Source: Thermoplasmata archaeon
GTDB lineage: Archaea > Thermoplasmatota > Thermoplasmata > Lutacidiplasmatales > UBA184
DNA: 64,000 bases
Assembly (NCBI GenBank): GCA_052326485.1
Contig: JBKQMS010000031.1
Location: 110,094-174,093, forward strand
Direction of reading: 5' to 3'
Shown: positions 1 through 64,000 of the stretch, piece after piece
Position numbering within the stretch: position 1 is the stretch's first letter
How the letters are laid out: each line of letters opens with the position of its first letter
Translations under genes and position numbers: made by a program
Notes under the pieces: model-generated
The model's database searches: none
The model's input: the letters and a program-made list of their open reading frames with translations, nothing else
Told to the model about the DNA's origin: nothing

Positions 1-38
1 ACCGGATTCGTGCGTCGAGGAGAGTTTAACCGAAGGAC

Positions 39-1121
39 GTGATGCGCTCGACCTGGGAAAGCATGGCAGTCAATCCGGAGAAGCTGAACGAGTTCGTCGG
101 AAAGTTCCTCATCGACGTCGGTGCCGCCATTCACGGGCCCGCCGTTCTGATCGGCGAGCAGCTCGGCCTGTACAAGGCCCTCGCGTCGGGCGGCCCGTTC
201 ACATCAGAAGCCCTAGCAGAGAAGGCCGCCATTCCTGAGCGCTATGCACGCGAGTGGCTCGCGGGTCAGGCCGCTTCGGGGTTCGTGGAGTACGATGCGA
301 GCACGAGTCGCTATTGGATGACCCCCGAACAAATCTTCGCCCTCACCGTCGAAGATAACCCCGTGTACATCCCGGGAGTGTACTACACTATCGCGTCAGT
401 TTACAAGGACCAGCGGAAGATCGCCGAAGCGATCAAATCAGGAAAGGGCTTCGGCTGGCACGAACACCACAACGACCTGTTCATCGGTACCAAGAAGTTC
501 TTTCGACCGGGCTACCTCGCGAACCTCGTCAGTTCCTGGCTTCCGAGCATGGAAGGTGTCATTCCGAAGCTCCAGGCCGGGGCCATGGTCGCAGACGTGG
601 GATGTGGTCTCGGTGCTTCGACCATCATCATGGCGAAAGCCTTCCCAAAGTCCAAATTCATCGGGTTCGACTACCATCTGGAGTCGATCGAGTGGGCCCA
701 AAACGACGCCGTGACGGAGGGTGTGACCCCGAATACCGACTTCGAGGTCGCGACCGCGAAGAACTTTCGTGGCAAGGACTACGACCTCGTCTGCTTCTTT
801 GATTGTCTCCATGACATGGGGGACCCGGTCGGGGCGGTGCAGCATGTCCACAAGACCCTCAAGCCTGACGGGACATTGATGGTCGTCGAGCCGTTTGCGA
901 AGGAGCGGGTCGAGCAGAACCTGAATCCAGTGGGGCGGATATTCTACAACGCTTCCCTGTTGGTCTGCGTCCCGGCCTCCCTTTCTCAAGAGGTGGGGAA
1001 AGGTCTCGGGGCCCAGGCCAGCGACTCGAGCTTGAATCAGGTGTTCCGCGACGGGGGATTCACGCGAGTCCGAAAGGCCATCGAGACGCCCTTCAACCGC
1101 GTTTTCGAGGCGCGCCCCTAA
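39..1121 (+). CDS. class I SAM-dependent methyltransferase
   Basis: 360-aa ORF. It has the Rossmann motif I VADVGCGLGAS, followed by an acidic motif II (IGFDYH) and a post-I/III layout. The N-terminal ~150 aa look like a helical dimerisation/wHTH domain. Confidence 0.8.
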   Translation: MMRSTWESMAVNPEKLNEFVGKFLIDVGAAIHGPAVLIGEQLGLYKALASGGPFTSEALAEKAAIPERYAREWLAGQAASGFVEYDASTSRYWMTPEQIFALTVEDNPVYIPGVYYTIASVYKDQRKIAEAIKSGKGFGWHEHHNDLFIGTKKFFRPGYLANLVSSWLPSMEGVIPKLQAGAMVADVGCGLGASTIIMAKAFPKSKFIGFDYHLESIEWAQNDAVTEGVTPNTDFEVATAKNFRGKDYDLVCFFDCLHDMGDPVGAVQHVHKTLKPDGTLMVVEPFAKERVEQNLNPVGRIFYNASLLVCVPASLSQEVGKGLGAQASDSSLNQVFRDGGFTRVRKAIETPFNRVFEARP

Positions 1122-1318
1122 ACCCCTCTTGCCCACAGAATCACTGGACGCAATTCCCCTCGAACCGCCTGTCACTCGCGCCGAATGCATCCTTGAGCTA
1201 CCGGGGTCCGGCCGACCCTCAAGGGTTCTGGGGCCTTCTCGGCGGTCAGATCTGGCTCCTGGCAGGGAACCCCTTACCAGACCCCTGCGGTCATTGTTGA
1301 ACGGGCGCTGCTAAGGGA

Positions 1319-1391
1319 TAGCCCCGAACGGATTCGAACCGCTGTCGCCGGCTCCAAAGGCCAGCATGCTTGGCCACTACACCACGGGGCT
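1319..1391 (-). tRNA. tRNA-Gln (anticodon UUG)
   Basis: The reverse complement reads AGCCCCG-TG-GTGTAGTGGCCAAGCAT-G-CTGGC-CUUUGGA-GCCGG-CGACAG-CGGTTCGAATCCG-T?-CGGGGCT-A. It has a 7-bp acceptor stem with the A1:U72 pair typical of archaeal tRNA-Gln, a GGTTCGAATCC T-arm and the anticodon loop CU-UUG-GA. CCA is not encoded. Confidence 0.85.
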
Positions 1392-1483
1392 GCTCCGACC
1401 ACCGGGGTCCTCTACAAAAGAACCATCGGCGCACGGCCGCTCGGCCCCCGGACGGTTTTACGGGGGCGTCCCATTGGGGGTCG

Positions 1484-2941
1484 ATGCGTCGAACGAAGAT
1501 CCTGGCCACGGTCGGCCCGGCGACGGACCGAGCGGATCGCCTACTTAGGCTGCTGGAATCGGGAGTCGACGCGTTCCGGATCAACTTCTCTCACGGGACG
1601 AGCGAGGAGCACCGCGCCACATTGCGACGATTGCATCAGGCGTGTCGCCGAGCACAGCGGGAAGCGGCCCTCGTGGTGGACGTTCAAGGTCCCAAGCTAC
1701 GGATCGGGGAGCTCACCGGGGGCTCAGTGCGGCTGTCCCGAGGCGGGCGGTGGACCCTCGACCGGGACCCCGCCCCGGGGGACGAGAACCGGACGTTCGT
1801 AGAGATCCCCTCGTTCGAACGCGCGGCCCGCCCGGGCGACCCCGTGTTCCTCGGAGACGGGGACGTGGAGCTCTCGGTCGAGAGCACCGCGCCGGGAGCG
1901 ATCCGGACCCGGGTGGTCAGCGCCGGGGTCGTTCGTTCGCACGAAGGCGTGTCCTTGCCGCGCGCCCGACTACGGACCACAGCGTTCGGACCCAAGGACC
2001 GGCAGGACACGTCCCTCGCTCTCGAGGAGGGGTTCGACTACCTGGCGCTCTCCTTCGTCCGAGATGAGCAGGACGTGCTCGCGGCCCGGCAATGGCTCGA
2101 CGCCCGCCCCGCCGGCCGCTCGGTGGGGATCATCGCGAAGATCGAACGCGCCGAAGCGTTGGGTTCGATCGACGGCATCCTCCGCGCCGCCGACGGGATC
2201 ATGGTGGCCCGAGGGGACCTCGGGATCGAGGTGCCGCTCGCCCGGCTGGCGCTCGAACAGAAGATGCTGGTCCGCCGGGCCAACGCCGCGGGCCGATTCT
2301 CGATCGTGGCCACCCAGATGCTCCTCAGCATGCTCACCTCGCCACGCCCGACGAGAGCCGAGGCGACGGACGTCGCGAACGCGGTGCTGGACGGCGCCGA
2401 CGCCGTGATGCTGAGCGAAGAGAGCGCCGTCGGCCAGTACCCGTTCGAGGCCGTTCGGTGGCTCGACCGGATCGCCCGGGCCACCGAGGTCGCGTTCGAC
2501 CCGCTGCCGGCCCGGGCGATGGTGCACGCTCGCGAACCCGGCGGGCCCGAGCTCCCGGTCGCCCGCGCCGCGGTGAATCTCGCCGAGAACATGCACGCTC
2601 GAGCGATCGTGACGCCCACGCACTCCGGCCGCACCGCCCGGCTCATCGCGGCCCTTCGGCCCACCTGCCCGGTCCTCGCCCTCTCGAGCTCGGAGTCGGT
2701 GCGCCGGCGCCTTTCCTTGGTCCGGGGCGTGCGGTCGTTCCCGGCGACCGCGGAGAGCGACCTTCAGTCGCTACGCAAGCGTTCGCTCGAGCTCCTCGCG
2801 CTCGCCGGGCTCTCCCCGACCGGTCCGTTGGTCCTCACCGCCGGCTACCCCGTCGCAGGACGACCGACGAACTTGGTCACCGTCGTAGAGGCCGAGGCCC
2901 GTGGGTCAGGGAAGGGCGTGCTCGACGCTCGGGTCCGCTGA
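1484..2941 (+). CDS. pyk: pyruvate kinase
   Basis: The protein begins MRRTKILATVGPAT and carries the IMVARGDLGIEVP signature. I moved the start to the ATG at 1484 because the track start at 1370 lies inside the tRNA-Gln gene. Confidence 0.9.
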   Translation: MRRTKILATVGPATDRADRLLRLLESGVDAFRINFSHGTSEEHRATLRRLHQACRRAQREAALVVDVQGPKLRIGELTGGSVRLSRGGRWTLDRDPAPGDENRTFVEIPSFERAARPGDPVFLGDGDVELSVESTAPGAIRTRVVSAGVVRSHEGVSLPRARLRTTAFGPKDRQDTSLALEEGFDYLALSFVRDEQDVLAARQWLDARPAGRSVGIIAKIERAEALGSIDGILRAADGIMVARGDLGIEVPLARLALEQKMLVRRANAAGRFSIVATQMLLSMLTSPRPTRAEATDVANAVLDGADAVMLSEESAVGQYPFEAVRWLDRIARATEVAFDPLPARAMVHAREPGGPELPVARAAVNLAENMHARAIVTPTHSGRTARLIAALRPTCPVLALSSSESVRRRLSLVRGVRSFPATAESDLQSLRKRSLELLALAGLSPTGPLVLTAGYPVAGRPTNLVTVVEAEARGSGKGVLDARVR

Positions 2942-4129
2942 GCCGGTCCTCGGGACCTTCAGGAAGAGCAGGAGCGGCAGGAAGCCGACCGTGAGAAGGG
3001 CGGCGAAGACCCAGCTCACGTTGTACCCCGCGAACCCCACCAGCACGCCGAAGAGAATTGCGACCACGCTGCCGGCGAAGAGCTGGATCGAGTTCACGAA
3101 TCCGATCGCGAGCGCGGTGTTCTCCCCGCGACCCTCGGGCAAGTAGGTCGGCACGAGGTAGAGGACCGCGAAGAGAACACCGTCCGCGAAACCCAGGAAG
3201 ACGAACAGCGGCCAGAGCGCGGCCAGGGGAAGGAACGGGATCAATATGAGTCCCGCGCCGGACGCGACCCCCCATAGGACGAGGATCCTGCGCATGTCCG
3301 CCTGCCGCTCCGCGAACCATCCGCCGATCGGGCCCCCGAAGACCTCCGCCACGATCATCGCGGTCGGGAGCCCTGCGGCGAGCGCGATCGGCCAGGCCGG
3401 GTGGACCGATTCGGCGAACTGGACGAAGTCCTGGGCCGCGATGTAGAAAGCGGCCCAGACGCCGCACAGCCCGAGGGAAAGGGCCCAGAGGTTGCGGGAC
3501 GAGAGGATCCGCCGACCGGCCTGCCAGGTGGTCCTCCAGTCCGGCACGGACACGCTTCGGCGGAGCGGGGGCAGCACCACGGCCGCACCGAAGCAGAGGA
3601 TGAGGAGCCCGATTCCTCCGACCGCGAGGCTCCACGGCCACCCCACCGCCTCTCCGATGAGGGCGCCCGCGAAGAGCCCCACCGCGGAACCGATGCTGAA
3701 CCCCGAGTTGTAGACCCCGATCACAGGCCCCCGGGAACCGACCGGGTAGTAGGAGGAGACGAGGCCGAGGGCCGGCGCGAAGAAGAAGGCGGCGCCGGCC
3801 CCGGCGCCGAAGCGGAGCAGGGCCAGGACCTCCCAGTTCGGCGACAGGGCCGAAGCGAGGCAGAACACCCCCATCAGGCCCAACGCGAAGATCGAGGTGC
3901 TGCGGTACCCCCGCCGCATCGCCCAAAGGCCCGCGGGGACCTGGAAGATCCCGGCGCCGACGAGGAACGCGCCCAGGACGATCCCGAGCTCGCCCGGGTT
4001 CGCGTCGAACCCCTTGCCGACGAGGAAGAGGACGGCGCCCATGTTGTACCAGTTGAAGGCGTAGACAATCCGGGCCAGGACCAGCATGCTGGCCGCCGCG
4101 CGGCGCTCGGACGGGTTGAGCTCGGTCAC
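2906..4129 (-). CDS. MFS transporter
   Basis: 407-aa polytopic hydrophobic protein with a motif-A-like GLWAMRRGYRS between TM2 and TM3. The GTG start overlaps the upstream gene's stop by 4 nt (GTGA). Confidence 0.75.
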   Translation of the reverse strand: MTELNPSERRAAASMLVLARIVYAFNWYNMGAVLFLVGKGFDANPGELGIVLGAFLVGAGIFQVPAGLWAMRRGYRSTSIFALGLMGVFCLASALSPNWEVLALLRFGAGAGAAFFFAPALGLVSSYYPVGSRGPVIGVYNSGFSIGSAVGLFAGALIGEAVGWPWSLAVGGIGLLILCFGAAVVLPPLRRSVSVPDWRTTWQAGRRILSSRNLWALSLGLCGVWAAFYIAAQDFVQFAESVHPAWPIALAAGLPTAMIVAEVFGGPIGGWFAERQADMRRILVLWGVASGAGLILIPFLPLAALWPLFVFLGFADGVLFAVLYLVPTYLPEGRGENTALAIGFVNSIQLFAGSVVAILFGVLVGFAGYNVSWVFAALLTVGFLPLLLFLKVPRTGSADPSVEHALP

Positions 4130-5067
4130 TTCGAATCCCGTCCTAGGAGTCCTCGCGTCTCGAAGTACCGGAGGAACCCTTGGGCGGCGAGCGCGTAGCT
4201 GGAGATGATCGACTCCCCCTCGGTGGGAGCGGCGGAGGCCGGAGCGTTCATGTCAAAGGCCTTCAGGCGTCCCGCGATGAACTCGGGGTCTGCCTTCTCC
4301 CGGGCGGCCGCCAGCGCGACGTCGCGCCATTGTTCCACGACCGTGCGATAGCGCATGAGGTCGGCCGCGCCATCGGGGCTCGGGCCGAAGTGGCTGAACA
4401 GGACCACCTTCGGGTCCGTCCGCCGCATCGCCTCGAGGCTCGCGAACAGCTGTTCCAGGTCGAGGTCCGGCGGCGGGACCGCCGGCCGCAGGTGGGAGGA
4501 GTGCTCGAGCCGGACCCCGGCCCCGTCCCCGGTGAACACTCCGCGAAGGGCCGTGTCGAAGAACGCGAGGTGGTGTCGGGCGTGCCCGGGCGTCGCCAGG
4601 ACCTCGAGCTCGCCGTGGTCGATAGGGAAGCGTTCCCCACCGCGCAGGGCCACGATCCTCTGCACCGGCACCGGCGCGATCGTTCCCCAGAGCCGGTCGG
4701 AGGCGGCGGGTCCCCACGCCCGACGGGCACTCGCCACGAGCCGCGCCGGGTCGACCATGTGCGGGACCCCGAGCTCGTGCGCGTAGAAGGTCGCCCTCGG
4801 GAACGCGTCGACGACCGCGCCCATTCCTCCGGCGTGGTCCAGATGGACGTGGGTGACGAAGACGTGCCGAACCTCCTCGGGAGAGACGCCGGCTTGCGTG
4901 ACGCCCGCGAGCAGGGCCTCCCGACAGGTCGACGGCCCGGTCTCGACGAGGGCCCACCCTTCGGTCTCGGGTATCAGATAGGCCGCCACCAGCCCCTCGG
5001 TGTCCCGGAAATCGAGGTCGAGCAGCAAGCGTCCCCGGCCCAGTTCCCGGACTCGTGGCGCGGTCAT
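4126..5067 (-). CDS. MBL-fold metallo-hydrolase
   Basis: Carries the HxHxDH motif (THVHLDHAGG) and downstream His/Asp ligands (TPGHARHH). Confidence 0.8.
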   Translation of the reverse strand: MTAPRVRELGRGRLLLDLDFRDTEGLVAAYLIPETEGWALVETGPSTCREALLAGVTQAGVSPEEVRHVFVTHVHLDHAGGMGAVVDAFPRATFYAHELGVPHMVDPARLVASARRAWGPAASDRLWGTIAPVPVQRIVALRGGERFPIDHGELEVLATPGHARHHLAFFDTALRGVFTGDGAGVRLEHSSHLRPAVPPPDLDLEQLFASLEAMRRTDPKVVLFSHFGPSPDGAADLMRYRTVVEQWRDVALAAAREKADPEFIAGRLKAFDMNAPASAAPTEGESIISSYALAAQGFLRYFETRGLLGRDSK

Positions 5068-5077
5068 CGGAGCGCGA

Positions 5078-5791
5078 TCACCATGCCAGGAAGGGAGACC
5101 CGTACGAATAGTAAGCCGTGTAGCTCACCGCGAGGAAGGCCGCGGCCACGGCGAACGAGAGCGCCCATCGTCCCGCGCCCCATCGGAATACCTTGGCCCC
5201 GTCCAGGATCCCGAGCGGAAGGAGGTTGAACGTTGCGAACAGCGTGTTGATCATCGCGAGGAACAGCAACCCACTCGACGCGCTCGAGCCGAGGTGGAAC
5301 GTCACGAGGGACGCCCCGTAGAAGCCGGCGGCGAAGAGAAGGTTAGAGACCGGGCCCGCGACCCCCGTCTCCCCCCAGCCCCGCCGGTCCCTTGGGTCCA
5401 TGCCCTCCACCATCGTCGCGCCGGGAGCGGCGAACAGGACGCCACCCACGGAGGTGATGATCGACAGGAGCAGACCCATCGGCCACATTCGGAACTCGGC
5501 CCAGTAGCCGAGACGGCGGGCCACCACCTTGTGGGCCATCTCGTGGGCGATGAAGCCGGTCAGGGCTGCGGCCACGGCGAGAAGGACGTAGTAGAGGGCT
5601 ACCGGAGCGATGAGTCCGGACAGCGTGCCGGTTTCCAGGAATCCTCGACCGCTCAGGATGATGAACAGGTCCCCCGTGAGCACGAGGAACGCGATCGTGA
5701 CGTGGATCAGCTCGGTCCGGGATGTGGGATGGGAGGAGAGCGGGGGAGCCGCAGTCGTCCAGACGGTGTACTGGTACGGTCCCCGGTTCAT
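5078..5791 (-). CDS. site-2 protease family (M50) membrane metalloprotease
   Basis: Has the HExxH motif (HEMAHK) inside a multi-TM protein and a downstream LDG-containing segment (LPLGILDGAKV). Confidence 0.75.
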   Translation of the reverse strand: MNRGPYQYTVWTTAAPPLSSHPTSRTELIHVTIAFLVLTGDLFIILSGRGFLETGTLSGLIAPVALYYVLLAVAAALTGFIAHEMAHKVVARRLGYWAEFRMWPMGLLLSIITSVGGVLFAAPGATMVEGMDPRDRRGWGETGVAGPVSNLLFAAGFYGASLVTFHLGSSASSGLLFLAMINTLFATFNLLPLGILDGAKVFRWGAGRWALSFAVAAAFLAVSYTAYYSYGSPFLAW

Positions 5792-6693
5792 GGACGCACC
5801 TCAGAGCGGCCTGACGGAAGCGGTTCGACCGGCATCGGGCCCCGCGGCTCCTTGCCTTCCAGCAACGATCGGACCAGCTCGGCGCCCGCGGCGAGCCGAG
5901 GACCGGGACGGCTGAAGTACGCCTCGTCTGCGATGAAGGCCCCCAAGGGGGCTCGAACCGACTGGACGGCGGCGAGAAGCGCGGGATTGTCCCCGAACTC
6001 TCGCTTCGCTCGAGCGACCGAGAAGCTGCACGGGCTCACGACCAAGAGATCCGGGGCCTCGCGAGCCAGATCGGGCCAGGTCGTCCGTGCGCCCGGCTCC
6101 GAGGAATTCGGGCCCACGGGAACGCCTCCTGCCGCCGCGACGAGGTCGGGGGTCCACAGCCCCGCGAGGATCGGCGGGTCGAGCCATTCGACGATCGCCA
6201 CGGTCCGCCCCGACGAAGGCACCGACCGGGTTCGGTCGCGAAGCGAGACCGCGAGCTCGTTCCCACGGCCGGGGTCGCCCAGCGCCTCGCCGACGGTTTC
6301 GATCGAATCCCAGACCTCCGAAAGGCGGGTCGGGGCGAGCGAGACGACGCGAGGACGGACCCCGGCGAGGGTGCACGCCTTCGCGACCTCCTCCTCCGTG
6401 ACGGAGCAGACGCCGCAGAGGTTCTGGGTAAGGAGGAGGTCGGGCCTCAGCTCCCGGAGGAGGTTCAGGTCGAGCTCGTAGAGGCTCTCGTTCCGCTCCC
6501 GAGCGCGCCGAACCCGCTCGTCGATTTCGCCCGACGGCCGATCCGCGTCCCCGGTCCGGGGGCGCATAACGACGGGCAGGTTTCGCACCGTGGCGGGAAA
6601 GTCGCACTCCGAGCTGCGGCCGACGAGCTCCGAGCCGTGGCCGAGCGAATCGACGATTTCGGTCGCGCTCGGCAACACCGAGATGACCCGCAT
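5788..6693 (-). CDS. BtuF/FecB-like (class III) substrate-binding-protein homolog without signal peptide
   Basis: The N-terminus MRVISVLPSATEIVDSLG...LVGRS and the later PDLLL segment are typical of cobalamin/siderophore periplasmic binding proteins. There is no hydrophobic leader or lipobox. It overlaps the M50 gene by 4 nt. Confidence 0.65.
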   Translation of the reverse strand: MRVISVLPSATEIVDSLGHGSELVGRSSECDFPATVRNLPVVMRPRTGDADRPSGEIDERVRRARERNESLYELDLNLLRELRPDLLLTQNLCGVCSVTEEEVAKACTLAGVRPRVVSLAPTRLSEVWDSIETVGEALGDPGRGNELAVSLRDRTRSVPSSGRTVAIVEWLDPPILAGLWTPDLVAAAGGVPVGPNSSEPGARTTWPDLAREAPDLLVVSPCSFSVARAKREFGDNPALLAAVQSVRAPLGAFIADEAYFSRPGPRLAAGAELVRSLLEGKEPRGPMPVEPLPSGRSEVRP

Positions 6694-6727
6694 TCAGCCT
6701 CCGGAGGGACTCCGAGTCGGGGCCGGC

Positions 6728-7870
6728 TTACTTACGTTTGCGGGGGGGCGTTTTGCCGCTGGGGCTTGCGCCCGGGGATTGGGCGACGGGGCGGGCTGCG
6801 GCTTTTGCCGGGGGCGACGCCTTGGTCGGCCGACGGCGGGACGTTCTCGGGAGAGAGCGCTTCTTGGCGGCGGGGGCGGACGCGGGTGGCGGAACCGTCT
6901 CGGGAGACACCGGAGCCTCGGGGGGTGGCAGGCCGAGGTGCTGGCAGAGGGCCACTTCCCGTTCGTACGTGAGGCCCAGTCGCCGTGCCTCGAGCCGTTC
7001 CTCCTGGCCTTTCGCCTTGTCGCCCGTTCGCAAGAGCGCTTGCGCGTGGAGGAACCTCAGTTGGGGCTCCTCGGGAGTCTTCGAGAGGAGGGCCTCGATC
7101 TCGGTCTTCGCTCCCGCCCAGTCTCCGAGCTCGATGAGCGCGGCGAGGAGATGGGCGCGGACCTCCGTCCGTGAACCGTCCTCCGCGAGCAGTTTCTTGT
7201 AGGCCGCGACCTCTTCGTTCGGTCGGGCACGCGCCCCGAGTACCGCGGCCTTCCCGAGCCGGGCCTCGACGTCATCGGGCCGGACTGAGAGGACCTCGTC
7301 GAAGGCTCGGTCGGCGTCATCGACCAGCCCGAGCCCGAGCAAGGACCGACCGATCCCGATTCGGGCCGGTAGGAACCCCGGCTTCAGCTCCGCGGCCTGC
7401 CGGTAGAATCGCAGCGAGAGCGCCGGCACGCCCCAGTCGAGCCAGGTCCGGGCGCGGTGGACGATCCCGTCGAGCTGCTGAGCGCTCGGGAGGAGCCGTC
7501 GGGCCTCCTTCGGCGGAGGTCGCGGTTCCTGGCCCAGGTACGTTTCGAGTCCAAGCTGGCGGGCGAGCTCGGCGAAGCGGGCGCCCTCGACGAGGGTTCC
7601 CCCGTGGTTCTTGATCTCTTCCGTGAACGCGAGGGGGAGGTGGCCAGGTGTGAGAACGACCAGACGCACGAGGACGTTCCCTTCGCCTCCCAGCAGTTGG
7701 CGGATCGTTTCAAGAGAGATCGTGTTGGGATCCTCGAGGAACGAGTAGAGGAATCCGTCGCTCGTTCGGAGCGTAAGGCCCTCGGGGGTCGGCTTCGCCG
7801 CGTCGAGCCGTTGGCCCATCGCTTCCACGAGCGCGCTCGCGAGAGTCACGAACGAAGGAGACGCCATCAC
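6728..7870 (-). CDS. TPR-repeat protein with unassigned N-terminal domain and Lys/Arg/Pro/Ala-rich C-terminal tail
   Basis: The central region shows TPR-like 34-aa helical repeats (ALSLRFYRQAAELKP..., ADRAFDEVLSVRPDD..., EVAAYKKLLAED...). The last ~70 aa are basic low complexity. Confidence 0.6.
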   Translation of the reverse strand: MMASPSFVTLASALVEAMGQRLDAAKPTPEGLTLRTSDGFLYSFLEDPNTISLETIRQLLGGEGNVLVRLVVLTPGHLPLAFTEEIKNHGGTLVEGARFAELARQLGLETYLGQEPRPPPKEARRLLPSAQQLDGIVHRARTWLDWGVPALSLRFYRQAAELKPGFLPARIGIGRSLLGLGLVDDADRAFDEVLSVRPDDVEARLGKAAVLGARARPNEEVAAYKKLLAEDGSRTEVRAHLLAALIELGDWAGAKTEIEALLSKTPEEPQLRFLHAQALLRTGDKAKGQEERLEARRLGLTYEREVALCQHLGLPPPEAPVSPETVPPPASAPAAKKRSLPRTSRRRPTKASPPAKAAARPVAQSPGASPSGKTPPRKRK

Positions 7871-7890
7871 GTCCGCGAATGCCCGGTCCG

Positions 7891-7898
7891 TTAAATAG
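7891..7898. promoter_or_regulatory. TATA-box-like element (TTAAATAG) in a 52-nt divergent intergenic region
   Basis: This is the only AT-rich octamer between the divergent starts at 7870 (-) and 7923 (+). It lies ~25-30 nt from each start codon, consistent with leaderless transcripts. Confidence 0.4.
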
Positions 7899-7922
7899 GA
7901 TGGACGTCCAGATGCACGTGCC

Positions 7923-8984
7923 GTGGACCTCGCCGCTCTCTACCGATTCCTACCTTCTCTCGAACGCGAGCTGACCTCGTCTTACCGCCAAACCGCCCAT
8001 CGGTCGCCCCGCGAGGTCCAACCGTTTCTCGAGGTGAACCGAGAGTTCACGCTGCGAGGGGGCAAGCGGTTCCGGGCGATCCTGGTGCTGGCGGGATACT
8101 ACCTCGCCACCGGGCGGAACCCCCGACCCGCCCTCCCGGCGGCCGCCGCGCTCGAGCATTTTCAGAGCTGGATGCTGATTCACGACGACATCATCGACCA
8201 TGCCGAAGAGCGACGGGGTGGACCCACGGTCCACCGCGCCGTCGCCCAGACGCACCGGCGCGAGCACCGCGAGGGGTCGAGCGAGGACTACGGGGTCGGC
8301 ATCGGCATCACCCTCGGCGACCTGGAGGAGCCGTTCACCGTCGAGGCGATTCTGTCGACCCGCGCCCCTCCGGCCGCCCGTCTCGCCGCGCTGGCCGAGT
8401 ACGTGCGGATGACACGGTTCACGGCGTTCGGTCAGCTCCTCGACATCCGCAGCGGCGCCCTCGACCCGGACTCGGTCCGCGAGGAGGACGTCTTCGCGGT
8501 CCACCGGTTCAAGTCCGCCATCTACACCGTCGTCTCGCCGCTCACGATCGGCGCTCTTCTCGGCGGGAGCCCCCGTTCCCGTCTCCGCGACCTCGAGACG
8601 TTCGGGACGAACATCGGAATCGCCTTCCAGTTGCGCGACGACGTACTGGGGGCCGGCTTCGATGCCGAGGCGTCGGGGAAGAGCTCCAACGACCTCGTCG
8701 AGGGCAAGAGGACGCTGCTCGTCGTGAAGGCGTGGACCAGCGGCTCTCAGGTCGACCGCGACCGGCTCTCCCGTGTTCTCGGGAACTCGCAGGCGGCGCC
8801 CGAGGATATCGAGCGGGCGAGGGACGTGATCCGCGGGACCGGGAGTCTCGATTACTCCGAGAAGCGGATCGAAGAGCTTACCCGGGTCGCGCTGCGGTGC
8901 GTGGACCGCAGTCGAACGATCCCGGCCCGAGGGAAGCCGCTGCTGAAGGAAGTGGCCGAACGCCTCGTCCGTCGAAAGACCTGA
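7923..8984 (+). CDS. polyprenyl (geranylgeranyl) diphosphate synthase
   Basis: Has the first Asp-rich motif LIHDDIIDH and the second FQLRDDVLG. GTG start. Confidence 0.85.
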   Translation: MDLAALYRFLPSLERELTSSYRQTAHRSPREVQPFLEVNREFTLRGGKRFRAILVLAGYYLATGRNPRPALPAAAALEHFQSWMLIHDDIIDHAEERRGGPTVHRAVAQTHRREHREGSSEDYGVGIGITLGDLEEPFTVEAILSTRAPPAARLAALAEYVRMTRFTAFGQLLDIRSGALDPDSVREEDVFAVHRFKSAIYTVVSPLTIGALLGGSPRSRLRDLETFGTNIGIAFQLRDDVLGAGFDAEASGKSSNDLVEGKRTLLVVKAWTSGSQVDRDRLSRVLGNSQAAPEDIERARDVIRGTGSLDYSEKRIEELTRVALRCVDRSRTIPARGKPLLKEVAERLVRRKT

Positions 8985-9090
8985 CCCGCGCCTACCTGGG
9001 GCCCGGTCAGTGTGACCAAGGATTGCTCCGCTTAGCGAAGCTTGGATTAGATTAGGTCAGGTTTGGTTGGGTCGAGCTGGGCCAGCCAGC

Positions 9091-9483
9091 CTAGCTTTCG
9101 GGCTCGGAAGAGGATCCCGAGCTCGGCTGGGACGCTACGCCCGCGGCCTGCAGCGCCTGGGAGAGCTCCTGCTGCATCGTGGTGTACCGCTCCTTGAGGT
9201 GGTTCTCTTGGCGCTCGACCGCCTTCAAGCGAACCTCCGACGTCTCCTTGTCCTCGGTGAGGAGGTCCTCGACCTCCTTGCGGTTCTTCGCGCGCACGAG
9301 CAGACCGCCGATCGGTCGGTAGACAACCGCGTCCTCGGGCAGGGTCTTGAGGTCCTCGAGCGTGTGCGAGACCTCGCGGAGCTTCAGGTCGATCTGGAGG
9401 CGTTGCTGCTGAACGGCGGCAAGCTCCTGCTGTAGGCGCTGGAACTGTCGGATGTCGTTCTGGAGCTTCGCAGGTAGGGCCAC
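9091..9483 (-). CDS. pfdB: prefoldin subunit beta
   Basis: Shows a coiled-coil / beta-hairpin / coiled-coil layout (LQNDIRQFQRLQQEL...VYRPIGGLLVRA...LKERYTTMQQEL). I shortened the gene to the GTG at 9483, giving ~130 aa, because the upstream part of the 167-aa track ORF is Pro/Arg-rich. Confidence 0.8.
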   Translation of the reverse strand: MALPAKLQNDIRQFQRLQQELAAVQQQRLQIDLKLREVSHTLEDLKTLPEDAVVYRPIGGLLVRAKNRKEVEDLLTEDKETSEVRLKAVERQENHLKERYTTMQQELSQALQAAGVASQPSSGSSSEPES

Positions 9484-9542
9484 GGGCGGGGTGACCGGCC
9501 GTCCAACATAAGGGCTTCGGGAGCGCGGCGCTCCCGCCGCCG

Positions 9543-9812
9543 TCACCCCTGCCGGTCGGCGGCTCGGGCCGTGGCCAAGGAGAGGTGGATCCATCCCAGG
9601 TAGGTGTTGAGAGCGGCCCGCATCGCGCCGGAGTCGCGGGCCGAGATGGTGAGCTCGAGCGAACGCCCGGTCCCGCGGCGCAGGTCAGCGTGAGCTCGCG
9701 GCACCTCGCGGGCCGCCTCGGGGCGGAGGGCTTGCTCGACCCAATCCAGCACCGTAGGGTCCCGCGCGCGGAGATGAACGGAGGCGGTCCACGCGAACGG
9801 GGGTTCCGTCAT
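9543..9812 (-). CDS. pcc1: KEOPS subunit Pcc1-like protein
   Basis: 89-aa product MTEPPFAWTASVHLR...SGAMRAALNTYLGWIHLSL, matching the Pcc1/CTAG fold pattern. Its ATG overlaps the purB stop (ATGA). Adjacency to prefoldin beta is a common archaeal arrangement. Confidence 0.65.
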   Translation of the reverse strand: MTEPPFAWTASVHLRARDPTVLDWVEQALRPEAAREVPRAHADLRRGTGRSLELTISARDSGAMRAALNTYLGWIHLSLATARAADRQG

Positions 9813-11176
9813 CGGGCGAGACGCCGGTCGAGCTCCGAGAGAATCCGGTCGGTCTTGGCCGCCGCCGCGAGGACGTACGTCGACGGGTCGAGGAGGCTTT
9901 CGACCTCCGCCGGCGAAAGGTGGGCACGGACCGCCGGATGCGCCTTGACGCGCTCGACGAGCGTGGGCCCCTTTGTGGCTTCGCTGGTCAGCGTCCTCAG
10001 GAGTTCGTGGGCCGTGGACCGGGCGAGCCCTTTCGAGGTGAGCGCGAGCATCAGGTTCTCGGTCATCGCGCCTCCCCCCGAACGGTCCAGCTCGGCGGCC
10101 ATCCGCGCCGCGTCCACGCGCAGGCCGCGGAAGACCTCGGAGAGCTTCGTCAGGAGATCGTCGGTGAGCACGATGGCGTGGGGCAGCACGATCCGCTCGT
10201 TCGCCGAGTTCGCGAGATCCCGCTCGTGCCACTGGACCATGTTCTCGAGCGGTGGAAGGGCGAAGGCGCGCACGAGCCGCGCGAGGCTCGTGATGTTCTC
10301 GGAGAGCATTGGGTTCCGCTTCTGGGCCATGGTCGAGCTACCGACCTGGTGCGCCTCGTCGAACGGTTCCGCGACCTCGGCGATCTCGGTCCGCTGAAGG
10401 TTCCGGACCTCGGTCGCGAGGCGCTCCGCCGTCGAGGCGATCAGCGCGAGCAAGTTCGTGAACTCGGCGATGCGGTCGCGGCCCACGATCTGCGTGGGGG
10501 CCTCGTCCGCCGAGAGTCCGAGACGCCGCATCACCGAGGACTCGAGATCGGCCGCATGGGCTCCGAAACCGGCTCCGGTGCCGACTGCGCCCGCCATCTT
10601 TCCGACTGCGAGGCGGGGAAGGAGCTCGTTCAGCCGGTCGCGATGGCGGCTCACCTCGGCGGCGGCCACCGCTACCTTGTACCCGAAGCTGATCGGCACT
10701 CCGTGCTGGCCGTGCGTTCGGCCCACCTCAGGCGTGGCCCTATGCGTGCGGGCGAGCTTGACCAACGTCTGGGCGAGTTCCGTGAGGTCGCCGCGGAGGA
10801 TCGCCGCGCTCTCCTTGAGCTCGAGGGCCAGCGCGGTGTCGGTGATGTCCGCGCTGGTGGCACCGAAGTGGACCCACCGGCCGGCCGGTCCGGCGGCCTC
10901 GGCGAGCGCGCGGGTCATCGCCATCACGTCGTGGCGCAGCGAGCGCTCGAGCGTATCGACTCGCTCGAGCGAGACCTGGGAGAGGGTGGCCGCCTTGTCG
11001 ATGGCGGCCGCGGCGTCGGCCGGGACCATGCCCAGTTCCGCTTCGGAGAGCGCGAGCGCGGCTTCCACTCGCAACGCCCGGTTCAGCCGAGTTCCTCGAG
11101 AGAACAACTCGCGGACGGAGTCACGCCCGTACCGGAACTCGAGCGGGCAGAAGAGGGACTCGTCCTCGTCCGGCAC
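9809..11176 (-). CDS. purB: adenylosuccinate lyase
   Basis: Carries the fumarate-lyase signature GSSTMAQKRNP. Length is 455 aa. GTG start. Confidence 0.9.
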   Translation of the reverse strand: MPDEDESLFCPLEFRYGRDSVRELFSRGTRLNRALRVEAALALSEAELGMVPADAAAAIDKAATLSQVSLERVDTLERSLRHDVMAMTRALAEAAGPAGRWVHFGATSADITDTALALELKESAAILRGDLTELAQTLVKLARTHRATPEVGRTHGQHGVPISFGYKVAVAAAEVSRHRDRLNELLPRLAVGKMAGAVGTGAGFGAHAADLESSVMRRLGLSADEAPTQIVGRDRIAEFTNLLALIASTAERLATEVRNLQRTEIAEVAEPFDEAHQVGSSTMAQKRNPMLSENITSLARLVRAFALPPLENMVQWHERDLANSANERIVLPHAIVLTDDLLTKLSEVFRGLRVDAARMAAELDRSGGGAMTENLMLALTSKGLARSTAHELLRTLTSEATKGPTLVERVKAHPAVRAHLSPAEVESLLDPSTYVLAAAAKTDRILSELDRRLAR

Positions 11177-11197
11177 GCCCCGAGACCCGCCGCTGGG

Positions 11198-11203
11198 TAT
11201 ATA
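11198..11203 (-). promoter_or_regulatory. TATA-like element (GGTATATAGCC) upstream of purB
   Basis: An AT-rich hexamer sits 22-27 nt upstream of the purB GTG, in an otherwise GC-rich spacer. Confidence 0.35.
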
Positions 11204-11294
11204 GCCATATTCCGGCCGAACGCCTCGGAGCCCCGTGCAGCGGATTCCACCGTCGAACTATTCATCCCGGACCGGGATGGCCGGGCGAGGTCCA

Positions 11295-12248
11295 ATGGCC
11301 GGGATCCTGGTCGCCCTCGGTGGGAACGCCCTCCACCGAGCCGGGGGACGCGGGTCCTGGGACGAGGCCCGCGGACAGATGCGCCAGGCCGTCGCGGTCC
11401 TCGCGGAGATCGCCTCGGGGGGGGAGGCGCTCGTCCTCTCCCACGGCAACGGTCCCCAGGTGGGCGCGCTCCTCCGACAGAACGAGCTCGCCGCGCGGGA
11501 GATCCCACCCCGACCGATGGACGTCCTCGGGGCGGAGACCCAAGGCCAGATCGGGTATCTCATCCAGACCGAGCTCACGCCCGCCCTCCGTCGCCGCGGG
11601 GTCGACCGTTCCGTGCTGACGGTCATCAGCCGGACAGAGGTGTCGGTCAACGACCCGGCGTTCGACCACCCGTCGAAGCCGGTGGGCCGGTACTACCCCG
11701 AGGATGAGGCTCGCGTCCTCCGAAAGCAGTACGGCTGGGCGATGCAGTACGACGGCGCGCGCGGCGGTTGGCGGCGGATCGTGCCGTCCCCCCGACCGGT
11801 GCGCTGGATCGAGGGCGCGGCCGTCCGGTCGCTCCTCGAGTCGAACGTCGGTTCGAAATGGATCCCGATCGTGGCGGGGGGCGGGGGGATCCCGGTCGTC
11901 CGAAGGCCCGACGGGACGTACGAAGGCGTGGAGGCGGTGATCGACAAGGACCTCGCTGCGTCGCTCGTGGCCCGCGAGCTCGGGGTCCATACCCTCGCAA
12001 TCGTGACGGATGTCCCCGGCGCGGCCGTGTCGTTCGGCAAGCGAGGCGAACGATGGCTCTCCCAGGTGTCGCGCCGAGAGCTCGCCGACTACCTCAAACG
12101 GGGGGAGTTCGGAGAGGGGTCGATGGGTCCCAAGGTCGCCGCGGGGCTCGAGTTCCTCGACGGAGGCGGGCACCGGTTCGTCATCACCGACATCCCGTCG
12201 CTCGCACGAGCGTTACGGGGCGAGGCCGGAACTCGCGTAGAGGCCTAG
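11295..12248 (+). CDS. arcC: carbamate kinase
   Basis: Starts MAGILVALGGNAL and contains SHGNGPQVG, in the amino-acid kinase family. I chose the ATG at 11295 rather than the track start at 11235. Confidence 0.85.
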   Translation: MAGILVALGGNALHRAGGRGSWDEARGQMRQAVAVLAEIASGGEALVLSHGNGPQVGALLRQNELAAREIPPRPMDVLGAETQGQIGYLIQTELTPALRRRGVDRSVLTVISRTEVSVNDPAFDHPSKPVGRYYPEDEARVLRKQYGWAMQYDGARGGWRRIVPSPRPVRWIEGAAVRSLLESNVGSKWIPIVAGGGGIPVVRRPDGTYEGVEAVIDKDLAASLVARELGVHTLAIVTDVPGAAVSFGKRGERWLSQVSRRELADYLKRGEFGEGSMGPKVAAGLEFLDGGGHRFVITDIPSLARALRGEAGTRVEA

Positions 12249-13009
12249 CGCCCGGCCCGCCGCATCGCCCGCACCAGGGAATCCACTCCGCTACCGTACT
12301 GCACCGCCTTCTTCGGCCGGTCGGCAAGCTCCGGGGGAAGACCGCGTTCCATGGCCCACTCCCGGAAGAACCTCTTCGGCAGGTCCCGGGGTAGGCGGAG
12401 GTCGATGGGGATGAGACGCGCATTCTCCTCGAAGGTCCGGTAGAGATAGGGCGCCACGATCTCCTTGCCGGCCTTCTCCGCGATCCGCTGCGTTCTCGGC
12501 CAGTCGATCTTGTGGAGCCGGGAGAGGTCGTCGCGAGAGCGCCGCTCCGCTTCCGCCTCGCCGAGGAGGCGGTAGTGCGCGTATCCCAGGAAGAGCTCGT
12601 CGACCCCCTGGCCGCAGACCAGTCGAGGCGGCGAGGCCTCATCGATCGCGATCGCGAGCGTGAGGAGGACGGTCCGGGAGACCGGCGGGATCCCCTCGAG
12701 CTCCTCCCCGAACCGGGCCTCGGCGGTCCTGACCTCCTCCATTCCGACGTGAAGGCTCTGCCACGGCAAACCCAGCCGCTCCGCCGCCGCGCGACCGGCG
12801 CGGAGGTCGGGACTCCCTTCCCGTCCGAGCGTGCACAGCACCACCTGGGGCTGAAGTCGCAGCTCCCACGCCAGCAGGGCGGAGTCCACGCCTCCTGAGA
12901 AGAGGATCCCGATCGGACCTTGAGCGGCCCGAACCGGGCCGAGGGCCTCTTCGAAAGCCGAGCTCAGCTGCTCCCGGAGCTTCCCCACAGCCGCTGGGAC
13001 CGGTCCCAT
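12245..13009 (-). CDS. stand-alone asparagine-synthase-C-terminal-like PP-loop ATP pyrophosphatase
   Basis: Has the PP-loop ILFSGGVDSALLA and a GQGVDELFLGY motif like that of the AsnB synthetase domain. There is no glutaminase domain. Confidence 0.7.
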   Translation of the reverse strand: MGPVPAAVGKLREQLSSAFEEALGPVRAAQGPIGILFSGGVDSALLAWELRLQPQVVLCTLGREGSPDLRAGRAAAERLGLPWQSLHVGMEEVRTAEARFGEELEGIPPVSRTVLLTLAIAIDEASPPRLVCGQGVDELFLGYAHYRLLGEAEAERRSRDDLSRLHKIDWPRTQRIAEKAGKEIVAPYLYRTFEENARLIPIDLRLPRDLPKRFFREWAMERGLPPELADRPKKAVQYGSGVDSLVRAMRRAGR

Positions 13010-13033
13010 CGCCCGGGCTGACAGAACCCGAGG

Positions 13034-13657
13034 ATGAACCCTTATCCCGTCCCGGCGTTGGTCGGGCCGATGGCAGGGATCGAGCCGAAAGCTCCCTCAC
13101 CCCGCCCTCTCCGCCGGGCCCTGTTCGTCGACCGTGACGGTACTCTCAACCCCGACCTCCACTACCTGAAGAGGGCGGAGCGGCTCGAGCTGTTCCGAGG
13201 CGTCGGCGACGCCCTGTCGCTCGCCCACGACCACGGCTACCTCGTGATCTGCGTGACCAACCAGTCGGGGGTCGAGCGGGGCTTCTATAGCCGGGCGGAC
13301 GTCGAGCGGATCCACGAACGGTTGAACGAGCTCCTTCGTCCCCACCGAGCCCGCGTGGACGGCTTCTACTACTGCCCGCACGCCCCCGAGACCCGATGCG
13401 AGTGCCGAAAGCCGGGCACGCTCCTGTTCCGCCAAGCTCGCGACGATTGGAACATCGACATGGCCACGAGCGCCATCGTCGGGGACCGGGACCTGGACAT
13501 GGAAGCCGGAACCGAGCTCGGCCTGCTCACCGCGGCCGTGGCCACGCCCGGTCACGAAGGGGACCTATCCTTCCGCCAGCTTCGCGACCGCGGGGTGGTC
13601 GACCTGACCGCCGGATCGTTCTCGAACGCGGTCCTGCGGATCCTATCCCGCGGCTGA
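13034..13657 (+). CDS. HAD-IIIA phosphatase (GmhB / histidinol-phosphatase family)
   Basis: Contains FVDRDGTLN (DxDxT) and the Zn-binding motif CPHAPETRCECRKP. The alternative start at 13070 (MAGIEPK) may be the true one, because the divergent spacer would otherwise be only 24 nt. Confidence 0.75.
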   Translation: MNPYPVPALVGPMAGIEPKAPSPRPLRRALFVDRDGTLNPDLHYLKRAERLELFRGVGDALSLAHDHGYLVICVTNQSGVERGFYSRADVERIHERLNELLRPHRARVDGFYYCPHAPETRCECRKPGTLLFRQARDDWNIDMATSAIVGDRDLDMEAGTELGLLTAAVATPGHEGDLSFRQLRDRGVVDLTAGSFSNAVLRILSRG

Positions 13658-13731
13658 CCCGGGTCTCGCTCCGGCCTTCTCCCTGAAGGCGTTATACCCA
13701 TCACCTGCTGCCGCCCGCGGGAGACCCACCG

Positions 13732-14490
13732 GTGCTGCTCGGGACGCCCGCGATCATCGGGATCGTCGCCACGCTCGTGATGGCCCTCGGGGCGATCCTG
13801 GGCCGGGCGTTGACGCCCCGCGGGGGCGCGGTCGCGGCCGTCTTCGGCATCGTGATCGTCGTCTTCGCCGGCTTCGCGTTCCTCGCGCTCCTCGCCCTGT
13901 TCGTGACCGCCAGCTCGTTCGCGACCCGGTACCGGTTCGCGGACAAGCAACGTCAGCACGTTCAGGAGGGGCGGGCCGGCGAGCGGGGTGTGTCGAACGT
14001 GGTCGCCCACATCATCATCCCGACCGGGCTCGCGGTCGCGGGCGGGATCCCGTCACCGCTTCTCACCCCAGCCACGACCGCCCTCTTGTTCGCGAGCGCC
14101 CTCGCGTTCGGCGCGGCCGACACGCTGGCGAGCGAGTTCGGTGTCCTCTCGGGCCGGGCGCAGAGCATCCTCTCCGGGCGACCGGTCCCTCCCGGCACGA
14201 ACGGGGGTGTGTCGCGAACCGGGCAGTTCGCTGCCTTGGCCGCTTCGGTGACGACCGCGCTCGTCGGCCTCGGCCTCTTCTGGGCCTTAGGGACGCCCCT
14301 GCCCGGCTGGGTCCTGTTCCTCGTGACCGTCACGGCGGCCGGGTTCCTCGGGTGCCAGGTCGATTCGGTCCTCGGGGAGCTCTTCGAGAACCGGGGGATC
14401 CTCACGAAGGGCGCCACGAACTTCCTCGGCATGCTGAGCGCCGTGGCCGTCGCGACCGCTGTCCTGTTCCTCGCGGGGGCGACCCTGTGA
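13732..14490 (+). CDS. DUF92/TIGR00297-family integral membrane protein (putative prenol-type kinase family)
   Basis: Polytopic protein with the GERGVSNVVAH and GGVSRTG motifs characteristic of DUF92 (TMEM19/VTE6-like). GTG start. Confidence 0.6.
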   Translation: MLLGTPAIIGIVATLVMALGAILGRALTPRGGAVAAVFGIVIVVFAGFAFLALLALFVTASSFATRYRFADKQRQHVQEGRAGERGVSNVVAHIIIPTGLAVAGGIPSPLLTPATTALLFASALAFGAADTLASEFGVLSGRAQSILSGRPVPPGTNGGVSRTGQFAALAASVTTALVGLGLFWALGTPLPGWVLFLVTVTAAGFLGCQVDSVLGELFENRGILTKGATNFLGMLSAVAVATAVLFLAGATL

Positions 14491-15185
14491 CGCGCAGGTC
14501 GAGGCGACCGAACGGGAGCGTCGTGCTCCTCTCCGGGGGCATGGACTCGGCGACCTGTCTTGCCATCGCGACGCGCCGCCATCCACCGGTCCACGCCCTG
14601 ACGGTCCTCTACGGGCAGCGGCACGCGCGCGAGGCTCGCTCCGCTCGCGCGCTGGCCCGGCGCTACCACGTCGCCCGCCACACCGTCCTCCGAATTCCAC
14701 TTGCCCCGCTCCTCGCCTCCGCGCTGACCGATGCGCACCGTTCCCTCCCGAGGGGTCGCCATCGCGCCGACCGGATCCCCTCCACCTACGTTCCCGCCCG
14801 GAACACGATCCTCCTTTCGATCGCGCTCGGGTATGCCGAGAGCCATGGTCTCGGGACGATCTACATCGGGGCCAACGCCATCGACTACTCGGGATACCCG
14901 GACTGCCGACCGGAGTACCTGCGTGCGTTTGAGCGTCTCGCGCGCCTCGCGACGAAGGCCGGCGTCGAGAAGGGGGAGCACGTCCGGATCGAGGCCCCGC
15001 TCCTGCGCTGCTCCAAGGCCGAGATCGTCCGACTGGGAGAGCGTCTGGGCGTGCCCTGGGTGCTGACCTGGAGCTGCTACGCCGGCAAGCGGCGGGCGTG
15101 CGGACGATGCGACGCCTGCCGCCTGCGCGCCCTTGGCTTTTCGGTCGCGGGAGTCCGCGACCCCGGGAACCGCGCCGCGAACTAG
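14487..15185 (+). CDS. queC: 7-cyano-7-deazaguanine synthase
   Basis: Has the PP-loop VVLLSGGMDSATC and the C-terminal Zn cluster CGRCDACRLR. The GTG start overlaps the upstream stop (GTGA). Confidence 0.85.
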   Translation: MTRRSRRPNGSVVLLSGGMDSATCLAIATRRHPPVHALTVLYGQRHAREARSARALARRYHVARHTVLRIPLAPLLASALTDAHRSLPRGRHRADRIPSTYVPARNTILLSIALGYAESHGLGTIYIGANAIDYSGYPDCRPEYLRAFERLARLATKAGVEKGEHVRIEAPLLRCSKAEIVRLGERLGVPWVLTWSCYAGKRRACGRCDACRLRALGFSVAGVRDPGNRAAN

Positions 15186-15195
15186 CCGACCCCGT

Positions 15196-15618
15196 TCACG
15201 CGGAGACCGGCGTGACCGTCGACGTGCAGAATCCGCAGCGCGTCGCCTTCACGGGGATTTGGTTGCAGCAGGCCGGGCACTCCCGGGTCGTTGGGGCGGC
15301 TTTCGCTGCCCGAGCGGCCTTTCGATCCTGAGAGAGCTGGTACGGGTAGGCGATTAGGAAGAACACGACCACCATCAGGACGAGGAACGTGATGATCGCG
15401 CCGAGGAACGCACCGCCCAATAGCGGGCTTCCGTTGATCGTCAGAACGCCGATTGAGCTGAAATTCACGTGTCCGGCGGCGCCGATCAGCGGGTTGATGA
15501 TGTCGGCAACCAACGCGCCGATCAGGTTCACGATCGCCAAGCCGACAACAAAGGCCACGGCCATCGAGATCAGACTCCCCGAGATCAAGAACTTCTTGAA
15601 GTCCTCGTAGACTCCCAT
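15196..15618 (-). CDS. mscL: large-conductance mechanosensitive channel MscL with C-terminal zinc-ribbon
   Basis: The N-terminus FKKFLISGSLISMAVAFVVG...INPLIG is MscL-like with two TM helices. The C-terminus carries CPACCNQIPVKATRCGFC. Confidence 0.75.
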   Translation of the reverse strand: MGVYEDFKKFLISGSLISMAVAFVVGLAIVNLIGALVADIINPLIGAAGHVNFSSIGVLTINGSPLLGGAFLGAIITFLVLMVVVFFLIAYPYQLSQDRKAARAAKAAPTTRECPACCNQIPVKATRCGFCTSTVTPVSA

Positions 15619-15729
15619 CGTCCGTCCTCGGCGGAGGGAGTTCGGACGTTCCTAAAGAAGGTATCCGACCCCGAGGCTCCGAGGGTCTGAAGGCCTACGA
15701 CGAGTCGAGCCCGGGGCGGTCGCGGTCGG

Positions 15730-17526
15730 TCACATCGCATCGAGGGGAACGATGCCGAGGAGGTCGAGGGCGTTCCCGAGCGTCTGCCGCACCGCCGCCA
15801 CCAGCGCGATTCGGCTGGCCCGCTCCTCGGTCGACCGGAGGACCGGGACCGCGTGGTAGAAGCGGTTGAACTGGTCCGCGACCTCGTGCGCGTAGCCGGC
15901 GACGGCGTGTACGTGGGCCGTGCGGGCGGCGTAGGCGACCGTGCGTGGGAACCGGGAGAGGATTCGGATGAGCGTCGCCTCCTCCGGATGCACGAGGCGG
16001 ACGGCGTCGAACGGATACGGGGGCTGTAGGGCCTCTCCTTTCCGGAGCACACCCGAGGCGCGGGCGTACGAGTACTGGAGGAACGGGCCGCTCCGACCTT
16101 CGAACGAGAGCGCGTCCTCCCACCGGAAGACGACCGGCTTGTCGGGGGCCGCGCGGATGATGTGATAGCGGACCGCCCCCGTCGCGACCGCCTCGGCGAT
16201 CCGCTCGACGTCGGCGTCGGCGAGGTCCTCCCGACGGGCGAGGACCTCCGCCCGCGCTCGGTCGACCGCTTCGGCGAGGAGCTGGTCGAGCCAGACCGCG
16301 GACCCTCCCCGCGTGGACATGCGGCCCCCCTCCGGGACGGTGATGTCCTGGTAGATCACGAACTCGGGCCGCCGAGACTCTCCGATCTCCTCGAGGAGCG
16401 CGTTCAGGCACCGGGCGTGGAGCTGATGGTCCTGGCCGAGGACGTCGATGATGCGGGCGAACCGCGCGAACCTCGCGAGGTGGAAGGCGACGTCCCGCGT
16501 GATGTAGAGGCTCGTTCCGTTCCCGCGCTGGAAGACGAGGTGCGTGGACTCCTTGGGAAGCCCGTGGGAGCTCGCGTCGATCGCCCACGCCCCGTTCGGC
16601 TCCTGGATCGCGTGGGGGCAGGCCCGAAGCCGTTCGAACACCCGGTTGACGGAGCCGTCCCGGACGAGGTCCGACTCCCACACGAACTCGTCGAACGTGA
16701 TCCGCAGGCGGGCGAGGGATTCGAGCATCCCCTTCAGGATCGTCTCGGCGAGCGCCCGGTGCTCAGCCGGGACCTCCCCACTCTCGAGCTGCTGGACGAG
16801 GCGGACCACTTCCTCTCGGGCGTCCTCGTGTTCCTTGAGATAGGCGCTGACGGCCGGATACGGTCGACCCCGGTGAAGGTCGGGCTTCTCCCCCGGTACC
16901 TCCTCCCCGTCGACGGCCTTCCGGATCGTCTCGGGCCAGCTCTCCCGGGGCTTCGACCAGATCCAGGTGATCATCGCCGCCTGGCGGCCCATGTCATCGA
17001 CGTAATACTGGGTGGTCACCGGCGTGCCCGCTGCCCGCAGGATCCGCGCCAGCGTGTCCCCGATGATCCCGTTGCGGACCCGACCGATGTGGAACGGGCC
17101 GGTCGGGTTCGCGCTCGTGTGCTCGACGACCACGGGGGGTCCGACGGGCTCGCCATGACCGTAGCGGTTACCGCGGGAGAGCGCGAGCTCGAGGGTCGCG
17201 CGCGCCAGCGACTCGCCGTCGACACGAACGTTGACGTAGGCGCCCTTGGAGGAGACGGACCGGACGAGCGGGGACGGCGGGAACGCCGCGGCCAGGGCGG
17301 ATGCCAGCTCGTCGGGCGGGCGCTTCGCGGCCTGGGCGGACCGATGGCACGGGAAGGCGACCTCGCCCTCGGTTCCCTCGTCGAGGCTGAGCTGCGAGGA
17401 GATTGCTTCCCTCGAGAGCGCGACCCCGCAAGCCCGCGCGGCCGCGGACATCCCCTCGAGGATCGCCTCGAGGAACGGAGTCCAGGGGTCCACGGAGGAT
17501 GACGGGAGGGAATCTGACGACGCCAC
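15730..17526 (-). CDS. argS: arginine--tRNA ligase
   Basis: Has the class I HIGH-type motif PTGPFHIGRVRN, an MSTRGG (KMSKS-like) motif and a C-terminal DALR anticodon-binding region. Confidence 0.9.
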   Translation of the reverse strand: MASSDSLPSSSVDPWTPFLEAILEGMSAAARACGVALSREAISSQLSLDEGTEGEVAFPCHRSAQAAKRPPDELASALAAAFPPSPLVRSVSSKGAYVNVRVDGESLARATLELALSRGNRYGHGEPVGPPVVVEHTSANPTGPFHIGRVRNGIIGDTLARILRAAGTPVTTQYYVDDMGRQAAMITWIWSKPRESWPETIRKAVDGEEVPGEKPDLHRGRPYPAVSAYLKEHEDAREEVVRLVQQLESGEVPAEHRALAETILKGMLESLARLRITFDEFVWESDLVRDGSVNRVFERLRACPHAIQEPNGAWAIDASSHGLPKESTHLVFQRGNGTSLYITRDVAFHLARFARFARIIDVLGQDHQLHARCLNALLEEIGESRRPEFVIYQDITVPEGGRMSTRGGSAVWLDQLLAEAVDRARAEVLARREDLADADVERIAEAVATGAVRYHIIRAAPDKPVVFRWEDALSFEGRSGPFLQYSYARASGVLRKGEALQPPYPFDAVRLVHPEEATLIRILSRFPRTVAYAARTAHVHAVAGYAHEVADQFNRFYHAVPVLRSTEERASRIALVAAVRQTLGNALDLLGIVPLDAM

Positions 17527-17579
17527 GAACCCACCCGCTCGAGAAGCGCTTTAGCGGTCCCTTCGTCTTAACCTTCGCG

Positions 17580-18479
17580 ATGGTCGCGCTGCTCCTGGTC
17601 CGGTACGGGGAGCTCGCGCTCAAGTCGCCACCCGTGCGGCGCGAGTTCGAGAGCGCGCTGCGCCGCAACCTCCTGGACCAGTTCTTCCGCGAGGGCCTTC
17701 CCGCCCGCCTTCGTTCCGACCGCGGGCACTTCTACGTGGAGACCGACGACGGAGAGCGCGGCACGAACCTCGTTCGCCGGGTCTTCGGCGTCACCTCGGT
17801 CAGCCGGGTCGAGGAGGTCCCGAGCGACCCCGCCGCCATCCGAACCCGCCTCCTCGAGCTGGCGGCGCCCCGGCTCGCTACGGGCGTCAGCTTTGCCGTT
17901 CGCGCGCGCCGAACGGGGCAGCACGCGTTCACAAGCCAGGAGCTCGCCGGGGACCTCGGCGCGGCCGTGCTCGAGGAATTCGCTGACCGTGCCCTCACGG
18001 TGGACCTCGAGCGACCGACGGTGGAGTTGTTCGTCGAGGTTCGAGGACCGCGAACCTACCTCTCCTTCGACCGGTCCCCCGGTCCGGGCGGGCTTCCGCT
18101 GGGGGTCGCGGGCCGGCTGGTCGCCCTCGTCGACGGTCCTCGAGGGGCCCTCGGGGCGTTCTTCATGATGAAGCGGGGCTGCCGGGTCGCGTTGGTCACC
18201 CTCCCGGCGGGAGAGCCGTTCGTCCGCGAGACCCTCGCCCGTTTCGACCCGGCCGCCCGGGTCGCACCGGCGGCCCCCGGGGCGGAGGCGTGGGCACCCG
18301 CCATCGCGACGCTCGCGGAAGAGGTGAACGCCGACGGGGTCGTTCTTCCGATCGCGGTCGAAGAGTACTCCCGGTTCTGGTCGCAGTGGGGGAACCGGGT
18401 CTTATTCTCCCCCACGGTGGGCTTGAGCGACGAGGAGGTGGACGAACGGTGGAAGAGCGTAGTAGCCCTCGTCTCGTGA
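17580..18479 (+). CDS. ThiI-like THUMP-domain protein with degenerate PP-loop
   Basis: Starts MVALLLVRYGELALKSPPVRREFE (ThiI N-terminal ferredoxin-like/THUMP). The position of SGGxDS reads VDGPRG. I chose the ATG at 17580 to avoid overlap with argS. Confidence 0.7.
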   Translation: MVALLLVRYGELALKSPPVRREFESALRRNLLDQFFREGLPARLRSDRGHFYVETDDGERGTNLVRRVFGVTSVSRVEEVPSDPAAIRTRLLELAAPRLATGVSFAVRARRTGQHAFTSQELAGDLGAAVLEEFADRALTVDLERPTVELFVEVRGPRTYLSFDRSPGPGGLPLGVAGRLVALVDGPRGALGAFFMMKRGCRVALVTLPAGEPFVRETLARFDPAARVAPAAPGAEAWAPAIATLAEEVNADGVVLPIAVEEYSRFWSQWGNRVLFSPTVGLSDEEVDERWKSVVALVS

Positions 18480-18511
18480 CCCAACGCCAGTTCGAGGTCG
18501 AACCGGCACGG

Positions 18512-18612
18512 CCCCCTTCTTCCCCAGCCTCCTCCCCCGTCTCCTCCCCGGTCGCCTCCCCCGTCCCCCCGCCCACGCGCGAACCCGCGACCCAGACCCC
18601 ACCCGCCCTCCC
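18512..18612. repeat. C-tract-rich segment (G-quadruplex motifs on minus strand)
   Basis: About 13 runs of C3-C6 occur within 100 nt. They include 18597-18612, which on the minus strand reads GGGAGGGCGGGTGGGG. Confidence 0.7.
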
Positions 18613-18860
18613 AGCCGTCTCCACGCCGGTCGGGCCGGCCAACCGTGGGCTTCTTGACCGCCAGCTTCGCTGGTATCGAGAACGGGCGAAGTTCGAGGCG
18701 AATCGACCGGCGGAGGAAGCGTCGCGGTAACCCTTCCGCGCGGTGGTCAAGGATCCTGTCGGCCACGTCGCGCGGATGTCGATCTCCTCCCCGTCCGCCC
18801 GTCCGTCCGAGCCGGCGCATAGGGGGCTCGCCCCGCGGAGCTGGTCGGCGGCTGGCTAGG

Positions 18861-18868
18861 TTTAAAAG
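18861..18868 (+). promoter_or_regulatory. TATA box (TTTAAAAG) upstream of the LX/prefoldin-alpha/ftsY operon
   Basis: AT-rich octamer ~40 nt upstream of the ATG at 18907. A GGAG lies 7 nt before the start. Confidence 0.45.
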
Positions 18869-18906
18869 GCCCCCCCGGGTGGCGCCGCCGCGCAACGGAG
18901 AATTCG

Positions 18907-19095
18907 ATGCCCGAGTTCCAGGTCCAAGGTTCGTTCTACGCCCGCCGGGGGTATTGGCAGACGTTCACGAAGATCCACGACGCTGGCTCGGCCGACGTAG
19001 CGCGAGAGTGGGCTCTCTCGGAGATCGGGGGCTGCCACCACGTGAAGCGCTCCCACATACGGATCAGCTCGGTCGCTGAGGTCCCGGCGGCATGA
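18907..19095 (+). CDS. rplX: 50S ribosomal protein LX (L18Ae/eL20 family)
   Basis: 62-aa product MPEFQVQGSFYARRGYWQTFTKI...HHVKRSHIRISSV matches the archaeal LX pattern. It sits in the conserved position before prefoldin alpha. Confidence 0.75.
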   Translation: MPEFQVQGSFYARRGYWQTFTKIHDAGSADVAREWALSEIGGCHHVKRSHIRISSVAEVPAA

Positions 19096-19550
19096 GCGCG
19101 ACCGCCCCCCGAGCGACCGAACAGCAGGTCCAGGAGGACCTCCTGCGCCTCGACGCGTACCGGAACCAGCTCAACGCCCTCCTTCAGCAGCACGAGATCC
19201 TGAGCGCCTCGCGCCAGGACCATGTTCGCGCCCGCGAGAGCCTCGAAGGGGTCGACCGCGCGCCGACGACCGCCGAGTTCCTGCTCCCCCTCGGGGGCGA
19301 GACGTTCGTGCGAGGGTCGGTCGACCGGAACGCGCCGGTGCTGGTCGGTGTGGGGTCCGGTGTCGTCGTCGAGATGGAACGGCCGAAGGTCGTCGAACTC
19401 CTCGCGGACCGGACCGTTCGGATCGAGCAGGCGCTCCGGGACCTCGAGGAGCAGATGACCGGCCTCGACGAACGGATCCAGGTTCTCTCCTCGCGACTCG
19501 ATTCGATCGCTCGGGAGAGCGGCGCGCCGACCGATGTGGGCAGCGATTAA
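19092..19550 (+). CDS. pfdA: prefoldin subunit alpha
   Basis: Coiled-coil / two beta-hairpins / coiled-coil layout, 152 aa. ATGA overlap with LX. Confidence 0.8.
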   Translation: MSATAPRATEQQVQEDLLRLDAYRNQLNALLQQHEILSASRQDHVRARESLEGVDRAPTTAEFLLPLGGETFVRGSVDRNAPVLVGVGSGVVVEMERPKVVELLADRTVRIEQALRDLEEQMTGLDERIQVLSSRLDSIARESGAPTDVGSD

Positions 19551-20604
19551 GGCGCGGCTCAGGCGCTCCGAGGAAGGGTCCTCCCCGGCCCCCGAACCGG
19601 CCCCGGAAACCGGTGCTCCCCACCCCGGACCCGCTGCTACCCCTCCGGCTTCTGATCAAGGCCAGTCTCCGGCGTCTGGCTCGGGCGGAGCCGGTCCATC
19701 CCCCGCCGAGGGCGATGCGACTGTCTTCACCGATGGGTTCCTCGGGCGTCGTCTCAAGGAAGGGACGATCGACGATGTGCTGGACGACCTCGAGATCGTC
19801 CTCCTCGAGTCGGACGTGGCGGTTCCCGTGATCGAACGGCTCCGACGGGACCTTCGCAAAGAGCTCGCCGGGAAGAAGCTTCGGTTCGGGGTCGATGCGG
19901 AGGAGGCGATCCGGACCTGCCTCGAGCGTTCCTGCCGGACGATTCTGGCGCGGCCGCCCATCGACCTCGCGAAAGCGGTCCGTGAGCGCACGCCAAAGCC
20001 GTACGTCATCCTGTTCGTGGGGGTGAACGGGACCGGAAAGACCACCACCATCGCGAAACTGGCGGGATGGCTCCGTACCCAGGGGCTTACGAGCGTGATT
20101 GCCGCCAGCGACACGTTCCGCGCCGGAGCGATCGAGCAGCTGCTCGTTCACGGCGAACGGATCGGGGTCCGTGTGGTCCGCCAGCAGGAAGGCAGCGACC
20201 CGGCCGCGGTCGCGTACGACGCGGTCGAGCACGCGCGAGCGAAGGGGATCGACGTGGTGCTCGTGGACACCGCCGGCCGCCAGCACACGAACGAGAACCT
20301 GATCGAGGAGGCGAAGAAGATCCGCCGCGTGGTCTCGCCTTCGCTCACCCTGTTCGTCGGTGACGCCCTCAGTGGGAACGATGTGATCGAGCAGGCGAAG
20401 CTGTTCGACCTCGCCGTGGGGATCGACGGTCTGGTCCTCACCAAGCTCGATGCTGACGCGAAGGGAGGCGCAGCGCTGAGCGCCACGTTCGTCACCAAGA
20501 AACCGATCCTGTTCGTCGGGACCGGCCAAGGGTACGGGGACCTTGTTCCGTTCGACCCGGATTGGATGCTCCGCCGCCTCTTCACGGAAGGAACGGCCGG
20601 ATGA
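19534..20604 (+). CDS. ftsY: signal recognition particle receptor FtsY
   Basis: SRP GTPase motifs GVNGTGKTTT, DTAGR and TKLD are present, with an acidic/Pro-rich N-terminal region. Confidence 0.9.
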   Translation: MWAAIKARLRRSEEGSSPAPEPAPETGAPHPGPAATPPASDQGQSPASGSGGAGPSPAEGDATVFTDGFLGRRLKEGTIDDVLDDLEIVLLESDVAVPVIERLRRDLRKELAGKKLRFGVDAEEAIRTCLERSCRTILARPPIDLAKAVRERTPKPYVILFVGVNGTGKTTTIAKLAGWLRTQGLTSVIAASDTFRAGAIEQLLVHGERIGVRVVRQQEGSDPAAVAYDAVEHARAKGIDVVLVDTAGRQHTNENLIEEAKKIRRVVSPSLTLFVGDALSGNDVIEQAKLFDLAVGIDGLVLTKLDADAKGGAALSATFVTKKPILFVGTGQGYGDLVPFDPDWMLRRLFTEGTAG

Positions 20605-21344
20605 CTCGACAGATCGACGTCGTTCTCGTCCGCCCGAAGGAGGACGGCAACGTGGGAGCCGTCGCGCGCCTCGCGCGGAACTTCGGCGCCGACCGTCTCG
20701 TGCTGGCCGCCTCCCGCGCTAAGGTCGGCACGGTCGCCCGTCGGAGGGCGATGGCCGGCCTGCCGCTCCTGCGCACCGCGGTCCGCGCCCGCTCGTTCGA
20801 CCAGGCGGTCGAAGACGCGGACTTCGTGATCGGAACGACCGACCTCTCCACGGGACGGTCGAACGCCTACCTGCGCCGCTCCGTGAGCCCTGAGCGCCTC
20901 GGGGAGATGGTCCGAACGCTCGAGGGGCGGTTGGCGATCGTCTTTGGACCCGAGGACAACGGCCTATCCCGGGAGGAGCTCGCTCGCTGCGACCTCATTG
21001 TCCACATACCCGCGCACCGAGAGTTCCCGACGCTCAACCTATCGCACGCGGTCGCGATCGTCCTCTATGCGGTCCACCGAGCCCGGGGACCGAGCGACCC
21101 CGATACCACCCCGGCTCCCGAGGTCGTGGAGCTGAACGGACCCGAGAAGGAGCTGTTCCTCGAGCGTCTCGGCGAGCTTCTCGCCCGAACGGGATACCCC
21201 GCGCACAAACGACGGGGTTTAATCCTCCTGTTCCGTCGCGTGCTCGGCCGTGCGACGCCTTCCGAGGCGGAGCTACGGATGATGCTAGGGCTTTTCAAGA
21301 GCTACGGGCGTGCGTTGGACCGCAAGGAGCATGGGAGAAGGTAA
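20601..21344 (+). CDS. SpoU/TrmH-family (TrmJ-like) RNA 2'-O-methyltransferase
   Basis: Contains VVLVRPKEDGNVGAVARLARNFG, IVFGPEDNGLS and LNLSHAVAIVLY (SPOUT motifs). ATGA overlap with ftsY. Confidence 0.8.
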   Translation: MTRQIDVVLVRPKEDGNVGAVARLARNFGADRLVLAASRAKVGTVARRRAMAGLPLLRTAVRARSFDQAVEDADFVIGTTDLSTGRSNAYLRRSVSPERLGEMVRTLEGRLAIVFGPEDNGLSREELARCDLIVHIPAHREFPTLNLSHAVAIVLYAVHRARGPSDPDTTPAPEVVELNGPEKELFLERLGELLARTGYPAHKRRGLILLFRRVLGRATPSEAELRMMLGLFKSYGRALDRKEHGRR

Positions 21345-21747
21345 CGGCGATTGGCTGAGGGTCCGCGGGATCGGTCGCGAGCGGTTCGCGACGTACCTCG
21401 CCGACTTCCTCGGCACGATCGGCTACACGGTCGAGAGGTCGGAGACGTCCGAGCCCAGCGAGAGCCGGGTCAAGGGCCGTCTCGAGAAGATGAACCCGGC
21501 CGTCCCCCCAGCGGCCTCCGCCCTCGAGTTCCGCCTCTACCCAACGAGCGGTGGCGCCGCGCTCGTGTGGGAGACGCCCACGGAGGTCCCAGCCGAGCAG
21601 CGTCCGCGCATGGACCGGCTCGTTCGGGAGATCTCGAGCCACCTCGAGCGGGCGATCGCGACCGAGAGCCACGCGACCGCGAAGGTCGTCCGACCGGCGG
21701 AGTCCCGCCTTCCGTGGGCGGGCGTCGCGAAGAACGGCGGCGTCTGA
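21331..21747 (+). CDS. hypothetical protein
   Basis: The ORF has coding-like composition and no recognisable motif. I chose the ATG at 21331. Confidence 0.4.
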   Translation: MGEGNGDWLRVRGIGRERFATYLADFLGTIGYTVERSETSEPSESRVKGRLEKMNPAVPPAASALEFRLYPTSGGAALVWETPTEVPAEQRPRMDRLVREISSHLERAIATESHATAKVVRPAESRLPWAGVAKNGGV

Positions 21748-21768
21748 ACGCTCGTCAGCGGCGGCAGC

Positions 21769-21776
21769 TTTATAAT
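21769..21776 (+). promoter_or_regulatory. TATA box (TTTATAAT) upstream of rpl15e
   Basis: Lies ~30 nt upstream of the ATG at 21806, suggesting a leaderless or near-leaderless transcript. Confidence 0.45.
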
Positions 21777-21805
21777 TGGGGCCCGGGTCCCCCGCGCCGC
21801 GTCCC

Positions 21806-22420
21806 ATGGCGAGCTCTGCGTACCGGCACATGGCCCAGTCGTTCCAGCAGACGCTGGGTGAGGAGGGAGCCGCCCTCCGGCACGAGCGTCTCCTGCACTG
21901 GCGGCGGGAGAGCACGGTCACGCGGGTCGAGCATCCGACGCGCCTTGACCGGGCCCGCGCCGTAGGGTTCCGGGCGAAGGGCGGGTACGTGGTCGTACGC
22001 GTCCGGGTCCGCCGGGGCGGGCAGCGCAAGCGCGCGATCATCGCGGGGCGTCGCCCGAAGCACAAAGGGATCCTCCGGATGACGCTTTCGAAGAGCCTGC
22101 GTCGCATCGCCGAGGAGCGGGCGCAGAAGCATTACCCGAACCTCGAGGTCCTCAACTCCTACTGGGTGGGCGAGGACGGCAAACAGAAGTTCTTCGAAGT
22201 GATCCTCGTGGACCCCTCGCACCCCGAGATCCTCGCGGACCCCAAGATCGCGTGGATCGCCTCTCCCGTCCAGAAGGGACGTGCCTATCGCGGTCTCACG
22301 AGCGCGGGCACCGAGGGCCGTGGCCTCCGGTGGAAGGGGAAGGGGGCGGAGCGGTTCCGACCCTCGAGGGCCCGAAACCGCCGCGCGACCCGGCGGACCC
22401 AGATGAAGGTCATCCCGTAG
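21806..22420 (+). CDS. rpl15e: 50S ribosomal protein L15e
   Basis: MASSAYRHMAQSFQQ...GYVVVRVRVRRGG...RPKHKG is typical of L15e. Confidence 0.9.
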   Translation: MASSAYRHMAQSFQQTLGEEGAALRHERLLHWRRESTVTRVEHPTRLDRARAVGFRAKGGYVVVRVRVRRGGQRKRAIIAGRRPKHKGILRMTLSKSLRRIAEERAQKHYPNLEVLNSYWVGEDGKQKFFEVILVDPSHPEILADPKIAWIASPVQKGRAYRGLTSAGTEGRGLRWKGKGAERFRPSRARNRRATRRTQMKVIP

Positions 22421-22880
22421 GACGCTCGTCGTCCGTTTCGGCGAGCTCGAGCAGCTGTCCGAGGGACCGGTGGCCCTTTTCGGCCGTTCGAAGCGCCCAG
22501 CCGTAGAGCCCCTCGACATGGACGAGCTCGCCCCGCAGGACCCGTGCGAGCCGCCGCCGGTGCTCGAGGTCCGCTCCGGAACGACCGACCCCAAGGAACT
22601 CCTTGAGCCGCTGCGCGAGGTGCCCGCCCTCGGTGTCCCAGTCGGTGAGGATGATCACGTGGCGAGCGGTCGCGGTGAGATGCTGGGCCGTCTCCGAGAT
22701 GGTCCGTCCTCGGTGGACGAGGACGACCGACCCTCGAAGGCCGAGCCGGCGCAAGGCCCGCCGGTCGCGTTCCCCCTCCACGACCACCACGGTGCCGGGG
22801 GCGCGGCTGTCGCTCTGAAGACGGACCCACAGCTCCCAGAACTCATCGAACAACGCGGCCGGGTCTCGAACCGTCGCCAT
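22410..22880 (-). CDS. Toprim-domain protein (UPF0292-like)
   Basis: Has the Toprim Glu (VVVVEGERD) and DxD (ILTDWDTEG). I chose the ATG at 22880. Confidence 0.7.
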   Translation of the reverse strand: MATVRDPAALFDEFWELWVRLQSDSRAPGTVVVVEGERDRRALRRLGLRGSVVLVHRGRTISETAQHLTATARHVIILTDWDTEGGHLAQRLKEFLGVGRSGADLEHRRRLARVLRGELVHVEGLYGWALRTAEKGHRSLGQLLELAETDDERPTG

Positions 22881-22982
22881 CGAACCGCGCCCCTCCCCGC
22901 CGACCGAGACGCGGGCGGAGACCCGAGCAAGACCGCACATCTCCTATAGTCCTTCGGTTGTCCGCCCATCCCGCGAGAGCCG

Positions 22983-23654
22983 ATGGCCGACCACTTCACG
23001 CAACTGCTGGAATGGCGCCGCAACGAGCTCGCCGTTCGTGGCCTTGCGAAGCTCCCTCCGGAGTTCTACTCCGCGACCACTACCTACCTCGCCGAGCTGC
23101 GCCGGTCCTACGAGTCCGAGCTGCGCGAGAATCCATCGGGTCGGAAGGGGGACATCTCCCGCCAGACCTACCAGCGCGCGATCCAAGTCGCCCGGGACAT
23201 CGTCGAAGGTCGGGCCCAGAAGGTCCTCAACGCGGCGTTCCAGGCGAGCATTGGAGGGAGCCGCGACCTGGTGAACGCTCTGCCCGAGGAGCGCGCGATG
23301 TTCGACCAGGTCCTCTCGGTCCTCCTCGACCACCGTCGCTCGTCGGCGGCCTACATCGAGCCCACGCCAGGCCCGATCGCTCCGGCGGGTGCCCGTTCGG
23401 CCGAGGTCACAGCGGCGGCACCGGCGTCCGCGCCTCCCGCGCGAAGCCCCGAGGCGCCGACGGCGAGCCGACCTCGACCTTCGCTCGTTCACGTCCGGGT
23501 GCTCAAGGATTCGCGCCCGGTCGAGGTCGGGTCGGAAACGGTCGACCTCAAGGCCGACGACGTTCTCTCCCTGCCGCCCGAGACCGCCCGCATCCTTGCC
23601 GAGGCGAAGGTCGTGGAGCTGCTCGAGAGCTCGCCGAACCGCCCCGTCACGTAA
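22983..23654 (+). CDS. GINS complex subunit (Gins51/Sld5-Psf1-like)
   Basis: An N-terminal helical A-domain (LPPEFYSATTTYLAELRRSYE...) is joined by an Ala/Pro linker to a C-terminal small beta B-domain (VHVRVLKDSRPVEVGSETVDLKADDVLSLP). Confidence 0.6.
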   Translation: MADHFTQLLEWRRNELAVRGLAKLPPEFYSATTTYLAELRRSYESELRENPSGRKGDISRQTYQRAIQVARDIVEGRAQKVLNAAFQASIGGSRDLVNALPEERAMFDQVLSVLLDHRRSSAAYIEPTPGPIAPAGARSAEVTAAAPASAPPARSPEAPTASRPRPSLVHVRVLKDSRPVEVGSETVDLKADDVLSLPPETARILAEAKVVELLESSPNRPVT

Positions 23655-24795
23655 CGGTCGGAGAACGGCCGGCGCGGTCCGGCGGGGCCAGCTCGAGCGC
23701 GTGGAATCGTTCGAACCCGAAAAGAAGGTTCTTCGCCGCGAGACGGACCCGCACCTCTGCTTCCGTCGACGGGGCGGCCCGGATTGCCTCCTCGAGCAGC
23801 CGAGGGAAGCCCCACTCGCCGAGCGCTTCCGCTTGGCGTCGGAACGCCACCTCCCGAAGGCACGCGTGGGCAGCGGCGGCCCGCACCCGGGTGAAGTTGA
23901 CGAAGACCGACAGGTCCGAGGTCCCCGGCTCCGCCAACGGGTCGTCGACGAAGCGGTGCCCCCGGACGGCGGCGAGCGTGCCCGAGCGATGGGCGCTGAC
24001 GAGCTCGGACTCTTCCATCCCGTAGTCGAGCACGAGGAATAGGCCGGTTACGAGGTGGTCGGCTACCTCGCGGAGGAGCGCCTCGGCTAGGGGGGAGACC
24101 TCGACGAGCGTTCCGGGTTCGGGGGCCAGCGGGAGCTCGGGGGGCGGCACGCTGCGGCGGAGAGGACCGGCGGCCGGGACGAACCCGTCGTCCGTGAACC
24201 GGACCCCGACCTCCTGCCAGCGTTCTCCGTCCCAGAGCAGCCGCCGGGCCGGTTGCGCGTCCAGGACCTCGTTCGCCAGAACGAACCCTTGGAACGGCCC
24301 ATCCGCGCCAACGCCGCTCGCGGCCTTCACGGGGATTCCCAGCGACCGGCCCGCCGCCGAGACCCGCTCGTACGCCCGGACGGAGAGGGTGGGGGACCGG
24401 TCCACAAGGACGTACTCGACCCGTTCCGCCACCGCCGGGTCCTGGGCGAGACCGTTCAGCACGCTCTCTCCTAGGGTCCCGTCCCCGGGTCCGATCTCGA
24501 GGACGCGGAACGGCGGCCCCGGCGGGGTCTCCGCCACGACCGACCGCACGCGCTCCGCGATCGCGCGGCCGAAGAGCGGGCTCGCGTGGGCCGCGGTGTA
24601 GTAATCCCCTTCCGGTCCGAACGGCGAATCCTCGCGCGTGTAGAAGCCTACGCCCTCGCCGTAGAGCGCGACGTCCATGAACCGGTCGAATGGGACGAAC
24701 CCGTCCGGGTCTGCGGCTCGTTGGAGCAAGGACAGGACCCGCTCGTGGCGCGACGTCTCCTCGGCCGACGACACTCCGCGGGCCGGTTCGGTCAT
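23647..24795 (-). CDS. DUF185/MidA-family (NDUFAF7-like) SAM-dependent methyltransferase
   Basis: Contains FVPFDRFMDVALYGEGVGFY, VLEIGPGDGTL and FVLANEVLDAQP. I chose the ATG at 24795, because the rest of the 573-aa track ORF is out-of-frame overlap with the PAC2 gene. Confidence 0.75.
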   Translation of the reverse strand: MTEPARGVSSAEETSRHERVLSLLQRAADPDGFVPFDRFMDVALYGEGVGFYTREDSPFGPEGDYYTAAHASPLFGRAIAERVRSVVAETPPGPPFRVLEIGPGDGTLGESVLNGLAQDPAVAERVEYVLVDRSPTLSVRAYERVSAAGRSLGIPVKAASGVGADGPFQGFVLANEVLDAQPARRLLWDGERWQEVGVRFTDDGFVPAAGPLRRSVPPPELPLAPEPGTLVEVSPLAEALLREVADHLVTGLFLVLDYGMEESELVSAHRSGTLAAVRGHRFVDDPLAEPGTSDLSVFVNFTRVRAAAAHACLREVAFRRQAEALGEWGFPRLLEEAIRAAPSTEAEVRVRLAAKNLLFGFERFHALELAPPDRAGRSPTVT

Positions 24796-24806
24796 CGGTC
24801 GGACGT

Positions 24807-25592
24807 TCAACCGATGTACCCGAGGTCCTCTCGGGGAGCCGGGCCGGAGGGCGGAGTGCCCTCGGTCGACCGCGCCTCCGCCTCGTGGATCTTCTGGGCG
24901 ATCCGGTCGATCTCGTGCGCCTTCGTCTCGAGCGCCGTGAAGTCGATCTCGACCTCGAGGATCTTGGCCAGGACCTTGAGGACCGCCTGCGCGCTGCGGG
25001 GGTCGACGAAGTAGCCGCTCGTCTCGCCCATGAGACAGACCCCCTCCATACCGAAAAGGCGCCCCAGGCCGAGGAAGAGCCCGCTCGCCCCGATGAGACC
25101 GCCGCCGGGGTCGTTCCGAGAGAAGACCACGCCGAACTTCTTCATCGCCTCGACCTGTTCGGGCTTGGTCGCGGCGCCGAGGACGCGCGGGTCGTCCACG
25201 ACGCGGCCCTGCGCGAAGCCGGCGAGCGTGAACACCTCGCGGACGCCGAGGCCGTGGCAGTAGTCGAGGACCCGCTGGGTGATCTCGTACTGGCCCTCGG
25301 GAGAGATCCCTTGGTAGTCCCCGCCCAACACGAGGATGTCGCGAGGCGCGGACGGTGGCCCCTTCCAATAGTGAAGGTCGTTCGAAACGAGGCGGATGAT
25401 CCCGTCCTCGTTGACGTAGACCTGCGGAGGGAAGAACTTCGAATAGATGGTGGCGAGCGGCTTGGCCTTCAACTGCTCGCGCAGGTAGTCGGCGGCGAGC
25501 TTCCCCACGTTCCCGACGCCCGGAAGGCCCTCGATGAGGACCGGGTTCCGAAGCTCCACTTTCTCGAGCGTGCGGATGACGACGTCCTCCAC
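24807..25592 (-). CDS. PAC2-family proteasome assembly chaperone (PbaB-like)
   Basis: Contains LIEGLPGVGNVGKLAADYL and has an acidic/hydrophobic C-terminus ending in ...YIG. Confidence 0.75.
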   Translation of the reverse strand: MEDVVIRTLEKVELRNPVLIEGLPGVGNVGKLAADYLREQLKAKPLATIYSKFFPPQVYVNEDGIIRLVSNDLHYWKGPPSAPRDILVLGGDYQGISPEGQYEITQRVLDYCHGLGVREVFTLAGFAQGRVVDDPRVLGAATKPEQVEAMKKFGVVFSRNDPGGGLIGASGLFLGLGRLFGMEGVCLMGETSGYFVDPRSAQAVLKVLAKILEVEIDFTALETKAHEIDRIAQKIHEAEARSTEGTPPSGPAPREDLGYIG

Positions 25593-25660
25593 GGGGGTTC
25601 CACCTCGCCCGAAGCAGCCGGGGTCGGAGGATAAAGGTTAGCTTACCGCTCGGTAGGCCG

Positions 25661-26425
25661 CTATCGCGGACCGTCCGTGCGCTCTTCGACGTGCCAGCCG
25701 GTTTCGCCGATCTCGGCGTTCCAGATGCGCGTCAGGTCCGGTCGGTTCCCCACCTTCTGGACGGAAAGCGCGTGCTCGTAGTGGTCGTGCCGCGGTTCGG
25801 CCGACAGGTCGAAGACGACGTCCGCGAGGTCCTGCAGGAGCCCGAAGACCGCCCGCTCGTGGGCGACGGAGTGGGCCGTGATGAGCGCGTGGCCGCCGAT
25901 CGTCTGGCAGCGGTGCCGGATCTGGCGGGCGACCGTCGTCAGCTCGTGCGGCTCCATCACCTCGAGGAAGAAATCGACCGAATCCACGACCATCCGGAAC
26001 GGCGAATCGATGTTCGCGAGGTCGGAGAGCATGCGGTTCGTGAGGCTGAACGGGGTCAGCACCCGGTCCTGCGGCCGGACATCGACGAGGTCGTCGAGCG
26101 CGATCCCGCCCTCCCGAGCCTTGGCGATCTCGAGGCCTCGGACGAGCACGCGCTCGAAGTACTCGTCGGCCAGGTTGACGATACGGATCTCGTCCGGGTC
26201 CCATCCGAAGTCGTCGAACGCCTTCTTGACGTCCTCCGTCCGCTCGTAGGTGGTGTAGAAGAGGACCGGGACCGGCCCCGCGCCCGCGTGGGCGAACTGC
26301 TTCGCGAGGAGCGGAGCTCCGGAGCCCGAGGTCCCGGAGAGGACGGCGAGCCACCCCGGGGGGAGCGCCGTCCAGACCGGCTGGTCGATCTCGGGGATGC
26401 CGAAGATCCGGTCGGGTTCGGCCAT
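25661..26425 (-). CDS. KaiC/RadA-like RecA-superfamily protein, Walker A degenerate
   Basis: The P-loop position reads LSGTSGSGAPLL, with Lys and Ser/Thr lost. The Walker-B-like RMVVDSVDFF is retained. Confidence 0.7.
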   Translation of the reverse strand: MAEPDRIFGIPEIDQPVWTALPPGWLAVLSGTSGSGAPLLAKQFAHAGAGPVPVLFYTTYERTEDVKKAFDDFGWDPDEIRIVNLADEYFERVLVRGLEIAKAREGGIALDDLVDVRPQDRVLTPFSLTNRMLSDLANIDSPFRMVVDSVDFFLEVMEPHELTTVARQIRHRCQTIGGHALITAHSVAHERAVFGLLQDLADVVFDLSAEPRHDHYEHALSVQKVGNRPDLTRIWNAEIGETGWHVEERTDGPR

Positions 26426-26427
26426 GG

Positions 26428-27015
26428 CTAACGACCCACCCGCCCCACGTCGATCGTCTCGTCGACCACGAGGTTCAGCATCTGCTCGATCCCGGTGGTC
26501 TCCTCTTCGGACGTTTCGAGAACGAGCGTGAGCACCTGACGCGACTTCAGGTTGTTCAGGAGGATGTGGAAGAACTCGGAGAGGAGCTCGGGCTGGTTGT
26601 GGATCGCGAGGGAGTTCACGCTATCGATGACGACGATCTCGCGCGGATGCGGGAACTTCCGGAGCAGGTACTCGATGCGGAGCATGATCTCCTCGAGCGC
26701 CCGGGGGCTCTCCACATACGTCGCGTTCGGGAGCGGGTTCGCGTAGTTCATCATGATGTGGCTGATCGCATCGACGAAGGAGATCCGATCCGCCGGGACG
26801 TCGAGCGCCTGCGCCAGCGTCCAGACGAACGCGGCCGGGTTCGTTACGGTGAGGTAGATGGTGTGGGCGTCCGTCTCGCTCCCGACGTCCCGGAGCGTCG
26901 CGTTGAGGACCGCGAAGTAGTGGTCGGCGTACTCGCGGGGGTCCAGCTTCAGGGCCACGGCGCTGCCGCTCGGGAGCCCCCGAAGCCTTTCCCCGAGGTC
27001 CACTTCCGGGGCCAC
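26428..27015 (-). CDS. KaiC/RadA-like RecA-superfamily protein lacking a P-loop
   Basis: No GxxxxGK[ST] is present. It has the Walker-B-like IVVIDSVNSL and the same beta-strand/helix periodicity as its neighbours. It lies 2-3 nt from both flanking genes. Confidence 0.55.
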   Translation of the reverse strand: MAPEVDLGERLRGLPSGSAVALKLDPREYADHYFAVLNATLRDVGSETDAHTIYLTVTNPAAFVWTLAQALDVPADRISFVDAISHIMMNYANPLPNATYVESPRALEEIMLRIEYLLRKFPHPREIVVIDSVNSLAIHNQPELLSEFFHILLNNLKSRQVLTLVLETSEEETTGIEQMLNLVVDETIDVGRVGR

Positions 27016-27018
27016 GGG

Positions 27019-27834
27019 CTACGTGCCTCCTTCCCGCCCGCCCTTGAGGTGCGGGGCCATCAGGATCCCGATCGGGGTCAGCTGGATGACGAACTGAGCG
27101 TGGGAGTGCGCCGTTCCGCGCATCTTGATGACCTGGAGGATGCGCAGGATGTCGCCCATCCGGTGGGAGTTCGAGAGAAGGATGACGCCGTCCACGATCG
27201 CCTCCTCGACGCCGTGCAGGGAGTACCGGCCCGGGGTCGGCCCGATCTCGGAGACGAGCAGCGAGGTGCAGCCGACCTCGTTCAACTCCTGCCCGAGACG
27301 AAGCATGAAGTCCCGGATCTGTTCCTCGCGTCGGATCCGGTAGCAGACTGAAGTGAGGCTGTCCAGGACGAGGCGGCGTATCCCCAGCGACTGGACCAGG
27401 TCCCGGATCGTACGGAGCACGATCCCGATCTCCTCGCTGGTAAGCTCCTCCCGGCCCAGTCCGAGCCGGTCGTACGCCTTCGGAAGGTCGACAAAGACGA
27501 GCGACCCCTGCTCCACGAGGTCCTTGTGGAAGAACTCGAACGTGGAGAGATTCTGCATCAGCTTACGGGAGGCCTCGGTCACCGACAGGAACAGCGACCG
27601 CTCTCCCCGTTCGGCCCCGCGGACCAGGAACTCGAGGCAAAGGGTCGTCTTCCCCGTGCCGACGCTGCCGGCCACGAGGACCATGTTCCCGCGCGGGATC
27701 CCGCCTTCCAGGATGCTGTCCAGCCCCTCGATGCCGGACTGGCACCGCTCCAGGACCACGGCCGGCGGCAGCAACCCGTCCGCCGCGGGGGTCACCGTCG
27801 GGGTCGCCGGCGGTGGAACGGGGGGAAGTTCCAT
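27019..27834 (-). CDS. KaiC-like single-domain ATPase (intact motifs)
   Basis: Contains GIEGLDSILEGGIP, Walker A AGSVGTGKTTL, Walker B RLVLDSL and the VIKMRGTAH motif. Confidence 0.85.
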   Translation of the reverse strand: MELPPVPPPATPTVTPAADGLLPPAVVLERCQSGIEGLDSILEGGIPRGNMVLVAGSVGTGKTTLCLEFLVRGAERGERSLFLSVTEASRKLMQNLSTFEFFHKDLVEQGSLVFVDLPKAYDRLGLGREELTSEEIGIVLRTIRDLVQSLGIRRLVLDSLTSVCYRIRREEQIRDFMLRLGQELNEVGCTSLLVSEIGPTPGRYSLHGVEEAIVDGVILLSNSHRMGDILRILQVIKMRGTAHSHAQFVIQLTPIGILMAPHLKGGREGGT

Positions 27835-27857
27835 CGGTAGAACGAGCCGCTCCGTCC

Positions 27858-30218
27858 CTAAGAGGGTTGTGGACGCTCGGAACCTTTGGAGGAGGGTACG
27901 GAGGGCGGCATCCCCGTTAGGGTCGGAATCCTCGCCGGGTCGACCACCCAGACCGCGCTCCCGTCCGAACGCGCGCCCGAGACCATGGCCCCAGCCCGGC
28001 CGAGCCTCGCCCCGGCCTCTCGAATGGCCCGGCCCCCGGGGTCAAGCGAGCTCCTGAGCTCGGAGAGCTTCACCCGGACGGGCTCTCCCGCGGGCTGGGC
28101 GCGCGCTCGTTCGAGGATCCAGGCCAGGACCTCGTCGACGGTCGCGGGCGCGCTCTCGGTCCCGAGCCCTGGCTCCCCGGTTCCCGGAGGCGCTGCAGGA
28201 ATCGGTGGCACGCCCCCTTTCTCGGGGGAGCCTCGGTCGGGCCCCGTCGGTCGACCGACAGTGCGCACCCAGTCCACGGAGCTCCCTTTCCCGAGCAGCA
28301 CGGCCGCGTGGCCTCGGGGTAAGGCGAGGAGCTCCTCGACCGAGAGACTGTGCGTGGTCCGGGAGAGCTCCCGGGCCTCTTCGGGAGAGCCGCGGAACGC
28401 AATGAAGTCCGAAACGTTCGTCCAAACGGCATCGGCCACCGCCTCGGGGAGAGAGCCCACCGTCTGGGTTGCCAGGATGACGTGCACGTTCCTTCGACGG
28501 GCGAGCCGGAGCATCTCGGCGAGGCCCTCGTGCGAGAACCACTGCGACTCGTCCAGCACGACGAACGTCTTCGGGTTGGAGGGCCGCGCGAGGAGCTCCG
28601 ACCAGACCAGGGCCAGGTAGACGGCCAACAGGTAGCGGGCGACCGATTCGCCCACCGCCGATGCGTCACCGGAGATGACCGCGATCCGGCCCGATTCGAC
28701 GAGCTCCCTCGCGTGGAGCGCGGGGCTCCGTTCGCACAGCATGCGGTTGAGGACCGGGCTTCGGACCACCTCGTAGAGCAGTCGGCGAGCCCCCTCCGCG
28801 TCGTCCGGGCGCTCACGGACACGGTCCGCCAGGTCGCGGACGGCGTCCTGGGCCTCCGGAGGAACAACCTGGCGGGTCCTCCCTCCCGTGGCGAGGAGCG
28901 TGTGGGCATCGACGAGCGTACCGGTGGGGAACGCCGCGGCTGCGCTGACGGCACGGGTCAGCATCTCCTCGAGTCGCGGGCCCCAGTACTGGGAGTCCAC
29001 GTACCGGCCGGAACGGACCCGGCGGAGGGCGTGGACGATGTCGTTGAGCCGTCGGTCGGAGAGGACGGGGTCGGTCTCCTTCCCCCCGATTCCCTCGAGC
29101 GCGTTGATCCCCGCCGCTCGGCCAAGCGGGGCGACCTCGACGAGTCGGGTGCGCTCGTCCGCCGAGAGCCCGGAAAGGAACGACCGTGCGGTCTCCCCGA
29201 GGGGGTCGAATAGGACCACGCCGCCGAGCGTCGACGCCTTCCGGGCGATCGCGACCAGCGTCGAGCTCTTTCCCATGCCGGTCTCTCCGAGGACCACGAG
29301 GTGACGCCCCTGGTCGGTCTCCACGGGGGGACCGACCACGCGACCGGCCGTCGAACGGCCGAGGGGAAGGACCGGCAGTCCTTCGACCCCCTGCCCCTCT
29401 GGGAGACCCACGCCACACTCGATGCCGGGCAGGACGCATGCGAGCTCGTCCTCCGACAGGAGGAACCCCGGGGATAGCCACGGGAGGCGGCGGCGGCCTC
29501 GAGAGAACCGGACGCCGTTCGCTCGGCCCGACCGCAGGGCGACCTCGATCGCCGACCGGACTCGCTTCGCTGAGGCGGGGTCGTCCGCCTCCTGCCGAGG
29601 GAGCGCGACGGAGACGGTCGCTTTCCAAAAGAGCGGGACCGCCCGTGCCACCGGGGGTGTTTCCGGTCGGTCTGGGCGCGTCGTTCTCTCTCCGAGCCGC
29701 CGTTCCCCGTGGGCCGGCACGAACCTATCCACTCCAAAGTCACGGGGACGGCTCCAGGTGGCAGGGCACGGATTGAACCTCCATCGGACCGAGATGCCCG
29801 GGGTGACCCCGCTCAGCGCGAGGGCGAGGCAGTCGATCGCGGATGGGCCGTCGGAGGGCTCTCGTAGCGGCTCCGGCCAGTCGTGGAGCCTCGAACCCCA
29901 ACGAACGTCGGACCATGGGTCAGAGGTGAAAGGGAGCCGATGGACCCAGGAGGCGCGCCCGAAGGCCGCGAACAGAATCCGGCTGGCCCACCGGGAACTT
30001 GCCGGATCGGGGCACCGCAGCGTCAGCGTGGGTAGGGGGCCAGAAACGAGATGCAGCTCGAATGAGGCCGCCAGCCCGTGCCCGACCCGGAGGGCCGCGG
30101 TGAGCCGCTCCCGGAAGGCCGACCGCTCCTCGGAGCGTCGGTCTCGCGGGGGATGTGGAACCAGCTGCCACTCCGAGAAACTCTCGCTCTCGGTGGGCTC
30201 TGGCCGCCGCCGGGACAC
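27858..30218 (-). CDS. HerA/FtsK-clade P-loop ATPase with unassigned N- and C-terminal regions
   Basis: Has Walker A LVVLGETGMGKSST, Walker B FVVLDESQWF and the HVILATQTVGSLP motif. There are no TM segments. The GTG start at 30218 is uncertain, since no in-frame ATG occurs for >300 codons. Confidence 0.75.
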   Translation of the reverse strand: MSRRRPEPTESESFSEWQLVPHPPRDRRSEERSAFRERLTAALRVGHGLAASFELHLVSGPLPTLTLRCPDPASSRWASRILFAAFGRASWVHRLPFTSDPWSDVRWGSRLHDWPEPLREPSDGPSAIDCLALALSGVTPGISVRWRFNPCPATWSRPRDFGVDRFVPAHGERRLGERTTRPDRPETPPVARAVPLFWKATVSVALPRQEADDPASAKRVRSAIEVALRSGRANGVRFSRGRRRLPWLSPGFLLSEDELACVLPGIECGVGLPEGQGVEGLPVLPLGRSTAGRVVGPPVETDQGRHLVVLGETGMGKSSTLVAIARKASTLGGVVLFDPLGETARSFLSGLSADERTRLVEVAPLGRAAGINALEGIGGKETDPVLSDRRLNDIVHALRRVRSGRYVDSQYWGPRLEEMLTRAVSAAAAFPTGTLVDAHTLLATGGRTRQVVPPEAQDAVRDLADRVRERPDDAEGARRLLYEVVRSPVLNRMLCERSPALHARELVESGRIAVISGDASAVGESVARYLLAVYLALVWSELLARPSNPKTFVVLDESQWFSHEGLAEMLRLARRRNVHVILATQTVGSLPEAVADAVWTNVSDFIAFRGSPEEARELSRTTHSLSVEELLALPRGHAAVLLGKGSSVDWVRTVGRPTGPDRGSPEKGGVPPIPAAPPGTGEPGLGTESAPATVDEVLAWILERARAQPAGEPVRVKLSELRSSLDPGGRAIREAGARLGRAGAMVSGARSDGSAVWVVDPARIPTLTGMPPSVPSSKGSERPQPS

Positions 30219-30340
30219 GCCGGCCCGATCCTGCCGAAGGGCTTGGAGGTGTCAACGGGCACGGAACGTGAACTCTGGGCTATCGCGTCACTCTCAAGTA
30301 TCCGCTACGCCCCCAAGGGACGGAGCTCGCCCCGACACAA

Positions 30341-31462
30341 ATGTCCGCCCTGGAAGAACAGATCCTCGCGGTGGAGGACGAGATCCGCAACACCGCGTAC
30401 AACAAGGCGACGCAACTGCACATCGGGCGGCTCAAGGCGAAGCTCGCAGTCCTTCGGCTGGAGCGCGAGACCCGGGCCAAGGGAAAGGGCGGGGGCGTCG
30501 GCTACTCGATCCGCAAAAGCGGCAACGCCACGGTCGGTCTCGTCGGCTATCCCTCCACGGGGAAGTCGACGTTGCTGAACCGTCTCACCGCCGCCAACAG
30601 CGAGGCGGCCGCGTACGACTTCACGACGGTCTCGATCATCCCAGGAATGCTTCGCTGGGGCGGAGCCTCGATCCAGATCCTCGACATGCCCGGTCTCATC
30701 CCCGGCGCCTCGAAGGGGCGCGGGAGGGGCCGCGAGGTCCTGTCGGTTGTGCGGTCCACGGACCTCGTGCTGTTCCTGATCGACCCGGAGCATCCGAACC
30801 TTCGGGCGCTGACGGCTGAGATCGAGGGAGCCGGCGTGCGCATCAACCAGCGGCCACCGCGCATCGTGCTCCAGCGTTCGGACCGGGGGGGCCTGACGGT
30901 CTCGAGCACCGTGCGGCTGACCCATTTGGCGGGCGGCGGAGCCGCGCAGATCGCCCGGGAGTTCGGCCTTCACAACGGGTCGATCGTCTTCCGCGAGGAC
31001 GCCACGGCTGACCAGCTGATCGACGTGCTCGCGGGGAACCGCGTCTACGTGCTGGCGATCATGGTGGTGAACAAGTCCGACCTGATGACCCCGAAGGAGC
31101 GGACCCAGCTCGCTGCGGCCCTCAGCCCCTACGAGCCCACCTTCATCTCCGCCCGCGCCGGGACGGGATTGGATGTCCTGGTGGACCAGATCGGAACGAC
31201 CCTCAAGTTCATCCGGATCTACGTCAAGCCCCCCGGGCTGCCCCCCGACCGGGAGGAGCCCGTGATCCTCCGTCAGGGGGAGTCGGTCACCGAGCTCCTC
31301 CGAAAGCTCCCGGGGGACCTCAGTCGGACATTCAAGGCGGCCCAGATATGGGGGAAGAGCGCGCGCTTCCCGGGCCAGACCGTGGGGCGGGACCACATCC
31401 TATCCGACGAGGACATCGTTACTGTGCTCGTCGTCCGCGGCGGCGCTCGCGCGGCCTCGTAG
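30341..31462 (+). CDS. DRG/Rbg-type Obg-family GTPase with TGS domain
   Basis: G motifs GYPSTGKSTLLN, DMPGL and NKSD are present, with a C-terminal TGS (IYVKPPG...DEDIVTVL). Confidence 0.85.
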   Translation: MSALEEQILAVEDEIRNTAYNKATQLHIGRLKAKLAVLRLERETRAKGKGGGVGYSIRKSGNATVGLVGYPSTGKSTLLNRLTAANSEAAAYDFTTVSIIPGMLRWGGASIQILDMPGLIPGASKGRGRGREVLSVVRSTDLVLFLIDPEHPNLRALTAEIEGAGVRINQRPPRIVLQRSDRGGLTVSSTVRLTHLAGGGAAQIAREFGLHNGSIVFREDATADQLIDVLAGNRVYVLAIMVVNKSDLMTPKERTQLAAALSPYEPTFISARAGTGLDVLVDQIGTTLKFIRIYVKPPGLPPDREEPVILRQGESVTELLRKLPGDLSRTFKAAQIWGKSARFPGQTVGRDHILSDEDIVTVLVVRGGARAAS

Positions 31463-32192
31463 GTCGGGCGTCTTCTCGGACGGGGAGACGCGCGGAGCGT
31501 CCCCAGCGCCCTCCGACCATGAAGTGCCCTTTGTGGAACGGCTCGAGCGGGACCGAGGCGAACAGCGAGACCGTGTCGGCGAGGGTTCGTTCGGCCGCCT
31601 CGCGATGGCCCACGGCCGACCGGTGCCGGCCCATGCTCGCGGTCTTGAGCGCGATGAGCAGTCGGGCCCCGTCCCCCGTCAGGAGGAGCTCGCCGTTCTT
31701 GACGACGATGTCGAGCTGGTCGGCCTGCGCGATGTCGGCGTAGACCCCGTCGACCGGCGGAACGAGGCTCGCGTACGCCAACGGGTCCCGGGCGTCCGCC
31801 AGGATCGGACGGAGGCTCGGCCACCGCGCCGAGAGCGAGAGCAGGCGCGCGAACGGTCGGACGCTCCGCTCGACCGCGTAGACCCGACCGTCCGGCCCGA
31901 CGAGGTCTGCGACGTGGGAGGCGGTCGTGCCCGTCGCCGCGCCGAGATAGAGCCAGCGCTCACCCGGGGCCGGCAGGTCCCCGGTCCATCCGCGCACCAC
32001 CGCCGCAGCCAACTTGGACCGGCCGGGCTCGAACGAACGATAGCGACGCTCCGCGACCTCGGTCCACCGCTCCCCGTACACCGGGGGCGGGTCGCCGACC
32101 GCCTCGGTCCAGAGCTCCCGCCGGTCGACGCGGTCGACCTCGAGCAGCCGTGGGGAGTCCGCGTGTGGGCGGAAGTTCCGGCCGGGTCTCAT
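31419..32192 (-). CDS. flpA: fibrillarin (C/D box sRNP 2'-O-methyltransferase)
   Basis: Contains RSFEPGRSKLAAAV and LYLGAATGTTASHVADLV. The Arg-rich C-terminal extension overlaps the 3' end of the convergent GTPase gene by 44 nt. Confidence 0.85.
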   Translation of the reverse strand: MRPGRNFRPHADSPRLLEVDRVDRRELWTEAVGDPPPVYGERWTEVAERRYRSFEPGRSKLAAAVVRGWTGDLPAPGERWLYLGAATGTTASHVADLVGPDGRVYAVERSVRPFARLLSLSARWPSLRPILADARDPLAYASLVPPVDGVYADIAQADQLDIVVKNGELLLTGDGARLLIALKTASMGRHRSAVGHREAAERTLADTVSLFASVPLEPFHKGHFMVGGRWGRSARLPVREDARPTRPRERRRGRRAQ

Positions 32193-33112
32193 CGCCGCTT
32201 CCTCCTCAGCGCCTCGATGCGGCGGTCCCGGCGTGCGACGAGCCCGGCGCTGATGTCCCGGTGCGTGCTCGCGTCCGCGCGGACCGCGATCGCCGCGATC
32301 GCCGCTAGGCTGCGAGCGTACGCCCCGCGTCGGCCGATCGGAACGTCGGCGAGCCGGTCCGCACGATAGAGGATCCCGAACCGCGGGCCCCGTTCCGCCG
32401 AGGGACGCCGTCGGCTGCCGAGCAGTTGGATCCGCGCAGAAGGCATTCGCGCGAGCGCACCCACCCCTCCGGCGAGAGCAACCAGGCGCGCGGCGATCCG
32501 GGGCCCCACGACCGCGGAGAGGTTCGGAACGAGGCGCTGGGCCTCGCCTTCGAGGGTTTCGCGCAATGCCTCCTCGAGGTCGCCGAGCGCGCCTCGGGCT
32601 CGTCCCCAGGCCACGAGATGGCGGTCAAGGGGGGAATCCGGGACCGGGATGAACGACTCGGCGGCCCGGGCCTCCCGTCCCACCGACCGTTCTACTCTTT
32701 CCTCCTCCCGGGCGAGGGTGATGAGCACCTCCTCAGGGGCGCGGAGCGCTCGTTCGAGCCGAAGGTGCCCCAGCGCTAGGAAGAACCGGCGCTCGGCCTC
32801 GCCGTCCGCTCGGGGGATGGACGCACGGGCTCGGTGTAGATCCTCGGCGGTCGGGGTCCCGACCGGGCGGCCCGCCGCCTCGGCGATCGCACGGGCGAGC
32901 CGAGGAGGGGATGCGAGGAGGCGGGAGCCTTCCGGAACGGAGGTCAGGGCGGCAAGTAGGTCGTCCGGCAGATCCGACGGGGCCAGCGTCTCGAAGCGGG
33001 CGGCGGCGCGGTGGGGGTCAGGGTCGAGCGAGAACGGCCCAGCGGGCCGGGCGCCTTCGGGTCCGGCAACGAAGAGGTCAGGTCCGCTTCCGACGACGAG
33101 CGTCGGCCGCAC
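32189..33112 (-). CDS. Nop56/58 (Nop5) C/D box sRNP core protein
   Basis: Has Nop-domain motifs VPNLSAVVGPRIAARLVALAGG and ARMPSARIQLLGS. It overlaps flpA by 4 nt. Confidence 0.8.
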   Translation of the reverse strand: MRPTLVVGSGPDLFVAGPEGARPAGPFSLDPDPHRAAARFETLAPSDLPDDLLAALTSVPEGSRLLASPPRLARAIAEAAGRPVGTPTAEDLHRARASIPRADGEAERRFFLALGHLRLERALRAPEEVLITLAREEERVERSVGREARAAESFIPVPDSPLDRHLVAWGRARGALGDLEEALRETLEGEAQRLVPNLSAVVGPRIAARLVALAGGVGALARMPSARIQLLGSRRRPSAERGPRFGILYRADRLADVPIGRRGAYARSLAAIAAIAVRADASTHRDISAGLVARRDRRIEALRRKRR

Positions 33113-33115
33113 GCC

Positions 33116-34522
33116 CTAGAACTCCGCGAGCGACTTCTGGAAGCGATGGCGTTCCTCGGGAACCTCGACCGGGTACTTCCCCGTGAGGCAACCGAGGCAG
33201 AGCTCGTCGGCCCGCAGCCCGATCGACTCGACGAGGCCGGGGAGGGAGAGATAGTGGACGCTGTCCGCGCCGACGAGCCGGGCCACCTCCTCTTCGGTGC
33301 GGTCGTGGGCGATCAGCTGGCGCCGGTCCTTCATGTCGATCCCGAAATAGCACGGCGCCCGGATCGGGGGACAGGCCACGCGGACGTCGACGTGGGCCGC
33401 GCCGGCGGAGCGGACCATCAGAAGGATCGCGCGGAGCGTCGTGCCGCGGACGATCGAGTCGTCCACGAGGACGATTCGCTTCCCCTTGAGGAGACCGGGC
33501 ACGGGGTGCAGCTTCACTAGGACCTCCTGCTCGCGGCGCTTCTGGTCGGGGAGGATGAACGTGCGCTCGACGAAGCGGCTCTTGATCAGCGCCTCGGCGT
33601 ATGGGATCCCCGTGCCGGCGGCGAAGCCCAGCGCTTGGGGCCGCGCCGAGTCCGGCACCGGGACGACCAGGTCGGCTTCGGCGGGCGCCTCCTTCGCAAG
33701 GCGCTGGCCGATGCGGTACCGGACGTCGTAGCAGGGCTGCTTATCGACGACCGAATCCGGGCGGGAGAAATAGACCCACTCGAACATGCAGTGCGCGGTC
33801 TCCCCATTGTTGGGGATCTTCGAGGTATGCGCGAGCTGGCCCCGCTCGAGGACGAGCACCTCTCCCGGCTCAGCGTCGCGGATCGCTTTTCCGCCCATCA
33901 TCTCGAGGGCGACCGACTCGCTCGCCACCGCGACGCCGCCTTCCAACGTCCCGAAGACGAGAGGGCGGATCCCGAGGGGGTCGCGGAACGCGTACACCCG
34001 GTTCCCCACGAGGAAGACGACCGCGTAGCCGCCGACCACGGTCGTACAGGCGCGGCGGATCGCCGCCTCGAGGTCGCGGGTGTGCCCGAATTCGAGCGCG
34101 ATCGACTGGGCCATCATCTCGGTGTCCGCGTTCCCGAGGAGGTCCACCCCTTGGGCCTGGAGGCGGCGGCGCACCCGCTCGAAGTTCACGATGTCGCCGT
34201 TGTGCGCGATCGCGCCGTCCTCGTCACGGATCTTGACGATGATCGGCTGGGCGTTCTCGAGGTCGGTCGCTCCCGTCGTGGGGTAGCGGACGTGCCCGAT
34301 CCCGCTCGAGCCCCGTAGGGAGTCGAGGAGCTCCTGGGTGAAGATCTCGTGGACGAGACCCATCCCCTTCTGGTGGTGCATCACGCCGTGGCTCGTGGTC
34401 GCGATGCCCGCCGATTCCTGGCCCCGGTGTTGGAGGGCCCGGAGGCCCCGGAATAGGAACGGTGCGGCCCCCGCTCCCTGGAGCGAGACCCCCACGACGC
34501 CGCAGAACTCTCGAGGAGGCAT
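33116..34522 (-). CDS. purF: amidophosphoribosyltransferase
   Basis: Has an N-terminal nucleophile Cys (MPPREF-CGVVGV) and the PRTase motif IVLVDDSIVRGTT. The track ORF extends to 34564; I prefer the ATG at 34522. Confidence 0.9.
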   Translation of the reverse strand: MPPREFCGVVGVSLQGAGAAPFLFRGLRALQHRGQESAGIATTSHGVMHHQKGMGLVHEIFTQELLDSLRGSSGIGHVRYPTTGATDLENAQPIIVKIRDEDGAIAHNGDIVNFERVRRRLQAQGVDLLGNADTEMMAQSIALEFGHTRDLEAAIRRACTTVVGGYAVVFLVGNRVYAFRDPLGIRPLVFGTLEGGVAVASESVALEMMGGKAIRDAEPGEVLVLERGQLAHTSKIPNNGETAHCMFEWVYFSRPDSVVDKQPCYDVRYRIGQRLAKEAPAEADLVVPVPDSARPQALGFAAGTGIPYAEALIKSRFVERTFILPDQKRREQEVLVKLHPVPGLLKGKRIVLVDDSIVRGTTLRAILLMVRSAGAAHVDVRVACPPIRAPCYFGIDMKDRRQLIAHDRTEEEVARLVGADSVHYLSLPGLVESIGLRADELCLGCLTGKYPVEVPEERHRFQKSLAEF

Positions 34523-34607
34523 GGCACGACCTAACGCCGGAGGAGGACCTCCGGTCGTACCCACCGAACTGCGGGACTTAAGCCGTGCGCTGTTGCCGGC
34601 TCCGGCT

Positions 34608-34931
34608 CTAGCCGAAGAGGGCGGAGAGCCCCTCGGCCGCCTCCTCCTCGGAGACGCCCTTTTCCTCTTTCTTCTCCTCTTCCTTCTTCTCGCCCTTGCC
34701 TTCCTTCTTCTCGGCCGGGGCCGCCGCTGGGGCGGGGGCCGCGAACGATTCGGCCTTCGCGAGGACCTCGCCGAGGTTGACCCCTTCGAGGGAAGCGAGG
34801 AGCGCCTTCACCCGGGCGGTGTCGGGGGAGACCCCCGCCGCGCTCAGGACCCCGGTGAGGGCCTTCTCATCGATCGGCTTTCCGGCTGCATTGAGCAGCA
34901 ACGCACCATACACGTACTCCATTGTTCTCAC
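34608..34931 (-). CDS. rpl12: 50S ribosomal stalk protein P1 (L12)
   Basis: [15 protein letters not shown]...[23 protein letters not shown], ending in the canonical stalk tail. Confidence 0.9.
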
Positions 34932-34953
34932 TCCGTGGACTCTGGGGGAACCC

Positions 34954-35814
34954 TCAGTGACCCGTCAAGCGGCCGACCGCCGCGGCCTCGCGCATCGCTT
35001 TCGCGAAGAGCGGTTCGATCGTTTCCTTCGTGATGTACCCGGTCGCGAGCGCCAACCCGAGCGCGCGGCGATGCGCGCGCGCGACGAGACGCGGGATGCT
35101 CTGGGGGGTCGGATAGCCAAGCTCGACCGCGAGCCCGATGGCGTGGGCCGCGGCTCGGGCCAGGTCCGCCCGGCGCGCGTCGAGGTCGACCGATAGGACC
35201 TCGGGGGGATAGAACGTGGAACCGTCGACGACGGCGCGCAGCGTGAGGCCCACCTCGAGCGGGAAGATCTCGAGCCGCGTCAGGAGGCCCGCGACCTCGC
35301 GTGAGATCGTCGCGCCCGCCTTCACGATCGTGGTGTCCTTCTTCAGGATCACCTTCCCCTTCTCGATCGCCGCCGGGAACCCCGCGTGCTGGAGCTCTCC
35401 GACGATCGGTCCCGGCTTGAAGCTCGTGGTCCCCGCGGGAACGAAGATGTCGGCCGGAGCGACCTCGCCTCCGCGCGCGGGGGTCGGGGACCGGGTCCGG
35501 AGGAACTCCTGGTAGAGCGAGAACGGGTTCCCCTCGGCGGAGAGGATTGCCGTAGGGTCCTGGACCTGGCCAAGGAGGGGTTCGAACGCCGGCCGCTCCG
35601 TCATCGCCTTCTGGAGCGCGTGGCGGATCGTGCTGTTGGTGGCCACCGTGATCGGATGGTCCCGGTTCCGCAGCTCCCGACGCATCGACTGCAGAGCGGA
35701 CGCGGGAACGCCGCGGATCCCGACGACGGCGACCATCGGCTTCGAGACGATGACCGACGCGAGCGCGTCGACGCGGGCGATCTTCTCGGGCGGAACGGAC
35801 CCACGACCGGGCAT
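34954..35814 (-). CDS. rpl10: 50S ribosomal stalk protein P0 (L10), no acidic tail
   Basis: It is P0-like throughout ([22 protein letters not shown]...) but ends ...AAVGRLTGH without the Glu-rich/GLxxLFG tail. Confidence 0.85.
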
Positions 35815-35824
35815 CGCGACCTTC

Positions 35825-36472
35825 CTACCAGAGCCGGACGGCCGGCCCCATCGTGGTCTTCACGTACACGGATTCGATGTTCGTACGGCCGCGCTCGAGC
35901 TTCCCCATGATCCGCGTGAGCACGGCGTCGACGTTCTGGGCGATCTCCTCGGGCTTCATGGCCCGAGTGCCGACCGGCGCGTGGAACGTGCGGTTCCCCT
36001 TGGAGCGGATCCGGATCGATCGCTTGAGCGCGTTCACGAGGTTCGTGGGGTCGCTCCCCGGAGGCACCGGGCGCGGCATCTTCCCGCGCGGCCCGAGCAC
36101 GACACCGAGACGCTTACCGATCGTCGGCATGAGCGTCGCCTCCGCGAGGAAGAAGTCGACGTCGCTGACGACCTTCTTGACGTTCTTCTTGTCCTTCGCG
36201 AACTCGTCCAGCTCGTTCGCCGGGACGACCAGGTCGGCGACGCCCCGCATCTTCTGGCAGAGCTCGGGCGAGCCGAACACGGCGACCTTCACGGCCCGGC
36301 CGCGGCCGTTCGGGAGCGGCACTTCGTCCTCGAGGCGGTTCTTCGGGACCGTCAAGTCGAGGTCCTTCAAGTTCACGGAAAGCTCGACCGTCTCGGAGAA
36401 CTTGCGTTCCTTCCGCTCGGTGGCCTTCGAGAGGGCCTCGGTAACCACTTCCACAGCAGAACGGTCGGGCAT
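35825..36472 (-). CDS. rpl1: 50S ribosomal protein L1
   Basis: L1 family pattern (FSETVELSVNLKDLD..., GKMPRPVPP). A GGAGGAG precedes the ATG. Confidence 0.9.
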   Translation of the reverse strand: MPDRSAVEVVTEALSKATERKERKFSETVELSVNLKDLDLTVPKNRLEDEVPLPNGRGRAVKVAVFGSPELCQKMRGVADLVVPANELDEFAKDKKNVKKVVSDVDFFLAEATLMPTIGKRLGVVLGPRGKMPRPVPPGSDPTNLVNALKRSIRIRSKGNRTFHAPVGTRAMKPEEIAQNVDAVLTRIMGKLERGRTNIESVYVKTTMGPAVRLW

Positions 36473-36677
36473 CGTCTCCTCCGAAACGCTGAAACGCGGT
36501 CGCGCGAAAAGGCTTCCCTACTTAAGCGTTCGGTTCGCTCTCTCTCGGCGGACACCGTCCGGGGCCATAGCGGGCGACGAGTGGGGTCGATGCCGACCCG
36601 AACCCACCGGTACGGGGCAGGGCATCGTCACAGGTCGTCCACGCACGTCGGGCCACCTCGAAGGCCGCCCCAATGGC

Positions 36678-36684
36678 TTTATAG
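36678..36684 (+). promoter_or_regulatory. TATA box (TTTATAG) upstream of rpl44e
   Basis: Lies ~27 nt upstream of the ATG at 36708, consistent with a leaderless transcript. Confidence 0.45.
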
Positions 36685-36707
36685 GGAGCGGGCCTCGCGG
36701 GCCGCCG

Positions 36708-36992
36708 ATGCACTACCCGAAGACCGTCTCGACCTATTGCCCGAAGTGCAAGACGCATACGGCCCACGAGGTCGAGAAAGCCAAGAAGCGGCCTGCCTCG
36801 GAGCTCAAGTGGGGGCAGCGCCGGTTCCGCCGGGCCACCCGAGGGTACGGTGGCTTTCCCCGTCCGAAGCCCGAAGGTCGGGCGAAGGCCGTGCGGCGGG
36901 TCAACCTGAGGTTCCGATGCAAGAAGTGCAAGTACACCGTCCAGCCCGCGAGCTGGCGGGCGAGCCAGCTCGAGCTCGTGGAGCACCACTAG
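36708..36992 (+). CDS. rpl44e: 50S ribosomal protein L44e (eL42)
   Basis: MHYPKTVSTYCPKCKTHTAHEV...RFRCKKCKY, a zinc ribbon. It is embedded in a spurious 379-aa track ORF. Confidence 0.9.
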   Translation: MHYPKTVSTYCPKCKTHTAHEVEKAKKRPASELKWGQRRFRRATRGYGGFPRPKPEGRAKAVRRVNLRFRCKKCKYTVQPASWRASQLELVEHH

Positions 36993-36996
36993 GGGA

Positions 36997-37179
36997 TTGC
37001 ACATGCGAGGACCTTCTCCATTCTGGGTCGTGAAGTGCCCGGACTGCTCGACCGAGCAGACGATCTTCAGCCGACCCGCCACTGTCGTGAACTGTTCCGT
37101 CTGCGGCGCGACCCTCGCGACGCCGACGGGCGGCCAGGCCAAGCTCCGGGGCGAGCTCGTCCGCCCGGTGACGGCCTAG
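36997..37179 (+). CDS. rps27e: 30S ribosomal protein S27e
   Basis: FWVVKCPDCSTEQTIFSRPATVVNCSVCG, a C4 zinc ribbon. Confidence 0.9.
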   Translation: MHMRGPSPFWVVKCPDCSTEQTIFSRPATVVNCSVCGATLATPTGGQAKLRGELVRPVTA

Positions 37180-37198
37180 CCGGGGACGCGGACATCGG

Positions 37199-37975
37199 AT
37201 GCCTCTGCGCCCGGAGCTCCCCGAGGAAGGCGAACTCGTCGTCGGTACGGTGACCTCGATCCGGAACTTCGGCGCCTTCGTCACCCTGGACGAGTACGCG
37301 AAGCGGGAGGCGTTCATCCATCTCTCCGAGGTGGCCACGGGGTGGGTCAAGTACATCCGTGACCACATCCGCGAGGGCCAGAAGATCGTCGCCCGCGTTC
37401 TGCGCGTCGACCCTGCAAAGTCGCAGATCGACCTTTCGCTCAAGCGGATCAACGACCACCAGCGCCGGGAGAAGGTCCAGGCGTGGAAGAACGAGCAGCG
37501 GGCGATGCGCCTCCTGGAGCAGGTCGCGCAGCCGCTGAAGGTCACGGCGATCGAGGCGGCCGACCAGTTCGGTCCGGTCCTCATCGAACGGTACGGCTCG
37601 CTCTTCCAGGCGTTCGAAGTCGCCGCCGCCGACCCGAAGCGATTCCAGAAGGAGAACGAAAAGGCGCCCTGGTCGGCCGCCTTCCTCAAGGTCGCCCGCG
37701 AGAACATCGTCCCGCCCCACGTCACGATCCTGGGAACGCTCGAGGTGAGCGACCCCACGCCCGATGGGCTCGAGCACGTCCGGGCGGCGCTCCTGGCGGC
37801 GGAGAAGGTCGACCCCGAGGCGGTCGAGGTCCAGTACGTCGGGGCGCCACGATACCGGATCCGCGTGCAGGCGACCCAATACAAGATCGCCGAGGAGACG
37901 CTGAAGAAGGCCACCGAAGCGACCCTCAAGTCGATCAAGAGCGCCGGTGGGCAGGGGACGTTCGACCGCGCATGA
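37199..37975 (+). CDS. eif2a: translation initiation factor 2 subunit alpha
   Basis: Has an S1 domain (GELVVGTVTSIRNFGAFVTLDEY) followed by helical and alpha-beta domains. Confidence 0.9.
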   Translation: MPLRPELPEEGELVVGTVTSIRNFGAFVTLDEYAKREAFIHLSEVATGWVKYIRDHIREGQKIVARVLRVDPAKSQIDLSLKRINDHQRREKVQAWKNEQRAMRLLEQVAQPLKVTAIEAADQFGPVLIERYGSLFQAFEVAAADPKRFQKENEKAPWSAAFLKVARENIVPPHVTILGTLEVSDPTPDGLEHVRAALLAAEKVDPEAVEVQYVGAPRYRIRVQATQYKIAEETLKKATEATLKSIKSAGGQGTFDRA

Positions 37976-38157
37976 CGGGTTCCGTGCTGCGGGTGTGCCG
38001 TTCGTGCGAGCGGTACACGTTCCGAGAGAGGTGCCCGAAGTGCTCTATCCCTACCCGAACGCCGCACCCGGCCCGCTTCGATCCCGGGGACCGCTACGGG
38101 AAGTACCGCCGAATGCTGCTCGAGACGCTCCGGGGCCCCCCGGAGCCGGGTCGGTGA
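37972..38157 (+). CDS. nop10: H/ACA RNP protein Nop10
   Basis: CRSCERYTFRERCPKC zinc ribbon followed by RFDPGDRYGKYRR. ATGA overlap with eif2a. Confidence 0.9.
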   Translation: MTGSVLRVCRSCERYTFRERCPKCSIPTRTPHPARFDPGDRYGKYRRMLLETLRGPPEPGR

Positions 38158-38159
38158 AC

Positions 38160-38687
38160 ATGTCCGCGACGATGCACCGTATCAAGGTGGTCAACGACGT
38201 GAGCGACCTCGTCCCGATCCTCCGGGCGGTCGATTCGCCGGTGAAGCTGAAGCTCGTCCAGCGGCTCGGAGAGAACTGGCTAACCCTGGACGACGTCAAG
38301 CGCGAGTTCGGCGAGGACGGCGTGAAGGCGCTCGCGTTCTTCGAGAAGCTCCGCTTGATCGACACGCGCTGGGTCGCGCGCGAAGGACGACATCAACCCG
38401 ACAAGAGCTACCACTTCTACTACTCGACCATCAACATCAGCACGACCTCTCCCCTCGCGGAGATCTCGGAGGTGCTCGCGATCGCGATGATGCCCCTTCG
38501 GGAGTACACGAGGTACGAGCAGAAGATCTACGACGCGGTCGGGACCGAGGGCCGGTTCTTCTCGGACGTGGCCGAGGAGCTCGGGATGAGCCCGACGCGG
38601 CTCAAGGCGCTCGTGAAGCGTTCGGAGAAACTGGAGTACCGTGGCCACCGGATCGAGCGGTTCGTCGCAGAGCCCCTCGGCACGTAG
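38160..38687 (+). CDS. hypothetical protein with probable winged-helix domains
   Basis: 175 aa. The ArsR-like segment ILRAVDSPVKLKLVQRLGENWLTLDDV and the C-terminal SDVAEELGMSPTRLKALVKRSEKL resemble wHTH, but I could not make a family assignment. Confidence 0.5.
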   Translation: MSATMHRIKVVNDVSDLVPILRAVDSPVKLKLVQRLGENWLTLDDVKREFGEDGVKALAFFEKLRLIDTRWVAREGRHQPDKSYHFYYSTINISTTSPLAEISEVLAIAMMPLREYTRYEQKIYDAVGTEGRFFSDVAEELGMSPTRLKALVKRSEKLEYRGHRIERFVAEPLGT

Positions 38688-39216
38688 GCCTCCCCCCGAG
38701 GTCTCGGTCCTCCGGGTCGGGCACCGGCCGGGGCGCGACCCCCGCCTCACCACTCACGTGGCGCTGGCCGCCCGGGCGTTCGGGGCCCGGCGGATGTACC
38801 TGCACCCGCGGGACGACGCCCTCGCCGAGCGCATCGCCGCGGTGACAGACCGTTGGGGGGGCGATTTCGCGGTCGTCCCGGTCGATGATTGGAAGAGCCT
38901 CCTCCGCACCTTCCCCGGGACCGTGGTTCACCTCACGATGTACGGCCTTCCGCTCGAGAAGAACCTCCCTCGGCTCGCCCGTCTTCGCCGCATCCTCCTA
39001 GTGGTGGGCGGCGCCAAGGTCCCGCCCGAGCTCTATCGGCGAGCGAAGTACAACGTCGCCGTGGGACATCAGCCGCACAGCGAAGTGGCCGCGGTGGCAG
39101 TCACGCTCGAGCGCCTCCTCGGGCTTCCCCTCCCCGCCCGGCCCGGCGCGGCGCCTCAGCGGATCGTCCCGTCCGCCCGGGGAAAGCGCATCGTAGGAGG
39201 TCGTCGGCGCCGATGA
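38641..39216 (+). CDS. trm56: tRNA (cytidine56-2'-O)-methyltransferase aTrm56
   Basis: Contains VLRVGHRPGRDPRLTTHVALAARAFGA, HLTMYG and NVAVGHQPHSEVAA. The only in-frame canonical start is the GTG at 38641, which overlaps the upstream gene by 47 nt. Confidence 0.8.
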   Translation: MATGSSGSSQSPSARRPPPEVSVLRVGHRPGRDPRLTTHVALAARAFGARRMYLHPRDDALAERIAAVTDRWGGDFAVVPVDDWKSLLRTFPGTVVHLTMYGLPLEKNLPRLARLRRILLVVGGAKVPPELYRRAKYNVAVGHQPHSEVAAVAVTLERLLGLPLPARPGAAPQRIVPSARGKRIVGGRRRR

Positions 39217-40184
39217 GCGAGGAACTCCCCGCGATCCCGGCTCGCTCGCTTCCTCTCTCCGCGCGCGCTCCCGGGAAGTGCATCGTCTTCGGAGAGCATG
39301 CGGTCGTGCACGGCGCGCCCGAGCTCGTCTTCGCGGTCGACCTCACGACCCAGGTCTTCGTTACCGCGGGCGAGAGCTCCCGGCTCAACTCCGACGCGGA
39401 GGCCGCGCAGCGGAACGCCTACTTCCGGTCGGCGCTCGAGCTCGCCTGGAAGGACCGGCCCCCAATCGAGGTCCGGGCCGTCTCCCGTATCCCGAGGTCC
39501 GCCGGTCTCGGCTCGTCGGCGGCGTTCGTGGCCGCGCTCGCCGCCGCCCTCGCCTCCGCGACGGGCGGGGTCGACCGGGCCGCACTAGCGCAGCGGAGCT
39601 TCGAGATCGAGCGGGGGGCCCAGGGCGTCGGAAGCCCCGGCGACACGAGCACGGTCGTCGCGGGCGGCTTCGTGGCGATCAACGGTGGCCCGGGCGACCC
39701 GCTGTGGTCGGTCCGTTCCCCCGACCATCGCTGGGAAGTGCGCCGCGTGAGCGACCCCGGATGGGTCTGGGTCATCGCCTTTAGCGGGATACCCCGTTCC
39801 ACCGCCGACGCGGTGCGCGCAGTCGGGGCCCGCCTAGCCGCACCGGGCGGACCCGAGCTCCTCGAAGAGTTCCGTCGCGTGGCGACAGAGGGGATCGGGG
39901 CTGTGGGCCGTGGGGATCGCAAGACGGTCGCCGAGCTTTTGCACCGGAACCAGGAGCTGCTCCGGGAGGTTGGGGTCTCCCATCCGCGCCTCGAGGCGCT
40001 TCTCGAAGCCGCGGCCCCGGCGGCAGAAGGGGCCAAGGTCACCGGCGCGGGTGCCGGCGGCTCGGTGGTCGTGCTACCGATCCCCGGCAGGGAAACGGAG
40101 CTGGTCCGACGGCTCGCCCGCGCCGGGGCATTGCCGTACGTCGTGCGGCCGACCCTAGAAGGGGCGTCCCTGGTCGGGGACTGA
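39213..40184 (+). CDS. mvk: mevalonate kinase
   Basis: Contains APGKCIVFGEHAVVHG and the GHMP motif PRSAGLGSSAAFVAAL. ATGA overlap with trm56. Confidence 0.85.
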   Translation: MSEELPAIPARSLPLSARAPGKCIVFGEHAVVHGAPELVFAVDLTTQVFVTAGESSRLNSDAEAAQRNAYFRSALELAWKDRPPIEVRAVSRIPRSAGLGSSAAFVAALAAALASATGGVDRAALAQRSFEIERGAQGVGSPGDTSTVVAGGFVAINGGPGDPLWSVRSPDHRWEVRRVSDPGWVWVIAFSGIPRSTADAVRAVGARLAAPGGPELLEEFRRVATEGIGAVGRGDRKTVAELLHRNQELLREVGVSHPRLEALLEAAAPAAEGAKVTGAGAGGSVVVLPIPGRETELVRRLARAGALPYVVRPTLEGASLVGD

Positions 40185-40207
40185 ATTCCCGTCGCTGAAG
40201 GACCAGT

Positions 40208-41404
40208 TCACTTTCGCGCGACGATCCGGACCACCGTGTTCGGCCCGAGGGGATGGTCGGCGGCCATCGCTCGGTGGGTTCGCCCGTCGATCGCTCGGAT
40301 GAAATGCTCCCCCAGGTCAGTATGGACACGGTAGGCGACCGCCCGCGCGGGGGTGTTGGCGGGCACGAGGAACGCGTCCGGAAGAACCCGGCCCTGGCTG
40401 TCGGTCCAGTGCGTCTCGTCCTCGACCGGGTAGACGACGATCATCCCGAGGCGGGAGTAGACCATCTGCTCGAGGGCCTGCTGGACACCGGTCGATCCCC
40501 AGGTCGCGAGGATCGCACGGATCCCCTCGAGCGCCTTCAGCTGCGCGGGAGAGAGTCGGGCCGGGTCCCGGACGCGGAAGATCGGATCGCCCGGACGGTA
40601 GTCGATCAGCCCCGCCCGCCCCGCACGCCGGAGCGTGAGCTCGGCGTCGGCCGCGGTGGCGACGGAAGGAATGGGCTCGACCCCGCCGGCGAGGGCATCG
40701 GCCTCCTCCTTCGAAGCCCGGTCGCACTTGTTGGCAGCGACGAGCCGCGGTTTGGACGCCTCTAGCAGCTGTCGAGCGAGGTGCGAGCGATCCTCCTCCG
40801 TCCACTTCGAGGGGTGCGCGCGCTCGACGGTCGACCCGCGGAGCGCGGCCGCGATCGCGTTCGGTGAGATCGCGAGCCCAGTGAGCCTCTCCGTCAGGAA
40901 ATCCTCGACCTTCTTGCCGTCGAGCTCCGTCCCGCGCGCGTGCCGTAGAAAGTCCCGGCTAAGGATCTCCGCGACCCAGGCCACCAGCTCGTCCTCGAGC
41001 CAGCGGACCTCCTCTGCGGGGTCGTGGCTGCCGTGCTCGGCGAGACGTCCTTCCTCGTCCGTGGCCCCGGAAAGGTCGACGACCTGCACGAAGCCGTCCG
41101 CCGCTCGGAGGTCGTCGAGGAACTTGTGACCCAAGCCCTTTCCGGCGTGCGCGCCGGGCACGAGCCCAGGCACGTCCACCAGGTTCACGGGGACCCAACG
41201 TGTCCCATCGACGCACTTCGCGTTCCCGGGCGTGCAGGGGGTTCCCTTCTCGGTGTGAGGGCAGGGGGCACGGATCGCCGCGACCCCGCGGTTCGGAGTT
41301 ATCGTCGTGAAGGGGTACGGGGCCATGGGCACATCGAGGAGGGTGAGCGCGTTGAAGAACGTCGACTTTCCGACGTTCGGCTTGCCGACGATCCCGATCT
41401 CCAC
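40208..41404 (-). CDS. Obg/YchF-like GTP-binding protein with C-terminal TGS domain
   Basis: Has G1 GIVGKPNVGKSTFFNALT and G3 DVPGLV. The C-terminal segment is TGS-like. Confidence 0.8.
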   Translation of the reverse strand: MEIGIVGKPNVGKSTFFNALTLLDVPMAPYPFTTITPNRGVAAIRAPCPHTEKGTPCTPGNAKCVDGTRWVPVNLVDVPGLVPGAHAGKGLGHKFLDDLRAADGFVQVVDLSGATDEEGRLAEHGSHDPAEEVRWLEDELVAWVAEILSRDFLRHARGTELDGKKVEDFLTERLTGLAISPNAIAAALRGSTVERAHPSKWTEEDRSHLARQLLEASKPRLVAANKCDRASKEEADALAGGVEPIPSVATAADAELTLRRAGRAGLIDYRPGDPIFRVRDPARLSPAQLKALEGIRAILATWGSTGVQQALEQMVYSRLGMIVVYPVEDETHWTDSQGRVLPDAFLVPANTPARAVAYRVHTDLGEHFIRAIDGRTHRAMAADHPLGPNTVVRIVARK

Positions 41405-41423
41405 GGCGCGTTTCTCCCCCGGA

Positions 41424-41999
41424 TTAGACCGAGTAATCCGGAGGGACCTCCTTCACTCCCAAAGCGCGGTTCGTGGCAAGAGCCAACGCGAAGAGGAGGC
41501 CGCTCAGACGGTTCGCCCAGCGCAGGAGCTCGGGGGAAAGCGGCTCGGTCCGGTGGAGCGCCCAGATCTCGCGCTCGGCGCGCCGCGCGATCGTTCGAGC
41601 GATGTGAAGCAAGGCCCCGGGGCGCGAACCGCCGGACAGCACGAACGAACGGAGGCGGTAGTGCGACGACCTGAACCGTTCGATGTCGGCCTCGAGACGG
41701 ACGACGTGGCGGGCCTCGATGCGATGTTTCGCCGGGGGACCTTTCGGCGGAGTGGCGAGCTCGGCCTGGGCTACGTAGAGCTCGCTCTGAAGGCGGCGCA
41801 CGACCGCCCGGATCTCCTTGAGGTCCGACGGCAGCTCGACCTCGACGAGCCCGAGGAGGCCCCCGAGCTCGTCGTACGCCCCGTAGGCGTGAACGCGAGG
41901 AGAGTCCTTCTCTACGCGCGAGCCACCGGCGAGAGCGGTGGTCCCACGGTCGCCCTTCCGGGTGTAGAGACGCGCGATACTCTCGCCTCCGGCCGCCAC
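41424..41999 (-). CDS. PduO-type ATP:cob(I)alamin adenosyltransferase
   Basis: Contains YTRKGDRGTTAL and a helical-bundle remainder (ELYVAQAELAT). Confidence 0.8.
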   Translation of the reverse strand: MAAGGESIARLYTRKGDRGTTALAGGSRVEKDSPRVHAYGAYDELGGLLGLVEVELPSDLKEIRAVVRRLQSELYVAQAELATPPKGPPAKHRIEARHVVRLEADIERFRSSHYRLRSFVLSGGSRPGALLHIARTIARRAEREIWALHRTEPLSPELLRWANRLSGLLFALALATNRALGVKEVPPDYSV

Positions 42000-42166
42000 G
42001 GCAACTGGTCCAGCGGAGAGCTCAGACCGTGGACGGGACAGTAGGACACGTGCAGCACCTCATTATGCTTAGCATCCTGCCGGCACAGTCGACAAATGAA
42101 CCCGCTCCGTTCGCTCCAGGCGATTCCCATCGACTCCATATTGCAACCCTTCCCCGTTCCCGGAGG

Positions 42167-42565
42167 CTAGCGCCCGAGGAGCCCCCGCCCCTCGCGGTCC
42201 GCCCGGCGTCGTCCCTCTCGTCGTTCCTTCACGGACCGCGCGTGCTCGCGCAGCGCCGGAAGCCGTTCCGAGTGGGTCCGAGCGAGCTCCGTTAGGCCGA
42301 GACTGGTGACGAGGGCGATCGCGCCCTCGAGGTCTCGGGCGTAGCCGTTCTCAACGATCTCCTCGAGCTCCCCCCGCAAGGTCGGTGGCAACTCCACCGA
42401 GCCGGGTCGGGGTTCACTCGCGATCCGCACGAGCGCCCGCACCGCGTCAGAGCGGGTCGAGAGCCCGTGGTCCCGTTGGAAGCCGTCGAGAAGCGACTCC
42501 TCCTCAGAGGTGAGGCGAACTCCGAGGAATCGAGTCGCAAGAGCGCTGGCTCGGGCGTTCCGCAC
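42167..42565 (-). CDS. ribbon-helix-helix (CopG-like) domain protein
   Basis: The N-terminal LGVRLTSEEESLLDGFQRDHGLSTRSDAVRALV fits a beta-alpha-alpha RHH. GTG start. Confidence 0.55.
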   Translation of the reverse strand: MRNARASALATRFLGVRLTSEEESLLDGFQRDHGLSTRSDAVRALVRIASEPRPGSVELPPTLRGELEEIVENGYARDLEGAIALVTSLGLTELARTHSERLPALREHARSVKERREGRRRADREGRGLLGR

Positions 42566-42567
42566 GC

Positions 42568-42620
42568 GTATAACACAAATTTAACAGATATTTATGTGTT
42601 GTGTAATTTTGTTTAACATC
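42568..42620. promoter_or_regulatory. AT-rich promoter/operator island with inverted and direct repeats
   Basis: This is the only ~50-nt AT-rich block I saw in the window. The minus strand has CATAAATATC ~22-30 nt upstream of the RHH GTG. There is an imperfect inverted repeat AACACAAAT (42572-80) / ATTTATGTGTT (42590-600), and the direct repeat TTTAACA occurs at 42580-86 and 42612-18. Confidence 0.5.
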
Positions 42621-42805
42621 GGGGGGAGTAACCGCCCACCGACCCGACAGGGTAGGGCGATGCGGCTTGGACGATCCGCGGTGGATAACCCGCGATGGCG
42701 CGGGAGAGACTTGGCGGGGCAGCGCGGCTCCGGTGGGCCCCGGAGAAGCGCCCCGGGGGCTCTCTCGCTCGGTCTTTAAATCGGTCGTGACCTGACCCCG
42801 AGATC

Positions 42806-43246
42806 ATGGGCGGAGCGACACCCTCTGAGAACCTGGACCGACTGACCGCGGAGCTGGGAGACTGGCGCGGTGACCTGATCCAACGGATCCGTCGGCTCAT
42901 GAGCCGGGCCGACTCCGATATGGTCCTGGAATGGAAATGGATGGGGACGCCCGTGTGGTACCACGACGGGATGGTCGCTCTCGCCAATCCCCACACGGGG
43001 AAGGTGAAGCTGACGTTCGCACAGGGGGCGAAGCTCCCAGACCCGGCCAAGTTGTTCAATGCCGGCCTCGGGGGCAATGTGTGGCGGGCCATCGACTTCT
43101 TCGAGAGGGACACATTGAACGAGCCCGCCCTCCAAGACCTGGTACGCGCGGCCGTCGCGCTCAATCAAGCCCGACTCGCCGAGAGCGCTAGGCACGCCCC
43201 TCGCCGACCTTCGAAGGCCAAGCCGAAGAAACCCACCCGGGCGTGA
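42806..43246 (+). CDS. DUF1801 (YdhG-like) domain protein
   Basis: The WRGDLIQRIRRLM...EWKWMGTPVWYHDGMVALANPHTGKVKLTFAQG pattern is typical of DUF1801. Confidence 0.65.
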   Translation: MGGATPSENLDRLTAELGDWRGDLIQRIRRLMSRADSDMVLEWKWMGTPVWYHDGMVALANPHTGKVKLTFAQGAKLPDPAKLFNAGLGGNVWRAIDFFERDTLNEPALQDLVRAAVALNQARLAESARHAPRRPSKAKPKKPTRA

Positions 43247-43449
43247 TCGCCGTCTAAGTCCGATCGAGTAACGCGGCGTACCCCGGGCCGCCCCTCGACG
43301 CCGCCGAGGGCTCGATACATCACCTCAGGAGAATGCAGGAGGAGACCATTCTCGCTTTGTTCATCAACCGGGGGCAGGGCGGCTCCCTGACGTCGCGCCT
43401 TCGCGCTTCGACCGCGAGGATGATATTCTCCCGTCACGCTTGAATCGGC

Positions 43450-44397
43450 GTGCCCTCGGAGATCCTGACAGTCGACGCGGTTTGGAAGCGGTACGGGGAC
43501 CACGACGCTCTCCGAGACGTCCGCTTCTCGCTGCGGAGCGGGGAGGCCGTCGGCTACCTCGGACCCAACGGGGCCGGCAAGACGACGACCCTCAAGCTCC
43601 TTGCCGGACTCTCCCGCCCCACTCGGGGTTCGGTGCGGGTACAGGGTCTCGACCCCATTCGGGACCGGGTCCGCGCGCTCCGTCGGCTCGGGGCGCTCGT
43701 GGAGACCCCCGGCGTTCCCGCGTACATCACGGGCGCCGACCTCTTGGAGTACGTGGCCCGCGTCAAGGGAGTCTCGTCCGCGGAGCGCGTCGGCGCCGCC
43801 CGTCGCGCCGCCGAGGCGATGAACGTGGCCGAGTGTCTCGACCGCCCGTTCGGGTCTCTTTCCACCGGTCTAGCCCGTCGGATGCTCCTCGGCGCGGCCC
43901 TGGTCGGAGATCCCGAGGTCTTGCTCTTGGACGAGCCGACCCTCGGACTCGACCCGGCGGCCCGACACGACCTCAGGAACCTGCTGCGCAGCCTCTCCCG
44001 AAACGGGCTGACGCTCCTGCTTTCGACCCATCTCCTCGAAGATGTCCAGGAGGTCTGCGGCCGGGTGCTGTTCCTGCGGAGCGGGGTCCTGGTCGGAGAC
44101 GAGCTCGTGAACCTCGAGTCCGATCGAGGCCCTGAGGGCGCTCGAAGGACCGTTCGGCTGCGCTTCGGCTCGGACGTGAGCGAGGAGTCCGTTGCCCGCG
44201 CCGTCGGGGCTGGAGTCGGGGTCACGCTCGAAGGACCCCGACAGGCGACCGTACGAATCTCGGGCGGGGATGCGGAGCAGGCAGGTCTGCTGGCCGGGGT
44301 GGTCCGAGCGGGTCTGCCGCTCGTAAGCGCCTCGACGCCCGAGCCGGATCTCGCCCGTCGATACATGGAGCGAGTCGGCCGGGAGGACGCCACATGA
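43450..44397 (+). CDS. ABC transporter ATP-binding protein
   Basis: Has Walker A GPNGAGKTT, the signature LSTGLARR and Walker B LLLDEP. GTG start. Confidence 0.85.
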   Translation: MPSEILTVDAVWKRYGDHDALRDVRFSLRSGEAVGYLGPNGAGKTTTLKLLAGLSRPTRGSVRVQGLDPIRDRVRALRRLGALVETPGVPAYITGADLLEYVARVKGVSSAERVGAARRAAEAMNVAECLDRPFGSLSTGLARRMLLGAALVGDPEVLLLDEPTLGLDPAARHDLRNLLRSLSRNGLTLLLSTHLLEDVQEVCGRVLFLRSGVLVGDELVNLESDRGPEGARRTVRLRFGSDVSEESVARAVGAGVGVTLEGPRQATVRISGGDAEQAGLLAGVVRAGLPLVSASTPEPDLARRYMERVGREDAT

Positions 44398-45077
44398 ACG
44401 GAGAGGTCGCGGCCCTCGGCCACAACGCCCTTTGGGAGGTCACTCGCCTCCGCCGTTCCCGACGGATCTGGTTGCTTCTGATCCCGATCGTTGCGGGACC
44501 GATCGGCAGCGGGATCGCGGACCTGTACCTTCGAGTTCCGTCCTCGGGCACGGCCGAGGTCTTGGGTCTGTTGATCACCGCCGGCCTCGCGGCACTGGTC
44601 GTCCTCGACCTGACCGCGCTCGCGGTGGGAGAGGACCTAGCCCTCCGGACCCACTACCTGACCTTTGCGCTCCCGCAGCCCCGGGCGAGCGCTCTCGCCG
44701 GCCGATTGGGAGTGGTGGTCGGAGGCGCTATTGCCGTCTACGGCATCGGAGCGGTCGCGGTCGCATGGCTCGCTGGCGCTCTCGTCACCACGTCGTCCAC
44801 CGCCCCGACGCCGATCATCGTGCCGGCGCACTTGGCCCTCGGGTTGCTGGGACTGCTCGTGTTCCTCGGCGGGGTCACCGCCGCAGCCGGGGTCGTCACC
44901 CGAAGCGCTTCGCAGGCGCTCGTCGCCGGGATCCTCGCCGGAGTGGTGGCGGCCGGCATCGGGAGCATGTTCCTTATCGAGGGTCGGCTAACGGCGTTGT
45001 TTCCCGAGGTGTTGGCAGCCGCGGGGCTGGTGGGGTTCGCCTGGTGCCTCATCCAGTACGGGCGGGTCGAAGGCTGA
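44394..45077 (+). CDS. ABC-2-type transporter permease
   Basis: Six predicted TM helices. ATGA overlap with the ATPase gene. Confidence 0.65.
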   Translation: MNGEVAALGHNALWEVTRLRRSRRIWLLLIPIVAGPIGSGIADLYLRVPSSGTAEVLGLLITAGLAALVVLDLTALAVGEDLALRTHYLTFALPQPRASALAGRLGVVVGGAIAVYGIGAVAVAWLAGALVTTSSTAPTPIIVPAHLALGLLGLLVFLGGVTAAAGVVTRSASQALVAGILAGVVAAGIGSMFLIEGRLTALFPEVLAAAGLVGFAWCLIQYGRVEG

Positions 45078-45221
45078 GGGGTCGTTTCGGCGGTCAGCGC
45101 TTTAGGTCGCGGACCGGTCGTGGTCGGTACCGCAGTGCGACGGGGGGTAACGCGGCCTTCGACGCCTCGTCCGGATTACCGAAAAGGGGAATACCTATCA
45201 GAACCGGAAGCGTGAGTACCC

Positions 45222-55071: not shown

Positions 55072-55997
55072 GCCTCTTCCGGGGCCTTCGGGATCAGCTC
55101 GAGGTAGGCTTCCTCGAGAACGAGCGAAGTGTTGGCGAACTGGACGACCGGGGCAACCCCCTGGCACAGGGCCAGGAGACGGACCCGCGTCTCGTCGCTC
55201 CCGTCGAAAGAGATCCGCCAGCGCCGATCGGAGAGCGCGGAGACCTCTTGGGCGAGGGCCCGAAGCGTCGCCATCGCCTCCGGGGCGACCGGGCGCTCGA
55301 ACTCCACGTCCACCTCCCGGGGGCGGATCCGGCCGGCCACGCGGTCGACGCGGTCCCGGAGCAGGACCCGGCCGTGGTCGAGGAAGACCAGTTGATCGCA
55401 CACCTCGGTCACCTCGAGCATCTGGTGGGAGCTCATGAACAGCAGGTGGTCGCGTTTCAGTCGGTTCAAGAGGCGGCGGACGAGCACGCGCTCCGCGGGG
55501 TCGAGACCGCTCGTCGGCTCATCGAGTAGGAGCACCGAGGGGTCCCCCATGAGCGTGGAGGCGAGCGCGACGCGCTGCCGTTGTCCCTTGGAAAGCCAGC
55601 CGACCCGCTGGCCGAGCGGCGGCAGGTCGAGGAGCTCGTGACAGCGGTCGACCTCCCGGTCCACGTCGTCTCGGGAAAGCCCGCGGGCGCGCCCGACCGC
55701 GTCGAGGGCCTCGTGGACGTTGAGCGTGGGGTACGGCTCGGGCGTCTCGATGAGCGCCCCCACGTCCCAAAGGGCTCCCTTCCGGTCGGTCATCGGGTCG
55801 ACCCCGTTGAGGTAGGCATGCCCCTTCGTCGGGCGCAAAAGGCCGACGAGCAGCTTGAGGGTCGTGGTCTTCCCGGCGCCGTTCGGCCCGAGGTAGCCGA
55901 CCGCTCCCGCACCTTCGTACCGGAACGTTAGGTCGCTGAGCGCGGGCAGGCCCGCGCCGAAGGATTTCGACAGTGCCGAGACCTCGAACGAGCCCAT
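55068..55997 (-). CDS. ABC transporter ATP-binding protein
   Basis: Has Walker A GPNGAGKTT, the signature LSKGQRQR and Walker B LLLDEP. Confidence 0.85.
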   Translation of the reverse strand: MGSFEVSALSKSFGAGLPALSDLTFRYEGAGAVGYLGPNGAGKTTTLKLLVGLLRPTKGHAYLNGVDPMTDRKGALWDVGALIETPEPYPTLNVHEALDAVGRARGLSRDDVDREVDRCHELLDLPPLGQRVGWLSKGQRQRVALASTLMGDPSVLLLDEPTSGLDPAERVLVRRLLNRLKRDHLLFMSSHQMLEVTEVCDQLVFLDHGRVLLRDRVDRVAGRIRPREVDVEFERPVAPEAMATLRALAQEVSALSDRRWRISFDGSDETRVRLLALCQGVAPVVQFANTSLVLEEAYLELIPKAPEEA

Positions 55998-56000
55998 GGG

Positions 56001-56942
56001 TCACCCGGTGGACTCCTTGCGTTGGTAGAGATAGGCGCTCAGCGGCAGAAAGACGACCATGTAGGCCGCCATGATCTCGAGGCCCTCGGGCACCGTCGCG
56101 ACCCAGGAATAGAAGAATTGGCCTGCCCCCACGGGTATCGCCTGTTGGTGGACAAAGTCGGTATCGAGGATCGACGCGATGGCGCCTCCGGCGTAGGGCA
56201 ACGAGAACCATGGTTCGATTCCCGCGAGCTGGACCACCGCGGTCAGCGTGGTGAACCCCACGTAGAGGGCCAGCACTGTGACCAGCACGCCCGCCGCCGG
56301 GGAGCGGATGAAGGCGCTCACACAGAAGGCAACGCTGAGCGCCGCCAGGGCGAAGACGGCGGCCACCCCAACGGATTCGGCCAAGACCGTCCAGGGGACG
56401 GTGGCGGCCCCGAAGAAGTAGATGGCCCCACCGATGGAGAACAGGTAGGAGACACCGACGATCGCCAGCGTCACTAGGGTCGCGGCGGCGTACCGGCCGG
56501 CGAGGAGGACGGGGCGCCGGATGGGGAGGACCAGCATGTAGTACCCCGCGCCGGTCGAAAAGTCGACGCTCAACGCGTCCCCGCCAAAGAACGCGGCCGC
56601 GAGAATCACCCAGAGACCGGTGTACGCGAGGAAGTTGCTCAGGTATTCGGAGCACTGATTCAGTTGATAATACCGAACAGCGTCGATTCCCGTGTTGACC
56701 TGGAACGCTAGCGTGAGCGCCGAGATCAGAGTCACAAAGCCGAGCAGCCCGTAGAACCGGTTGGTCCGAAGGTAATTCCCGAGCTGTAGCACGGTGACCG
56801 TGGTCCACTGTTCGAGGTCCGACACCCGATGCCGAGGCACGGCCCCGGGCGATCCGGGGGTGTCGGTTCGAGCCTCGATCACGGTGCGCTCCTCCCTCGA
56901 TAGACCGCTCTGGGCTATCTCTACTTTCGGACGGGTCGGCAA
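56001..56942 (-). CDS. ABC-2-type transporter permease
   Basis: Polytopic membrane protein immediately upstream of the ATPase gene (3-nt gap). The start is uncertain. Confidence 0.6.
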   Translation of the reverse strand: MPTRPKVEIAQSGLSREERTVIEARTDTPGSPGAVPRHRVSDLEQWTTVTVLQLGNYLRTNRFYGLLGFVTLISALTLAFQVNTGIDAVRYYQLNQCSEYLSNFLAYTGLWVILAAAFFGGDALSVDFSTGAGYYMLVLPIRRPVLLAGRYAAATLVTLAIVGVSYLFSIGGAIYFFGAATVPWTVLAESVGVAAVFALAALSVAFCVSAFIRSPAAGVLVTVLALYVGFTTLTAVVQLAGIEPWFSLPYAGGAIASILDTDFVHQQAIPVGAGQFFYSWVATVPEGLEIMAAYMVVFLPLSAYLYQRKESTG

Positions 56943-57244
56943 GCCCCGCAGGCCGTGGCGCCCCGGCGGCCAGCGACCAAAACAGCCCTCGCCTCGGGTT
57001 TAAATCTTTCTCGGGTCGAGAGAGACCTCCGCGCGAAACCCGAGGCCTACCCGGTGGCTATTGCCCCCCGGTAGATCGGATTTCTAGTCCGACTTCGAAC
57101 TCGTTCTCCCCACGGCGCAAGAGGCTCCCCAACGGGTCCGACGAGAAGCGAGCAGGTGCGTCGAGGGTGCGTCCGTGACGCACACGAAGGGATTATGCAC
57201 GCCGGCTCGCATTCCCGGCTCGCCCTAGAGGTTCCAGAGGGAGA

Positions 57245-57952
57245 ATGGTCGGGCGGAGCGTCGCGACGCTGGTGGTAGTCGTCCTCCTCGCCGTAGGGGT
57301 TCTCGCGGCACCGATCAACGCCTCCCCCCTGCACGCGACGAGCCAAACCCCCGCCACCGCGACGGATTCCATCTACGTGGCGGCGACCGGGGACTACGGG
57401 TACTCCCAGTACGAGTTCAACGACACACCGACCCACGCGACCATCACCGTCACTTTCGTGGACAATTCCTCGATGCCCGAGGGACATTCGTTCACAATCC
57501 TCGGAGTCGAGGGCGTACAGATTCCGAACACCGATACACAGGCCCAGATTGACAGCCTGGCCTTCGGGAACCACCCTCCGGCGCTGTTCAACCTGAACGT
57601 CACCCCCAGCAGTCCCCGGAACACCAGTTCGTTCCAATCTCCCGGCCCCGGGTGGTACGAGTTCGTATGCACCCTGCCGAGCCACTTTCAAGAGGGAATG
57701 TACGGCTTCATCGCTTTCGGCATGAATGTGCCATCGAACGTCACGTTGCCGCCAATCCGCGTCACCGTCGGTAGCTCGAACCTCACCTTCAGCCCGATCG
57801 ACGCCGCGATCCTCGGGGTCCTCGTGGTGGTGTTCATCCTCGGGTACGTCGTCTGGCGACGCCGACGCGCGCCCCCCAGGACGTCTCGCGATCCGGTCGG
57901 ACGGGCCAGGACCGTGTCCAGCGGAGACCAAGGAGCCAGGCCCGGCCGATAG
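57245..57952 (+). CDS. membrane-anchored type-1 (blue) copper protein, sulfocyanin/halocyanin-like
   Basis: Has an N-terminal signal-like helix. The copper ligands are His in EGHSF and C-x3-H-x4-M in FVCTLPSHFQEGMYG. It has a C-terminal TM anchor and several NxS/T sequons. Confidence 0.75.
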   Translation: MVGRSVATLVVVVLLAVGVLAAPINASPLHATSQTPATATDSIYVAATGDYGYSQYEFNDTPTHATITVTFVDNSSMPEGHSFTILGVEGVQIPNTDTQAQIDSLAFGNHPPALFNLNVTPSSPRNTSSFQSPGPGWYEFVCTLPSHFQEGMYGFIAFGMNVPSNVTLPPIRVTVGSSNLTFSPIDAAILGVLVVVFILGYVVWRRRRAPPRTSRDPVGRARTVSSGDQGARPGR

Positions 57953-58140
57953 CTAGGGAGTGGAAAGCGCTCCTAGGTCTTTGGGACCTCCGGGCCGGCA
58001 CGCCCCGGCCCTCGCTTGCCTGCCCGCGCCTTTCGTTCGCGTGGGGAAACGCGCGGTCGACGGACCCACCTGTTCGCGGTCCGGAGGACGTTCGGCCGCC
58101 GGCGCGAGACCCGACCGGTCGTTCCACTCCGAGTTGTGGA

Positions 58141-58148
58141 TTAAATAG
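58141..58148 (+). promoter_or_regulatory. TATA box (TTAAATAG) upstream of tatA
   Basis: AT-rich octamer ~38 nt upstream of the ATG at 58183. The same octamer occurs at 7891. Confidence 0.4.
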
Positions 58149-58182
58149 TGGCAAAAAAGTCGGAGACCCCTGAGGCGGGGGG

Positions 58183-58389
58183 ATGTTCGACTCAATCGAC
58201 GATTGGCTGATTATTGCCGTGGTGGCGGGGATACTGTTCTACGGGTCCTCGAAGCTCCCGCAGCTCGCGCACAGCCTCGGGCGCTCGGTCGGCGAGTTCA
58301 AGAAGGGCCGCCTAGAGGTCGAGCGCGAACTGAAGGCCGAACAGGCAGCGGCCGCGAACGCGCCCGCACCCGCGGGCCCGGTCCACTAG
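58183..58389 (+). CDS. tatA: twin-arginine translocase subunit TatA/E
   Basis: Short N-terminus, a TM helix (LIIAVVAGILFYG), the SKLPQLAHSLGRSVGEFKKG amphipathic helix and a charged tail. Confidence 0.8.
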   Translation: MFDSIDDWLIIAVVAGILFYGSSKLPQLAHSLGRSVGEFKKGRLEVERELKAEQAAAANAPAPAGPVH

Positions 58390-58492
58390 CGCGGACGGCG
58401 CGAGCCGGCATGCGCGAGGGGTCGGAGCGAGGAACTGCCCCGTCCCCGTCAGACCTCCTCGCCTCGGGGCCGAAGGGAGAGGCCCGTGGCTG

Positions 58493-59329
58493 ATGCGAGA
58501 CCTTGACCGGATCCTCGCCGTCCTCGCGGAAGTGCGTCATCGGCTCATTCGGATCGCCCTCGTCCTAGGACCGCTCTTCGGGTTCCTGCTCTTCTTCGAG
58601 CTGAAGCCGGTCACGATCCCCCTGTTCGGAGTCTCCGTTCCGTTCGCCTATCCCTGGCCCAACCCGTTCTACAACGTCTCGGCTCAGGTGTTCCTCGCGA
58701 TGGTCGCCTGGATGCTTCCGCCGGGCGTCAAACTCCTGAACGTGGGCGTCGGCGACTCGATCTTCGCGCAGATGGAGATCGGTCTCCTCCTCACGTTGAT
58801 CCTGGGGATGCCGTGGATCGTCCACGAGGTCGGGGCCTTCCTCATCCCCGCCCTACGCCGTAACGAGCGCGCGCTGATCCGCCAGATCGGAATCCCCGCG
58901 ACGGGTCTTTTCGCCCTCGGGACCGCAATCGGGATCCTGTTCATCACGCCGTTCACGTTCCGGCTGCTCTTCCTCTATGTCTCGGCGATGAACCTCGTGC
59001 CGGTGCTCGGGGTCCAGGACTTCGTGACCTTCGCGCTCGTCTATTCGCTCGCTTTCGGGATCGTCTTCGAGCTCCCGGTCTTCGTCTATGCCCTGACCCG
59101 GCTCGGAGTGGTGAAGGCCGCCGCCTGGCGGAAGCACTGGCGGGGCGCGGTCCTCGGCGCGCTCATCTTCGGGATGGTCATCACGCCCGACAATTCGGGC
59201 ATCACGATGATGTTGATCGCCACCCCCATGATCGGCCTGTACCTCGGGGGAGCGTACTTCGCGTCCCGGTGGGAGACTCGACGGGACACCACACGCGCCC
59301 CTCCTCGCGTAGCCGCTGGGACGGGGTGA
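58493..59329 (+). CDS. tatC: twin-arginine translocase subunit TatC
   Basis: Six-TM TatC pattern (LAEVRHRLIRIAL..., FIPALRRNER..., MVITPDNSGITM). Confidence 0.85.
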   Translation: MRDLDRILAVLAEVRHRLIRIALVLGPLFGFLLFFELKPVTIPLFGVSVPFAYPWPNPFYNVSAQVFLAMVAWMLPPGVKLLNVGVGDSIFAQMEIGLLLTLILGMPWIVHEVGAFLIPALRRNERALIRQIGIPATGLFALGTAIGILFITPFTFRLLFLYVSAMNLVPVLGVQDFVTFALVYSLAFGIVFELPVFVYALTRLGVVKAAAWRKHWRGAVLGALIFGMVITPDNSGITMMLIATPMIGLYLGGAYFASRWETRRDTTRAPPRVAAGTG

Positions 59330-59333
59330 GCAA

Positions 59334-59738
59334 ATGGCCCTCTTCTCGGAGATCGATTGGATCGTCATCGCGGGCGTGGGCGCGCTCCTGTTCTTCGGTC
59401 CGCAGGGTCAGCAATTCGTCCGGCAGATGGGACGTTGGTACGCTCGGATGCTCCAGGTCAAGGCAGAGATCATGAGCGAGGTCACCGCGTCCGCTGGGCT
59501 CCCGATCGGCCCGGGCACGCCCACCGGCGCGATCCGCTCGGAGCTCCTCGGTCCCGAACCCCTCGTAGCCTCCCCGGCAGCGCTGTTGGCAAGCCCCACC
59601 TTGCCGGGCGTCATCACCCAGGTCCAGCTCGTGGGCATGTGGGCCGTAGAGACCCAGACCCTGGGAGCGGGCTTGGGGCCCGGGACCTGGTGGGTGGCGA
59701 CGACCTCGATGCCGGGGGAGGTGGTGCGTCTCCGATGA
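59334..59738 (+). CDS. second TatA/TatB-like protein with extended C-terminal region
   Basis: A TM helix (WIVIAGVGALLFFGP) is followed by the amphipathic QFVRQMGRWYARMLQVK and an ~80-aa Pro/Gly-rich tail. Confidence 0.6.
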   Translation: MALFSEIDWIVIAGVGALLFFGPQGQQFVRQMGRWYARMLQVKAEIMSEVTASAGLPIGPGTPTGAIRSELLGPEPLVASPAALLASPTLPGVITQVQLVGMWAVETQTLGAGLGPGTWWVATTSMPGEVVRLR

Positions 59739-59869
59739 CCCTCTCCGTCGACGACGAGATCACCATAGTCGAGGTGGCCGTGATCCTGATCGGGATCGCC
59801 ATCACGTGGGCGGTCTACCGCCGAAGCAGTTCCGAGGCCACCTCCGAGGATCGGAGCCGGGACCCATGA
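59735..59869 (+). CDS. 44-aa single-TM microprotein
   Basis: MTLSVDDEITIVEVAVILIGIAITWAVYRRSS... It has ATGA overlaps at both ends, with the TatA-like stop and with the Rieske start. Confidence 0.45.
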   Translation: MTLSVDDEITIVEVAVILIGIAITWAVYRRSSSEATSEDRSRDP

Positions 59870-60699
59870 ACCCGGAATGCTCGACGTGTCCCTCCTTCGC
59901 GTCGATCGCGGGCACCGCCGCGCGTGTCCCCGTTGGGAGAGTGTACCGAACGCCGGTCCGAGCTCGTCATGTCGGCGCTGCGAACCGTCCGCCCGAGGAG
60001 GACGACTCCGTCGACGAGGCCCGAAGGAACTTCCTCAAGCTCGTCGCCGTGGCCGGCGTCATCGGGGCCGTCGGCGGTGGAATCGGAGGTGCGCTCCGGT
60101 ACGCGGGACGGCCGCCGGTCGTCGGCCTTTCTAGCTACCCAACCGTCCAGCTACAGGACCTGGATGGGTCGGTCCTGACCGCCTCGAAAGTGATGAGTGA
60201 GTACAACGTCACCACCCCGGATGCTCTCACCTTCAACTACCCGCTTTCCAACGAACCGAACCTGCTGATCAACCTGGCCCCTCCGTCGGGGGGCAGCGGC
60301 GGTGCCACCCAGGTGAAGGGAGGGGTCGGGCCGAGCGGCTCGATCGTCGCGTTCAGCGGCATCTGCCAGCATCTAGGCTGTCAGGTCCCCAGCATCGCTT
60401 TCTACCCAGCGGGGACCTGCTCGAAAAGCTTCGGGAACCTCGGCTTCTACATCCACTGCAGCTGCCATGGTTCCACTTACGACGCCACCGAAGGAGCGTC
60501 GAACTTGACGGGCCCGGCAACGCAGCCGCTCCCCCAGGTGACCCTCCAGTGGAAGAAGGGCGACGATTCGCTGTGGGCTATCGGCGTCACAGGACCCTCG
60601 GTCATGGGGCATACCAACACTTTGCAGGGAGGGACCGGGGTCGGGACGACCTCTCGTCTTCAGCGGCAATCGCCGGTCATCCTGTGTAGTTTCCCCTAG
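59866..60699 (+). CDS. Rieske [2Fe-2S] protein with twin-arginine signal
   Basis: Carries the cluster boxes CQHLGC and CSCHGS and an RRNFLKLVAVAGVIG Tat motif. The start is uncertain because 52 aa precede the RR. Confidence 0.85.
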   Translation: MNPECSTCPSFASIAGTAARVPVGRVYRTPVRARHVGAANRPPEEDDSVDEARRNFLKLVAVAGVIGAVGGGIGGALRYAGRPPVVGLSSYPTVQLQDLDGSVLTASKVMSEYNVTTPDALTFNYPLSNEPNLLINLAPPSGGSGGATQVKGGVGPSGSIVAFSGICQHLGCQVPSIAFYPAGTCSKSFGNLGFYIHCSCHGSTYDATEGASNLTGPATQPLPQVTLQWKKGDDSLWAIGVTGPSVMGHTNTLQGGTGVGTTSRLQRQSPVILCSFP

Positions 60700-60707
60700 G
60701 AGGGTCG

Positions 60708-62225
60708 GTGTCGTTCGAGAAGCGGTTCAATCAGGTCCTCGACCGGGTCTGGGCCTGGTTCGAGCGTCAGGTGGGTTTCGTCAAGGGGCCACCGGAATCC
60801 CAAAAGGAAGGGGGCTTCCAACCCTCGGCCTGGACCGGCGCCTTCGTCCTCGCCGCGTTCGCCTACCAGGTCCTCAGCGGGGCGTTGCTGCTGTTGTACT
60901 ACCAGCCCAGCGTCTACCCGACCTACACGCTTTGCGGTCAAGCCTCCGGGGTCCTCTCTTCGTCCCCTGCGGCTTGGTGCAGCACCTACTTCATCGCGAA
61001 CTCGGTCCCGCTGGGCAGTCTTCTCCTCACGAGCCACCTGTACGGCGCCTACGCCGTGATCGTCCTCTTGTTCATCCACCTGTTCCGGGGCTATTACGTC
61101 GGGGCGTACAAGAAGCCCGGACACGAGGGCAGCTGGGTCGTTGGGGTCGTGCTCCTCCTCCTCGTCCTCGGCATGGGGTTCACGGGCTACCTGCTGACGT
61201 ACACCCAGCTCTCCTACAACGCGACCCGGGTCAGCGTCACGCTCGTGCAGTCCCTACCGCTGGTGGGGACCCCTCTTGCCAATCTGATCGCGGGGGACGG
61301 GACCGACCAAAGTCTCCTGTCGCGGATGTTCGCCCTCCACGTCGTACTCCTCCCCTTGGCGATCGCGGTCCTGGTCTTCCTGCACAAGCGGACCTCGCTC
61401 TTTCCGCGGGTCTATCTGTACCTGGTGAAGTGGGGCCTCCTCTACGTCGGCGTGCTCCTCGGCGTCGCCTCGCTTTGGGTGTGGCAGCTGCCTACGTACG
61501 CCGGGAACGTCGGGGCGACCCAGCCGGTGACGGTCCCGGCTTGGTACTTCCTCTGGGTGTTCAAGCTCGTCGATTTCGTCGGGGTCACGCCGGAGGACGC
61601 GATGCTCTTCGTGGTGGTCCTCGTCCTCTTCCTCCTGCTCCTGCCGTTCATCGACCGCTCGCGCCACGTGCACCCGAGGGACCGACCCATCTTCCTGTTC
61701 CTCGGGAACTCGCTCGTGGGCTTCTTCATCCTCATGACCGCGTGGGGGGACCTTGCCCCCGGGCTCCCGATCACGGCGGGCGACGTGGCCCTTAGGTTAG
61801 GGCCGGTGCTCGCAGTGAACGCCCTCGTGGTCGCGTTCTTCTACTGGCGGTACCGAAAGACGTGGGGCGTCCCCACGGCAAGGTACGAGCCGGTCGAAGC
61901 GTCACCGTCCGTCACCCCCGAGTCCCCTCCCCCGGGAGCCGAAGCCACGACGTCCACGAGCCGAGGGGAGGCCATCCCCGGACCGATGCTCCTTTCCGGC
62001 ATCGGGCTCGTCGGATCCCTCTTCCTGCTCGCCTTCGGATTGGTGCTCCCGTTCCTGTTCCTACTGGCCGCATTCCTCGTGAACATCGCGGAGGCCGCAC
62101 GGACGCCCCCGCCGCCGACCACCGCCCATCGTCCCGGACCGTCGGGGATATGGGTGTTCCCCGTTCTCGCGGTCCTCGCGGTCGCCTTCCTCCTCGCCGC
62201 GCTCGTCTGGACCGTGCTCTTCTGA
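60708..62225 (+). CDS. cytochrome b (fused b6/subunit-IV-type) with C-terminal TM extension
   Basis: Helix B has a His pair (HLYGAYAVIVLLFIH, 13 intervening residues) and helix D has a His pair (HVVLLPLAIAVLVFLH, 14 intervening). The Qo-site motif is PAWY. GTG start. Confidence 0.85.
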   Translation: MSFEKRFNQVLDRVWAWFERQVGFVKGPPESQKEGGFQPSAWTGAFVLAAFAYQVLSGALLLLYYQPSVYPTYTLCGQASGVLSSSPAAWCSTYFIANSVPLGSLLLTSHLYGAYAVIVLLFIHLFRGYYVGAYKKPGHEGSWVVGVVLLLLVLGMGFTGYLLTYTQLSYNATRVSVTLVQSLPLVGTPLANLIAGDGTDQSLLSRMFALHVVLLPLAIAVLVFLHKRTSLFPRVYLYLVKWGLLYVGVLLGVASLWVWQLPTYAGNVGATQPVTVPAWYFLWVFKLVDFVGVTPEDAMLFVVVLVLFLLLLPFIDRSRHVHPRDRPIFLFLGNSLVGFFILMTAWGDLAPGLPITAGDVALRLGPVLAVNALVVAFFYWRYRKTWGVPTARYEPVEASPSVTPESPPPGAEATTSTSRGEAIPGPMLLSGIGLVGSLFLLAFGLVLPFLFLLAAFLVNIAEAARTPPPPTTAHRPGPSGIWVFPVLAVLAVAFLLAALVWTVLF

Positions 62226-62359
62226 GCACGCCGTGGAACGCTCCGACGACGACGCCCTAGGTCGCGGGACGCCGCATCGAGCGAGGACGTTGTGCGGGCG
62301 CGCGGCCGGCGGAAATAGGCCGAGCCTACGAACTGGCCTGGGGCACCGCGCGAGATTCG

Positions 62360-64000: not shown

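Follow-up and report, generated by a model that had tools for sequence, protein, structure and literature searches.

A VirB4-like ATPase and three KaiC-family paralogues form a probable, vertically inherited operon in uncultured Thermoplasmata

In the ArlH-ArlI pair, the single-domain KaiC-like protein ArlH is coupled with the hexameric pumping ATPase ArlI. In FtsK the motor is followed by a flexible linker and, at the C-terminus, by a winged helix known as the FtsK γ domain. Archaeal loci for type IV pili and the archaellum repeatedly pair same-superfamily pumping ATPases with KaiC-family ATPases, and the KaiC-like partner is thought to be a nucleotide- or phosphorylation-dependent regulator (PMC4858521). 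The locus described here shares with these loci the pairing of a KaiC-like protein with an FtsK/HerA-superfamily pumping ATPase, and it would be a further form of that pairing. A preliminary description of this DNA could not map the locus to a described system; this stands for the four-gene combination, which matches none, but not for the pairing of KaiC-like and pumping ATPases, which was already known.

The window analysed is a stretch of 64,000 nt, in which four minus-strand open reading frames, named A to D (786, 271, 195 and 254 aa), are separated by 23, 3 and 2 nt. The ORF list confirmed this arrangement, as first described, and the housekeeping character of the flanks was also borne out. 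The start codon of gene A is GTG. The features of the locus are:

24807..25592, minus strand: PAC2-family gene, 68 nt downstream of D (Pfam PF09754, E=1e-55)
25661..26425, minus strand: gene D, 254 aa, full-length KaiC fold with a dead P-loop
26428..27015, minus strand: gene C, 195 aa, truncated KaiC-fold pseudo-ATPase
27019..27834, minus strand: gene B, 271 aa, intact single-domain KaiC-family (aRadC/COG0467-type) ATPase
27835..27857, minus strand: A-B intergenic spacer, 23 nt
27858..30218, minus strand: gene A, 786 aa, FtsK/HerA-superfamily P-loop ATPase with a VirB4/VirD4-like fold
30219..30340, no strand: divergent intergenic region between A and the DRG GTPase gene
30341..31462, plus strand: DRG-type GTPase gene, orthologue of DRG-type GTPases with MMR_HSR1 and TGS

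We consider A to D real genes because GC3 (0.83-0.93) exceeds GC2 (0.36-0.57) across the four ORFs and because each has hundreds of full-length homologues. The promoter of the unit presumably lies in 30219..30340, although no clear TATA box was recognised there, and the PAC2 gene probably has its own, with the TATA-like CTTTAT at 25631-25636 as the candidate. A GGAGG is found 9 nt ahead of the start of C, within gene B. B, C and D are predicted to be translationally coupled KaiC-family paralogues.

The AF2 model of A (pLDDT 79) and its sequence give the following elements:

29433..30176, minus strand: N-terminal α/β domain (aa 15-262), pLDDT mostly 80-93
28254..29366, minus strand: RecA-like ATPase core (aa 285-655)
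29265-29288, minus strand: Walker A GETGMGKS, inside the core
28701-29069, minus strand: all-α insert (aa 384-506), inside the core, corresponding to the TrwB all-α domain
28548-28565, minus strand: Walker B FVVLDE, inside the core
27942..28139, minus strand: C-terminal winged-helix-like domain (aa 694-759), H-E-H-H-E-E topology, pLDDT 83-91
27861..27941, minus strand: disordered C-terminal tail (pLDDT <50) with the conserved motif S..PQPS at its end

The motifs quoted previously for A (GETGMGKSS, FVVLDESQWF, HVILATQ) were all found; the Walker A and the Walker B residues D556/E557 are invariant among 26 homologues, and so are all the catalytic residues. A disordered and variable linker (aa 658-688) precedes the winged-helix domain, which ABCD-linked lineages keep at identities as low as 35% (the alignment extends to aa 759), and the N-terminal domain is replaced in the distant lineage L088. 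Pfam gave no match for either of these two domains and only a marginal DUF87 match around the P-loop. With Foldseek, A aligned over its full length with TrwK/VirB4 (7o43_B, E=2e-12) and with VirB4-like phage proteins (E=1e-24), Bacillus phage G Gp156 among them, which suggests that the modelled N-terminal domain is of the VirB4 type; further matches were TrwB (1e9r, TM(target) 0.62), VirB4 (4ag5, 0.69) and HerA (4d2i, E=5e-10). A stretch of the HerA/TrwB type, RHLxVLGETGxGKS...FDPLGE, aligned in the profile to 4d2i, 8j4u and 1e9r. No transmembrane segment was seen in A, as had been stated: the highest 19-residue Kyte-Doolittle mean is 1.59, and that stretch is modelled as a helix within the ATPase core. 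A is thus, by its model, a soluble FtsK/HerA-superfamily motor whose fold is closest to VirB4 and VirD4 (TrwB). Its earlier placement in the HerA/FtsK/VirB4-VirD4 clade holds for the superfamily, but not for HerA/FtsK in the narrow sense, the best structural matches being VirB4 TrwK and VirD4 TrwB.

With VirB4 (TrwK) and VirD4 (TrwB), A shares the core fold with the all-α insert, a length of about 790 aa and the layout of N-domain and motor, and its closest plasmid proteins are of the VirD4 or DUF87 type (23-28% identity, core only). It differs from VirB4, VirD4 and CedB in the missing transmembrane anchor, the additional C-terminal winged helix, the lack of T4SS or Ced partner genes and the fixed chromosomal, housekeeping context, and its scores stay below threshold (TrwB_AAD_bind 15.9 vs 20.5, AAA_10 12.7 vs 27.5, CedB 9.5 vs 700). 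The likeness to FtsK consists in the superfamily and in the order of motor, linker and winged helix, but A scores 12.1 vs 24 on Pfam FtsK_SpoIIIE, has no Ftsk_gamma match and no membrane domain, and FtsK is absent from its top structural matches; A was below all HerA, FtsK and CedB family thresholds and was rejected as an FtsK or CedB member. HerA resembles A in the P-loop block RHLaVLGxTGsGKS...FDxxGE, the marginal DUF87 match and the core structure. A was nevertheless rejected as HerA proper, since its model lacks the HAS-barrel N-domain and the HerA equivalogs score 10-21 bits against cut-offs of 800-970; HerA is known with NurA/Mre11/Rad50 or Sir2/DUF4297, and no nuclease or effector partner accompanies A. 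The best library HMM for the ATPase core was PADLOC mad8 of the MADS system (PDLC04140, E=3e-21, profile positions 5-287 of 314), a protein of about 314 aa from an eight-gene bacterial operon (bioRxiv 10.1101/2023.03.30.534895); A differs from it in its extra N- and C-terminal domains, its housekeeping context and the absence of other mad genes beside it.

For the three downstream proteins, the motif positions are:

27646-27669, minus strand: Walker A of B, GSVGTGKT, accompanied by catalytic E87, Walker B D158 and the K237/R239 finger
26923-26949, minus strand: KLDPREYAD of C, in place of the P-loop
26608-26634, minus strand: Walker-B-like strand VVIDSVNSL of C, retained
26312-26335, minus strand: dead P-loop of D, GTSGSGAP, Walker Lys replaced by Ala

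B (Pfam KaiC, PF06745, E=5e-54) retains every catalytic residue as well as the motifs LVLDSL and KMRGTAH quoted before, and it matches KaiC CI domains (E=1e-42 to 1e-53), PH0186 (E=8e-39) and Sso2452 (2w0m, E=2e-18); it is a canonical single-domain KaiC-family ATPase. C aligns to residues 73-186 of B, has no GxxxxGK[ST] and is just over the gathering score of Pfam KaiC (E=6e-7); PF06745 was found in 22/22 members and DUF7504 in 20/22, and its low-confidence model (pLDDT 50) still matches KaiC at E=1e-4. D aligns to B across 217 columns, matches Pfam KaiC (E=1e-12) and KaiC structures (E=4e-12), and still has both the Asp of Walker B and, in the KxR finger, the Lys. The KaiC fold is truncated and without P-loop in C, and complete but minus the Walker A lysine in D. 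The description of the triad as one canonical and two P-loop-dead proteins was upheld in every homologue checked, the Walker A being present in 73/73 B proteins (70/70, and 3 homologues from distant lineages) and in none of the 71 C and 69 D proteins (0/68 and 0/66 in the smaller set), and the glycine-rich motif of D has decayed further in some lineages. Judged by sequence, only B would still be able to bind ATP, and D could not do so through a Walker lysine.

Compared with ArlH-ArlI, the motor A belongs to the VirB4/VirD4/HerA branch and not to the VirB11/PilB/ArlI branch. Where that system has one active ArlH, the present cluster has three KaiC paralogues, of which two are P-loop-dead, and neither an ArlJ/TadC membrane platform nor pilins accompany it; B reaches 34 bits, the ArlH cut-off being 215. 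Elp456 and the Rad51-paralogue or Rad55-Rad57 complexes are likewise heteromers, made of three (or two) paralogues with the RecA/KaiC fold, some or all of which have lost their ATPase motifs, and there are weak, consistent matches of B to PAXNEB/Elp4 and of C to Iki1/Elp5 (18/22 members). These matches are, however, under the gathering scores (16.1 vs 28 and 15.2 vs 22.5), no Elp3 is nearby, and KaiC is by sequence the much closer family, so that the likeness should be read as an analogy and not as membership.

Gene A is followed by B, C and D in 64/66 loci from GTDB species representatives and in all 48 metagenome contigs with enough downstream sequence, which means that all four are kept in 112/114 informative loci, and the co-occurrence proposed earlier as the point on which the interpretation would turn was found. 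The lineages named among the matches include Ca. Lutacidiplasmatales, UBA184 and UBA61, and A-B-C-D is read as a vertically inherited operon specific to a group of uncultured Thermoplasmata. The median gaps are 24 nt (A-B, same strand, 79 loci), 3 nt (B-C) and 2 nt (C-D). The cluster persists in lineages in which A has 32-35% identity and the downstream neighbour is altered, and in three loci without the upstream Nop56/fibrillarin/DRG block; most lineages retain the divergent arrangement of DRG and A.

The reading that we favour, with about even confidence, is that A-B-C-D is a module of housekeeping grade, inherited vertically, whose KaiC-like proteins form a heteromeric assembly that acts as partner of the VirB4-like motor. 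A possible, somewhat unlikely alternative is that two independent units are neighbours by descent. B-C-D would then be a KaiC-like complex complete in itself, for signalling or switching, in line with what has been proposed for the KaiC paralogues of archaea generally, and A an unrelated VirB4-like ATPase, with the gene order frozen in a slowly rearranging housekeeping region. Synteny extends over the entire Nop56-fibrillarin-DRG|A-B-C-D-PAC2 block, so that some of the co-occurrence is simply gene order passed on by descent, and adjacency by itself overstates functional coupling. In one sub-lineage, made up of the main-clade members that diverge most, A and B are parted by an antisense gene of 180 aa, in one locus together with about 4.5 kb of unrelated genes, so that A and B-C-D can be separate transcription units; two species-representative loci have A without adjacent B, C and D (L066, where A is followed by PAC2, and L009, where A is alone), and A relatives at 25-28% identity adjoin a DEAD/Ski2-like helicase and have no KaiC neighbours. 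The rates are also very different, that of A being about 3.7 times the rate of B and C (Kimura distances 0.275 for B, 0.271 for C, 0.268 for DRG and 0.535 for fibrillarin), and no sign of co-evolution specific to A and B/C/D came out of a mirror-tree test. Against independence stand the tight same-strand A-B spacing, the near-complete retention of the four genes together and their contiguity through three changes of the downstream flank and at least one of the upstream flank. A role of B-C-D with the PAC2 protein in proteasome or protein-complex assembly, A being incidental, is very improbable: PAC2 follows D on the same strand (median 65 nt) throughout the main clade and is equally conserved, but it is a constant neighbour in that clade only, an MFS transporter, tRNA deacylase or His_Phos_1 gene taking its place in three distant ABCD lineages, it has the TATA-like box ahead of it, and in L066 it remains beside A.

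A function of the cluster in recombination or repair is doubtful. In that reading B, C and D would be mediators of the RadA-paralogue type (aRadC family, with Sso2452 as an example), comparable with Rad55-Rad57 and Rad51-paralogue complexes containing inactive ATPases, and A would translocate DNA in the manner of HerA, for branch migration or the processing of ends. The aRadC-type match of B, its matches to RecA and, below threshold, to the RadB and RadA models, the matches of A to HerA hexamers, and the winged helix and net basic charge of A are consistent with it, whereas B is far closer to KaiC CI domains than to RadA/RadB, A departs from HerA as set out above (21 bits vs 800), the acidic C and D do not fit DNA binding, and no NurA, Mre11, Rad50, nuclease or helicase gene lies in the cluster or the 64-kb window; the absence of nuclease, membrane channel and archaellum genes near the cluster had been observed before, and the flanking genes agree. 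It is hardly probable that the cluster derives from a mobile element or defence system and is now domesticated or decaying, A being what remains of a conjugation (type IV secretion) machinery or a defence ATPase of the MADS kind, accompanied by accessory genes. The VirB4/VirD4 fold, the closest plasmid proteins, the mad8 match and the full-length structural match to Gp156 speak for it. The site is nonetheless fixed among housekeeping genes in more than 110 loci, A keeps its invariant catalytic residues, B and C evolve as slowly as DRG, which points to strong constraint, and integrase, relaxase, VirB6/VirB3, methyltransferase and other mad genes are lacking nearby. The GC content is flat over the locus and its composition is that of the host, there are no phage matches by sequence and only remote plasmid matches, in agreement with the initial view that this is not a mobile island.

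In the favoured reading of a KaiC-like assembly serving a VirB4-like motor, B, C and D would form one heteromeric RecA-fold complex, as a mixed ring or stacked rings, in which B would be the sole nucleotide switch and the acidic pseudo-subunits C and D would offer fixed interaction surfaces. This complex may dock on A, presumably a hexamer, and gate or target its ATP-driven translocation of nucleic acid; the oligomeric state, the contact with A, the substrate and the cellular role are all inferred. On the grounds of the superfamily and of the modelled, unassigned winged-helix domain, which would help to bind it, the substrate would most likely be DNA. The logic would be that of ArlH regulating the ArlI motor, and of inactive RecA-like subunits building Elp456 or Rad51-paralogue complexes. 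The conserved tails of A, with PQPS, and of B, with LKGG, may serve as docking peptides: TPIGxLMAPxLKGG at the C-terminus of B is invariant in the homologue alignment, Q784 and S786 of A are nearly invariant in the main clade, and the PQPS motif is missing where the antisense gene splits A from B.

Genes A to D adjoin one another on the minus strand, and every one of the four open reading frames, the gaps between them and the motifs quoted in the preliminary description was recovered in the ORF list:

Genes of the A-B-C-D locus (window coordinates, ORF list)
27858..30218, minus strand: gene A, 786 aa, GTG start
27019..27834, minus strand: gene B, 271 aa
26428..27015, minus strand: gene C, 195 aa, GTG start
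25661..26425, minus strand: gene D, 254 aa

The spacing is 23 nt between A and B, 3 nt between B and C and 2 nt between C and D. By their codon-position GC signature (GC3 0.83-0.93 and GC2 0.36-0.57, in a genome of about 69% GC) the four ORFs are real genes. A GGAGG sequence is found 9 nt 5′ of the GTG start of C, within the 3′ end of B, and hydropathy analysis detected no hydrophobic segment of transmembrane level in the four proteins. The locus is flanked by a PAC2-family gene (PF09754, E=1e-55), which is probably outside the A-B-C-D transcript and under its own promoter, and by a divergently oriented gene for a DRG-type GTPase. The sampled remainder of the window is of housekeeping character (pyruvate kinase, ArgRS, PurB, PPDK, cytochrome b, ribosomal proteins, Nop56 and fibrillarin).

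Only one codon separates the stop of B from the start of C (window 27015-27021); the two genes are in the same reading frame and their combined 466 aa come close to the length of a two-domain KaiC. This in-frame arrangement with its 3-nt gap is kept in close relatives and absent in the distant loci L088, L090 and L091. Programmed readthrough from B into C was rejected because the frame agrees in the window and disagrees in the distant lineages; the junction rather resembles translational coupling or, possibly, a gene split long ago.

The placement of A in the FtsK/HerA superfamily, already made in the preliminary description, was borne out by a marginal match to DUF87, the only one in Pfam (26.7 against a cut-off of 23.2, 40 residues around the P-loop), and by the Foldseek matches of an alignment-based AF2 model (pLDDT 79). 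The HerA/FtsK-type family label attached to it needs correction, however, since the fold is nearer to VirB4/VirD4 and the HerA and FtsK thresholds are failed. A scored far under the HerA equivalogs (NF040937, 21 vs 800; NF040819, 10 vs 970; HerA_C, 11 vs 22) and the CedB and CedD equivalogs, and below the cut-offs of FtsK_SpoIIIE (12.1 vs 24), TrwB_AAD_bind (15.9 vs 20.5), TraG-D_C (16.6 vs 22) and AAA_10 (12.7 vs 27.5). The N-domain, helical insert and C-terminal domain, searched singly against Pfam, gave no match at E up to 10, and Ftsk_gamma did not match the C-terminal 97 aa. Judged by these sequence models, A is a member of no curated family. The model comprises the following parts:

Domain layout of A (AF2 model; tail also from the alignment)
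aa 15-262: α/β N-domain
aa 285-655: RecA-like core, with an all-α insert at aa 384-506
between the core and the winged-helix-like domain: linker, disordered and variable
aa 694-759: winged-helix-like domain
window 27858-27941: disordered tail, ending in conserved PQPS (S..PQPS)

Against the PDB, Foldseek placed TrwK/VirB4 first (7o43_B, E=2e-12, full-length, 816 aligned columns), followed by TrwB/VirD4 (TM(target) 0.62-0.64; 1e9r 0.62), HerA, Cagβ and the VirB4 C-domain (4ag5, 0.69), and among viral models the top matches were full-length VirB4/TraC-like proteins of Bacillus phages (phage G Gp156, E=1e-24). The predicted fold of A is thus nearest to VirB4 and VirD4, not to HerA or FtsK: the model shares with VirB4/VirD4 the motor fold with its all-α insert and, by Foldseek, a VirB4-like full-length layout, whereas HerA carries an N-terminal HAS barrel and the modelled N-domain of A is α/β without a barrel. 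A also differs from VirD4, which has an N-terminal membrane anchor, in having no hydrophobic segment, and from FtsK, with its membrane N-domain, in having no TM segment. The catalytic residues are all invariant among homologues, and A is net basic while C and D are acidic.

Among plasmid-encoded proteins the closest to A were VirD4-type/DUF87 ATPases, 23-28% identical in the core only. A phage collection gave no match to A, and PHROGs only weak P-loop-level ones. The best haloarchaeal plasmid match to the core (26% identity over ~315 aa) is a DUF87-annotated protein of Halobaculum magnesiiphilum plasmid NZ_CP081960.1 (locus L093, 5183-14776), which was set aside as a relative context, being a 3197-aa giant in unrelated surroundings.

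By its sequence matches, B classifies as a canonical single-domain KaiC-family ATPase, with 183.5 bits against PF06745 (cut-off 26.6; E=5e-54) and E=1e-42 to 1e-53 against KaiC CI domains; it also matches Pyrococcus PH0186 (E=8e-39) and the aRadC-type Sso2452 (E=2e-18). Its Walker A (G56-T63), catalytic E87, Walker B D158 and K-x-R finger are invariant, as is the tail TPIGxLMAPxLKGG (window 27022-27075). Along its entire length D (48.2 bits) can be aligned with B (hhalign, 217 columns), and it matches KaiC structures at E=4e-12. At the P-loop D has GxSGSGAP, in which Ala takes the place of the Walker Lys and Pro that of the Thr; in some lineages the loop has decayed further, e.g. to NAPTDAEAS. 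C is shorter, aligns to B residues 73-186 and has KLDPREYAD in place of the P-loop, but keeps a Walker-B-like strand, VVIDSVNSL. With 29.6 bits it is narrowly over the PF06745 gathering score, yet 22/22 family members match. The low-confidence AF2 model of C, built from a shallow alignment (pLDDT 50), has its best Foldseek matches in KaiC and RecA (E ~1e-4), which at model level confirms the fold class and nothing finer; the C profile found no match among PDB sequences.

The pattern of one intact and two P-loop-dead paralogues described earlier holds across the families, a canonical Walker A being present in 73/73 B, 0/71 C and 0/69 D sequences, and the functional nucleotide site (Walker A, catalytic Glu, Walker B Asp) is complete in B only. 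Of the K-x-R finger, which acts in trans, D keeps the Lys (K224); the region is missing from C. No other KaiC-family paralogue was found in the window; on plasmids D had only remote bacterial KaiC-like matches and C had none. For the C and D families the 120 best matches listed are close orthologues, and triads without A may exist elsewhere among archaea.

Strongly conserved C-terminal peptides often serve as docking motifs. Such peptides occur on both A (S..PQPS, after its disordered stretch) and B (TPIGxLMAPxLKGG).

Homologues of A come exclusively from Thermoplasmata MAGs, which abound in peat and acid soil. In the main clade, Nop56, fibrillarin and DRG(-) on one side and A-B-C-D-PAC2 on the other are syntenic across 79 species-representative loci, with median gaps of 24 (A-B), 3 (B-C), 2 (C-D) and 65 nt (D-PAC2). 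Downstream sequence of 3.5 kb or more beyond A is available for 66 of these loci, and 64 of them carry B, C and D; an independent scan of metagenome contigs found the three genes with A in 48/48. As the flanks are also syntenic, lineages with differing flanks were sought. A-B-C-D is kept in three distant lineages in which A is 32-35% identical and PAC2 is not there, the gene after D being an MFS transporter (L088/L094, GC 58-59%), a tRNA deacylase (L090) or a His_Phos_1/Ppx pair (L091); the N-domain of A differs in the one distant lineage examined. In three main-clade loci the upstream Nop56/fibrillarin/DRG block is missing and A-B-C-D-PAC2 is kept. This conservation pattern gives solid support to selection on the four genes as a module, and A-B-C-D is a real, strongly conserved and uncharacterised one of uncultured Thermoplasmata.

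The four-gene co-occurrence proposed in the preliminary description stands in these counts, but the linkage is not absolute. Two species-representative genomes depart from it: in L066 (6809-10613) PAC2 comes immediately after A, with B, C and D missing, and in L009 (7001-15176) A stands without B, C and D beside it. A relatives at 25-28% identity, from low-GC Thermoplasmata MAGs, have no KaiC neighbour. In one sub-lineage, made up of the main-clade members that diverge most, A and B have an antisense gene of 180 aa between them, and the A proteins so separated from B miss the PQPS tail; in L083, ~4.5 kb of unrelated genes also intervene.

The antisense gene is found in L083 (9322-13658), L085 (9348-9890), L080 and L082; its product begins MTVYIGLLRAVNVGG and presumably resembles DUF1697. 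The L083 insert encodes three paralogous secreted/membrane proteins and a Pro-rich zinc-ribbon protein. Deeper relatives of A (L086 8001-12155, L089 1-3959, L092 7001-11086) always come after UbiA-PcrB and end tail-to-tail, with a few-base overlap, with a convergent gene for a 520-aa DEAD/Ski2-like helicase, a second conserved context of the wider A family. DRG divergently adjoins A in most lineages, so DRG and A have been neighbours for as long as A and B.

Evolutionary rates were compared by pairwise Kimura distances for 8 families in 46 loci:

Mean Kimura distance per family
A 1.00
Nop56 0.74
D 0.55
fibrillarin 0.54
B 0.275
C 0.271
DRG 0.268
PAC2 0.239

A evolves ~3.7 times faster than B and C, and the P-loop-less C is as constrained as the neighbouring DRG GTPase. 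This slow rate argues for a structural role of C with many contacts, probably with several partners.

We found no described system in the literature that combines a VirB4/VirD4-like soluble ATPase with KaiC-like proteins, although a mention in the supplements of comparative KaiC or FtsK-HerA surveys is possible. NurA/Mre11/Rad50 or effector neighbours, as known for HerA, were absent at homologous loci, and no T4SS genes were detected in ~130 loci by HMM or Pfam listing. The scores for the circadian KaiC equivalogs stayed under their cut-offs (NF006799, 147 vs 408; TIGR02655, 97 vs 546); clock KaiC proper is a tandem of CI and CII, whereas B, C and D are each single-domain, and neither kaiA nor kaiB is among the genes annotated around homologous loci. 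Similarly, B (34) and D (18.6) fell far short of the ArlH equivalog NF052589 (cut-off 215), and archaellum genes, arlI/arlJ included, were found neither in the window nor in related loci. The Elp456 Pfam models matched below threshold (PAXNEB/Elp4 to B, 16.1 vs 28; Elong_Iki1/Elp5 to C, 15.2 vs 22.5), the latter consistently so in 18/22 C members, and Elp3 was not seen near the locus. In a defence library the best model for A was mad8 of MADS (E=3e-21, ATPase core only); MADS comprises eight mad genes (methyltransferase etc.), whereas here mad8 alone matches, to A, with a weak P-loop match for B and none for C and D, and the context of A-B-C-D is housekeeping. Haloferax cirA-D was considered as an analogue of the triad and rejected, these genes being dispersed and all keeping their Walker motifs (PMC3941300).

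The 2-3 nt spacing, together with the fixed one-active/two-dead pattern, suggests that B, C and D are made stoichiometrically. We infer a joint hetero-assembly of these RecA-fold subunits, arranged either as a mixed ring or as stacked rings, in which B holds the only nucleotide switch. The active site of B could be completed by D or by another B, since D keeps the finger Lys and C is without the region. By analogy with ArlH-ArlI and with the KaiC genes that recur in archaeal type IV pilus loci (PMC4858521), the most economical model would have the B/C/D complex dock on a hexamer of A and gate or target its translocation, the substrate most likely being DNA. A bolder reading makes A-B-C-D one near-essential machine, not described before, of wall-less soil/peat Thermoplasmata, in which a soluble VirB4-like DNA motor, its winged helix reading sequence or structure, would be controlled by a KaiC-derived hetero-ring with one live ATP site and would serve a core chromosome transaction (segregation, dimer/catenane resolution or DNA uptake); we regard this as unlikely. 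We know of no dedicated archaeal system for such a transaction, and the single machine, if true, would give prokaryotes an equivalent of Elp456 and similar pseudo-ATPase rings.

Against any functional link, A and B-C-D may be neighbours by descent only, which we hold to be somewhat unlikely given the lineages with other flanks; a mirror-tree analysis of the Kimura distances, using partial correlations after subtraction of the housekeeping background, gave no specific A-B/C/D signal and was non-discriminating (A-D 0.53, vs 0.49 for A-fibrillarin and 0.61 for DRG-PAC2). A recombination-mediator and translocase module is distinctly improbable: a nuclease or helicase partner is absent, B resembles KaiC much more closely than it does RadA/RadB, and both pseudo-subunits, C and D, are acidic. 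The resemblance of A to plasmid and defence ATPases would be explained by a mobile-element or defence remnant; the locus is fixed, however, host-like in composition, under strong purifying selection and devoid of partner genes, and we give this origin very little credence. Equally little weight can be granted to a proteostasis unit of B/C/D with PAC2: PAC2 is adjacent in the main clade, but distant lineages no longer have it in the cluster, and a TATA-like box of its own seems to precede it.

Few uncharacterised ATPases of archaea are as abundant as the KaiC-like proteins, for which a role as regulators that plug into other machines has been proposed, mostly on gene-neighbourhood grounds. The locus offers a clean natural case, with both the neighbourhood and the one-active/two-dead division of labour fixed; its probable client, a motor ATPase, comes from the VirB4/VirD4/HerA branch, to which KaiC proteins had not previously been linked. 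If the complex of A with B, C and D is real, the coupling of KaiC-like regulators to pumping ATPases would reach beyond pili and archaella, and four soluble proteins would provide a tractable recombinant system for asymmetric RecA-fold rings with pseudo-ATPase subunits; if A moves DNA, the locus would also hint at a way of handling chromosomes that has gone unrecognised in Thermoplasmata. Elp456 and the Rad51 paralogues are known examples of heteromeric RecA-fold complexes that include dead subunits, and the pairing of a KaiC-like regulator with a pumping ATPase of the FtsK/HerA superfamily is likewise known as a principle; the finding is therefore not categorically new. For the specialist the module and the extreme conservation of a pseudo-ATPase are notable, yet they extend a known theme, in uncultured hosts.

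Some further features of the window were recorded. An AT-rich CTTTAT (25631-25636, minus strand) lies ~41 nt before the PAC2 GTG (start 25592) in an otherwise GC-rich spacer, and GAGGTGG ~7 nt 5′ of that GTG. A 463-aa ORF (48927-50318, plus strand) has a good coding signature and no Pfam match at E up to 1e-5. The sole Rfam/ARAGORN match in the 64 kb is a tRNA-Gln with anticodon TTG (1319-1391, minus strand). Beyond the PAC2/Methyltransf_28 pair, on its downstream side, related loci conserve the genes for a small stand-alone Toprim-domain protein of 176 aa (22410-22940, minus strand; PF01751, E=3e-8) and for a divergent 223-aa protein without Pfam match (22983-23654, plus strand).
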